From NCBI GenBank assembly GCA_001577185.1, contig LSCM01000002.1:1-27981 (forward strand): a stretch of 27,981 nucleotides of DNA, written 5' to 3'. A model generated the notes under the pieces. The model ran no database searches and had not been told where the DNA came from. It was given only the letters and a program-made list of their open reading frames with translations. The DNA is from Cloacimonetes bacterium TCS62 (lineage in GTDB: Bacteria > Cloacimonadota > Cloacimonadia > Cloacimonadales > TCS61). The position numbers and the translations under genes were made by a program. Below are positions 1 through 27,981 of the stretch, one piece after another (position 1 is the stretch's first letter; every line of letters begins with the position of its first letter).

Positions 1-1605
<1,605 letters not shown>

Positions 1606-1671
1606 ATATTTATAATTTCTCTATCGCACTTCTTAATACCTTACAAAGGTCTTGATTAAAATTAGAGCCTT

Positions 1672-1795
1672 TAGTGATGGTGGTAAGAGCGGTGAGGTCA
1701 CACCTGTTCCCATCCCGAACACAGAAGTTAAGCTCACCTGCGCCGATGGTACTGCATGGGTAACTGTGTGGAAGAGTAGGTCGCCGCCATCACTA
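1672..1795 (+). rRNA. rrf: 5S rRNA
   Basis: It lies 66 nt downstream of 23S. It has the conserved 5S core GGTGAGGTCACACCTGTTCCCATCCCGAACACAGAAGTTAAGC and ..GAAGAGTAGGTCGCCGCCATCACTA. Helix I is formed by 1672-1683 pairing with 1784-1795. The pairing extends outward to 1665/1802, so the mature ends are uncertain by a few nt. Confidence 0.9.
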
Positions 1796-1851
1796 AAGGC
1801 TCGTTTTATTTTTCTTATGGACTAAAAACAAGTTTTAAGCGAAGTAAGAAG

Positions 1852-2454
1852 TTACTTTAAAATCATTATCCTATTAGCATTTTCTAAATTGACTAGATAT
1901 TTTTCTAATTTCCTTTTTTTATGATGTTTTATAGAAATTTTTATTGTTACTTCTGCTGCATAGTCTATATTTACAATATCAGCATTAAGTTGCTCTAATT
2001 GGTACTTTAACTGTTCAGCAAAATCATATTCAGCTTTGAGTCTATAAAATTCTAATTTAACAATTTTTTTTAAAGGAGCCAATTTAATAGCAGTATCCAC
2101 GCTTTCGCCATAAGCATTGATAAGTCCACGAATACCTAACTTCACTCCTCCAAAATAGCGGGTTACAACTACTGCAATATTTGTCATTTCATGTTTTTTA
2201 AGTGAGTTTAACATTGGTTTCCCAGCAGTTCCTGATGGTTCACCTGCATCTGATGAATGAAAGGTTTCACCCTTTTCACCTATGATATAAGCCCAACAAT
2301 TGTGATTGGCTGTTTTGTAGTTATCAGAGATTTTTGAAATATAATACTTGGCCTCTGCCATGGTTGTTACAGAATACATACTAACAATAAATCTGGAACG
2401 TTTGATCTTTATTTCGGCTGTTCTTTCTTTAGCTATTGAATAAAAATATTTCAT
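1852..2454 (-). CDS. yigZ: IMPACT/YigZ family protein (UPF0029)
   Basis: 200 aa. Family landmarks are IKRSRFI, NHNCWAY, SSDAGEPSGTAGKPML and VVVTRYFGGVKLGIRGLINAY. Its start is 12 nt downstream of the SNF2 gene stop on the same strand. Confidence 0.85.
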   Translation of the reverse strand: MKYFYSIAKERTAEIKIKRSRFIVSMYSVTTMAEAKYYISKISDNYKTANHNCWAYIIGEKGETFHSSDAGEPSGTAGKPMLNSLKKHEMTNIAVVVTRYFGGVKLGIRGLINAYGESVDTAIKLAPLKKIVKLEFYRLKAEYDFAEQLKYQLEQLNADIVNIDYAAEVTIKISIKHHKKRKLEKYLVNLENANRIMILK

Positions 2455-2466
2455 AGATTATTCAGA

Positions 2467-5400
2467 TCAATTTTCTATAAGTTCTCTCAATTGTTCTACA
2501 TCCATTTTTTTAATAACGCTTTGTCCTTTCTCTATTATGCTTTCAAACATTTTCTTCTTACTTTGCTGTAATGAAATAATTTTTTCCTCAATTGTATCTT
2601 TAGTTATTGTCTTATAGACCATGACTTTCTTTGTTTGGCCAATCCTATGAGCGCGGTCAATAGCCTGATTTTCCCCCATTGGATTCCACCAAGGGTCAAC
2701 GATAATTACAGTGTCAGCAGCGGTAAGATTCAAACCATATCCACCTGTTTTCAAGCTAATCAGGAATGCGCGAACCTTATTATTATTGTTGAAATTCTCT
2801 ATGACATTTTTTCGATTTTTCGTCGATCCATCCATGTATTCATATCTAATTTGTTCTTCTTTAAGAAGTTTTTTTAATGTTTGCAACATCTTCACAAATT
2901 GGCTGAAAATCAATAACTTTTTATCATTCTCAACTGCATCTACAATAACTTCTCTTAATGTTTCTATTTTACCAGAAAGTTCTAATTTGTTATCTATATT
3001 TTTTTCAATCATAGCAGGATGATTACACACCTGTCTTAATTTAGTAAGAGCTGCAAGAATATGTATATAATTTGAGCCAAGATCTCCTGGTATTTGCATA
3101 TATTTTTTGCGTACATTTTCAATAATTTGTAGGTAAATTTTCTTTTGAATATCAGTCATCGTACAATAGATTATCTGTTCTTGTTTGTCCGGTAATTCAA
3201 TGAGAACATTCTGTTTTTTTCTGCGTAAAATGAAAGGTGAAACGTGCATTTTCAATTTATCAAAAGTATTATCATCATTAGTGGAATTCACATATCTACT
3301 TTTAAATTTCTTATTGGATGGTAGATATCCGGGCATGAGAAAATCAAATATCGACCATAATTCTAGTGGATGATTTTCGATTGGTGTACCAGTTAAAGCC
3401 ATTTTATGATTTGATTGCAATTTTTTTATAGCTTTAGTTCTTAAGGCAGAAGGATTTTTAATATGCTGAGCTTCATCAAGAATAATGTATTCAAAATCTA
3501 TTTCAGAAAGCTGCTCAATATCATTTTGGATAATTGAATAGGAAGCGAATAGAATATGTACGTTTAGATTTTCTAATATTTTTTTACGTTCCTTTTTTGA
3601 TCCTTCATACAATCTATATGAAAGACTTTTATTGAATTTCTCAATCTCTGCTGCCCAGTTAAATAGTAACGTTTTGGGGCAGATCACTAGATTATTAGAG
3701 TTGGTATTTAATTTCGATAGCACAGCTATTGCCTGTACAGTTTTTCCTAATCCCATATCATCTGCTAAGATTCCTGACATCCCATAATTTTGAAGCATCA
3801 TAAGCCATTGGAATCCGGCTTTTTGATAACTTCTTAGAACAGGTTTCATAAAATTTGGTAACTCTGGTTTTTTCTCTAGTTTTCTTCTAATAATTGCTGA
3901 GAACATTTCCTCTAAGTATTCATCACCTTCAATATTAATACCATCATTAACTGTATGTAGCTGATATACATAGGGTAGATTATAGATTGATAGTTTATAA
4001 CCCTTATCTTTTTTCTTAGCTTTACTTTTCTTCAATAACTTATTGATCTCATCAAAAGCATCCTTGTTTTCAAAGAAAAGTAGTCTACCATCTTTCAATT
4101 TAAGAAATTTTTCTTTATTTTTAAAGAATTTTTTTAACTCAGCATGTGTGAATTTGATATCTTTATAATTATACTCAACATCATATTCGAACCAATTTAT
4201 TTTACTTGTTGATTTTGTTTTGATAACAGGTTTAAGACTAACTTTATAAATAAATTCTTTCTTAAGATCTTCTGATAGTTCTATATTCCAACTTGGTTTT
4301 CCAAATTCAAAAATAATTTTCTTTAAATTCTCAATAGTTTTAGAGCCTTCGAAAAGTAATTGAGAGTTTTCTTCTAGATCATCGCTATTATATTCTGGAA
4401 ATTTTCTTACAAACTGCAGAATCTCATACTTAATATGAGGAGGAATATAAAACCAACGAGATTTTCTATCGATATCATATTTCACCAATTCAACTGGTAA
4501 AAGAATAGAAGACATTGGTATTTCAAGACCATCTTTATAATCAAGTATACCTTCCATGATAATATTGTTTTTGCCTTCTTTATAGAGTCTATAGGTTATG
4601 ATAGGTGTATTATGGAGTACTTCATCTATTTCAATGCCATCTTCAAAATCCAAATAGCATTTTACTAATCCTAATTGACGAGCTACAATTGATGATAGAT
4701 AAACAAGATCAGCTTTTTGTAGAAAATAACCGTCTGCAAAAATCTGTTGAGTTACTTTATTTTTAAAAGGTAAATTTATAGCGTAAACTATGTTCTTCTT
4801 GAACACATACGTTGAAATACCAGGATAAACAGAAGAGATATTCTCATTATTTGATATCCCTAATTTAAACTTATCATAGGAGATTTGCTTAACGAAAAAA
4901 TTTATGCGAAGATCTTCTTCGGAGAAGTGCATCTGATCACCTGTTTCTTTAATATAAGTTTTATGTTGTAAACTTTTTAAAATTGGTAAAAAGTGAATAA
5001 AATTTTTCTTATATATAGTAAAAAATTTATTTTTCCTACTAAAGGAACATTTATTTTTTTGCAAAAGTTTAAAAAATTCCAATTCCATAGAAGAGAGTGC
5101 TTTCATCTGCTTTTCTGCTTTAGGGATTAGTTCAAGATCATCTTCTTTGAATTCACCATTTGCGGCTATGATAGAGATTATCCTAATTTCAAGTGGATGA
5201 TAGCTTTTCAAATGAAATCTGATCTTATCAGTTTTTTGATTGTAAATGTCTGCGATTTCTATCTTTGCATTAATAGTAGTTCTTTGCCAATATTCATTAT
5301 AATTGAGTAAATTCGTATGATATGTTTGAACTACTTTTTTTTCTAACATATCAGTTGTAAGAAATTTATAAGCATAATTTAAAATTGAAAGATAGTGCTT

Positions 5401-5652
5401 ACAATCTTCTTCACCGCATTGAGAGCAACGATGCTCCGAAATTTTACGTTTACTTTTATTATAGATTATCTCTACCTCTGCTTCAAATATAGGCCTAATA
5501 GATGTTGTGGGTTCAAATTTAAATACTATCTCTTTATTTTCATCAAGATAGTTCTGAAAAGAAAGATCTGATTTCTTTAAATGTATTATGGAACTTTTAA
5601 AAAACCAAGAATTTGATGATTCATGGTATTCTTTCCCAAATAGTCGTGCCAT
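2467..5652 (-). CDS. SWIM zinc-finger / SNF2-family DEAD-like helicase (ATP-dependent translocase)
   Basis: 1061 aa. An N-terminal SWIM-like Cys/His cluster is present (CSQCGEEDCKHY). The C-terminal half has all SNF2 helicase motifs: ILADDMGLGKT (I), IILDEAQHIKN (II), ALTGTPIEN (III), LISLKTGGYGLNLTAADTVIIVDPWWNP (V) and QAIDRAHRIGQ (VI). Confidence 0.9.
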   Translation of the reverse strand: MARLFGKEYHESSNSWFFKSSIIHLKKSDLSFQNYLDENKEIVFKFEPTTSIRPIFEAEVEIIYNKSKRKISEHRCSQCGEEDCKHYLSILNYAYKFLTTDMLEKKVVQTYHTNLLNYNEYWQRTTINAKIEIADIYNQKTDKIRFHLKSYHPLEIRIISIIAANGEFKEDDLELIPKAEKQMKALSSMELEFFKLLQKNKCSFSRKNKFFTIYKKNFIHFLPILKSLQHKTYIKETGDQMHFSEEDLRINFFVKQISYDKFKLGISNNENISSVYPGISTYVFKKNIVYAINLPFKNKVTQQIFADGYFLQKADLVYLSSIVARQLGLVKCYLDFEDGIEIDEVLHNTPIITYRLYKEGKNNIIMEGILDYKDGLEIPMSSILLPVELVKYDIDRKSRWFYIPPHIKYEILQFVRKFPEYNSDDLEENSQLLFEGSKTIENLKKIIFEFGKPSWNIELSEDLKKEFIYKVSLKPVIKTKSTSKINWFEYDVEYNYKDIKFTHAELKKFFKNKEKFLKLKDGRLLFFENKDAFDEINKLLKKSKAKKKDKGYKLSIYNLPYVYQLHTVNDGINIEGDEYLEEMFSAIIRRKLEKKPELPNFMKPVLRSYQKAGFQWLMMLQNYGMSGILADDMGLGKTVQAIAVLSKLNTNSNNLVICPKTLLFNWAAEIEKFNKSLSYRLYEGSKKERKKILENLNVHILFASYSIIQNDIEQLSEIDFEYIILDEAQHIKNPSALRTKAIKKLQSNHKMALTGTPIENHPLELWSIFDFLMPGYLPSNKKFKSRYVNSTNDDNTFDKLKMHVSPFILRRKKQNVLIELPDKQEQIIYCTMTDIQKKIYLQIIENVRKKYMQIPGDLGSNYIHILAALTKLRQVCNHPAMIEKNIDNKLELSGKIETLREVIVDAVENDKKLLIFSQFVKMLQTLKKLLKEEQIRYEYMDGSTKNRKNVIENFNNNNKVRAFLISLKTGGYGLNLTAADTVIIVDPWWNPMGENQAIDRAHRIGQTKKVMVYKTITKDTIEEKIISLQQSKKKMFESIIEKGQSVIKKMDVEQLRELIEN

Positions 5653-5765
5653 CGAAACTCCTTAATTATTTATAAAGATTTCGAATGATATTACATTATT
5701 TAAAGAGTCAAGATATAATTTTTTTTATTTATTAGTCCGCATTTTATTATGCATACAATTAATTC

Positions 5766-5794
5766 TTGACATAACATATTAGATTTCAAAACTA
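5766..5794 (+). promoter_or_regulatory. Putative sigma70-like promoter of the TonB-dependent receptor gene
   Basis: A perfect TTGACA lies at 5766-5771 within ATTCTTGACA. After a 17-nt spacer comes AAACTA at 5789-5794 (context TCAAAACTA), about 30 nt upstream of the ATG. The same TTCTTGACA-N15-CAAARCTA arrangement occurs upstream of rho. The -10 assignment is weak. Confidence 0.3.
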
Positions 5795-5823
5795 AAAGCT
5801 TTATTAAAGAAAGTGAGGTATTT

Positions 5824-8800
5824 ATGAAAAAAATTGTATCATTAATTTTTATTGTTTTACTAACCGGGCTGTATGGTCAAAATGTCGGTCGTGTTGCTGG
5901 GAAAATAACATTTCAGGGGTCAAATGAACCGATTTCGAATGTTACAATACAAATAAAACAGATAAAAAAAGGTGTAACTTCCAGGGCAAATGGAACCTAT
6001 ATTTTAAGGGATTTGCCTGTTGGTAGGTATGAAGTCGAGTTTAGTTTGATTGGATTTCGCAAAAAAACTAAGCAAGTAGAAGTCAGAAATGATGAGACTA
6101 CTGTGGTAAATACAGAGCTCAGTCGAAAAGCAATAGAGATCGAAGGCATGAAAGTTTCTGCAAATAGAGCTGTGGCAAGAGAAACTCCAGTATCTTTTAC
6201 GAATATAACTGAAGAAACAATTAGAGATAAATATACTACTGGCGATATGCCGCAAATGCTGGATGATGTACCTGGTCTTTTTTCAACAACATCTGGAATG
6301 GGTGAGGCAGAGATAACTATGAGAGGTTTTGATGCTAATAAAATCCAGATATTGATAAATGGTATTCCGGTCAATGATCCTGAAAGTCAGGTTGTTTACT
6401 GGAGTAATTGGACTGGACTTTCTTCCAATGTAAAATCTGTTCAAGTGCAGAGAGGTGCTGGTGCTTCTTTATATGGTTCAGGTGCTTTTGGCGGTTCGGT
6501 AAATATTGAAACTATGGGATCAGAGAATAATTCCGAATTTACGATTCGATCCTCTTCCGGTTATTATACAACTGATGACAAATCTGCAACTTCAAATGGT
6601 GAAATGGAAAATTATGACCCTATTAACTACAATCTTATGTTCAAATATGCTTCAGGTTTGCTTTATAATGATAAATTTAAATTTGATATAACTATGGAAA
6701 GGAAAGCAGGAGACTACTATGTCCGTGGTACAGAATACGATGGTTGGTCATTTGGTGTAGAAGCAGAAAATCGATTGGGAAATCATGTTATAAATTCAAG
6801 TTTTATCGCAGCTCCTCAAAGTCATAACCAGGCGCGTTCTACTTACGATCCAGAACTCGGTAAATTCCTAGGGCGAGAATTCAATTTTACTAATCATAAA
6901 TGGCAGGAAAACAGTTATTTCAAACCGCAATTATCTATACGAGATCGATGGTCTTTTTCACCTGATGCATATTTGATGACCAATATTTTTGCGACTAGCG
7001 GAAATGGTTACGGCAGTTATGCCAATAATATTGTTTTTAATGCTCGAACTGGTGAAATTTTGGAACAAGATTTACGTACAGCAGATCAGGAAAGAAAACT
7101 TTTTGGTCAATATGCTTATTATTTGTATAATCAGTTTGGTTACGAAACAGAAGGGCTTGAAGTATACCAAGATTCTATATACGGACAATGGATTGAGTTA
7201 GCAAATTTTGAGTGGGCAGGAGGAATAGCTGAAAATTTAAGTGCTATAGACAATCTTACTAATGACAGAGATCATACAAGTCGCAAATCTAGTTATAATA
7301 ATCATAAACAATTGGGTCTTAATTCATATTTGGAAACAGATATCACTGAAAATTTAAATCTAATTGCGGGAATTGAAGGACGATATTGGATGGCGGATCA
7401 TTATAAAGAAGGTTCTGATTTTCTGTATTATGACCCAACAGATCCGGATTCTGTTTCCAGTTTGGGTAATTACATGCGAGATTACGACTATTCATCCATT
7501 GTATTAAACACTTCAGGTTTTGCTAGATCAAAGATTAATATACCATTTGAGTCTGGCATTGAGAGTATCAATTTAATGTTAGATGGGCAATATGCAGTGT
7601 ATTATTCCGAAGTTGATGAAAACTTGATTCGATATTATGACCCTATTGCAGATGAATTTCTTGATGAAGGATATTATATTTCGAAAAGTGATTCCGTTTC
7701 TGTTTGGCAACATCAACCAAATGGCGATTCAATACAAGTTTATGTTCCCAAATTCAATGAAGATGATTATAATCGTACATTTAATTTTTTCTCACCTAAA
7801 TTTGGTATAAATGTAAATCTGGATGCAAATTGGAATGTTCTTGCAAACTATTCAATAGTTTACAAAGAACCACGTGTAAGAGATTGGTACGATAGAGATA
7901 TAGGTACAAATGACATGGGGGGACCTGGTATAAAACAGGCAGATGCTTATGGAAATATCTTAGCTGAACTGGAACCAGAAAAATGTTCTACAATAGAAGG
8001 TGGACTTGGATTTAAAAATGACGCATTTAGATTTGATGCAACTTACTATTATGCCCATTACACAGATAAGATTGAAAGTGCAACAATAGGACAGGGTGAT
8101 CAAACTAATAATGCTACTCTGAATGTAGGAGAAGCAACTCACCAGGGTTTAGAACTTGCCCTAAAAGGTAAGATCGGAAACTGGGATTACAACTCTTCAG
8201 CAACTTTTTCCAGAAATAGATGGGGAAAACTGAATGATAAGTATCAGACAATCTTCTATGAAAATGCTGAAGATGTTGAAGGTAAAGTCGTACCATTTTC
8301 TCCAGAAAAAATGGCTGCTGGTGGAATTGGATATACTTTCCATGAAGTACCGTTAAACGGGAAACTACGAATAGGATTGAATACGAAATGGTCGGATGAT
8401 TATTATACTACTTATGATAATGTATATTGCAAACAATTGTTTTATTATGATGATGAAGGAAACTTTGTATCAATTGGAGAGCATGAATTTGTTGAAAACA
8501 TAAATGGAACAGGTGGTTATGATTATAATGAAAGTACTGGAGAATATCAAGTCAATTTTTATGATGAAGGTGATTATGATAGAGAATGGGTATTGAGAAG
8601 TTCCAAACTGCCAGCTTTCTTTGAGCTAAATGGTTCTATCAGTTACGATTTCTATGTTGGGAATCATGAAGCTTCGATCAAATTAAATGTTAACAACATT
8701 ACGAATAAAATGGATAACTATTCTAAAGCTTATATTGGCAGAGCTTATGGCATGACAATAATACAAGAAGATGGTAGTAAAGAAAATGTTGTGTTTGGGG

Positions 8801-8901
8801 AAGGTGCTTCTAATGGAGATGATGAGGGTAGTGGTTATTATCCTTACTTGAGTCCGTCTCCACTTTTGAATTTTTTCCTTACTTTAGAATATAAATTCTA
8901 A
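5824..8901 (+). CDS. TonB-dependent outer-membrane receptor with N-terminal CarboxypepD_reg-like domain
   Basis: 1025 aa. It has a signal peptide (MKKIVSLIFIVLLTGLYGQ) and a carboxypeptidase-regulatory-like beta-sandwich (GKITFQGSNEPISNVTIQI...GTYILRDLPVGRYEVEFSLIGF). A plug region follows (DVPGLFSTTSGMGEAEITMRGFDANKIQILINGIPVND, LYGSGAFGGSVNIET), then a long beta-barrel ending in the aromatic terminus LEYKF. An SD-like GTGAGGT precedes the ATG. Confidence 0.88.
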   Translation: MKKIVSLIFIVLLTGLYGQNVGRVAGKITFQGSNEPISNVTIQIKQIKKGVTSRANGTYILRDLPVGRYEVEFSLIGFRKKTKQVEVRNDETTVVNTELSRKAIEIEGMKVSANRAVARETPVSFTNITEETIRDKYTTGDMPQMLDDVPGLFSTTSGMGEAEITMRGFDANKIQILINGIPVNDPESQVVYWSNWTGLSSNVKSVQVQRGAGASLYGSGAFGGSVNIETMGSENNSEFTIRSSSGYYTTDDKSATSNGEMENYDPINYNLMFKYASGLLYNDKFKFDITMERKAGDYYVRGTEYDGWSFGVEAENRLGNHVINSSFIAAPQSHNQARSTYDPELGKFLGREFNFTNHKWQENSYFKPQLSIRDRWSFSPDAYLMTNIFATSGNGYGSYANNIVFNARTGEILEQDLRTADQERKLFGQYAYYLYNQFGYETEGLEVYQDSIYGQWIELANFEWAGGIAENLSAIDNLTNDRDHTSRKSSYNNHKQLGLNSYLETDITENLNLIAGIEGRYWMADHYKEGSDFLYYDPTDPDSVSSLGNYMRDYDYSSIVLNTSGFARSKINIPFESGIESINLMLDGQYAVYYSEVDENLIRYYDPIADEFLDEGYYISKSDSVSVWQHQPNGDSIQVYVPKFNEDDYNRTFNFFSPKFGINVNLDANWNVLANYSIVYKEPRVRDWYDRDIGTNDMGGPGIKQADAYGNILAELEPEKCSTIEGGLGFKNDAFRFDATYYYAHYTDKIESATIGQGDQTNNATLNVGEATHQGLELALKGKIGNWDYNSSATFSRNRWGKLNDKYQTIFYENAEDVEGKVVPFSPEKMAAGGIGYTFHEVPLNGKLRIGLNTKWSDDYYTTYDNVYCKQLFYYDDEGNFVSIGEHEFVENINGTGGYDYNESTGEYQVNFYDEGDYDREWVLRSSKLPAFFELNGSISYDFYVGNHEASIKLNVNNITNKMDNYSKAYIGRAYGMTIIQEDGSKENVVFGEGASNGDDEGSGYYPYLSPSPLLNFFLTLEYKF

Positions 8902-8911
8902 ATCAACAAAC

Positions 8912-8944
8912 AAAAAGAAGCCGGAAATTCCGGCTTCTTTTTTT
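8912..8944. terminator. Rho-independent terminator (bidirectional) after the receptor gene
   Basis: The stem GAAGCCGG (8917-8924) pairs with CCGGCTTC (8930-8937). It is flanked by an A-run (8912-8916) and a 7-T run (8938-8944), 11 nt after the stop codon. Confidence 0.85.
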
Positions 8945-8982
8945 GACAATAGCAACCTCTTTTTCTTCTGAATCCTAATGAG

Positions 8983-9174
8983 TTCTGCATAATTAATAAG
9001 AAACCGCTGAAGCGGTTATAAAAAAATGATTTAATTAAGAAAACCCACAGTTGAAACTGTGGGCTAACTCTCTGAAACATATTTTATTAGCCCACGAATT
9101 TATTCGTGGATATAATGATATTTGTGATGCTTAACCATTTTAATGGTTTTAAATTTTTCAATAGTTATGCAGAA
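8983..9174. other. Hairpin cluster in a convergent intergenic region (tandem terminators, structured RNA or MITE-like remnant)
   Basis: Four short hairpins are present: 9002-9017 (AACCGC/TGAA/GCGGTT), 9044-9063 (CCCACAGT/TGAA/ACTGTGGG), 9092-9109 (CCACGAA/TTTA/TTCGTGG) and 9133-9148 (AACCAT/TTTA/ATGGTT). They are bracketed by a 10-bp inverted repeat, TTCTGCATAA (8983-8992) and TTATGCAGAA (9165-9174). An alternative 9-bp pairing (9059-9067 with 9087-9095) is mutually exclusive with hairpins 2 and 3. Confidence 0.35.
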
Positions 9175-9175
9175 T

Positions 9176-9511
9176 TTATTCTGACTTTTCTGAGTCTTTC
9201 TCTTTAATTTCAATCACAAACCGGTTCCTGCCGCAAGTTGGATAGAACTCTTCGATATAATCTAAAACTGTTTTTTCAATATCCTCATTTTCTTCTATTG
9301 TCTCTTTAGAAAATGTAAGTGTAATAGTAATTTTTTGAAGAGTTAGCTGCAGATCGAATCCAGGTTTTTCTCCCAGAATATTCTGCAAATATTGAGGAAG
9401 GCTTTTTGATATCCCAATAATTGATTTGATTTTTTGGAGTAGTTTTACGATAAATGCGAAAATAGATATAAAAAACAAAAATCCAAATAATTTCTTTATT
9501 TTTCCTTTCAT
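9176..9511 (-). CDS. Hypothetical small protein with an N-terminal membrane anchor
   Basis: 111 aa counted from the ATG at 9511 (MKGKIKKLFGFLFFISIFAFIV...), which is preceded by a GGAGG SD (9516-9520, minus strand). The track's TTG start at 9523 lies inside that SD. It has an N-terminal hydrophobic helix and an acidic C-terminal half. I recognise no family. Confidence 0.6.
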   Translation of the reverse strand: MKGKIKKLFGFLFFISIFAFIVKLLQKIKSIIGISKSLPQYLQNILGEKPGFDLQLTLQKITITLTFSKETIEENEDIEKTVLDYIEEFYPTCGRNRFVIEIKEKDSEKSE

Positions 9512-9527
9512 AGTTCCTCCCAAAATA

Positions 9528-9563
9528 TATCAGGTTCCCGAAGTAAAACCCGGAAACCTGATA
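9528..9563 (-). terminator. Hairpin between the T9SS-cargo gene and the small ORF (weak terminator or attenuating stem)
   Basis: TATCAGGTT (9528-9536) pairs with AACCTGATA (9555-9563), with an inner CCG/CGG pairing. On the minus strand it is followed by ATATTTTGGGAGG, a short T tract that runs into the SD of the next gene. Confidence 0.4.
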
Positions 9564-9590
9564 GAGAGTTAAGTTTTTGAATCCCTAAAA

Positions 9591-10565
9591 TTACTTGAGT
9601 AGGATCATCTTCTTGGTGGAGGTGTAACGATCTCCGGCTTTCATTTTATAGAAATAGATTCCACTTGGAACAACGAAATTGTTTGCATCGGTACCATTCC
9701 AAACTACAGAATGATTTCCTACCGGCATAGCTTCATCCACAAGAGTATTTACTACTTCCCCTTTAACATTATATACAGTAAGACTTACATTTGAGTTTTC
9801 TACCAGATTAAATTGGATAGTTGTTTCAGGATTGAACGGATTGGGATAATTATCATTCAATACCGGAATAGCTTCAACGGTTGTTGGTTGAGTAAATACT
9901 TCTTCGATAAGATCGTCCGGTGTTCTGGGATTAATTGCAAACTCATCATAGCTGTAATCTACACAACCAATAATTCTTCCCCAAAACATATCTACTTCGA
10001 TCACGATAGGTGGAACAACTTCATCTAAATAGAAGAAACCGTCATCTACCTGGCATTCACCTGAACCATCATCTATATACCATTCTCCGTAATCATTCTG
10101 TGTTTCTGTAACTGTAACACCGTCAACTTGAACTAAACAACCTTCATATTGTTCAGCTAATGCAGGAACAACTAGGTCTAGTGTAGTTACTTCAATTGGA
10201 TCTGGTACGTCATTTCCCTGACTGAGAATATTTATTGTACAATATCCCAATTCGGTTAGACCATAATATTCCGTAACTGTACCAGTAACTTCTACTTCAT
10301 CTCCAACCATTGGACCAGTTTCATAATCATAAACGTAAACTCCATGCCAAGGTCCACCACCGGGATCAGTCAAAAAGAATTTGTTATCTTGATTGTAATT
10401 TTCTCCGGTAACTATACCAGTTACAGTAACTTCTTCATCAACCATTGGTGATGGATAAGTTCCATCAGGTCCGGCTTCAGTTGTGTACTGAATGTCATAA
10501 ATAGTTGTGGCAAAAACAGATGAAACCACAAAGATCACTACGGTAAATACAAATAATTTTTTCAT
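9591..10565 (-). CDS. Secreted protein with a C-terminal T9SS (Por/FlgD-Ig-like) sorting domain
   Basis: 324 aa counted from the ATG at 10565 (MKKLFVFTVVIFVVSSVFA, a signal peptide), preceded by an AAAGGAGGA SD. The track's longer start is upstream of that SD. The C-terminal ~80 aa (NYPNPFNPETTIQFNL...VYNVKGEVVNTLVD...GNHSVVWNGTD...PSGIYFYKMKAGDRYTSTKKMILLK) matches the T9SS type-A C-terminal domain pattern. Two beta-rich modules lie N-terminal to it (TIYDIQYT...VTVTGIVTG...VGDEVEVTGTVTEYYGLTEL, then a second OB-like module). Confidence 0.8.
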   Translation of the reverse strand: MKKLFVFTVVIFVVSSVFATTIYDIQYTTEAGPDGTYPSPMVDEEVTVTGIVTGENYNQDNKFFLTDPGGGPWHGVYVYDYETGPMVGDEVEVTGTVTEYYGLTELGYCTINILSQGNDVPDPIEVTTLDLVVPALAEQYEGCLVQVDGVTVTETQNDYGEWYIDDGSGECQVDDGFFYLDEVVPPIVIEVDMFWGRIIGCVDYSYDEFAINPRTPDDLIEEVFTQPTTVEAIPVLNDNYPNPFNPETTIQFNLVENSNVSLTVYNVKGEVVNTLVDEAMPVGNHSVVWNGTDANNFVVPSGIYFYKMKAGDRYTSTKKMILLK

Positions 10566-10602
10566 AATTATTCCTCCTTTAAATTTATTTACTTTGAATT
10601 CA

Positions 10603-10631
10603 TATAAAATGCTATTATATGATAATGTCAA
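10603..10631 (-). promoter_or_regulatory. Putative promoter of the T9SS-cargo gene
   Basis: On the minus strand, TTGACA (10626-10631) is followed by a 17-nt spacer and TTTATA (10603-10608). A perfect TATAAT also lies inside the spacer, so the exact architecture is ambiguous. Confidence 0.3.
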
Positions 10632-10656
10632 GTTATAATTGTCCCTAATTAAATTC

Positions 10657-10685
10657 TTGACATGAAAGCAGATGTATCAAAGCTA
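10657..10685 (+). promoter_or_regulatory. Putative promoter of rho
   Basis: ATTCTTGACA contains TTGACA at 10657-10662. After a 17-nt spacer comes AAGCTA at 10680-10685 (context TCAAAGCTA). This is the same layout as upstream of the TonB-dependent receptor gene. An AAGGAG SD lies at 10715-10720. Confidence 0.3.
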
Positions 10686-10725
10686 ACACAAATTCTAAAA
10701 AAATATTAACAATTAAGGAGCAGGA

Positions 10726-11988
10726 ATGGCAAAAGATAAAAAAAATCTTTTCGATAAAACTCTTAAAGATCTTAAAAAAATCGCTAAAGATTTGGATCTG
10801 GATGATATTAATAAACTTAATAAAAATGATTTGATACACAAGATCTTTGAGGTGAAAGCTATGCAAGAAGGCTTAGCTTTTATCTCCGGATGTTTAGAGA
10901 TAATGGATGATGGTTATGGTTTTATACGATTTATAAAGAATAATTATACCCACGGAAGAAGTGATGTCTATATGTCGAGTTCACAAATAAAACTCTTTAA
11001 TTTAAAAAAAGGAAATATTGTGTCCGGTCCGGCAAGAGCACCTAAGGATGACGAAAAATATTTTGCATTGATAAGAGTCGATTCTGTAAATTATGAAAAG
11101 CCGACTAAAATCCGTGAAGCTACTAACTTTTCAAGACTTACTCCATATTATCCTGAAGAAAGATTAAAATTAGAGACCAAAAAGGATCTTATGTCGACAA
11201 GGATTGTAGATCTTTTTACACCGATTGGTAAAGGTCAGAGAGGGGTGATAGTTGCAGCACCCAGAACAGGAAAAACCGTTCTAATGCAAAATATTGCTAA
11301 CGCAATTTTAACAAATCACAAAGAAACCTATGTAATTGTATTACTTGTAGATGAACGACCAGAAGAAGTAACCGAGATGAAGAAGATCTTAATTCCTGAG
11401 AATTCTGAGGTAGTCAGCTCTACCTTTGATGAGCAACCGCGTAACCATATTCAAGTAGCAGAAATGGTTATTGAAAAAGCAAAAAGAATGGTTGAACTAG
11501 GGAAGGATGTGGTTATTATGTTAGATAGTATCACGCGTCTTGCCCGAGCTTATAATATGGCTCAACCCTCTAGTGGAAGAGTGCTTTCCGGAGGTTTGGA
11601 TGCTGGCTCTTTACACCGTCCAAAGAAATTTTTTGGATCAGCAAGAAATACTTTGGAATCAGGTAGCTTAACAATTATCGCAACTGCTCTTGTAGATACA
11701 GGAAGCAGAATGGATCAAGTTATTTTTGAGGAATTCAAAGGTACTGGTAATATGGAGCTTGTGCTCGATCGCTCTATCAGTGATCTGCGGATGTATCCTG
11801 CTGTGGATCTCGTAAAATCTGGAACACGACGTGAAGAATTATTACTTACTAAGGAAGAAGTTCAGAGAATGTTCGTTCTAAGGCAGTTCTTAAAAGGGAT
11901 GAGTCCTCTTAAAGGTATTGAGATGCTCAAAAATAAGATGAAATCCACTAAGAATAATGCTGAATTCCTAAAGGTAATGAGTAAATAG
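10726..11988 (+). CDS. rho: Transcription termination factor Rho
   Basis: 420 aa. It has a Rho_N helix bundle ([30 protein letters not shown]), a cold-shock-like RNA-binding domain (GYGFIRF), Walker A AAPRTGKT, Walker [11 protein letters not shown] and the C-terminal [11 protein letters not shown] motif. Confidence 0.97.
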
Positions 11989-12025
11989 AAACTATAAGTT
12001 TTAAATTTCTGTAGGTATCAAGATA

Positions 12026-13228
12026 ATGGAGATCCTTTCACCAGCTGGTAATTTGGAAAAGTTGAAGTACGCAATAAAATATGGTGCTGATGCAGTGTAT
12101 ACAGCCGGAAAGGAATTTGGATTAAGAGCACAAAGCGCAAATCTTAATAATAACGAACTTAAAGAAGCGGTGAATTTTTGTCACAAAAATGACGTAAAAA
12201 TTTATGTAACTGTTAATGTATTTGCCCATAATAGTGAAATAAATAAATTACCTTCGTACTTAGAATTTCTGGATTCAGTTGGTGTAGATGCATTGATAAT
12301 TTCTGATCCAGGAGTTTTTGTATTAGCTAAAGAACATGCAAGCCAAATACCCATTCACATAAGTACACAAGCTAATGTAACATCCTGGAAATCAGCAGAA
12401 TTTTGGAAGAAATTAGGAGCAAAAAGAATAATCTTAGCTCGTGAGTTAACAAAATTTGAGATCAGAGAGATAAAAAAGAAAGTTCCAGATCTGGAATTAG
12501 AGATTTTTGTGCATGGAGCTATGTGTATGTCTTATTCTGGAAGATGCTTATTGAGTTCTTTTTTAAACGGGCGAGATGCTAATAGGGGGAATTGTTCTCA
12601 ACCATGCAGATGGGAATATCAATTGCAGGAGAAGAAGCGTCCTAATGAAAGTTTTCCTATTGAAGAGGATAAATTTGGAACATATATATTAAATTCAAAG
12701 GATCTGTGTTTACTTGATCAATTACCGGTTATATTAGATTATGATATCGACAGCATTAAGATCGAAGGGCGGATGAAAAGTTTGTATTATGTTGCCAATG
12801 TTACACGAACATATAAAAGTGCATTAGACGCGATAAAAACACGAAAAGATAAAGACAATCATAAACTTAGAGCCGAACTAGATAAAATCAGCCATCGAGT
12901 TTATACTGAAGGTTTTTTCCATAGATTTGAGGCAATAGATACTCAGAATCATTTATCATCTGCTTATATTAGAAACTATCAATTTATTGGTGAAATCGTT
13001 GAACAAAAAGAAAATTTTGTTTATATTGCTGTCAGGGCAAAATTTGAAATTGGAGATAAAATTGAGATAATTTTTCCAGATATTGCAGAAGATCTAATAG
13101 TACAAGTAGAAGAAATATTTGATGAAGATGATAATTTGATAAAATTTACAAAACCGAATACGATCGTTAAAATGTATATTGATAGCGATATACCAATTCA
13201 CGGAATCGTTAGGATGAAAATAAAATGA
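12026..13228 (+). CDS. Peptidase U32 family protein (collagenase-like / RNA-hydroxylation family)
   Basis: 400 aa. The string EIFVHGAMCMSYSGRCLLS fits the U32 family signature E-x-F-x2-G-[SA]-[LIVM]-C-x4-G-x-C-x-[LIVM]-S as I remember it. The N-terminal MEILSPAGNLEKLKYAIKYGADAVY is typical of the family. Confidence 0.88.
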   Translation: MEILSPAGNLEKLKYAIKYGADAVYTAGKEFGLRAQSANLNNNELKEAVNFCHKNDVKIYVTVNVFAHNSEINKLPSYLEFLDSVGVDALIISDPGVFVLAKEHASQIPIHISTQANVTSWKSAEFWKKLGAKRIILARELTKFEIREIKKKVPDLELEIFVHGAMCMSYSGRCLLSSFLNGRDANRGNCSQPCRWEYQLQEKKRPNESFPIEEDKFGTYILNSKDLCLLDQLPVILDYDIDSIKIEGRMKSLYYVANVTRTYKSALDAIKTRKDKDNHKLRAELDKISHRVYTEGFFHRFEAIDTQNHLSSAYIRNYQFIGEIVEQKENFVYIAVRAKFEIGDKIEIIFPDIAEDLIVQVEEIFDEDDNLIKFTKPNTIVKMYIDSDIPIHGIVRMKIK

Positions 13229-14163
13229 AAAATGTTATTATTCTCATAATTATTATTAACACTTCATTCAACTTACTAGCTAATTTAGCTGATGAATATC
13301 AAGATCTTAGATCCAGCAGCAATGATCCATTAAAATCCTATCTAGATTTTGCTGAAGAGCATTCCAATGAGATCTATGGACAAAAAGCGTTTTTAGAGGC
13401 TGCTAAAATAGAAATTTTAAGGAGAAATTATAATGATGCGATAAAATATCTGAATGAAGTGCATAATTCGGCTCTGAAAGAAAAGTATTTTTGGTTAGCA
13501 AAAACATATTTAAAAATAGATAAATACCATAAATCGATTATGTCATCGCAAGTTTATATTACCGATTCAGATAATCGTAATAAAATAGAAATTGCTTATT
13601 TTCTAATTGCTGAGGCCTATATACAAGAAGAAATGTATAAAAGAGCCTTAAGAACATTGGAAACATTAAAAACTTCGAAATATATAAATAATAATATTCC
13701 ATATCTTCATTTTAAAATCGGTAATTGTTATGAATTAATGGGAAGAACATCAGAAGCTTTGATGGCATATAAAAAATTAAAAGTAGATTTCCCATATACT
13801 CACTTAAGTTATTTAGCTGAAGATAGATTGATCGAAATAGCTGAAACTGAAAATTTACCTACAATAAAATCTCAGGCTGATATTCATAATGGACAGAGAA
13901 AACAGATTTCAAAATCTGCTAAAGGTGAAGATATGAAAATATATTTACAAATAGGTGCCTTTAATTCTGAACAAAATGCTAAATTACTCAACCTTAAAGT
14001 TGGGAATTATGGCTATGAAACAGTTATTTTCTCCAAGATTAAAAATAATACTAAATTTTATGTAGTTGCTGTTGGTCCTTTCGAAGATGATGCTAATTTG
14101 AAAAAAGCATCAAAGATCTTGAAAGAAAATAACTTGGCTTCCTTTGTTATTAAAAGATACTAA
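13225..14163 (+). CDS. TPR-like repeat protein with a C-terminal SPOR (peptidoglycan-binding) domain
   Basis: 312 aa. It has an N-terminal hydrophobic anchor or signal and helical repeat segments (AKIEILRRNYNDAIKYL.., IGNCYELMGRTSEALMAYKKL). The C-terminal YLQIGAFNSEQNAKLL....FYVVAVGPFEDDANLKKASKIL matches the SPOR pattern. Its start overlaps the upstream stop as ATGA. Confidence 0.75.
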   Translation: MKNVIILIIIINTSFNLLANLADEYQDLRSSSNDPLKSYLDFAEEHSNEIYGQKAFLEAAKIEILRRNYNDAIKYLNEVHNSALKEKYFWLAKTYLKIDKYHKSIMSSQVYITDSDNRNKIEIAYFLIAEAYIQEEMYKRALRTLETLKTSKYINNNIPYLHFKIGNCYELMGRTSEALMAYKKLKVDFPYTHLSYLAEDRLIEIAETENLPTIKSQADIHNGQRKQISKSAKGEDMKIYLQIGAFNSEQNAKLLNLKVGNYGYETVIFSKIKNNTKFYVVAVGPFEDDANLKKASKILKENNLASFVIKRY

Positions 14164-14164
14164 T

Positions 14165-16792
14165 ATGGCCGAAAAGAAAAAACTTACACCAATGTTAAAA
14201 CAATTTGTCAATATCAAAGAAAAGCATCCAGACAAATTCATTTTATTCAGAATGGGTGATTTTTATGAAACATTCTTTGATGATGCAAAAAAAGCCGCCA
14301 AAATTTTAGGGATAACATTAACCGCTCGGGATAAAAAAGCTGAAAATCCAATTCCTTTAGCTGGGTTTCCATATCATGCATTAGATAACTATTTAGATAA
14401 ACTTGTAAAACGAGGTGAAAAAGTAGTAATATGCGAACAGCTAGAAGATCCCAAAAAGGCAAAAGGTATTGTAAAAAGAGGGATTGTAGATATTATAACC
14501 CCGGGCTCTATCCTCGATGGAAAATTGATAAATCAATTCGATCATAATTTTTTAGCAGCAGTTTATTTACCAAAAAATAAAAAAGTATACGGTTTTTCAA
14601 TAATAGATATTTCTACTGGTGATTTTCGCTTCACTGAAGTTAACGAGAAAATGTTATTGAATGAAATCCAAAGAAATAAACCTTCTGAAATCATTGTTGA
14701 TAATGAAGCAAGTAAGAAATACATCTCAGAATTCAAAATGGATTATGAACCTACAATAACTATTTATGAAAGTTGGTTTTTTGATCATGATGAAGCAAAG
14801 AAAATACTAAAAAAACATTTTGGTACAACAACTTTAGAAGGGTTTGGGGCAAAAGACCGAAAAACCGGAACAACTGCTGCAGGAATTGCCCTAGGTTATG
14901 TAAAATCATTAAAGAATGGTGAATTAAAACATATAAGTAAGTTGCAGCACTATGCGATCAGTGATTTTATGCAATTAGATGAAATATCTAGAAGAAATCT
15001 TGAACTAAATAGATCGATACGTTACGGTACAGATTTTGGAACATTAGCTAAAAGTATTGATAAAACAAAAACTCCTATGGGTGCTCGCAAGTTAAATGAT
15101 TGGATGCTGAATCCTTTGCTCAACAAACAAATGATAGAAAAACGCTCTGGAGCAGTGGAAGCTTTAATAGAGAAATTTTCATTTACAATTGAACTTCGAG
15201 AGATATTAAAATCAATTGGAGATCTTAGTCGAATAATTAGTAAGATAGGTTCACTTAGAGCTAATCCTAGAGATATGATCGCACTAATTAATTATCTGCA
15301 AACATCACCTTCAATATCAGAAATTTTAGATAAATTTGATGATGTATTATTAGATTCTCTGAAAGACCAAATTGAAGATTATACTAGTATTCAAAATTTG
15401 ATAGATAGTGCCATTATAGAAGAAGCCCCGACCCAGATTACGGATGGTGGAGTTATAAAAGAAGGTTATAATGATGATTTAGATGATCTTAGGGAAGTTA
15501 GTAAAAATGGCAAGAGTTGGATTGCAAAACTTGAGAAAGAGGAAAAAGACAAAACTGGAATATCTTCATTGAAAGTAAGCTATAATAAAGTTTTTGGTTA
15601 TTACATTGAAGTAACTAAAACGCATAAAGATAAAGTTCCAGAATATTACATTAGAAAGCAGACTTTAGTTAATTCCGAAAGATATATAAGCCCCAAGTTA
15701 AAAGAATATGAAGCAAAAGTTTTAGGTGCAGAAGAGAGGATCAAAAATCTTGAATATGAACTTTTTGTGGAGATCAGAAAGAAACTCTATGAAAAAGTTG
15801 AATTTATGCAGAAGTTTGTGGTAGTTGTAACAAAGCTGGATGTATTAAGTAATTTTGCTTTTATAGGTCATAATAGGAATTATACAAAACCTCAGTTTAA
15901 TGATGAATTTGAATTGGAAATTAAGAATAGTAGACATCCGGTTATTGAATTGATCCTTGAGGATGAAGAATTTATCCCAAATGATGTGAATATGGACAAT
16001 AAAAATAATTTGATAACTTTATTAACAGGTCCAAATATGGCAGGGAAGTCTACATACTTAAGACAAATCGGATTATTAGCGATCATGGCTCAAATGGGAA
16101 GTTTTATCCCTGCAGAATCAGCAAATATGCCAATATTTGATAAAGTTTTTACACGTGTGGGAGCTTCGGATAATTTAGCCATGGGGCAGAGTACCTTCTT
16201 GGTTGAGATGATCGAAACTGCAAACATCTTAAATTCTGCTACTCCACGCTCATTGATCTTACTTGATGAGATTGGAAGAGGAACTAGTACATTTGATGGG
16301 CTGAGTTTGGCTTGGGCAATTGTGGAACATATTCACAATAATTCCAACATTTCAGCTATGACACTATTTGCTACCCACTATCATGAACTTACCGAATTAG
16401 AAAATATCCTCACAAAAGTGAAAAATTATAATATCCTGGTCAAAGAATGGAATGATGAAATAATATTTCTGAGGAAAATTGAACGAGGGTGTGCAGATCA
16501 GAGCTATGGAATACAAGTAGCTCGTTTAGCCGGTGTTCCACAAAAAGTTATTAATAGAGCAAAACAGATATTACAGAATTTAGAGGAGCACGAACTTAGT
16601 CCGCAGGGACTTTCTGCTAATGCTAAAAAATCGCTAGTTACAAATGCATCTCAAATGGATATTTTTGATGCTATTATAGAAAAATCTGATAAAAAAGATA
16701 AAATTCTCCAGCAGATAAAAGAGTTAGATGTAAATAATCTAACTCCGATAGAAGCAATAAAAAAACTGTCAGAATTGCAAGATAAATTATGA
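14165..16792 (+). CDS. mutS: DNA mismatch repair protein MutS
   Basis: 875 aa counted from the ATG at 14165 (MAEKKKLTPMLKQF; the track's start at 14144 is a TTG overlapping the upstream gene). Landmarks are the mismatch-binding FRMGDFYETFFDDA, Walker A GPNMAGKST, and DEIGRGTSTFDG and ATHYHEL. Confidence 0.97.
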   Translation: MAEKKKLTPMLKQFVNIKEKHPDKFILFRMGDFYETFFDDAKKAAKILGITLTARDKKAENPIPLAGFPYHALDNYLDKLVKRGEKVVICEQLEDPKKAKGIVKRGIVDIITPGSILDGKLINQFDHNFLAAVYLPKNKKVYGFSIIDISTGDFRFTEVNEKMLLNEIQRNKPSEIIVDNEASKKYISEFKMDYEPTITIYESWFFDHDEAKKILKKHFGTTTLEGFGAKDRKTGTTAAGIALGYVKSLKNGELKHISKLQHYAISDFMQLDEISRRNLELNRSIRYGTDFGTLAKSIDKTKTPMGARKLNDWMLNPLLNKQMIEKRSGAVEALIEKFSFTIELREILKSIGDLSRIISKIGSLRANPRDMIALINYLQTSPSISEILDKFDDVLLDSLKDQIEDYTSIQNLIDSAIIEEAPTQITDGGVIKEGYNDDLDDLREVSKNGKSWIAKLEKEEKDKTGISSLKVSYNKVFGYYIEVTKTHKDKVPEYYIRKQTLVNSERYISPKLKEYEAKVLGAEERIKNLEYELFVEIRKKLYEKVEFMQKFVVVVTKLDVLSNFAFIGHNRNYTKPQFNDEFELEIKNSRHPVIELILEDEEFIPNDVNMDNKNNLITLLTGPNMAGKSTYLRQIGLLAIMAQMGSFIPAESANMPIFDKVFTRVGASDNLAMGQSTFLVEMIETANILNSATPRSLILLDEIGRGTSTFDGLSLAWAIVEHIHNNSNISAMTLFATHYHELTELENILTKVKNYNILVKEWNDEIIFLRKIERGCADQSYGIQVARLAGVPQKVINRAKQILQNLEEHELSPQGLSANAKKSLVTNASQMDIFDAIIEKSDKKDKILQQIKELDVNNLTPIEAIKKLSELQDKL

Positions 16793-17202
16793 TACTTGTA
16801 AGTGCATGTTTAGCTGGGATAAATTGCCGTTATGATGGTAAAAATAATATTGAACAGAAGGTTGTAAAACTGGTTGAAGAAGGAAAAGCATTTCCAATCT
16901 GTCCTGAACAATTAGGTGGCTTACCTACTCCAAGATCTCCAGCAGAGATAAGTGGAAAAAAAGTAATTGATATAAATGGGAATGATGTGACTCAAAAATT
17001 TGTGAAGGGTGCTACAGAAACACTTAAGATTGCGGAATTACTAAATTGTAAAAAAGCAATTTTAAAACAAAATTCACCATCTTGTGGTTATGGACGAATT
17101 TATGATGGATCACATTCTGATAAAATAATAAGCGGTAATGGACTTACATCTGACATGTTAAGTAATCATAATATAACGATTTTAACTGAGGAAGATATCT
17201 AA
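16789..17202 (+). CDS. DUF523 family protein (TudS-like Fe-S thiouracil desulfidase family)
   Basis: 137 aa. The N-terminal ILVSACLAGINCRYDGK plus the later ICPE and SPSCG cysteines are typical of DUF523. Its start overlaps the mutS stop (ATGA). Confidence 0.75.
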   Translation: MILVSACLAGINCRYDGKNNIEQKVVKLVEEGKAFPICPEQLGGLPTPRSPAEISGKKVIDINGNDVTQKFVKGATETLKIAELLNCKKAILKQNSPSCGYGRIYDGSHSDKIISGNGLTSDMLSNHNITILTEEDI

Positions 17203-17271
17203 AAAGTTACAATATCTGATAAACTTAAGAAATAGTAATAGTCCATTTCATCAGAATAATGACGTACAAAT

Positions 17272-17299
17272 AAAAAAACCGAAGTTTGCACTTCGGTTT
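17272..17299. terminator. Bidirectional Rho-independent terminator (HU operon on the minus strand, mutS/DUF523 run on the plus strand)
   Basis: AAACCGAAGT (17276-17285) pairs with ACTTCGGTTT (17290-17299) around the loop TTGC. The A-run at 17272-17278 gives a 7-T tail on the minus strand. On the plus strand the stem is followed by a T-rich stretch. Confidence 0.8.
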
Positions 17300-17305
17300 A
17301 TTACT

Positions 17306-17401
17306 TTATTTATTTTTCTTTTTATGCCGATTCTTGCGGCTTCTTTTCTTACGTTTATGCTTTGATATTTTTTTACGTTTTCTTTTTTTTCCACTTGGCA
17401 T
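17306..17401 (-). CDS. 31-aa hyperbasic small protein, bS22-like (AURKAIP1/COX24-type) candidate ribosomal protein
   Basis: This ORF is not in the supplied track. I translated it by hand as ATG(17401)..TAA(17306) = MPSGKKRKRKKISKHKRKKRSRKNRHKKKNK. The ATG is 15 nt downstream of the HU stop and is preceded by GAGGGAAGG (SD). The terminator above follows it immediately. The MPSGKKRKR..HKRKK..RKNRHKKK pattern matches my memory of the small bS22-type proteins of Bacteroidota and Actinobacteria. Confidence 0.6.
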   Translation of the reverse strand: MPSGKKRKRKKISKHKRKKRSRKNRHKKKNK

Positions 17402-17416
17402 ATAAACCTTCCCTCT

Positions 17417-17713
17417 TTACTTAAGCATGTCTTGATTTGATTCGTTTACGTTTTCTTTGAATCCTCTGGAGAATTTAAATGTAGGAACAATTCTTTCCGG
17501 AACGATTACTTTTTCTTCAGTTTTGGGATTTCTTCCAATACGTTTTTTACGTTTCTTTAATTTAAAAGTTCCATATCCCCTTATCTCAATATGTTTACCA
17601 TCTTTCATCGCATCTTTTACAGCTTCCAGAAAAGAGTCGACTGCAAGGGCAACATCCTTTCTTATAATTCCAGTGTCTTCAGAAACTACTTTTACTAAAT
17701 CAGCTTTAGTCAT
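17417..17713 (-). CDS. HU/IHF family DNA-binding protein
   Basis: 98 aa. Family landmarks are MTKADLV....TG....V..AVDSFLEAV, IEIRGYGTFKLKKRKKRIGRNPKTEEKVIVPERIVPTFKFS (the beta-arm with RNPKT) and an AAAGGAGA SD. Confidence 0.92.
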   Translation of the reverse strand: MTKADLVKVVSEDTGIIRKDVALAVDSFLEAVKDAMKDGKHIEIRGYGTFKLKKRKKRIGRNPKTEEKVIVPERIVPTFKFSRGFKENVNESNQDMLK

Positions 17714-17747
17714 AAAATTATCTCCTTTATTAATTTTCGCTGTTAAC

Positions 17748-17776
17748 TTTGTTTAAAAATAGGTTTTACCTGTCAA
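17748..17776 (-). promoter_or_regulatory. Putative promoter of the HU operon
   Basis: On the minus strand, GTTCTTGACA contains TTGACA at 17771-17776, about 58 nt upstream of the ATG. The -10 is unclear: a 17-nt spacer gives AACAAA. Confidence 0.3.
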
Positions 17777-17917
17777 GAACTTTCTTCGTAACCCTATCAA
17801 AATAAGAATGTTACAAGTTTTTGGATAAATTGCTCTAGAAATATTTAGCTCGAGTGAATTATTAACTTCTTTTATCCTACCTGAAAATCTGTTATGCTCA
17901 AAGCCGTTAATTATTCA

Positions 17918-17946
17918 TTGACAGTAGAAAAGTAAAATATTTTTTG
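17918..17946 (+). promoter_or_regulatory. Putative promoter of the oxidoreductase / ether-lipid gene string
   Basis: TTGACA lies at 17918-17923 (CATTGACA), 54 nt upstream of the 17977 ATG, in a 263-nt divergent intergenic region. No convincing -10 hexamer sits at 17-nt spacing. Confidence 0.25.
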
Positions 17947-17976
17947 AATAAGTTTAGAAAGGAGTTATAAAGAAAT

Positions 17977-19011
17977 ATGAATGTTATTAAATTTGGTTTG
18001 ATTGGTTGTGGTAGAATTTCTGTAAAACACTGTGAAGCAATAGAGAAGATCGATAATGCAAAGATCGTTACATGTGCGGATATTATAGAAAAACGTGCTT
18101 CAGAAACTTCGGAAAAGTTTAATATTAAAACTTATTACAAAGATTATAAGACAATGTTGGAAAATGAAGATATTGATTGTGTTCTGATTTGTACTCCAAG
18201 TGGGCTACATCCACAAATGGCTGTAGAAGCTGCAGATAGAAAAATCAATATTGTTACAGAAAAACCAATGGGAATTGATCTAAAATCTGCTGATGAAATG
18301 GTGCAAGCTTGTGATGAAAACGCTGTTGAATTATTTGTAGTAAAACAAAATCGTTTGAATCCTCCCATTCAACTGCTAAAGAAGGCAATTGATAAAAATA
18401 GATTTGGTAGGTTGTTCAGTGCAAATATCACAGTCCGTTGGACTAGACCACAAGAATATTATGATATGGCAAAATGGCGTGGTACTTGGGAGTTTGATGG
18501 TGGTGCTTTTATGAATCAAGCTTCACATTATTTTGATCTTATGCAATGGTTAATGGGTCCTGTTGATTCTGTGATGTCATTTACCGCGACTAATAATCAT
18601 AAGATAGAAACTGAAGATCAAGGTGCTGGTATTATTCACTTTCGAAATGGTGCAATTGGAGTAGCGGATGTAACGATGAATACGTATCCAAAGAATTTAG
18701 AAGGCTCGATTACAATTATGGGTGAAAATGGAACTGTTAAGATTGGTGGGATTGCTGTAAATAAAGTAGTTCACTGGGAGTTTAAAGAGTATGATGATGA
18801 TGATAAATTGATCGAGACATCGAATTCTGATCCAACCAGTGTTTATGGCTTCGGACACTTAGGATATTTACAGAATGTTGTAGATGTATTAAATGGACAG
18901 GATACTCCAAATACGGATGGACGCAGTGGAAGAAAATCATTGGAGCTTATTCTAGCATTATACAAGTCAGCTAAGATCGGTCAAAAAGTTGCATTACCAT
19001 TGAAGATTTAA
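17977..19011 (+). CDS. Gfo/Idh/MocA family NAD(P)-dependent oxidoreductase (WbpB / sugar-nucleotide or inositol dehydrogenase-like)
   Basis: 344 aa. It has an N-terminal Rossmann motif (KFGLIGCGRIS), the EKPM motif (VTEKPMG) and a C-terminal alpha/beta domain (WRGTWEFDGGAFMNQASHYFDLMQWL). An AAAGGAG SD lies at 17958-17964. Confidence 0.85.
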   Translation: MNVIKFGLIGCGRISVKHCEAIEKIDNAKIVTCADIIEKRASETSEKFNIKTYYKDYKTMLENEDIDCVLICTPSGLHPQMAVEAADRKINIVTEKPMGIDLKSADEMVQACDENAVELFVVKQNRLNPPIQLLKKAIDKNRFGRLFSANITVRWTRPQEYYDMAKWRGTWEFDGGAFMNQASHYFDLMQWLMGPVDSVMSFTATNNHKIETEDQGAGIIHFRNGAIGVADVTMNTYPKNLEGSITIMGENGTVKIGGIAVNKVVHWEFKEYDDDDKLIETSNSDPTSVYGFGHLGYLQNVVDVLNGQDTPNTDGRSGRKSLELILALYKSAKIGQKVALPLKI

Positions 19012-19029
19012 ACGATAAAGGAGACTAAT

Positions 19030-19917
19030 TTGTTAGTTCAAGAATATTTTAAATCTAGAAAAGAAATTCTCGAAGATGCTTTGGAAAAATATTTAGCTCC
19101 CTCTGATACTTATCCATCTGAGTTAAATAAGGCAATAAGATATAGTGTATTTAGTGATGGTAAGAGATTAAGACCGATTATCTTCTTTGCGACTTATGAG
19201 ATGCTGATCGGTCGTAAGAACATTAGTCGTTTAAGACGATTATTACCAGCTGCTTGTGCATTGGAATTGGTTCATACTGCATCCTTGATACATGATGATC
19301 TACCTAGTGTAGATAACTCTGATGAACGGAGAGGAAAACCGAGTTGTCATGTAAAATTTGGAGAAGCTACAGCCATTTTAGCTGGGGATGCACTGATCAC
19401 AAAATCGATAGAGATCTTAACCAAATTAAAAAATAAAAAAGAAGCTATCAAATCTATTGAGATATTAACAAGAGCAATTTCAACTCGTGGAATGATCGGT
19501 GGACAAGCTGTTGATATAATCTCAGCAAAAAAGAAAACGACTAAAAGTACATTGCGTTATATCCATTTGAAAAAAACAGGTTCTTTATTACAAGCAGCAA
19601 CTGAATTAGCCTGTATGTTCCAAAAAGCAGAAAATAATTTGCGCATTACTTTGGGTAATTTTGCTCTTAACTTAGGGTTAGCTTATCAAATCGTTGATGA
19701 TATTCTTGATGAAGTAGGTAGCTTTGAAGTTCTGGGAAGACAACCAGGAGGAGATTCGAAAAACAAGAAAGCGACTTATCCCTCTCTATTTGGTTTAGAA
19801 AAATCAAAGAAGAAAGCTGAAAAACTTTTAAGAGATTGTTATAATGCAGTCAAGAATATAAAAAACAATGAGATTTTACTAGAATATGTTAATATGATTA
19901 AAGAACGTTTACCATAA
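19030..19917 (+). CDS. Polyprenyl diphosphate synthase, probably geranylgeranyl diphosphate (C20) synthase
   Basis: 295 aa. It has a TTG start with an AAAGGAG SD at 19017-19023. The first Asp-rich motif, with the bacterial-type insertion, is LIHDDLPSVDNSDERRG; the second is QIVDDILD. KRLRP and GQ..D are also present. Small residues (Ala84, Ser85) sit at positions -5/-4 before the first motif. Confidence 0.85.
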   Translation: MLVQEYFKSRKEILEDALEKYLAPSDTYPSELNKAIRYSVFSDGKRLRPIIFFATYEMLIGRKNISRLRRLLPAACALELVHTASLIHDDLPSVDNSDERRGKPSCHVKFGEATAILAGDALITKSIEILTKLKNKKEAIKSIEILTRAISTRGMIGGQAVDIISAKKKTTKSTLRYIHLKKTGSLLQAATELACMFQKAENNLRITLGNFALNLGLAYQIVDDILDEVGSFEVLGRQPGGDSKNKKATYPSLFGLEKSKKKAEKLLRDCYNAVKNIKNNEILLEYVNMIKERLP

Positions 19918-19919
19918 AA

Positions 19920-20744
19920 ATGTCTTATTTGAGGATATTAAGACCATTAAATTGTCTCTTTGTTTTTGTAACAGTCCTTTGTGGCGCTTTCATCCAAGCA
20001 TACACTTACAAAGTTTTCCCGGTTATTTTTTCTGCTATCTCCGCTATGCTGATCGCAGGTGCAGGATATGTCATTAATGATTATTTTGATTATCCAATTG
20101 ATAAGATAAATAAACCATTTAGAGTACTGCCCAGCAAAAAGATCAGTTTGAAAAGAGCATATTTCTATGCAGTTGCCCTTTTTGTTTTAGGAATTGTATT
20201 CTCTTTTTTTACTTATAGAATTGAATGCGTAATTATAGCAATAATAAATACTTTTGTACTGTTTACTTACGCAAAAAAATACAAATTTACTCCACTGATT
20301 GGTAATTTACTTGTATCTTATGCGGCTGCAAGTACTTTTGTTTATGGAGGTTTGAGTAATCATAATTTGAAGAATAGTTTGATAATAGCCTTTTTTGCTT
20401 TTTTATATACTTTGATTAGAGAATTGGTAAAAGATTGTGAGGATATTGATGGAGATAACAAGTTTAATGCTAGAACATTAGCGATAGAAGTTGGCAAAAA
20501 AAAAACTATTTTAATTAGCATTATACCCGGTTTATTTATTTTTGCTTTCAACTATTATTTGTTCCTCTCTGGGAATTTCTCAAAGATAACATTTATCTTT
20601 ATGAATTTGCTTGTAATTGTTCCTCTAATCTATTTTATAGTTACATTGTTAAAAAATATTAAAAAAAAAAATCTCTCACGAATTTCGAAGTTAATTAAGA
20701 TTGATATGTTAATTTTATTAATAATTTTATGGTTTGGGAAGTAA
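19920..20744 (+). CDS. UbiA-family membrane prenyltransferase, digeranylgeranylglyceryl phosphate (DGGGP) synthase-like
   Basis: 274 aa, multi-pass hydrophobic. The two Asp-rich UbiA motifs are YVINDYFDYPIDKINKPFRVLPS and LVKDCEDIDGDNKFNARTLAIEVG. It lies between a GGPP-type synthase and a GGGP synthase, with gaps of 2 nt and 1 nt. The superfamily call is firm; the DGGGPS-specific assignment rests on motif form and context. Confidence 0.75.
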   Translation: MSYLRILRPLNCLFVFVTVLCGAFIQAYTYKVFPVIFSAISAMLIAGAGYVINDYFDYPIDKINKPFRVLPSKKISLKRAYFYAVALFVLGIVFSFFTYRIECVIIAIINTFVLFTYAKKYKFTPLIGNLLVSYAAASTFVYGGLSNHNLKNSLIIAFFAFLYTLIRELVKDCEDIDGDNKFNARTLAIEVGKKKTILISIIPGLFIFAFNYYLFLSGNFSKITFIFMNLLVIVPLIYFIVTLLKNIKKKNLSRISKLIKIDMLILLIILWFGK

Positions 20745-20745
20745 T

Positions 20746-21492
20746 ATGAAAACTTATAGAAAACTAGTTTCATTAGCAAAGAAAAGAGCTAATTATTTTT
20801 GTTTGATCGATCCTGATAAAATGGATAAAAAAGAATCTGTTAAATTTGCTAAAAATTGCGAGAAGAATGGTGCTGACGGTATTTTAGTGGGTGGAAGCTT
20901 GATGATAAATAACAATTTTGAACCAAATTTAAAGATGATCAAAAAAAGCGTTAACATTCCTGTTCTTATTTTTCCTGGAATCTTTAATTTTGTTTCTCCT
21001 TATGCAGATGCGTTATTATTGCTCAGTGTCATTACAAGCAGGAATCCACAAATGTTGATCGGTGAACAAGTTCGTGCTGCCCCATTGATCAAACATTACG
21101 ATTTGGAAGCAATTGGCACAGCATATATGTTGATCGAATCTGGTAATCATACATCTGTTAATTTTATGAGTGGAAGCATGCCATTACCAAGGAATAAAAA
21201 TGATATTGCGGTTTCTCATGCTTTAGCTGGGCAATATCTGGGGATGAACCTTATCTATCTGGATGCAGGTAGCGGAGCAAAATATTCGGTAAGTAATAGT
21301 ATGATTTCAGCTATCCGCAAAAATGTGTCATTACCAATTTTCTTAGGTGGTGGTATAAAAACTCCAGAAGAAGCAGCGCAAAAAGCTAGAGCTGGTGCGG
21401 ACTTTATAGTAACAGGTAATATCCTGGAAGATAATAATGATCCTAAGTTGATTAAAGAATTTGCAGATGCAGTGCATCAAGTAAAACGTTGA
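20746..21492 (+). CDS. Geranylgeranylglyceryl phosphate synthase (GGGPS / PcrB family)
   Basis: 248 aa counted from the ATG at 20746 (the track's TTG at 20734 overlaps the upstream gene). TIM-barrel family landmarks are CLIDPDK, GADGILVGGS, IPVLIFPG, LIYLDAGSGA and LGGGIKTPEEAAQKARAGADFIVTGN. Confidence 0.88.
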   Translation: MKTYRKLVSLAKKRANYFCLIDPDKMDKKESVKFAKNCEKNGADGILVGGSLMINNNFEPNLKMIKKSVNIPVLIFPGIFNFVSPYADALLLLSVITSRNPQMLIGEQVRAAPLIKHYDLEAIGTAYMLIESGNHTSVNFMSGSMPLPRNKNDIAVSHALAGQYLGMNLIYLDAGSGAKYSVSNSMISAIRKNVSLPIFLGGGIKTPEEAAQKARAGADFIVTGNILEDNNDPKLIKEFADAVHQVKR

Positions 21493-22283
21493 TGATTGAT
21501 ATTCATACACATATCCTGCCCAATATTGATGATGGTTCCAAAGATTTAAAGACATCGCTCAGACAATTGGAACTGATGAGAAAAAACGGAACTATGAAAG
21601 TAGTTTGCTCACCACATTTTCTTAGGAACACATTTCATAATACTGCCGATAAAATTGATAAAAAATTTAAGAAGTTACAAAATGCAGTAAATAAAGAAAA
21701 TATCGATATCAAGCTTGTTAAAGGTGTGGAGTTATATTTGGATGATAAAGCATTGGAAACTATTCAAAGTGAAAGATTTTGTATTGAGAATACAGATTAT
21801 ATTCTAGTAGAAACATCTATGACACAGTTTCCTGCAGATCTTTATGAGATCCTTTATCAGCTGGTTAAGGCTGGGTACAAACCGATCATGGCACACCCGG
21901 AAAGATATGGCTCGATAATAAATGATAACGATCTGGCAGAAGATCTAATGTATAAAAATGTTTATTTGCAAATGAATGCAGGAAGTTTATTTGGACAATA
22001 TGGGAAAAAAGTAAAAAAAACAGCCTGGAATTTATTAGAAAAAGGATATGTTCATTTCCTAGCCTCAGATAATCATTGCAATAATAATGAATATAATCTA
22101 CAAAAGGCTTATGAAATTATTGCTGAATATATTGATGAATTTACTGCAAAATTATTAACCAAGGTTAATCCTGAAAAGATGTTGAAAAATGAGATAATTG
22201 ATTACTTCTATCTTGATTCAATGGAAATAGAATATAAAAACATATTCCATAAATTTATCAGTAAAATAAAGAAAATCTTATGA
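21492..22283 (+). CDS. PHP-domain metal-dependent phosphoesterase (CpsB/YwqE-like)
   Basis: 263 aa counted from the ATG at 21492, which shares its A with the GGGPS stop (TGATG). The N-terminal MIDIHTHILPNIDDGSKDL, plus SPHF, AHPERY and ASDNH, are the His/Asp metal ligands typical of CpsB-type PHP phosphatases. Confidence 0.8.
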   Translation: MIDIHTHILPNIDDGSKDLKTSLRQLELMRKNGTMKVVCSPHFLRNTFHNTADKIDKKFKKLQNAVNKENIDIKLVKGVELYLDDKALETIQSERFCIENTDYILVETSMTQFPADLYEILYQLVKAGYKPIMAHPERYGSIINDNDLAEDLMYKNVYLQMNAGSLFGQYGKKVKKTAWNLLEKGYVHFLASDNHCNNNEYNLQKAYEIIAEYIDEFTAKLLTKVNPEKMLKNEIIDYFYLDSMEIEYKNIFHKFISKIKKIL

Positions 22284-23254
22284 AAAAAATTTTGATAACT
22301 GGTAGTAGTGGATTTATTGGTAGGAATGTAACAAAAAAGCTTGCTAAACAAAATTATGATATTACAGCGATCATTCGGCCGGAAACAGATTCAAATAGAA
22401 TTCAAGGATTCGCTGATTCTATACGTTTTGAAGAGATCAATCTAGCACGAATAAATTCATTAAGAAATTTTCTTTCAAATAATTCTTTTGATTTAATATA
22501 TCATATCGGGGCACTTCGGGGTGGAAGAAAATTTTCAAAACAGGATTTTTATACTACGAATGTAAAAGCCACAGAGCAGATAATTATTTCAGCTTTAAAA
22601 AATAATACTAAGCTTATATTTTGCTCTTCTGTGGGAATATTTGGAGCAATACCGTATCGATTACCAGCTGACAATAATACAAAACGGAAAGCAGATAATT
22701 ATTATCATTACACAAAGATTCAAGCAGAGAAATTGATCCAAAAATATGTCAAGCAAGGACTGAATGCTGTAATCGTGCGTCCTTCAATTACTTATGGAAC
22801 AGGTGATTACGGATTCCCCTATACATTAACAAAATTAATAGATAAAAAACTTTTGTTCTTATCAAAACAAAAGATAAAAATCCACCTTACAAATATTGAT
22901 TTTCTTTCTGATGTGTTCACCCAGTTAGCGAAGTATCAAATAAGTTCAGGTAGATCTTATATTGTTGCAGATGCAAAACCAGTTGAGATCCACGAACTTG
23001 CAGATTTTATTAATAATGAAATTAATAATACTGATTATCCCAAATATAAGAATATCAACAGAAAATTTTTTCGTTTAGGAGAATCAATCTCAAGACTTCT
23101 TGGTAGTGAACTTTGGACTTCAAGATTTGAGCTCATATCAAGAGATTGGTTCTATAAGATAGATGATGTTCAAAACGATTTTGATCTTAAACTTCCAAAT
23201 ACAATTCCTGCTTTTAAGATCGTAACAAATTGGTACAAGAAGGAAGACAGATAA
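22280..23254 (+). CDS. NAD-dependent epimerase/dehydratase family (extended SDR) protein
   Basis: 324 aa. It has the Rossmann motif KILITGSSGFIGRNV and the catalytic YxxxK (YHYTKIQAEK). Its start overlaps the upstream stop (ATGA). Confidence 0.85.
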   Translation: MKKILITGSSGFIGRNVTKKLAKQNYDITAIIRPETDSNRIQGFADSIRFEEINLARINSLRNFLSNNSFDLIYHIGALRGGRKFSKQDFYTTNVKATEQIIISALKNNTKLIFCSSVGIFGAIPYRLPADNNTKRKADNYYHYTKIQAEKLIQKYVKQGLNAVIVRPSITYGTGDYGFPYTLTKLIDKKLLFLSKQKIKIHLTNIDFLSDVFTQLAKYQISSGRSYIVADAKPVEIHELADFINNEINNTDYPKYKNINRKFFRLGESISRLLGSELWTSRFELISRDWFYKIDDVQNDFDLKLPNTIPAFKIVTNWYKKEDR

Positions 23255-23256
23255 GT

Positions 23257-24093
23257 ATGGCTATACCTATTATTCAGAATTGGAAAAATTACTTCAAAGA
23301 TCCTGATGAAGGACTAGGCTCTTCTTACGAGAGAGTTATCCTCAATGGAAAATTAGTTCAGATCTGTAAATATTTTGAGGCAAAGAATATTTTGGAAGTT
23401 CCAAGTTTTGGATTCACAGGTGTCTCTGGTATCAATAGTATGGAACTTGCAAAAAGAGGATATGATGTGACTATTGTAGATCATGATAAAAATCGCCTAA
23501 AACAAATTAATGATCTTTGGGCGGATCTAGAGTATAAACTTATTTCGAAATTTATAATAGACTATTTTTTTCTACCTTTTGATAATAATGCGTTTGATCT
23601 AAGTTGGAATTTTTCTGCGCTATGGTTTACCAAAGATCTGGAAAAATTCTTAGCTGAACTATCTAGAGTTACAAAAAAGGTGATCTTTCTTTGCGTACCA
23701 AATAGATCCGGTTTAGGTTATTTAAGTCAAAAGTATTTTGGGAAAGATTATCTTAATAAAAATGTGTTTGAAGAAAATATAAAACCAAAAAATATAAAAA
23801 AGACGATGAAAAAATTGGATTGGCAATTGATTAGTTCGAACTTTATTGATTGTCCACCTTGGCCTGATATTGGTATGCCTAAGGAAAAATTTCTCAATAA
23901 GTTTGGTCTAAATTCAAGGCAAAAAGAAAAGAAAAGAAAATCGATTTCGATTTTAAAGTATTATCAGGGTGAGGATGAAAACTTTCCTGCAAAAATGATG
24001 AAATATTCATGGTTAGAGACTTATGCACCATCGTTCATCAAGTATTTTTGGGCTCATCACAAATATTTTTTATTTATACCAAAAGGAAAATGA
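23257..24093 (+). CDS. Class I methyltransferase-fold protein (degenerate SAM motif I)
   Basis: 278 aa counted from the ATG at 23257, 2 nt after the upstream stop and preceded by AGGAAG. Motif order resembles Methyltransf_11: ILEVPSFGFTGVSG (motif I-like), YDVTIVDHD (post-I acidic), FDLSWNFSALWF and KKVIFLCVPN. The Gly-rich loop is atypical, so the function is uncertain. Confidence 0.5.
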   Translation: MAIPIIQNWKNYFKDPDEGLGSSYERVILNGKLVQICKYFEAKNILEVPSFGFTGVSGINSMELAKRGYDVTIVDHDKNRLKQINDLWADLEYKLISKFIIDYFFLPFDNNAFDLSWNFSALWFTKDLEKFLAELSRVTKKVIFLCVPNRSGLGYLSQKYFGKDYLNKNVFEENIKPKNIKKTMKKLDWQLISSNFIDCPPWPDIGMPKEKFLNKFGLNSRQKEKKRKSISILKYYQGEDENFPAKMMKYSWLETYAPSFIKYFWAHHKYFLFIPKGK

Positions 24094-24115
24094 TAAATTT
24101 TTTGAGGTTATATTT

Positions 24116-24313
24116 ATGAAGATTAAGTTTTTTTTAAAAGCATCTATCCCGTTCGGTATTATTTTGTTTTGCTTATATTTTTTTATTCCCTTTTTTAGAA
24201 GAGGCCAAACACTTACGCAAATTGTAATTAAGGTGATAGTTACTGCCGTAGTTTATGGTATAGTAATGTTACTAATTAGAAAGAAAAAAAATAATTCAGA
24301 TGAAAATGAATAA
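24116..24313 (+). CDS. 65-aa two-helix membrane peptide, unknown function
   Basis: Counted from the ATG at 24116 (MKIKFFLKASIPFGIILFCLYFFIPFF..VIKVIVTAVVYGIVMLLIRKKK), with GAGG upstream. The track's upstream extension overlaps the previous gene. It has two hydrophobic segments and a basic tail. Confidence 0.5.
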   Translation: MKIKFFLKASIPFGIILFCLYFFIPFFRRGQTLTQIVIKVIVTAVVYGIVMLLIRKKKNNSDENE

Positions 24314-25307
24314 AGATAAGATCAATTGGCTTTTAGGTATTTCTCTGGGAATAATATTTCTTATTGCCTGGATTCATATTGTAGATTGGCATGAATTTGT
24401 AAGTTATTTTGAAGAGTTCAGGCTAACTTATGTAGTATTTTTTTCTATATTTTATATCATAGCTTATTTTTTCCGTAGTTGGCGCTGGAAAATAATTATG
24501 AAACCGATCTTTAAGATGACTTTTTATGAGAGTTTTAGGCTTTTTATGACTGGTTTGATGGTTAATTATCTGATTCCAGTACGGGCTGGAGAACTTTCCA
24601 AATCGTTAATATTAAAGAATAAACATAATGTTCGAATATCTAAAAGTTTACCAACAGTTTTTCTTGATAAAATTACTGATCTTTTTCCGATAATAATTAT
24701 CATGATATTGATCCCGCAGATTTCAATTCAGCTAAATGTTACTTTAAAGCTCATTATTAGTGCTCTCTTATTGATATTCTTGCTCTTTATAGGATTTTTA
24801 TTCTTTGCTGTAAGTCATAAGAAAAAAGCAACTTCGTTTCTACATTCTCTTTTGAAAATATTACCTTCAAAATATAGACGAAAATTGGAAGATTTCTTTA
24901 CAAATTTTGTTGAAGGTATGGGAATTATGCGGAACCGAATTGCAGACAATATCAAAGTATATCTACTTACAATTTTAGCTGTATTTTCTGAAGCAATTTA
25001 TATTTATGCAGTATTTCATGCTTTTGGTTCAACTATTTCTTACCCCAAAATTTTATTTGGTTATACATTGATGAATCTTACGTACATACTACCAACACCA
25101 CCTGCTCAAATAGGTTCTAACCAATTTATGTGGGTATTGATCTTTGGTTATGCTCTAGGAGCTAATGAAAATTTAACAAGTGCTGCTGTCACATTTTCGC
25201 ATCTTCTAACTACGATCTGGATCTTTTTGATTGGGGTGATATCATTGATTACATTAAAACTGGATTTTTATGAAATAGTTAAATTAAAAAATAATGAGGT
25301 AATATGA
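24300..25307 (+). CDS. UPF0104 / lysyl-phosphatidylglycerol-synthase-TM-region-like (flippase-like) integral membrane protein
   Basis: 335 aa, about 8 hydrophobic segments. The family-typical FRSWRWKIIM and YLIPVRAGELSK motifs are present. It overlaps the 65-aa ORF by 14 nt. No C-terminal aminoacyl-transferase domain is present. Confidence 0.7.
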   Translation: MKMNKDKINWLLGISLGIIFLIAWIHIVDWHEFVSYFEEFRLTYVVFFSIFYIIAYFFRSWRWKIIMKPIFKMTFYESFRLFMTGLMVNYLIPVRAGELSKSLILKNKHNVRISKSLPTVFLDKITDLFPIIIIMILIPQISIQLNVTLKLIISALLLIFLLFIGFLFFAVSHKKKATSFLHSLLKILPSKYRRKLEDFFTNFVEGMGIMRNRIADNIKVYLLTILAVFSEAIYIYAVFHAFGSTISYPKILFGYTLMNLTYILPTPPAQIGSNQFMWVLIFGYALGANENLTSAAVTFSHLLTTIWIFLIGVISLITLKLDFYEIVKLKNNEVI

Positions 25308-26284
25308 AGAATATTGAAATTTTAGATACGTTATCAGAAACTAGAGGTAAAATCGAAAAGGAGATCAAGAAAGTTATTATTGGGCAAGATGAAATAGTGG
25401 AACAGGTTTTGATTGCACTATTTGCTGATGGTCATTGTCTCATCGAAGGAGTTCCCGGATTAGCTAAAACATTAATGATATCAGCTTTGGCCAAAATACT
25501 CAACATGAAATTCAGTAGAATTCAATTTACACCTGATCTAATGCCTTCTGATATTACCGGGACTGATATTTTGGCAGAAAACAAGGCAGATGGTAAAAGA
25601 TACTTCGAATATATAAAAGGTCCTGTCTTTTCCAATATAATTTTAGCTGATGAGATCAATCGTACACCACCTAAAACTCAAGCAGCTTTGCTGCAAGCTA
25701 TGCAAGAAAGAGAGGTGACTGCAGGGAATAATACCTATAAATTGGATAAACCATTCTTGGTTTTAGCTACACAAAATCCAATTGAACAAGAGGGAACTTA
25801 TCCACTACCAGAAGCTCAATTAGATAGATTTATGTTTTACTTAAATATTAATTATCCCTCCCATGAGGAAGAGAAAGAAATAGTTAAGATAGATAAAAAA
25901 GCCTTTCATACATTACAACCTGTAATTGAGAAAAATTTAATTAATACTATACAAAAAACGATATCTGAAATACCGATAAGTGATCATGTGCTGGAGTTTG
26001 CTGTAAAACTTTCTAGAGCTACACGCCCTCAAGATCCACAATCCCCAGAATTTATAAAAAAATGGGTCAACTGGGGAGCTGGACCGCGAGCATCACAATT
26101 TCTTGCTATTGCTGCTAAAACTCGTGCTGCTCTTAATGGTAATCTTACACCTTCTATTGAAGATGTGAAGAAAGTAGCTGTGATCGTGTTACAGCATCGC
26201 ATTATTGTTTCTTTTGCAGCTGAAACGGAGGGATTATCTTCTAAAAATATCATTGACAAACTTATATCAATATTAAATAAATAA
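25304..26284 (+). CDS. MoxR-family AAA+ ATPase
   Basis: 326 aa. It has Walker A EGVPGLAKT, Walker B and sensor ILADEINRTPPKTQAALLQAMQEREVT, and VLATQNPIEQEGTYPLPEAQLDRF. Its start overlaps the upstream stop (ATGA). Confidence 0.92.
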   Translation: MKNIEILDTLSETRGKIEKEIKKVIIGQDEIVEQVLIALFADGHCLIEGVPGLAKTLMISALAKILNMKFSRIQFTPDLMPSDITGTDILAENKADGKRYFEYIKGPVFSNIILADEINRTPPKTQAALLQAMQEREVTAGNNTYKLDKPFLVLATQNPIEQEGTYPLPEAQLDRFMFYLNINYPSHEEEKEIVKIDKKAFHTLQPVIEKNLINTIQKTISEIPISDHVLEFAVKLSRATRPQDPQSPEFIKKWVNWGAGPRASQFLAIAAKTRAALNGNLTPSIEDVKKVAVIVLQHRIIVSFAAETEGLSSKNIIDKLISILNK

Positions 26285-26343
26285 AATATTTGCTATATCT
26301 CAAAATTTTAATATATTTTAGTTAATTAAATCAAGGAGTCAAT

Positions 26344-26799
26344 ATGAAAAATATCAAAGAGAAATACGCAGATTTAAGCTCAAAGATTTATAAAATGTGC
26401 AATAGAAAGCAACTCATAAGGAGACGATGTCTGAATTTAGGCAAAATGGAATGTAAAATGTTAGATTTCCTTCATTCTGTAGATAAGCCAATTTGCATGA
26501 ATGAATTATCTAAAGAAATGGAAGTTTCAAATAGCAGAATCACCCGCATTATTGATGCGTTAGTTGCAAAAGAATATGTTTATAGATTTCCTTCTAAAGA
26601 AGATAGAAGAAGCTGGCTGGTTAATATTACAGATAGCGGTAGAGAAATGCATGAAATTGTAAGTAAAGATTTTTTAGATCTGCAAGCAAAACTGATCGCA
26701 TCATTACCTGAACATAAAATAGAATCAATTCTAGAAGATTTAAATATTTATGTAAATGCGTATTTAAAAGCTATTAATGAGAGGGATAATGAGCAGTAA
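26344..26799 (+). CDS. MarR family transcriptional regulator
   Basis: 151 aa. It has a winged HTH (MNELSKEMEVSNSRITRIIDALVAKEYVYRFPSKEDRRSWLVNITDSG), an AAGGAG SD and several N-terminal cysteines. Confidence 0.85.
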   Translation: MKNIKEKYADLSSKIYKMCNRKQLIRRRCLNLGKMECKMLDFLHSVDKPICMNELSKEMEVSNSRITRIIDALVAKEYVYRFPSKEDRRSWLVNITDSGREMHEIVSKDFLDLQAKLIASLPEHKIESILEDLNIYVNAYLKAINERDNEQ

Positions 26800-27214
26800 A
26801 ACAGAAGTAAAATGGCTGGGTGATATGGCTTTTGATGTTGAATTGAACAATCATCATTTCACCATCGATGCTGACGAAAAAGTTGGAGGGCAAGATCAAG
26901 GACCACGTCCCAAAGGTCTTTTACTGAGTGGACTAGCTGGTTGTACAGGTATGGATGTAGTCTCTATTCTTAAAAAAATGAAAGTAAAGGATTACAAATT
27001 TACGATTGAAGTAGAGGGAAAATTAAAAAAGGAATTCCCAAAACCATATGAAAAAATTGTAACTCAATTTAATTTCAAAGGAAAAAATTTACCTAAGGAA
27101 AAGATCAAGAAAGCAGTAAAATTATCTGAGGAAAGATATTGTGGTGTTTCCGATATGCTTAAGAAAGCTGCTGAAATGAAAATCGAAATTAATATTAATG
27201 GAGAAAGAATATGA
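26789..27214 (+). CDS. OsmC family peroxiredoxin-like protein
   Basis: 141 aa counted from the ATG at 26789 (GAGGG SD at 26781-26785), overlapping the marR end by 11 nt. Both conserved Cys contexts are present: GLAGCTGMDV and EERYCGVSDML. Confidence 0.85.
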   Translation: MSSKTEVKWLGDMAFDVELNNHHFTIDADEKVGGQDQGPRPKGLLLSGLAGCTGMDVVSILKKMKVKDYKFTIEVEGKLKKEFPKPYEKIVTQFNFKGKNLPKEKIKKAVKLSEERYCGVSDMLKKAAEMKIEININGERI

Positions 27215-27684
27215 AAAAATTTGCAGTCGTACTTATAGTAACAATTGTGTCATTCTCAGTTGCATGTGGTCAAGATGAGGCTGTAAATAAAGAAAAGAAT
27301 TCCCCAATAAATTGGTTAATCAATCTTGAAGAAGCTCAAGAGATAGCTGAGACCGAAAATAAGCATGTATTTATCCACTTTACTGGCTCTGACTGGTGTG
27401 GATGGTGTATGAAGCTTAAAGATGAAATATATTCAAAACAACCTTTCATAGATTATGTCTCAGAAAATCTTGTTATGGTAAAGATAGATTTTCCCAAAAA
27501 GATCAAGCAGTCTGAGGAGATAAAACAATACAATAGATCATTAGCTCAGAAATATCAAATTCGGGGATTTCCTACTGTACTACTATTAAATCCAAATGGG
27601 GAAATCATTGGTAAAACTGGTTACCAAAGAGGTGGTTCAGAGAAATATGTTGAACATTTAAAAGAATTCATAAACAAGGAGTAG
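27211..27684 (+). CDS. Secreted/lipoprotein thioredoxin-fold protein (Thioredoxin_7-like, WCGWC active site)
   Basis: 157 aa. It has a signal peptide with a lipobox-like FSVAC|G, the redox motif HFTGSDWCGWCMKL and a cis-Pro region (IRGFPT). Its start overlaps the OsmC stop (ATGA). Confidence 0.8.
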   Translation: MKKFAVVLIVTIVSFSVACGQDEAVNKEKNSPINWLINLEEAQEIAETENKHVFIHFTGSDWCGWCMKLKDEIYSKQPFIDYVSENLVMVKIDFPKKIKQSEEIKQYNRSLAQKYQIRGFPTVLLLNPNGEIIGKTGYQRGGSEKYVEHLKEFINKE

Positions 27685-27687
27685 TAA

Positions 27688-27981
27688 ATGAGAAAGTTCT
27701 TTATTTTAGCAGTACTCACCATTAGTATTTGTTTGATAGCTATACCTGTAGAAGAGATGGAAAAAGTTGAGAATTTCAGAGTTAACAATCAATATGAACT
27801 TGAACTTGATGAATTACAGAAACTCAGTAGTGAATATCCGGATGATTTTGAACTTTATTGGAGAATGGCTAGAGCTAATTTTGATCTAGCAGATCAAAGT
27901 GAGGAAGAGGAGACGCAGAAAAAATTTTTCTATTCCGGATTTGAAGCAGCTAAAATTGCTCTTAAATTAAATCCTGAATCT
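27688..27981 (+). CDS. Hypothetical exported/anchored protein, possibly TPR-like (3' truncated by the window edge)
   Basis: The frame is open from the ATG at 27688 to the window end (98 codons): MRKFFILAVLTISICLIAIP... followed by helical repeat-like sequence (ELYWRMARANFDLAD.., AAKIALKLNPES). It is not in the track because it lacks a stop. Confidence 0.55.
   Translation, partial: MRKFFILAVLTISICLIAIPVEEMEKVENFRVNNQYELELDELQKLSSEYPDDFELYWRMARANFDLADQSEEEETQKKFFYSGFEAAKIALKLNPES

Follow-up and report, generated by a model that had tools for sequence, protein, structure and literature searches.

The window analysed here, a 27,981-nucleotide stretch of the Cloacimonetes bacterium TCS62 genome (LSCM01000002.1), carries three consecutive and intact + strand ORFs encoding a prenyl diphosphate synthase (ORF1), a UbiA-type prenyltransferase resembling DGGGP synthase (ORF2) and a GGGP synthase (GGGPS; ORF3), embedded in a longer series of genes (table 1). 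ORF1 is separated from ORF2 by 2 nt and ORF2 from ORF3 by 1 nt, the same distances that the initial annotation gave, and every motif string that it cited is found literally in the translations (DDLPSVD at residue 89 and DDILD at residue 223 of ORF1; NDYFDYPIDKINKPFRVLPS at residue 53 and KDCEDIDGDNKFNARTLA at residue 171 of ORF2; and CLIDPDK at residue 19, GADGILVGGS at 42, IYLDAGSGA at 170, GGGIKTPEEA at 201 and GADFIVTGN at 217 of ORF3). The three families for which profile searches had been proposed were all assigned by Pfam (polyprenyl_synt to ORF1, 8e-56; UbiA to ORF2, 1.6e-35; PcrB to ORF3, 1.5e-45). An alternative start of ORF3 at 20734, present in the ORF listing, would give a protein of 252 aa.

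Table 1. Features of the window, with coordinates counted from its first nucleotide
Feature	Coordinates	Strand	Details
23S rRNA, 3' part	1-1607	+	Rfam LSU_rRNA_bacteria, 1597.7 bits
5S rRNA	1676-1792	+	Rfam 5S_rRNA, 103.2 bits
Gfo/Idh/MocA-family NAD(P) oxidoreductase	17977-19011	+	344 aa; Pfam GFO_IDH_MocA N- and C-terminal domains
ORF1, prenyl synthase gene	19030-19917	+	295 aa; TTG start, AGGAG site upstream (ORF listing)
ORF2, UbiA gene	19920-20744	+	274 aa; ATG start
ORF3, GGGPS gene	20746-21492	+	248 aa; ATG at 20746 per public gene calls
CpsB/YwqE-type PHP-family metal-dependent phosphatase	21492-22283	+	263 aa; Pfam CpsB_CapC, 8e-58
Extended SDR, NDP-sugar epimerase/dehydratase type	22280-23254	+	324 aa; Pfam Epimerase, 2e-31, and related families
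Class I SAM-dependent methyltransferase	23257-24093	+	278 aa; Pfam Methyltransf_11 over residues 66-150 only
Small predicted membrane protein	24116-24313	+	65 aa; fills apparent gap downstream of methyltransferase
LPG_synthase_TM/flippase-like polytopic membrane protein	24300-25307	+	335 aa; Pfam LPG_synthase_TM, 2e-37
MoxR-type AAA+ ATPase	25304-26284	+	326 aa; Pfam AAA_3, 2.5e-63, and AAA_lid_2

The trio had been described as one compact unit, a description that proved too narrow: ten tightly packed genes run in the same direction as one string (17977-26284), with the trio in its front part. Neighbouring genes of this string overlap by at most 14 nt and are never more than 22 nt apart, no + strand terminator-like site was found within it, and the trio is probably co-transcribed as part of it. 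The transcription unit probably begins with the oxidoreductase gene, which ends 18 nt ahead of ORF1 and is separated from the divergent HU gene upstream by a 263-nt noncoding gap; the oxidoreductase reaches no NCBIfam equivalog cutoff, and its gene adjoins the trio in 38 of 49 Cloacimonadota loci (it is missing from loci L009 and L013-L015). On the downstream side, the start codon of the phosphatase gene overlaps the GGGPS stop codon (TGATG) and the SDR gene overlaps the phosphatase gene by 4 nt. The 65-aa membrane protein has no significant Pfam family, and tblastn places matches to it (E between 3e-12 and 6e-9) at the syntenic position in L039, L046, L045, L042, L021, and L057. The flippase-like protein scores 90 against a cutoff of 43 for NCBIfam TIGR00374, its gene being found in most loci (including L063, L067, L074, and L079) and missing from L048-L051, and the MoxR gene, last of the string and overlapping its predecessor by 4 nt, keeps its position in almost all loci.

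ORF3 exceeds the curated GGGPS thresholds (TIGR01769, 216.2 against a cutoff of 161.55; NF003198, 276.8 against 247), and in the PDB it matches the group II structures 4mm1, 4jej, 6nke, and 6jo3 at 3e-50 to 1e-41, including the enzymes of M. thermautotrophicus (4mm1; 3e-50, 174 bits) and F. johnsoniae (4jej; 8e-48, 166 bits). Matches to PcrB (3vzx, 1viz) reach only about 1e-7 and those to the group I enzyme of A. fulgidus (2f6u) 4e-7. A role as a heptaprenyl PcrB was rejected on the basis of these PcrB E-values and of the heptaprenylglyceryl phosphate synthase model NF003197, against which ORF3 scores 37.6, far below the cutoff of 260. ORF3 thus classifies as a group II GGGPS, a TIM-barrel enzyme that would make the first ether bond. 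Among the standard phosphate-binding loops of the TIM barrel (GSG, GGG, and xGx; PMC9385802), G175-S-G177 and G201-G-G203 do not vary across 62 sequences; in the third loop, T223-G-N225, G224 alone is invariant (Thr in 56/62, Asn in 50/62).

A Tyr/Tyr/Glu triad has been called strictly conserved and held responsible for both catalysis and G1P stereospecificity (PMC9385802). ORF3 has the two tyrosines, Y127 and Y171, and carries Asp173 at the Glu position, so that the triad is not retained in its strict form; Asn225, in turn, sits at the group II Thr position. Every one of the 117 close homologs that could be scored has Asp at position 173. Of the group II representatives, 139 could be scored and 39 carry it, a frequency that marks it as a common variant and no special adaptation. 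Judged from the alignments, Asp173 is a conservative and recurrent substitution, the strict-triad criterion is too strict and the departure from it does not show ORF3 to be inactive.

The altered pocket, in a cell that would lack G1P dehydrogenase, is nonetheless the reason to weigh an alternative in which the backbone would be bacterial sn-glycerol-3-phosphate (G3P) and the isoprenoid diether would be stereochemically non-archaeal. Asp173 in place of a triad residue proposed to set stereospecificity, its presence in every scorable close homolog and Asn225 in place of Thr are all compatible with this. So is the accessible text of Villanueva et al. (ISME J 2021; PMC7852524), according to which egsA and araM are missing from the published MAGs, the phylum has no reported G1P dehydrogenase or CDP-archaeol synthase, and a purified Cloacimonetes GGGPS (from MAG NIOZ-UU3) formed GGGP in vitro from GGPP and either G1P or G3P; the window, too, holds no G1P dehydrogenase gene. 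In the same text, however, E. coli without araM yielded G1P-based archaeal lipids all the same and a strong selectivity of the pathway for G1P is reported (PMC7852524), and Asp at position 173 is a common variant among group II enzymes; we regard a G3P backbone as possible but unlikely.

For ORF2, the best PDB relative is the DGGGPS of M. jannaschii (6m31), matched end to end (residues 2-270) at 3.6e-35, with chlorophyll synthase second at 3.6e-11. Its top five NCBIfam models all belong to the DGGGPS group (three named DGGGPS and two "prenyltransferase"; 210-110 bits), followed at a distance by ChlG (71), EboC (64), UbiA (42), CyoE (32), and MenA (24). ORF2 also falls under every NCBIfam DGGGPS equivalog cutoff, the best being NF009521 (209.6 against 296); in these comparisons, DGGGPS enzymes are its nearest relatives by rank and it stands outside the curated archaeal equivalogs. 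Quinone, heme, and chlorophyll prenyltransferases were rejected as identities, since DGGGPS is far ahead in both NCBIfam and PDB scores. Two UbiA Asp-rich motifs are present, N53-D-x-x-D57-x-x-x-D61 and D172-x-x-D175-x-x-x-D179, in which N53, D54, D57, D61, D175, and D179 are kept in all aligned orthologs and D172 is Asp in 49 of 50. Orthologs inside the phylum share just 45-60% identity, and homologs bear the annotation geranylgeranylglycerol-phosphate geranylgeranyltransferase. We predict that ORF2 is an integral membrane prenyltransferase of the UbiA superfamily, DGGGP-synthase-like, that would make the second ether bond. Of the two groupings that the initial annotation had named as refuting its reading, ORF3 with PcrB and ORF2 with quinone or heme prenyltransferases, neither occurred.

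The first Asp-rich motif of ORF1 (D89-D-L-P-S-V-D95) contains a two-residue insertion, and D223-D-I-L-D227 makes up the second motif; the motif aspartates are invariant across 49 aligned orthologs, as are A84 and S85, which occupy positions -5 and -4 before the first motif. The signature of type-II GGPPS combines such an insertion with Ser, Ala, or Met, all of them small, at -4/-5, and FPP synthases have an aromatic residue at this site (PMC9385802); the separate housekeeping synthase of the Cloacimonetes MAG NIOZ-UU1, found in an IspA context, has Tyr at -5. Because A84/S85 and the insertion in the first motif (FARM) fit the published rule, we infer that ORF1 is a short-chain trans-prenyl diphosphate synthase, type-II GGPPS-like and with a C20 product. 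The "GGPP-type" label initially given to ORF1 agrees with these residues but goes further than the curated models, in which ORF1 passes the farnesyl-diphosphate-synthase subfamily (FPPsyn, 290.9 against a cutoff of 275) and lies below the CrtE/GGPPS equivalog NF045685 (255.6 against 460). In the published E. coli experiment, GGPP was supplied by crtE and not by a Cloacimonadota synthase (PMC7852524). The family assignments of the trio as a whole, as first proposed, are upheld by Pfam, by NCBIfam and by the solved relatives, which separate GGGPS from PcrB (3e-50 versus 1e-7) and DGGGPS from the next UbiA family (3.6e-35 versus 3.6e-11), and since the Asp-rich motifs and the GSG and GGG loops are kept in essentially all of the 49-62 orthologs, the genes appear to be under functional constraint.

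The contig is marked as bacterial by the 23S and 5S rRNA genes that it carries, and the flanks of the window also encode an SNF2 helicase, a U32 peptidase and the Rho, MutS, HU, SPOR, TonB-dependent receptor, and T9SS-tail proteins already recognized in the initial annotation. Between 2 kb and 27 kb, G+C content stays uniformly at 28-36%, and the trio does not stand out as a compositional island. The same gene order, with the UbiA and synthase genes adjoining GGGPS, occurs in 47 of the 52 Cloacimonadota species genomes with enough upstream sequence, an arrangement that is therefore not due to chance, and the Cloacimonadota form of the locus is found in 59 of 62 related genome loci, including NIOZ-UU2. 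In L063 and L067, the block is retained and the upstream flanks differ. Some of these loci are labelled just "uncultured bacterium" and two Armatimonadota (L009, L013), and the homologs that carry a source organism name are all Cloacimonadota.

The Armatimonadota labels indicate that binning errors do happen around the locus, and the nearest homologs of ORF2 outside the phylum include archaea (Methanosphaera, 40% identity; Aenigmarchaeota; Undinarchaeota), both of which would fit an artefact of assembly or binning, or genes that were recently acquired from an archaeon by horizontal transfer. Such an origin is effectively refuted, and we give it almost no credence: the bacterial rRNA and housekeeping genes share the contig, the G+C content is uniform, the order is kept in dozens of independent assemblies (megabase contigs among them), related arrangements are also present on a complete chromosome, and a published scaffold was confirmed by PCR and resequencing (PMC7852524). 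The synthase, moreover, has the bacterial and plant type II form and not the archaeal type I form, in which the -5 residue is bulky and the insertion is missing.

Linkage of GGGPS to the accessory genes downstream is slightly tighter than its linkage to DGGGPS and the synthase (47/52): of 45 loci, 44 have the phosphatase gene after GGGPS and 44 the SDR gene adjacent, and the methyltransferase gene is adjacent in 40 of 41. In L048-L051, L055, and L079, GGGPS keeps these neighbours and has neither DGGGPS nor the synthase next to it. Together with the stop/start overlap of GGGPS and phosphatase, this pattern could suggest that the enzymes act as predicted and make a minor or specialised lipid rather than bulk membrane lipid; in one version, drawn by analogy with Bacillus PcrB and its heptaprenylglyceryl phosphate product, a geranylgeranylglycerol ether would be dephosphorylated and further modified by the phosphatase, SDR, and methyltransferase. 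A precedent is the single-chain C35 ether lipid described for Bacillales, which has no second isoprenoid chain (PMC9179154, accessible text).

We consider a specialised product distinctly improbable. The accessory genes also occur without GGGPS and DGGGPS, as synthase-phosphatase-SDR-methyltransferase in L074/L075 (the phosphatase gene thus being present in L074, a locus without GGGPS) and as SDR-methyltransferase alone in L080, and in Calditrichota the latter two genes, a fixed pair in every examined context, lie among glycosyltransferases, a setting that suggests a part in the chemistry of sugars or of the envelope. The closest PDB relatives of the phosphatase are protein-tyrosine phosphatases (YwqE, 3qy6, 4e-30; CpsB, 1e-27), and the SDR has weak matches to sugar-nucleotide enzymes (best 1e-10). 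The methyltransferase has no sequence relative in the PDB, and its AlphaFold model (pLDDT 87) predicts a generic methyltransferase fold (TM ~0.5 to TleD, RebM, and others); a profile search returned 784 family members, the best 120 of which are all at least 52% identical, and by this measure the protein belongs to a distinctive, highly conserved family. Finally, orthologous GGGPS and DGGGPS sufficed to produce a phospholipid in E. coli (PMC7852524).

We consider it highly probable that the window is a Cloacimonadota chromosomal fragment with the phylum's known archaeal-type ether-lipid genes, the trio building the diether. In the proposed pathway, the synthase would convert DMAPP and IPP to C20 geranylgeranyl diphosphate, the soluble GGGPS would ether-link one geranylgeranyl chain to glycerol phosphate, and the membrane-bound UbiA DGGGPS would add the second chain, yielding unsaturated archaetidic acid (DGGGP). 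A head group would then be added by ordinary bacterial enzymes of the CDP-diacylglycerol pathway encoded elsewhere in the genome; in E. coli carrying GGGPS and DGGGPS from the same phylum, a head group was indeed added and PG-archaeol was formed (PMC7852524). The cell presumably uses the ether lipid in its membrane.

As of March 2026, the phylum Cloacimonadota had no member in pure culture, and no native lipid has accordingly been assigned to it. This point and the one on G1P dehydrogenase count against the diether reading, as do the ORF2 scores below the DGGGPS cutoffs, the passing of the FPP-synthase subfamily only by ORF1, Asp173 and Asn225 in GGGPS, and the origin of the tested proteins in another species.

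Among known systems, the archaeal diether pathway (GGPPS, GGGPS, and DGGGPS; 4mm1, 6m31) employs the same two ether-forming families with the same catalytic motifs, with Glu and Thr where the window GGGPS has Asp173 and Asn225. The window GGGPS and DGGGPS genes are contiguous, whereas in archaea such co-localisation is reported for some Euryarchaeota only (PMC7852524). The Bacteroidota group IIb GGGPS of Flavobacterium johnsoniae (4jej), which has GGGP synthase activity in vitro (PMC7852524; PMC9385802), is likewise a bacterial group II enzyme from the same superphylum; it retains the canonical Glu, unlike the window enzyme, and the Bacteroidota loci retrieved (L059-L061, 46-48% identity) have no neighbouring genes in common with the window. 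Bacillales PcrB (group Ib; 1viz, 3vzx) shares the TIM-barrel prenyltransferase superfamily and is also a bacterial maker of isoprenoid glycerol ethers, but it is just distantly related to the window GGGPS (E ~1e-7), uses a C35 donor and forms no second ether bond (PMC9179154; PMC9385802).

The closest counterpart is the locus of Villanueva et al., whose accessible text reports GGGPS, DGGGPS, and polyprenyl synthase genes co-localised in this phylum and expressed in situ, the co-localisation of the two ether-bond genes being restricted to it among bacteria (PMC7852524). Phylum and genes are the same, on one scaffold beside bacterial marker genes, and the suspicion voiced in the initial annotation, that Cloacimonadota GGGPS/DGGGPS pairs had been published before, was correct. 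The NIOZ-UU2 contig (L056) has the same downstream order (identity of 84% for GGGPS over residues 91-248, 81% for MoxR, and 72% for the flippase-like protein) and comes from a different species, with DNA identity of about 65-71% over the shared stretch; the experimentally tested proteins (NIOZ-UU3) likewise belong to a species other than that of the window. The locus is thus of a kind already published and biochemically tested in 2020/21, a rediscovery whose core is not new. The phosphatase, SDR, and methyltransferase neighbours, the chain-length residues and the Asp substitution are not discussed in the accessible text of that report (PMC7852524), and what the present analysis adds to the published core is the ten-gene context, the linkage of the accessory genes, the Ala/Ser chain-length pair and the Asp in place of the catalytic Glu.

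The genes at 19030-21492 very probably encode the enzymes and the pathway that the initial annotation had read in them, namely, the core of an archaeal-type ether-lipid route carried by a bacterium, and this interpretation is supported both by family assignments and by the bacterial character of the flanks. The three plus-strand open reading frames are real, with the 2-nt and 1-nt spacing first described, and all of the motif strings quoted for them were located, each in the protein to which it had been ascribed; Pfam assigns polyprenyl_synt, UbiA, and PcrB to ORF1, ORF2, and ORF3, respectively. The surroundings comprise the 3′ part of a 23S rRNA gene, a 5S rRNA gene and a series of bacterial protein markers (SNF2 helicase, TonB-dependent receptor, T9SS-tail protein, Rho, U32 peptidase, SPOR protein, MutS, and HU), and because the G+C content of the window is uniform (~28-36%) apart from the rRNA genes, the trio does not form a compositional island. 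The catalytic motifs of the synthase, DGGGPS, and GGGPS are kept in essentially all of 49-62 orthologs, and this near-complete conservation indicates that the three genes are under constraint. The description of the trio as one compact unit holds for its tight spacing but not for its extent, as the three genes lie within a string of ten (table).

Features of the ten-gene string and its flanks, with the number of loci in which each gene is adjacent to GGGPS, counted over those Cloacimonadota species genomes in which the flanking sequence is long enough
Feature	Coordinates	Strand	Description	Adjacent to GGGPS
Hairpin	17276-17299		perfect 10-bp hairpin	
Ten-gene string	17977-26284	+	neighboring genes overlap by up to 14 nt or lie up to 22 nt apart	
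Gene 1		+	Gfo/Idh/MocA oxidoreductase, first of string	38/49
Gene 2 (ORF1)	19030-19917	+	predicted prenyl synthase, 295 aa; TTG start eight bases 3′ of an AGGAG site	47/52
Gene 3 (ORF2)	19920-20744	+	predicted DGGGPS, 274 aa	47/52
Gene 4 (ORF3)	20746-21492	+	predicted GGGPS, 248 aa from the ATG chosen in public gene calls	
Gene 5		+	CpsB/YwqE-type PHP phosphatase; start overlaps the GGGPS stop codon	44/45
Gene 6		+	extended short-chain dehydrogenase/reductase (SDR)	44/45
Gene 7		+	class I methyltransferase	40/41
Gene 8	24116-24313	+	predicted membrane protein, 65 aa	
Gene 9		+	LPG_synthase_TM flippase-like protein	
Gene 10		+	MoxR ATPase, end of string	
Genes after MoxR	26344-27684		MarR-family regulator, OsmC-like and thioredoxin-like genes	

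ORF3 is placed by its sequence among the group II GGGP synthases. It scores above both curated GGGPS cutoffs in NCBIfam (TIGR01769, 216 vs. 162; NF003198, 277 vs. 247) and falls far short of the heptaprenylglyceryl phosphate synthase model (38 bits; cutoff, 260). Its group II matches of solved structure are the enzymes of M. thermautotrophicus (3e-50), F. johnsoniae (8e-48), and Thermoplasma (~1e-42), with Bacillus/Geobacillus PcrB and the A. fulgidus group I enzyme at only ~1e-7; a grouping with heptaprenyl-type PcrB, which the initial annotation had set against its own reading, is therefore contradicted by both the model scores and the structural matches. The nearest relatives of ORF2 are, by profile comparison, the DGGGP synthases: its five top NCBIfam models all belong to the DGGGPS group (best 210 bits) and stand well apart from chlorophyll synthase (71), EboC (64), UbiA (42), heme o synthase (32), and MenA (24), so that a placement among quinone or heme prenyltransferases, the corresponding alternative for this protein, is likewise disfavored. 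The sole strong relative of solved structure is the M. jannaschii DGGGPS (residues 2-270, 3.6e-35), followed by chlorophyll synthase (3.6e-11); ORF2 falls below the DGGGPS equivalog cutoffs of NCBIfam models that were built on archaeal sequences. This gene is also the fastest evolving of the block, with 45-60% identity across the phylum compared with 70-83% for the synthase and GGGPS.

ORF1 belongs to the short-chain trans-prenyl synthases. Cyanobacterial FPP and GGPP synthases are its closest matches of solved structure, and it passes NCBIfam only at the level of the FPP synthase subfamily. Ala84 and Ser85, at positions -5 and -4 before the first Asp-rich motif, are invariant in 49 orthologs, and the motif itself has a two-residue insertion; small residues at these positions together with an insertion constitute the signature of type II GGPP synthases (PMC9385802). 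NIOZ-UU1, one of the published Cloacimonetes metagenome-assembled genomes (MAGs), encodes a second, housekeeping synthase in an xseB-ispA-dut context (scaffold NODE_14144; PMC7852524 supplement), and this IspA has Tyr at -5 (ELIHTYSLIHDD), which is the FPP synthase pattern, whereas Ala is invariant in the cluster synthase. Since ORF1 matches the type II signature and the housekeeping enzyme has Tyr, there are good grounds to expect that the product of ORF1 would be GGPP.

The scan found no plus-strand terminator-like site inside the ten-gene string, although both the promoter and the terminator scans gave site counts no higher than those obtained with shuffled sequence. The CpsB-type phosphatase is translationally coupled to GGGPS, whose linkage to the phosphatase, SDR, and methyltransferase (~98% of loci) is slightly commoner than that to DGGGPS (~90%). 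In two related loci (L063 and L067), the block from synthase to MoxR is kept despite unrelated upstream flanks and a UbiA identity of only 41-43%. What appears to be a 206-nt gap between the methyltransferase and flippase-like genes is occupied by the 65-aa membrane protein, which has syntenic homologs in at least six other loci. We considered whether the Gfo/Idh/MocA oxidoreductase might stand in for a G1P dehydrogenase and rejected the idea: adjacency alone speaks for it, and the gene is absent from 11 of 49 loci; its best NCBIfam models are inositol and sugar dehydrogenases, all far under their cutoffs. The genes that follow MoxR keep their position in most loci and look like an oxidative-stress module beside the lipid/envelope string. 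On the other side, the hairpin (AAACCGAAGT...ACTTCGGTTT) lies where the 2-thiouracil desulfurase and HU genes converge; it has T-rich tails on both strands and looks like a bidirectional terminator.

The accessory genes downstream of GGGPS also occur in other arrangements, of which a profile protein search and five neighborhood look-ups give a sample, not a census. Several Cloacimonadales loci (L048-L051, L055, and L079, several on megabase contigs) have GGGPS-phosphatase-SDR-methyltransferase with neither synthase nor DGGGPS adjacent; the genes immediately upstream of GGGPS in L051 encode an IS200-like transposase and a GNAT acetyltransferase. Two Cloacimonadota-type loci, L074 (6250-11843) and L075, have the synthase, a 111-nt gap, and then phosphatase-SDR-methyltransferase-flippase-like-MoxR, with GGGPS and DGGGPS absent; the synthase is a 61%-identical ortholog that retains the Ala/Ser pair, and the arrangement could have arisen by clean loss of both ether-bond genes or could predate their insertion. 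A further locus (L080) has the SDR-methyltransferase pair alone. In Calditrichota (L073, 8032-17811; L081, 8024-12487), an SDR-methyltransferase pair 48% and 54% identical to that of the window precedes two GT2 glycosyltransferases, and L073 continues downstream with a GT-C enzyme (PMT_2), a prenyl synthase of the GGPPS type, and a UbiA protein (356 aa) that belongs to a different subfamily, a cluster that could specify an undescribed polyprenyl-linked glycan or lipid pathway.

The hypothesis that these accessory genes are dedicated ether-lipid tailoring enzymes is weakened by the loci that lack GGGPS and DGGGPS (L074, L080) and by the glycosyltransferase contexts in Calditrichota; they are modular, not dedicated. 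The phosphatase is nearest to protein-tyrosine phosphatases and the SDR to sugar-nucleotide enzymes. The methyltransferase belongs to a remarkably conserved family of 784 members, the best 120 of which in the profile search are all at least 52% identical, and has no solved sequence relative in a PDB search; its confident model (pLDDT 87) matches generic class I methyltransferases in Foldseek at a TM of ~0.5, in a list that mixes prenyl C-methyltransferases (TleD, FPP C6-MT) with sugar and small-molecule methyltransferases, a fold too generic for a conclusion on function. We consider sugar or envelope chemistry a more probable function of the phosphatase, SDR, and methyltransferase than the tailoring of ether lipids, and a role for them on GGGP or DGGGP improbable. 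A further idea, which we hold to be a long shot, is that the Cloacimonadota ether-lipid enzymes make up a single branch of some wider, undescribed pathway for envelope lipids, a reading allowed by the coupling of GGGPS to the phosphatase, by the linkage frequencies (~98% vs. 90%) and by the proximity of SDR-methyltransferase to a GGPPS-type synthase and a UbiA protein in L073. Dephosphorylation, redox or methyl tailoring, and flipping of GGGP or DGGGP would in that case yield a new bacterial isoprenoid ether lipid, not an archaeol-type phospholipid, and this lipid might have a G3P backbone built by the Asp-type GGGPS.

The trio in Cloacimonadota is an already published locus and not a new one, and the caution voiced earlier, that such pairs had been reported from this phylum, was correct; the window is that known locus. 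The published study describes, for Cloacimonetes, co-localized GGGPS and DGGGPS that share their scaffold with a polyprenyl synthase, PCR confirmation of the scaffold, expression of the genes in the Black Sea, and a purified GGGPS that forms GGGP from G1P or G3P alike; the tested proteins came from NIOZ-UU3, and co-expression of the genes in E. coli gave a phosphatidylglycerol-archaeol that carries eight double bonds (Villanueva et al., ISME J 2021, PMC7852524). The study also reports the MAGs as being without G1P dehydrogenase and CDP-archaeol synthase, and co-localization of GGGPS and DGGGPS among bacteria as confined to Cloacimonetes (PMC7852524), with which the solitary DGGGPS homologs of Marinimicrobia are consistent. 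A later survey, covering 46 genomes of the phylum, detected both genes in roughly one in four, and no pure culture of Cloacimonadota existed as of March 2026. All source-named homologs of ORF3 and ORF2 are from Candidatus Cloacimonadota/Cloacimonetes, and public NCBI assemblies already contain the window's own proteins. Of the 62 loci obtained from a scan in which each species was represented by one genome, 59 have the Cloacimonadota form, a contig of MAG NIOZ-UU2 among them. Some of these 59 are labeled only "uncultured bacterium" and two are labeled Armatimonadota; the latter MAG contigs (L009 and L013) have a Cloacimonadota-type locus with 79% GGGPS identity and unchanged gene order, and are probably mis-binned or mislabeled in public records.

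The Tyr/Tyr/Glu triad of GGGPS has been called strictly conserved and a determinant of catalysis and G1P stereospecificity (PMC9385802). The triad in the window is Tyr127/Tyr171/Asp173, with Asp in place of Glu, as in all 117 scorable close homologs and likewise in all Cloacimonadota loci, NIOZ-UU2 included. Of the 139 scorable group II representatives, 39 also have Asp; the variant thus recurs within the group and is no unique adaptation, the wording "strictly conserved" is too strong, and we reject the proposal of Asp173 as an adaptation peculiar to Cloacimonadota that would account for G3P use. Asn225 occupies a position at which group II enzymes typically have Thr. Both residues are sensible targets for mutagenesis, as mere candidates for an effect on specificity, because the phylum has no known G1P source and the tested ortholog took both stereoisomers. 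Domain fusions of GGGPS were uninformative as a clue to that source, the longer representatives having a phosphopantetheinyl-transferase domain or nothing recognizable; one representative (P0390, 446 aa) joins a 4′-phosphopantetheinyl transferase domain to a C-terminal GGGPS domain, and may be a genuine fusion or a gene-calling artifact.

The presence of fatty-acid ester and archaeal-type isoprenoid ether pathways in one bacterium bears on the "lipid divide" and on the viability of mixed membranes in nature. As this significance has already been claimed, with biochemical support, for the same phylum and gene set, the window supplies a further instance of a known phenomenon. The new elements are modest: the trio is placed within a string of ten genes, the linkage of GGGPS to its neighbors is counted, the accessory genes prove to be modular, the dedicated synthase is contrasted with the housekeeping one, and an Asp/Asn variant of the GGGPS pocket is described. 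The cluster synthase with its Ala/Ser pair and the Asp-for-Glu GGGPS are concrete and cheap targets for mutagenesis and assay, the latter having Asp173 where the enzymes of both M. thermautotrophicus and F. johnsoniae have Glu.

Follow-up and report, generated by a model that had tools for sequence, protein, structure and literature searches.

In the gene cluster of Ca. Cloacimonetes, the activities of GGGP synthase (GGGPS) and DGGGP synthase (DGGGPS) and the environmental transcription of three core genes have been shown (Villanueva et al., ISME J 2020/21, PMC7852524). Head groups are assumed there to be added by the host enzymes CdsA, PgsA and Pgp, and CarS and G1P dehydrogenase are listed as missing (PMC7852524). 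In the Bacillus subtilis PcrB pathway and in halobacterial acetyl-archaeol, the product of a GGGPS-family enzyme (HepGP, GGGP or DGGGP) first loses its phosphate, and a dedicated enzyme then acts on the glycerol hydroxyls so exposed (PMC9179154). Hopanoid clusters encode HpnA (SDR), HpnB (GT2) and HpnL (PF03706), whose functions are not established (PMC12583986).

In this study, we analyzed a 27,981-nucleotide stretch (the window) from Cloacimonetes bacterium TCS62, which is assigned to the bacterial phylum Cloacimonadota. Its three core genes are orthologues of those in the described cluster of the same phylum and lie in the same order. While the paper covers only these three genes, the window adds a six-gene tail and a WlbA-like first gene. 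The main text of PMC7852524 mentions none of these additional genes, and the parts of its supplements reached by a term search do not refer to them in relation to the cluster. A literature search returned reports of GGGPS/DGGGPS/polyprenyl synthase co-localisation only, with no description of the tail, which is a real, conserved and undescribed extension of a known cluster.

Extent and packing of the cassette

The six genes 3' of GGGPS are the second half (tail) of a compact, portable cassette of nine to ten genes (Table 1). The first-pass annotation anchored the unit at GGGPS; the tail does belong with the ether-lipid core, but the unit begins four genes upstream, at the WlbA-like sugar dehydrogenase gene (17977), and continues through the prenyl synthase (GGPPS), DGGGPS, GGGPS and the six genes to the end of MoxR (26284). 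The spacer in front of it, in AT-rich DNA, is likely to be the cassette promoter region, and it has no Rfam family match.

Table 1 Features of the cassette and its boundaries in the window.
Feature	Position	Strand	Evidence or remark
Non-coding spacer between divergent HU gene and first cassette gene	17757..17976	+	The one large non-coding stretch ahead of the block
Gfo/Idh/MocA oxidoreductase, WlbA/WbpB-like; first cassette gene, accessory	17977..19011	+	Pfam GFO_IDH_MocA N- and C-terminal domains
Short-chain prenyl diphosphate (FPP/GGPP) synthase	19030..19917	+	PF00348, E 8e-56
UbiA-family DGGGP synthase homologue	19920..20744	+	PF01040, E 1.6e-35
GGGP synthase, PcrB family	20746..21492	+	PF01884, E 1.6e-45
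PHP-fold metal phosphoesterase, CpsB/YwqE family	21492..22283	+	PF19567, E 8e-58, 196 bits; start overlaps GGGPS stop
Extended SDR, NAD(P)-dependent epimerase/dehydratase fold	22280..23254	+	PF01370, E 2e-31
Methyltransferase-fold (MT) protein, small distinct family	23257..24093	+	Methyltransf_11, E 9e-10
65-aa two-TM peptide, optional member	24116..24313	+	Two hydrophobic segments
UPF0104 / MprF-flippase-like polytopic membrane protein	24300..25307	+	PF03706, E 2e-37
MoxR-type AAA+ ATPase, last cassette gene	25304..26284	+	AAA_3, E 2.5e-63, and AAA_lid_2
3'-boundary spacer between MoxR and the MarR-OsmC-thioredoxin unit	26285..26343	.	59 nt here

Direct reading of the sequence bore out all six junctions noted at first pass. 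The GGGPS stop codon (TGA, 21490-21492) overlaps the PHP start codon (ATG, 21492-21494) in a TGATG, and PHP and SDR share an ATGA (22280-22283). The SDR stop (23254) and the MT start (ATG, 23257) are separated by 2 nt, and the MT stop (24093) and the small-ORF start (ATG, 24116) by 22 nt, with a GAGG 8 nt upstream of the latter. The small ORF ends at 24313 and overlaps UPF0104 by 14 or 8 nt, depending on whether an ATG at 24300 or 24306 is chosen (both are used in public gene calls), and UPF0104 and MoxR share an ATGA (25304-25307). It had also been argued that the genes leave no room for a terminator between them, and indeed no terminator-like hairpin was found on the + strand from 17977 to 26284.

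The same junctions in 50-57 related loci have median gaps of -1, -8, 12 and 8 nt; cassette junctions in relatives overlap or are shorter than 30 nt, and the GGGPS-PHP junction is overlapping at 53 of 57 loci. Because it is conserved across these 50-57 loci, the tight packing is beyond chance. MoxR closes the block in every case, reduced forms included. The gap between MoxR and MarR exceeds 100 nt in 30 of 30 relatives (median 319), compared with 59 nt in the window, and the genes downstream of MoxR are wholly different in other lineages.

Conservation of the tail across relatives

Synteny was surveyed in approximately 58 related species, with covered loci as the denominator for each gene. The expected synteny of the tail with GGGPS was found for PHP (52/53), SDR (49/49), MT (43/43), MoxR (36/36) and UPF0104 (35/39; missing in L051-L054), and this linkage is tighter than that of DGGGPS (48/53) or of the flanking HU (30/40) and MarR (28/35) genes. 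The prenyl synthase is present at 47 of 52 loci and the WlbA-like gene at 35 of 46, the median distance between the two being 13 nt at the 40 loci that have both. Gene content and gene order are retained in many species, and the block is found in at least three unrelated genomic neighbourhoods: the same nine genes are flanked by a prepilin peptidase and an FG-GAP protein in L148 and L149, and by an Rnf operon and DUF3108 in L150. Reduced forms consist of GGGPS with the tail (L051-54, L058 and L153) or GGPPS with the tail (L152 and L151). At the cassette site of one genome (L035), the head is present but the tail is not. In L152, the tail follows GGPPS and no GGGPS was found within 7 kb. Therefore, the link is to a GGPP-derived lipid generally and not strictly to a glycerol ether, and the substrate of the tail may be something other than a glycerol ether.

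These data agree with the proposal that the six genes and the ether-lipid core are one co-inherited, tightly packed unit, which holds for approximately 58 species and several unrelated neighbourhoods. The six genes might nevertheless be no more than co-transcribed neighbours that genomic inertia has kept adjacent within one phylum and whose functions have nothing to do with the ether lipid. For PHP, UPF0104 and MoxR, a single phylum-level lineage supplies all the evidence, most of it synteny, unrelated neighbours such as HU and MarR-OsmC-thioredoxin are often conserved too, and none of the six genes is present at the Bacteroidota GGGPS loci. However, the stronger linkage of the tail compared with the flanks and DGGGPS, the intact block in unrelated neighbourhoods, the conserved overlaps, and an SDR-MT pair that independently joins prenyl synthase/UbiA clusters elsewhere make such inertia a very improbable explanation.

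Core enzymes, the SDR-MT pair and sugar chemistry

The first-pass domain calls for the six products agreed with the profile matches, with refinements for PHP, the MT loop and the 65-aa peptide. Among the core enzymes, the prenyl synthase matches the NCBIfam models FPPsyn (290.9 bits, cut-off 275) and CrtE-type GGPPS (255.6 bits), and GGGPS matches NF003198 (277.3 bits, cut-off 247) and TIGR01769 (216 bits, cut-off 161.55). The DGGGPS homologue has eight hydrophobic segments, and its best NCBIfam match, geranylgeranylglycerol-phosphate geranylgeranyltransferase, is under the cut-off (209.6 bits vs 296). As recognized earlier, the canonical archaeal steps are absent from the tail: none of the six proteins matches CarS, CDP-alcohol phosphatidyltransferase or geranylgeranyl reductase. 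The cassette as a whole has no glycosyltransferase and no CDP-alcohol transferase.

The SDR carries cofactor and catalytic motifs (GSSGFIG and Y142-x3-K). Its best NCBIfam matches, HpnA (78.7 bits, cut-off 367.65) and OleD-type reductases, are all under cut-off. The MT-fold family is small, with only 302 representatives in 1.84 billion proteins at E<=1e-3, and EGxG, PxxGxxGxxG, N, DxPPWPD, E and HH are invariant in it. The cofactor loop, once described as a degenerate SAM loop, is an invariant non-canonical variant motif and has not decayed. The AF2 model (pLDDT 90.8) has a class I MT fold, and no TM segments are predicted in either protein. The MT slot is always occupied by this family, even where another subfamily substitutes. 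SDR::MT fusions with the same gene order occur in six representatives from other lineages; one aligns at full length to both window proteins, and the SDR half of fusion P0126 shares 32% identity with SDR residues 1-312. The cluster around the fusion that aligns to both reads radical SAM - SDR::MT - GT2 - FPP/GGPP synthase - GT2 - UbiA - GGR-like - Wzx-like flippase, and in L066 the neighbours of the SDR-MT pair are a prenyl synthase, UbiA, GT2s and a PMT_2 protein. From these arrangements, we infer that the MT-fold protein is the functional partner of the SDR.

The partners may act on a sugar. The WlbA-like, SDR and MT proteins would then make a modified (e.g., epimerised or methylated) sugar that a glycosyltransferase encoded elsewhere attaches to the ether lipid, or the isoprenoid lipid would be the carrier or anchor of a surface glycan; UPF0104 would flip the lipid-linked sugar, and PHP, from the capsule-associated CpsB family, would be an accessory phosphatase of capsule type. 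The best PDB matches of the WlbA-like protein (E 3e-113 over 339 residues) are 3q2i/3q2k, which we take to be WlbA UDP-GlcNAcA 3-dehydrogenases. Remote MT-family members neighbour polyprenyl-phosphate-type GT2s, GT-C-like membrane proteins (TMEM260/PMT, GT87), nucleotide-sugar SDRs and radical SAM/SPASM proteins, and there is an MT::GT2 fusion (P0254). Together with the epimerase/dehydratase fold of the SDR, and the two GT2 genes and Wzx-like flippase of the fusion-protein clusters, these features point towards sugar chemistry and away from direct glycerol modification. However, the Cloacimonadota cassette contains a glycosyltransferase at none of approximately 60 loci, 11 of 46 loci have no WlbA-like gene, the window lacks the usual WlbA partners (aminotransferase and acetyltransferase), and the window SDR resembles nucleotide-sugar enzymes over its N-terminal Rossmann half only. 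We therefore regard a glycoconjugate product as possible, if unlikely.

In the hopanoid cluster as in the cassette, an extended SDR and a UPF0104/LPG_synthase_TM-family protein ride with isoprenoid-lipid genes, and a GT2 also accompanies SDR-MT in the non-Cloacimonadota clusters. UPF0104 is only weakly similar to HpnL (15.7 vs a cut-off of 195.65), the lipid predicted here is a glycerol ether and not a hopanoid, and an MT-fold partner, PHP and MoxR are all absent from hpn clusters.

A proposed route from ether lipid synthesis to export

We propose, with a probability of about one half, that this discrete cassette, which persists vertically and laterally in Cloacimonadota, serves first to synthesize a glycerol ether lipid from GGPP and then, through the six genes of its 3' half, to finish that lipid. 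GGPPS, GGGPS and DGGGPS would build GGGP/DGGGP at the cytoplasmic face. The soluble PHP, translationally coupled to GGGPS, would then strip the phosphate from the isoprenoid-(glycerol)-phosphate, much as the PcrB product is dephosphorylated in Bacillus. The logic of PHP followed by SDR and MT would be that of PcrB and acetyl-archaeol (PMC9179154), although tailoring there is performed by the acetyltransferase YvoF, whereas the cassette has no acetyltransferase and encodes SDR, MT-fold, flippase-like and MoxR proteins. Since the PcrB-pathway phosphatase has not been identified (PMC9179154), no homology to PHP is claimed.

The original PHP domain call was correct and can be narrowed to the CpsB/YwqE family of manganese-dependent protein-tyrosine phosphatases, with which PHP shares fold, metal and phosphate-binding motifs (DxHxH, HPER and SDNH). 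No TM segments are predicted. We know of no lipid substrate in this family. The match to PDB YwqE (3qy6, E 4e-30) and the nearest relative outside the lineage, Clostridium YwqE (39% identity), would, with the PF19567 score, also suit control of a BY-kinase or of a phosphorylated pathway enzyme by a protein-tyrosine phosphatase with no action on lipid. This regulatory role deserves very little credence: neither the window nor any fetched locus has a BY-kinase, a CpsC/CpsD-type gene or a capsule locus, the score against the Cps4B equivalog (139.5) is under its cut-off (400), and a regulator would not usually be so strictly coupled in translation to a lipid synthase.

That coupling would also fit a role in supplying sn-glycerol-1-phosphate (G1P) to GGGPS in a phylum without G1P dehydrogenase. 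PHP might free G1P from a glycerophosphodiester; alternatively, DHAP might be reduced with G1P stereochemistry by the Gfo protein or the SDR. egsA/araM are absent from Cloacimonetes genomes, the bacterial G1P source is acknowledged as open (Villanueva 2020), and the self-contained cassette has two NAD(P) oxidoreductases and a phosphoesterase. We nonetheless find this supply role distinctly unlikely. The Gfo protein is dispensable and too near WlbA-type sugar dehydrogenases, the SDR is fused to MT-fold proteins and occurs in clusters without GGGPS, the L152 tail stands beside GGPPS without GGGPS, and the MT-fold protein, UPF0104 and MoxR would have no role.

In the finishing route that we favour, SDR and MT would act as a two-enzyme unit through which the exposed head group undergoes redox chemistry and is methylated, probably in a SAM-dependent manner. 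The juvenile-hormone branch converts farnesyl diphosphate to methyl farnesoate using a phosphatase, an SDR-type farnesol dehydrogenase, an aldehyde dehydrogenase and a SAM methyltransferase. The same trio of classes (phosphatase, SDR and methyltransferase), working one after another on an isoprenoid phosphate ester, would fit GGPPS-PHP-SDR-MT in L152. The likeness is an analogy between different organisms, and the cassette has no aldehyde dehydrogenase and has a flippase and MoxR.

The product would be carried across the membrane by UPF0104, at times with the 2-TM peptide. UPF0104 has six or more hydrophobic segments and passes both cut-offs of the MprF flippase domain (PF03706 and TIGR00374; 90.2 bits for the latter, cut-off 43.2), and it is proposed to move a modified lipid; unlike MprF, it has no C-terminal aminoacyl-phosphatidylglycerol synthase domain and is lost in some cassette variants. 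The two helices first described in the 65-aa peptide are predicted to be TM helices, but the peptide is not a constant member: a small ORF lies in the MT-UPF0104 gap at 17 of 41 loci, and approximately 15 of these ORFs are predicted to encode two TM segments. There are two sequence variants (dN/dS 0.27 and 0.45). MoxR might mature or remodel a metal enzyme or membrane protein, which is the weakest link.

The tail would thus combine phosphate removal (PHP), head-group tailoring (SDR and MT), flipping (UPF0104) and maturation (MoxR), as in the candidate tailoring and export module suggested at first pass. For the completion, modification and export of this unusual bacterial lipid, no better candidates are at hand than these six genes, the conserved second half of the cassette.

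Extent and conservation of the cassette

The first-pass annotation had described six tightly packed genes downstream of GGGPS (PHP, SDR, MT-fold (MT), 65-aa peptide, UPF0104, and MoxR; hereafter the tail). The packing is real, but it starts four genes 5' of that block, with a Gfo/Idh/MocA oxidoreductase gene (Gfo). The gene order is Gfo/Idh/MocA oxidoreductase, prenyl diphosphate synthase (GGPPS), DGGGPS, GGGPS, and then the six tail genes, and the whole cassette is approximately 8.3 kb. All genes lie on one strand with short or overlapping junctions, and this tightness is kept in 32-56 loci per junction. The six junctions from GGGPS to MoxR, read from the sequence, are exactly as first described; the overlap of 14 nt between the 65-aa ORF and UPF0104 becomes 8 nt with a second ATG at 24306, which is chosen in some public gene calls. 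The DGGGPS stop lies 1 nt ahead of the GGGPS ATG. The claim that there is no room for a terminator also stands: no terminator-like hairpin is present on the plus strand from 17977 to 26284. A promoter scan of the AT-rich window DNA gave 43 sites against 55.5 +/- 8.6 expected. The only Rfam matches in the window are the 23S and 5S rRNA genes, with no riboswitch or leader 5' of the cassette, and the window contains no tRNA genes.

Features, genes, and junctions located in the window
Feature	Position	Strand	Remarks
23S rRNA gene, 3' part	1-1607	+	Rfam; bacterial; cut by window start
5S rRNA gene, complete	1676-1792	+	Rfam
Bidirectional terminator-like hairpin	17276-17299		just beyond the 31-aa basic ORF
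31-aa extremely basic ORF, MPSGKKRKRKKISKHKRKKRSRKNRHKKKNK	17306-17401	-	15 nt downstream of HU gene
Gfo/Idh/MocA oxidoreductase gene	17977-19011	+	first cassette gene
GGGPS/PHP junction	21490-21494		TGATG
PHP/SDR junction	22280-22283		ATGA
SDR/MT junction	23254/23257		2-nt gap
MT/65-aa ORF junction	24093/24116		22-nt gap
65-aa ORF/UPF0104 junction	24300-24313		14-nt overlap
UPF0104/MoxR junction	25304-25307		ATGA
MarR regulator, OsmC-like peroxiredoxin, and secreted thioredoxin-like protein genes	26344-27684	+	separate tightly packed unit

A total of 62 GGGPS loci were fetched from species-representative genomes, 59 of which are Cloacimonadota-type, and compared by tblastn. The proposed linkage of the tail to GGGPS recurs in these relatives, with the order Gfo-GGPPS-DGGGPS-GGGPS-PHP-SDR-MT-UPF0104-MoxR held almost throughout. 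On the basis of the presence counts, five to six tail genes are bound to GGGPS more faithfully than is DGGGPS, the second ether-bond enzyme. GGGPS and PHP overlap in 53 of 57 loci (median distance -1 nt), and the median distances are -8 nt for PHP-SDR, 12 nt for SDR-MT, and 8 nt for UPF0104-MoxR.

Presence of cassette and flanking genes at related GGGPS loci (covered, loci whose contig extends to the expected gene position)
Gene	Present/covered
Gfo	35/46
GGPPS	47/52
DGGGPS	48/53
PHP	52/53
SDR	49/49
MT	43/43
UPF0104	35/39
MoxR	36/36
HU (flank)	30/40
MarR (flank)	28/35
OsmC (flank)	28/34
Trx (flank)	28/34

In all 30 loci compared, MoxR and MarR are more than 100 nt apart (median 319), and therefore the cassette ends at MoxR, with MarR-OsmC-thioredoxin as a separate neighbor. 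In the window, the spacer is only 59 nt, so read-through from MoxR into the MarR unit is possible. Of the related loci, 28 of 34-35 retain this unit, which is missing wherever the cassette has another neighborhood. On the other side of the cassette, the 31-aa basic ORF has no match in Pfam; it presumably resembles the small Lys/Arg-rich THX-like or AURKAIP1/COX24-like peptides of Bacteroidota. Other products encoded in the window include HU, Rho, MutS, a TonB-dependent receptor, and a T9SS-sorted protein. Close relatives are all from Candidatus Cloacimonadota MAGs. NCBI assembly GCA_001577125.1 contains an exact match to the MT-fold protein, on a contig with the same genes downstream.

Other neighborhoods and reduced forms

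The block or its tail is also found with differing flanks (related loci L148/L149, L150, L152, L153, and L054). In L148/L149, the block is preceded by a prepilin peptidase gene and followed by one for an FG-GAP/ASPIC protein; in L150, it stands between the Rnf operon on the upstream side and DUF3108/CNNM genes on the downstream side. These loci hold the most divergent PHP relatives (39-41% identity), in the same nine-gene block but among wholly different neighbors. Pure hitch-hiking of the tail genes is unlikely because the block remains intact in such unrelated contexts.

Several loci carry only part of the cassette. In four Cloacimonadales genomes, GGGPS-PHP-SDR-MT-MoxR lies beside a gene for an IS200-like transposase; one of the four is the complete chromosome OY771587.1, in which GNAT and IS200-like transposase genes stand directly 5' of GGGPS in place of Gfo-GGPPS-DGGGPS (L054, 8570-9830). 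L153 and L058 have GGGPS plus the full tail. In L152, PHP-SDR-MT-UPF0104-MoxR comes straight after the orthologous GGPPS (61% identity), and no GGGPS lies within 7 kb; L151 looks similar, with a prenyl synthase gene (38% identity) on the contig as a 3' end only. L035 is the one locus with the head, that is, the genes 5' of the tail, but without the tail at the GGGPS site; genes for a small TM protein and a PP2C phosphatase come after GGGPS instead. At this locus (10891-11869), the former product has 77 aa, and the latter puts a phosphatase of another type where PHP would be. From these reduced forms, the tail PHP-SDR-MT-(UPF0104)-MoxR therefore behaves as a sub-module, with an isoprenoid gene adjoining wherever it is found. 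None of the six tail genes is present at Bacteroidota GGGPS loci, where the neighbors are a PPTase, PnuC, an AAA_28 protein, and a TonB receptor.

Encoded proteins and their relatives

GGGPS belongs to the PcrB family (NF003198, 277.3 bits against a cut-off of 247; TIGR01769, 216.1 against 161.55), and the adjoining DGGGPS homolog is a UbiA-family protein (PF01040, 123 bits) whose best NCBIfam families are all of the DGGGPS type, yet under the equivalog cut-off (209.6 against 296). For Cloacimonetes orthologs, GGGP and DGGGP synthase activity has been demonstrated, the GGGPS, DGGGPS, and polyprenyl synthase genes are co-localized in Cloacimonetes, and a G1P dehydrogenase is acknowledged as absent from the phylum (Villanueva et al., PMC7852524). 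A rival reading addresses this last point by having PHP, SDR, or Gfo supply G1P, but it leaves the MT-fold protein, the flippase, MoxR, and the clusters without GGGPS unexplained. As first noted, canonical archaeal steps are missing; Pfam and NCBIfam scans of the six proteins detected no CarS, CDP-alcohol phosphatidyltransferase, or geranylgeranyl reductase.

The Gfo product matches PDB 3q2i/3q2k (E 3e-113 over 339 residues), which we take to be WlbA UDP-GlcNAcA 3-dehydrogenases; an ether-lipid cassette opens with a nucleotide-sugar-type dehydrogenase gene. Since WlbA-type enzymes also reduce a small keto acid, recycling bound NADH, a DHAP-to-G1P role for the Gfo protein would be conceivable. 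Gfo as the missing G1P dehydrogenase was set aside in view of the WlbA-type match and its absence from 11 of 46 loci, and it is kept as a low-probability rival. What WlbA/WbpB enzymes do is confirmed in PMC10622841.

The initial domain calls for the tail agree with the Pfam/NCBIfam scans, which narrow the PHP protein to the CpsB/YwqE family (PF19567, E 8e-58, 196 bits against a cut-off of 27; PDB YwqE, E 4e-30). Its DIHTH, HPER, and SDNH motifs align to YwqE 3qy6, leaving the metal-binding motifs intact, and the Cps4B equivalog NF041488 scores 139.5 bits, under the cut-off of 400. A protein-tyrosine phosphatase role is a rival for this family member, but the partner BY-kinase is missing: neither BY-kinase nor capsule genes lie beside PHP in the 28-kb window or in any of the related loci examined. 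The 120 best PHP relatives include no PHP-GGGPS fusion.

The 65-aa ORF encodes two hydrophobic helices. A small ORF occupies the MT-UPF0104 gap in 17 of 41 loci, approximately 15 of them with two predicted TM helices, and its two sequence variants have dN/dS values of 0.27 and 0.45 (purifying selection); we consider it a real but optional gene. The UPF0104 protein (PF03706, 129.7 against 33.4; TIGR00374, 90.2 against 43.2) differs from true MprF in consisting of 335 aa with the TM domain only, without a fused aminoacyl-PG synthase domain. MoxR has complete AAA_3 (212 bits) and AAA_lid_2 (51.8 bits) domains with Walker A/B motifs GVPGLAKT and ILADEINR. No VWA/DUF58 partner lies beside it; the next gene in the window is MarR, beyond the spacer. 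In other lineages, the gene 3' of MoxR encodes an FG-GAP or LVIVD repeat protein or is unrelated. A beta-propeller-repeat protein (FG-GAP/ASPIC or LVIVD-like) directly follows MoxR in L148/L149 (12720-15473), L151 (5215-6150), and L152 (9866-10816), and MoxR also matches the Pfam bpMoxR model of MoxR-vWA-beta-propeller systems (46 bits). There may be a MoxR/propeller partnership whose partner is missing from the window.

The window SDR keeps the GxxGxxG and YxxxK motifs. The MT-fold protein scores 39.5 bits for Methyltransf_11 (cut-off 21.2), and its AF2 model (pLDDT 90.8) has a class I methyltransferase fold. Among solved structures, those closest to it belong to small-molecule methyltransferases, some of which are prenyl/terpenoid C-methyltransferases (TleD, BezA, and the FPP and GPP enzymes); Foldseek gave a probability of 1.0 to TleD, RebM, and FPP/GPP C-methyltransferases, among others, at low TM-scores of ~0.5. 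What had been called a degenerate SAM loop is not decay but an invariant family motif, L-E-x-P-x-x-G-x-x-G-x-x-G, which replaces the canonical motif I (E/D-x-G-x-G-x-G); the acidic residue after strand 2 is mostly retained. Also invariant in the family are an N-terminal EGxG, an Asn, D-x-P-P-W-P-D, a Glu, and a C-terminal His-His. The protein may bind SAM, and its His/Asp/Glu set may bind a metal. The family is small: an exhaustive search of 1.84 billion cluster representatives returned 302 hits at E<=1e-3, nearly full-length.

Six representatives are SDR::MT fusions with the N-to-C order of the window genes; one MT::DUF362 and one MT::GT2 fusion were also found. The fusion protein P0126 matches window SDR residues 1-312 at 32% identity and the window MT at 45%, and its locus encodes a radical SAM/SPASM protein, SDR::MT, GT2, FPP/GGPP synthase, GT2, UbiA prenyltransferase, a GGR-family flavoprotein, and a Wzx-like flippase. 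The locus of a second fusion is arranged similarly, and a contig labeled Calditrichaeota has an unfused SDR-MT pair (48% and 54% identity) with two GT2, a PMT_2-type GT-C, a prenyl synthase, and UbiA. The SDR and the MT-fold protein are predicted to be a functional pair. For the remote MT-fold branch (~35% identity), 80 metagenome loci were sampled, 49 of which were long enough to analyze, using a scan built on six sequences; the neighbors were radical SAM/SPASM proteins (29 loci), polyprenyl-phosphate-type GT2 (16), nucleotide-sugar SDRs (14), and GT-C-like membrane proteins. A sugar-related reading of the cassette is a serious alternative, favored both by these GT2 and GT-C neighbors and by the 3q2i/3q2k match of the first gene, but the Cloacimonadota cassette is without a glycosyltransferase.

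In Cloacimonadota, the slot between SDR and UPF0104 holds this MT-fold family in every case. In five loci (L006, L031, L050, L056, and L057), it is taken by a different subfamily (27-37% identity to the window protein) while the neighboring SDR and UPF0104 are still orthologous, an in-family displacement. Because the slot always holds the same family despite this replacement, selection probably acts on the function at the MT position. L032, L040, and L043 carry a tandem pair of SDR genes between PHP and MT; in L040 (11496-13484), the only one read in detail, the ortholog of the window SDR lacks GxxGxxG (LITGLNNQVDL) and is followed by an intact second SDR, and the two may represent a pseudoenzyme plus its replacement. 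In the divergent locus L058 (13627-14745), the MT-fold gene and UPF0104 are separated by an inserted gene for a protein with DUF362 and 4Fe-4S ferredoxin domains. Given this insertion and the MT::DUF362 fusion (L058 and protein P0196), DUF362 may be an occasional further partner of the MT-fold family.

Proposed route and significance

We propose a five-step scheme, the best supported reading of the gene content. The core enzymes would assemble GGGP/DGGGP, from which the soluble PHP phosphoesterase, translationally coupled to GGGPS, would strip the phosphate from the isoprenoid-(glycerol)-phosphate. In Bacillus and Halobacteria, PcrB and GGGPS products are known to lose their phosphate before the head group is acetylated (PMC9179154). 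The SDR/MT pair would then act on the exposed head group, by a redox reaction and the transfer of a methyl group, and UPF0104 would translocate the product. MoxR may serve in the maturation of a metal enzyme or membrane protein, which is the weakest step. A phosphatase, an SDR, and a methyltransferase also act on an isoprenoid phosphate in the route from farnesyl diphosphate to methyl farnesoate. The tail shares this trio of enzyme classes by analogy only, and the analogy would suit the GGPPS-plus-tail variant. The closest parallel to the tail is the HpnA/HpnB/HpnL trio of hopanoid clusters (PMC12583986), although the window proteins are far under the cut-offs of those families (HpnA, 78.7 for the SDR against 367.65; HpnL, 15.7 for UPF0104 against 195.65).

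In a further-reaching form, the cassette would be a complete, self-contained route in which a GGPP-derived glycerol ether is dephosphorylated by a repurposed CpsB-type phosphatase, oxidized and methylated by SDR/MT, and exported by the flippase, yielding a new class of bacterial isoprenoid lipid; an accessory enzyme may also solve the G1P or head-group problem, and the SDR/MT pair would be a family tailoring isoprenoid lipids in several phyla. We tentatively give this reading as a whole a probability of about 0.3.

Only the co-localization of GGGPS, DGGGPS, and polyprenyl synthase was found described in the literature; no description was found of the downstream genes, the cassette as a unit, or the MT-fold family. 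We regard the cassette as a known bacterial ether-lipid cluster that bears a conserved and hitherto undescribed extension with a putative finishing and export role. A small unannotated MT-fold family is now defined by its PxxGxxGxxG, DxPPWPD, and HH motifs and has a clear genomic association. The ~8.3-kb cassette fits the E. coli system already in use for the core enzymes, making the question directly testable. Among bacteria with a capacity to make archaeal-type ether lipids, the Cloacimonadota are the case with the strongest support. Because the tail is linked to GGGPS and the SDR/MT pair recurs in isoprenoid-lipid clusters, a vague gap becomes a short list of cloneable candidates for the final lipid, the G1P source, and head-group addition.
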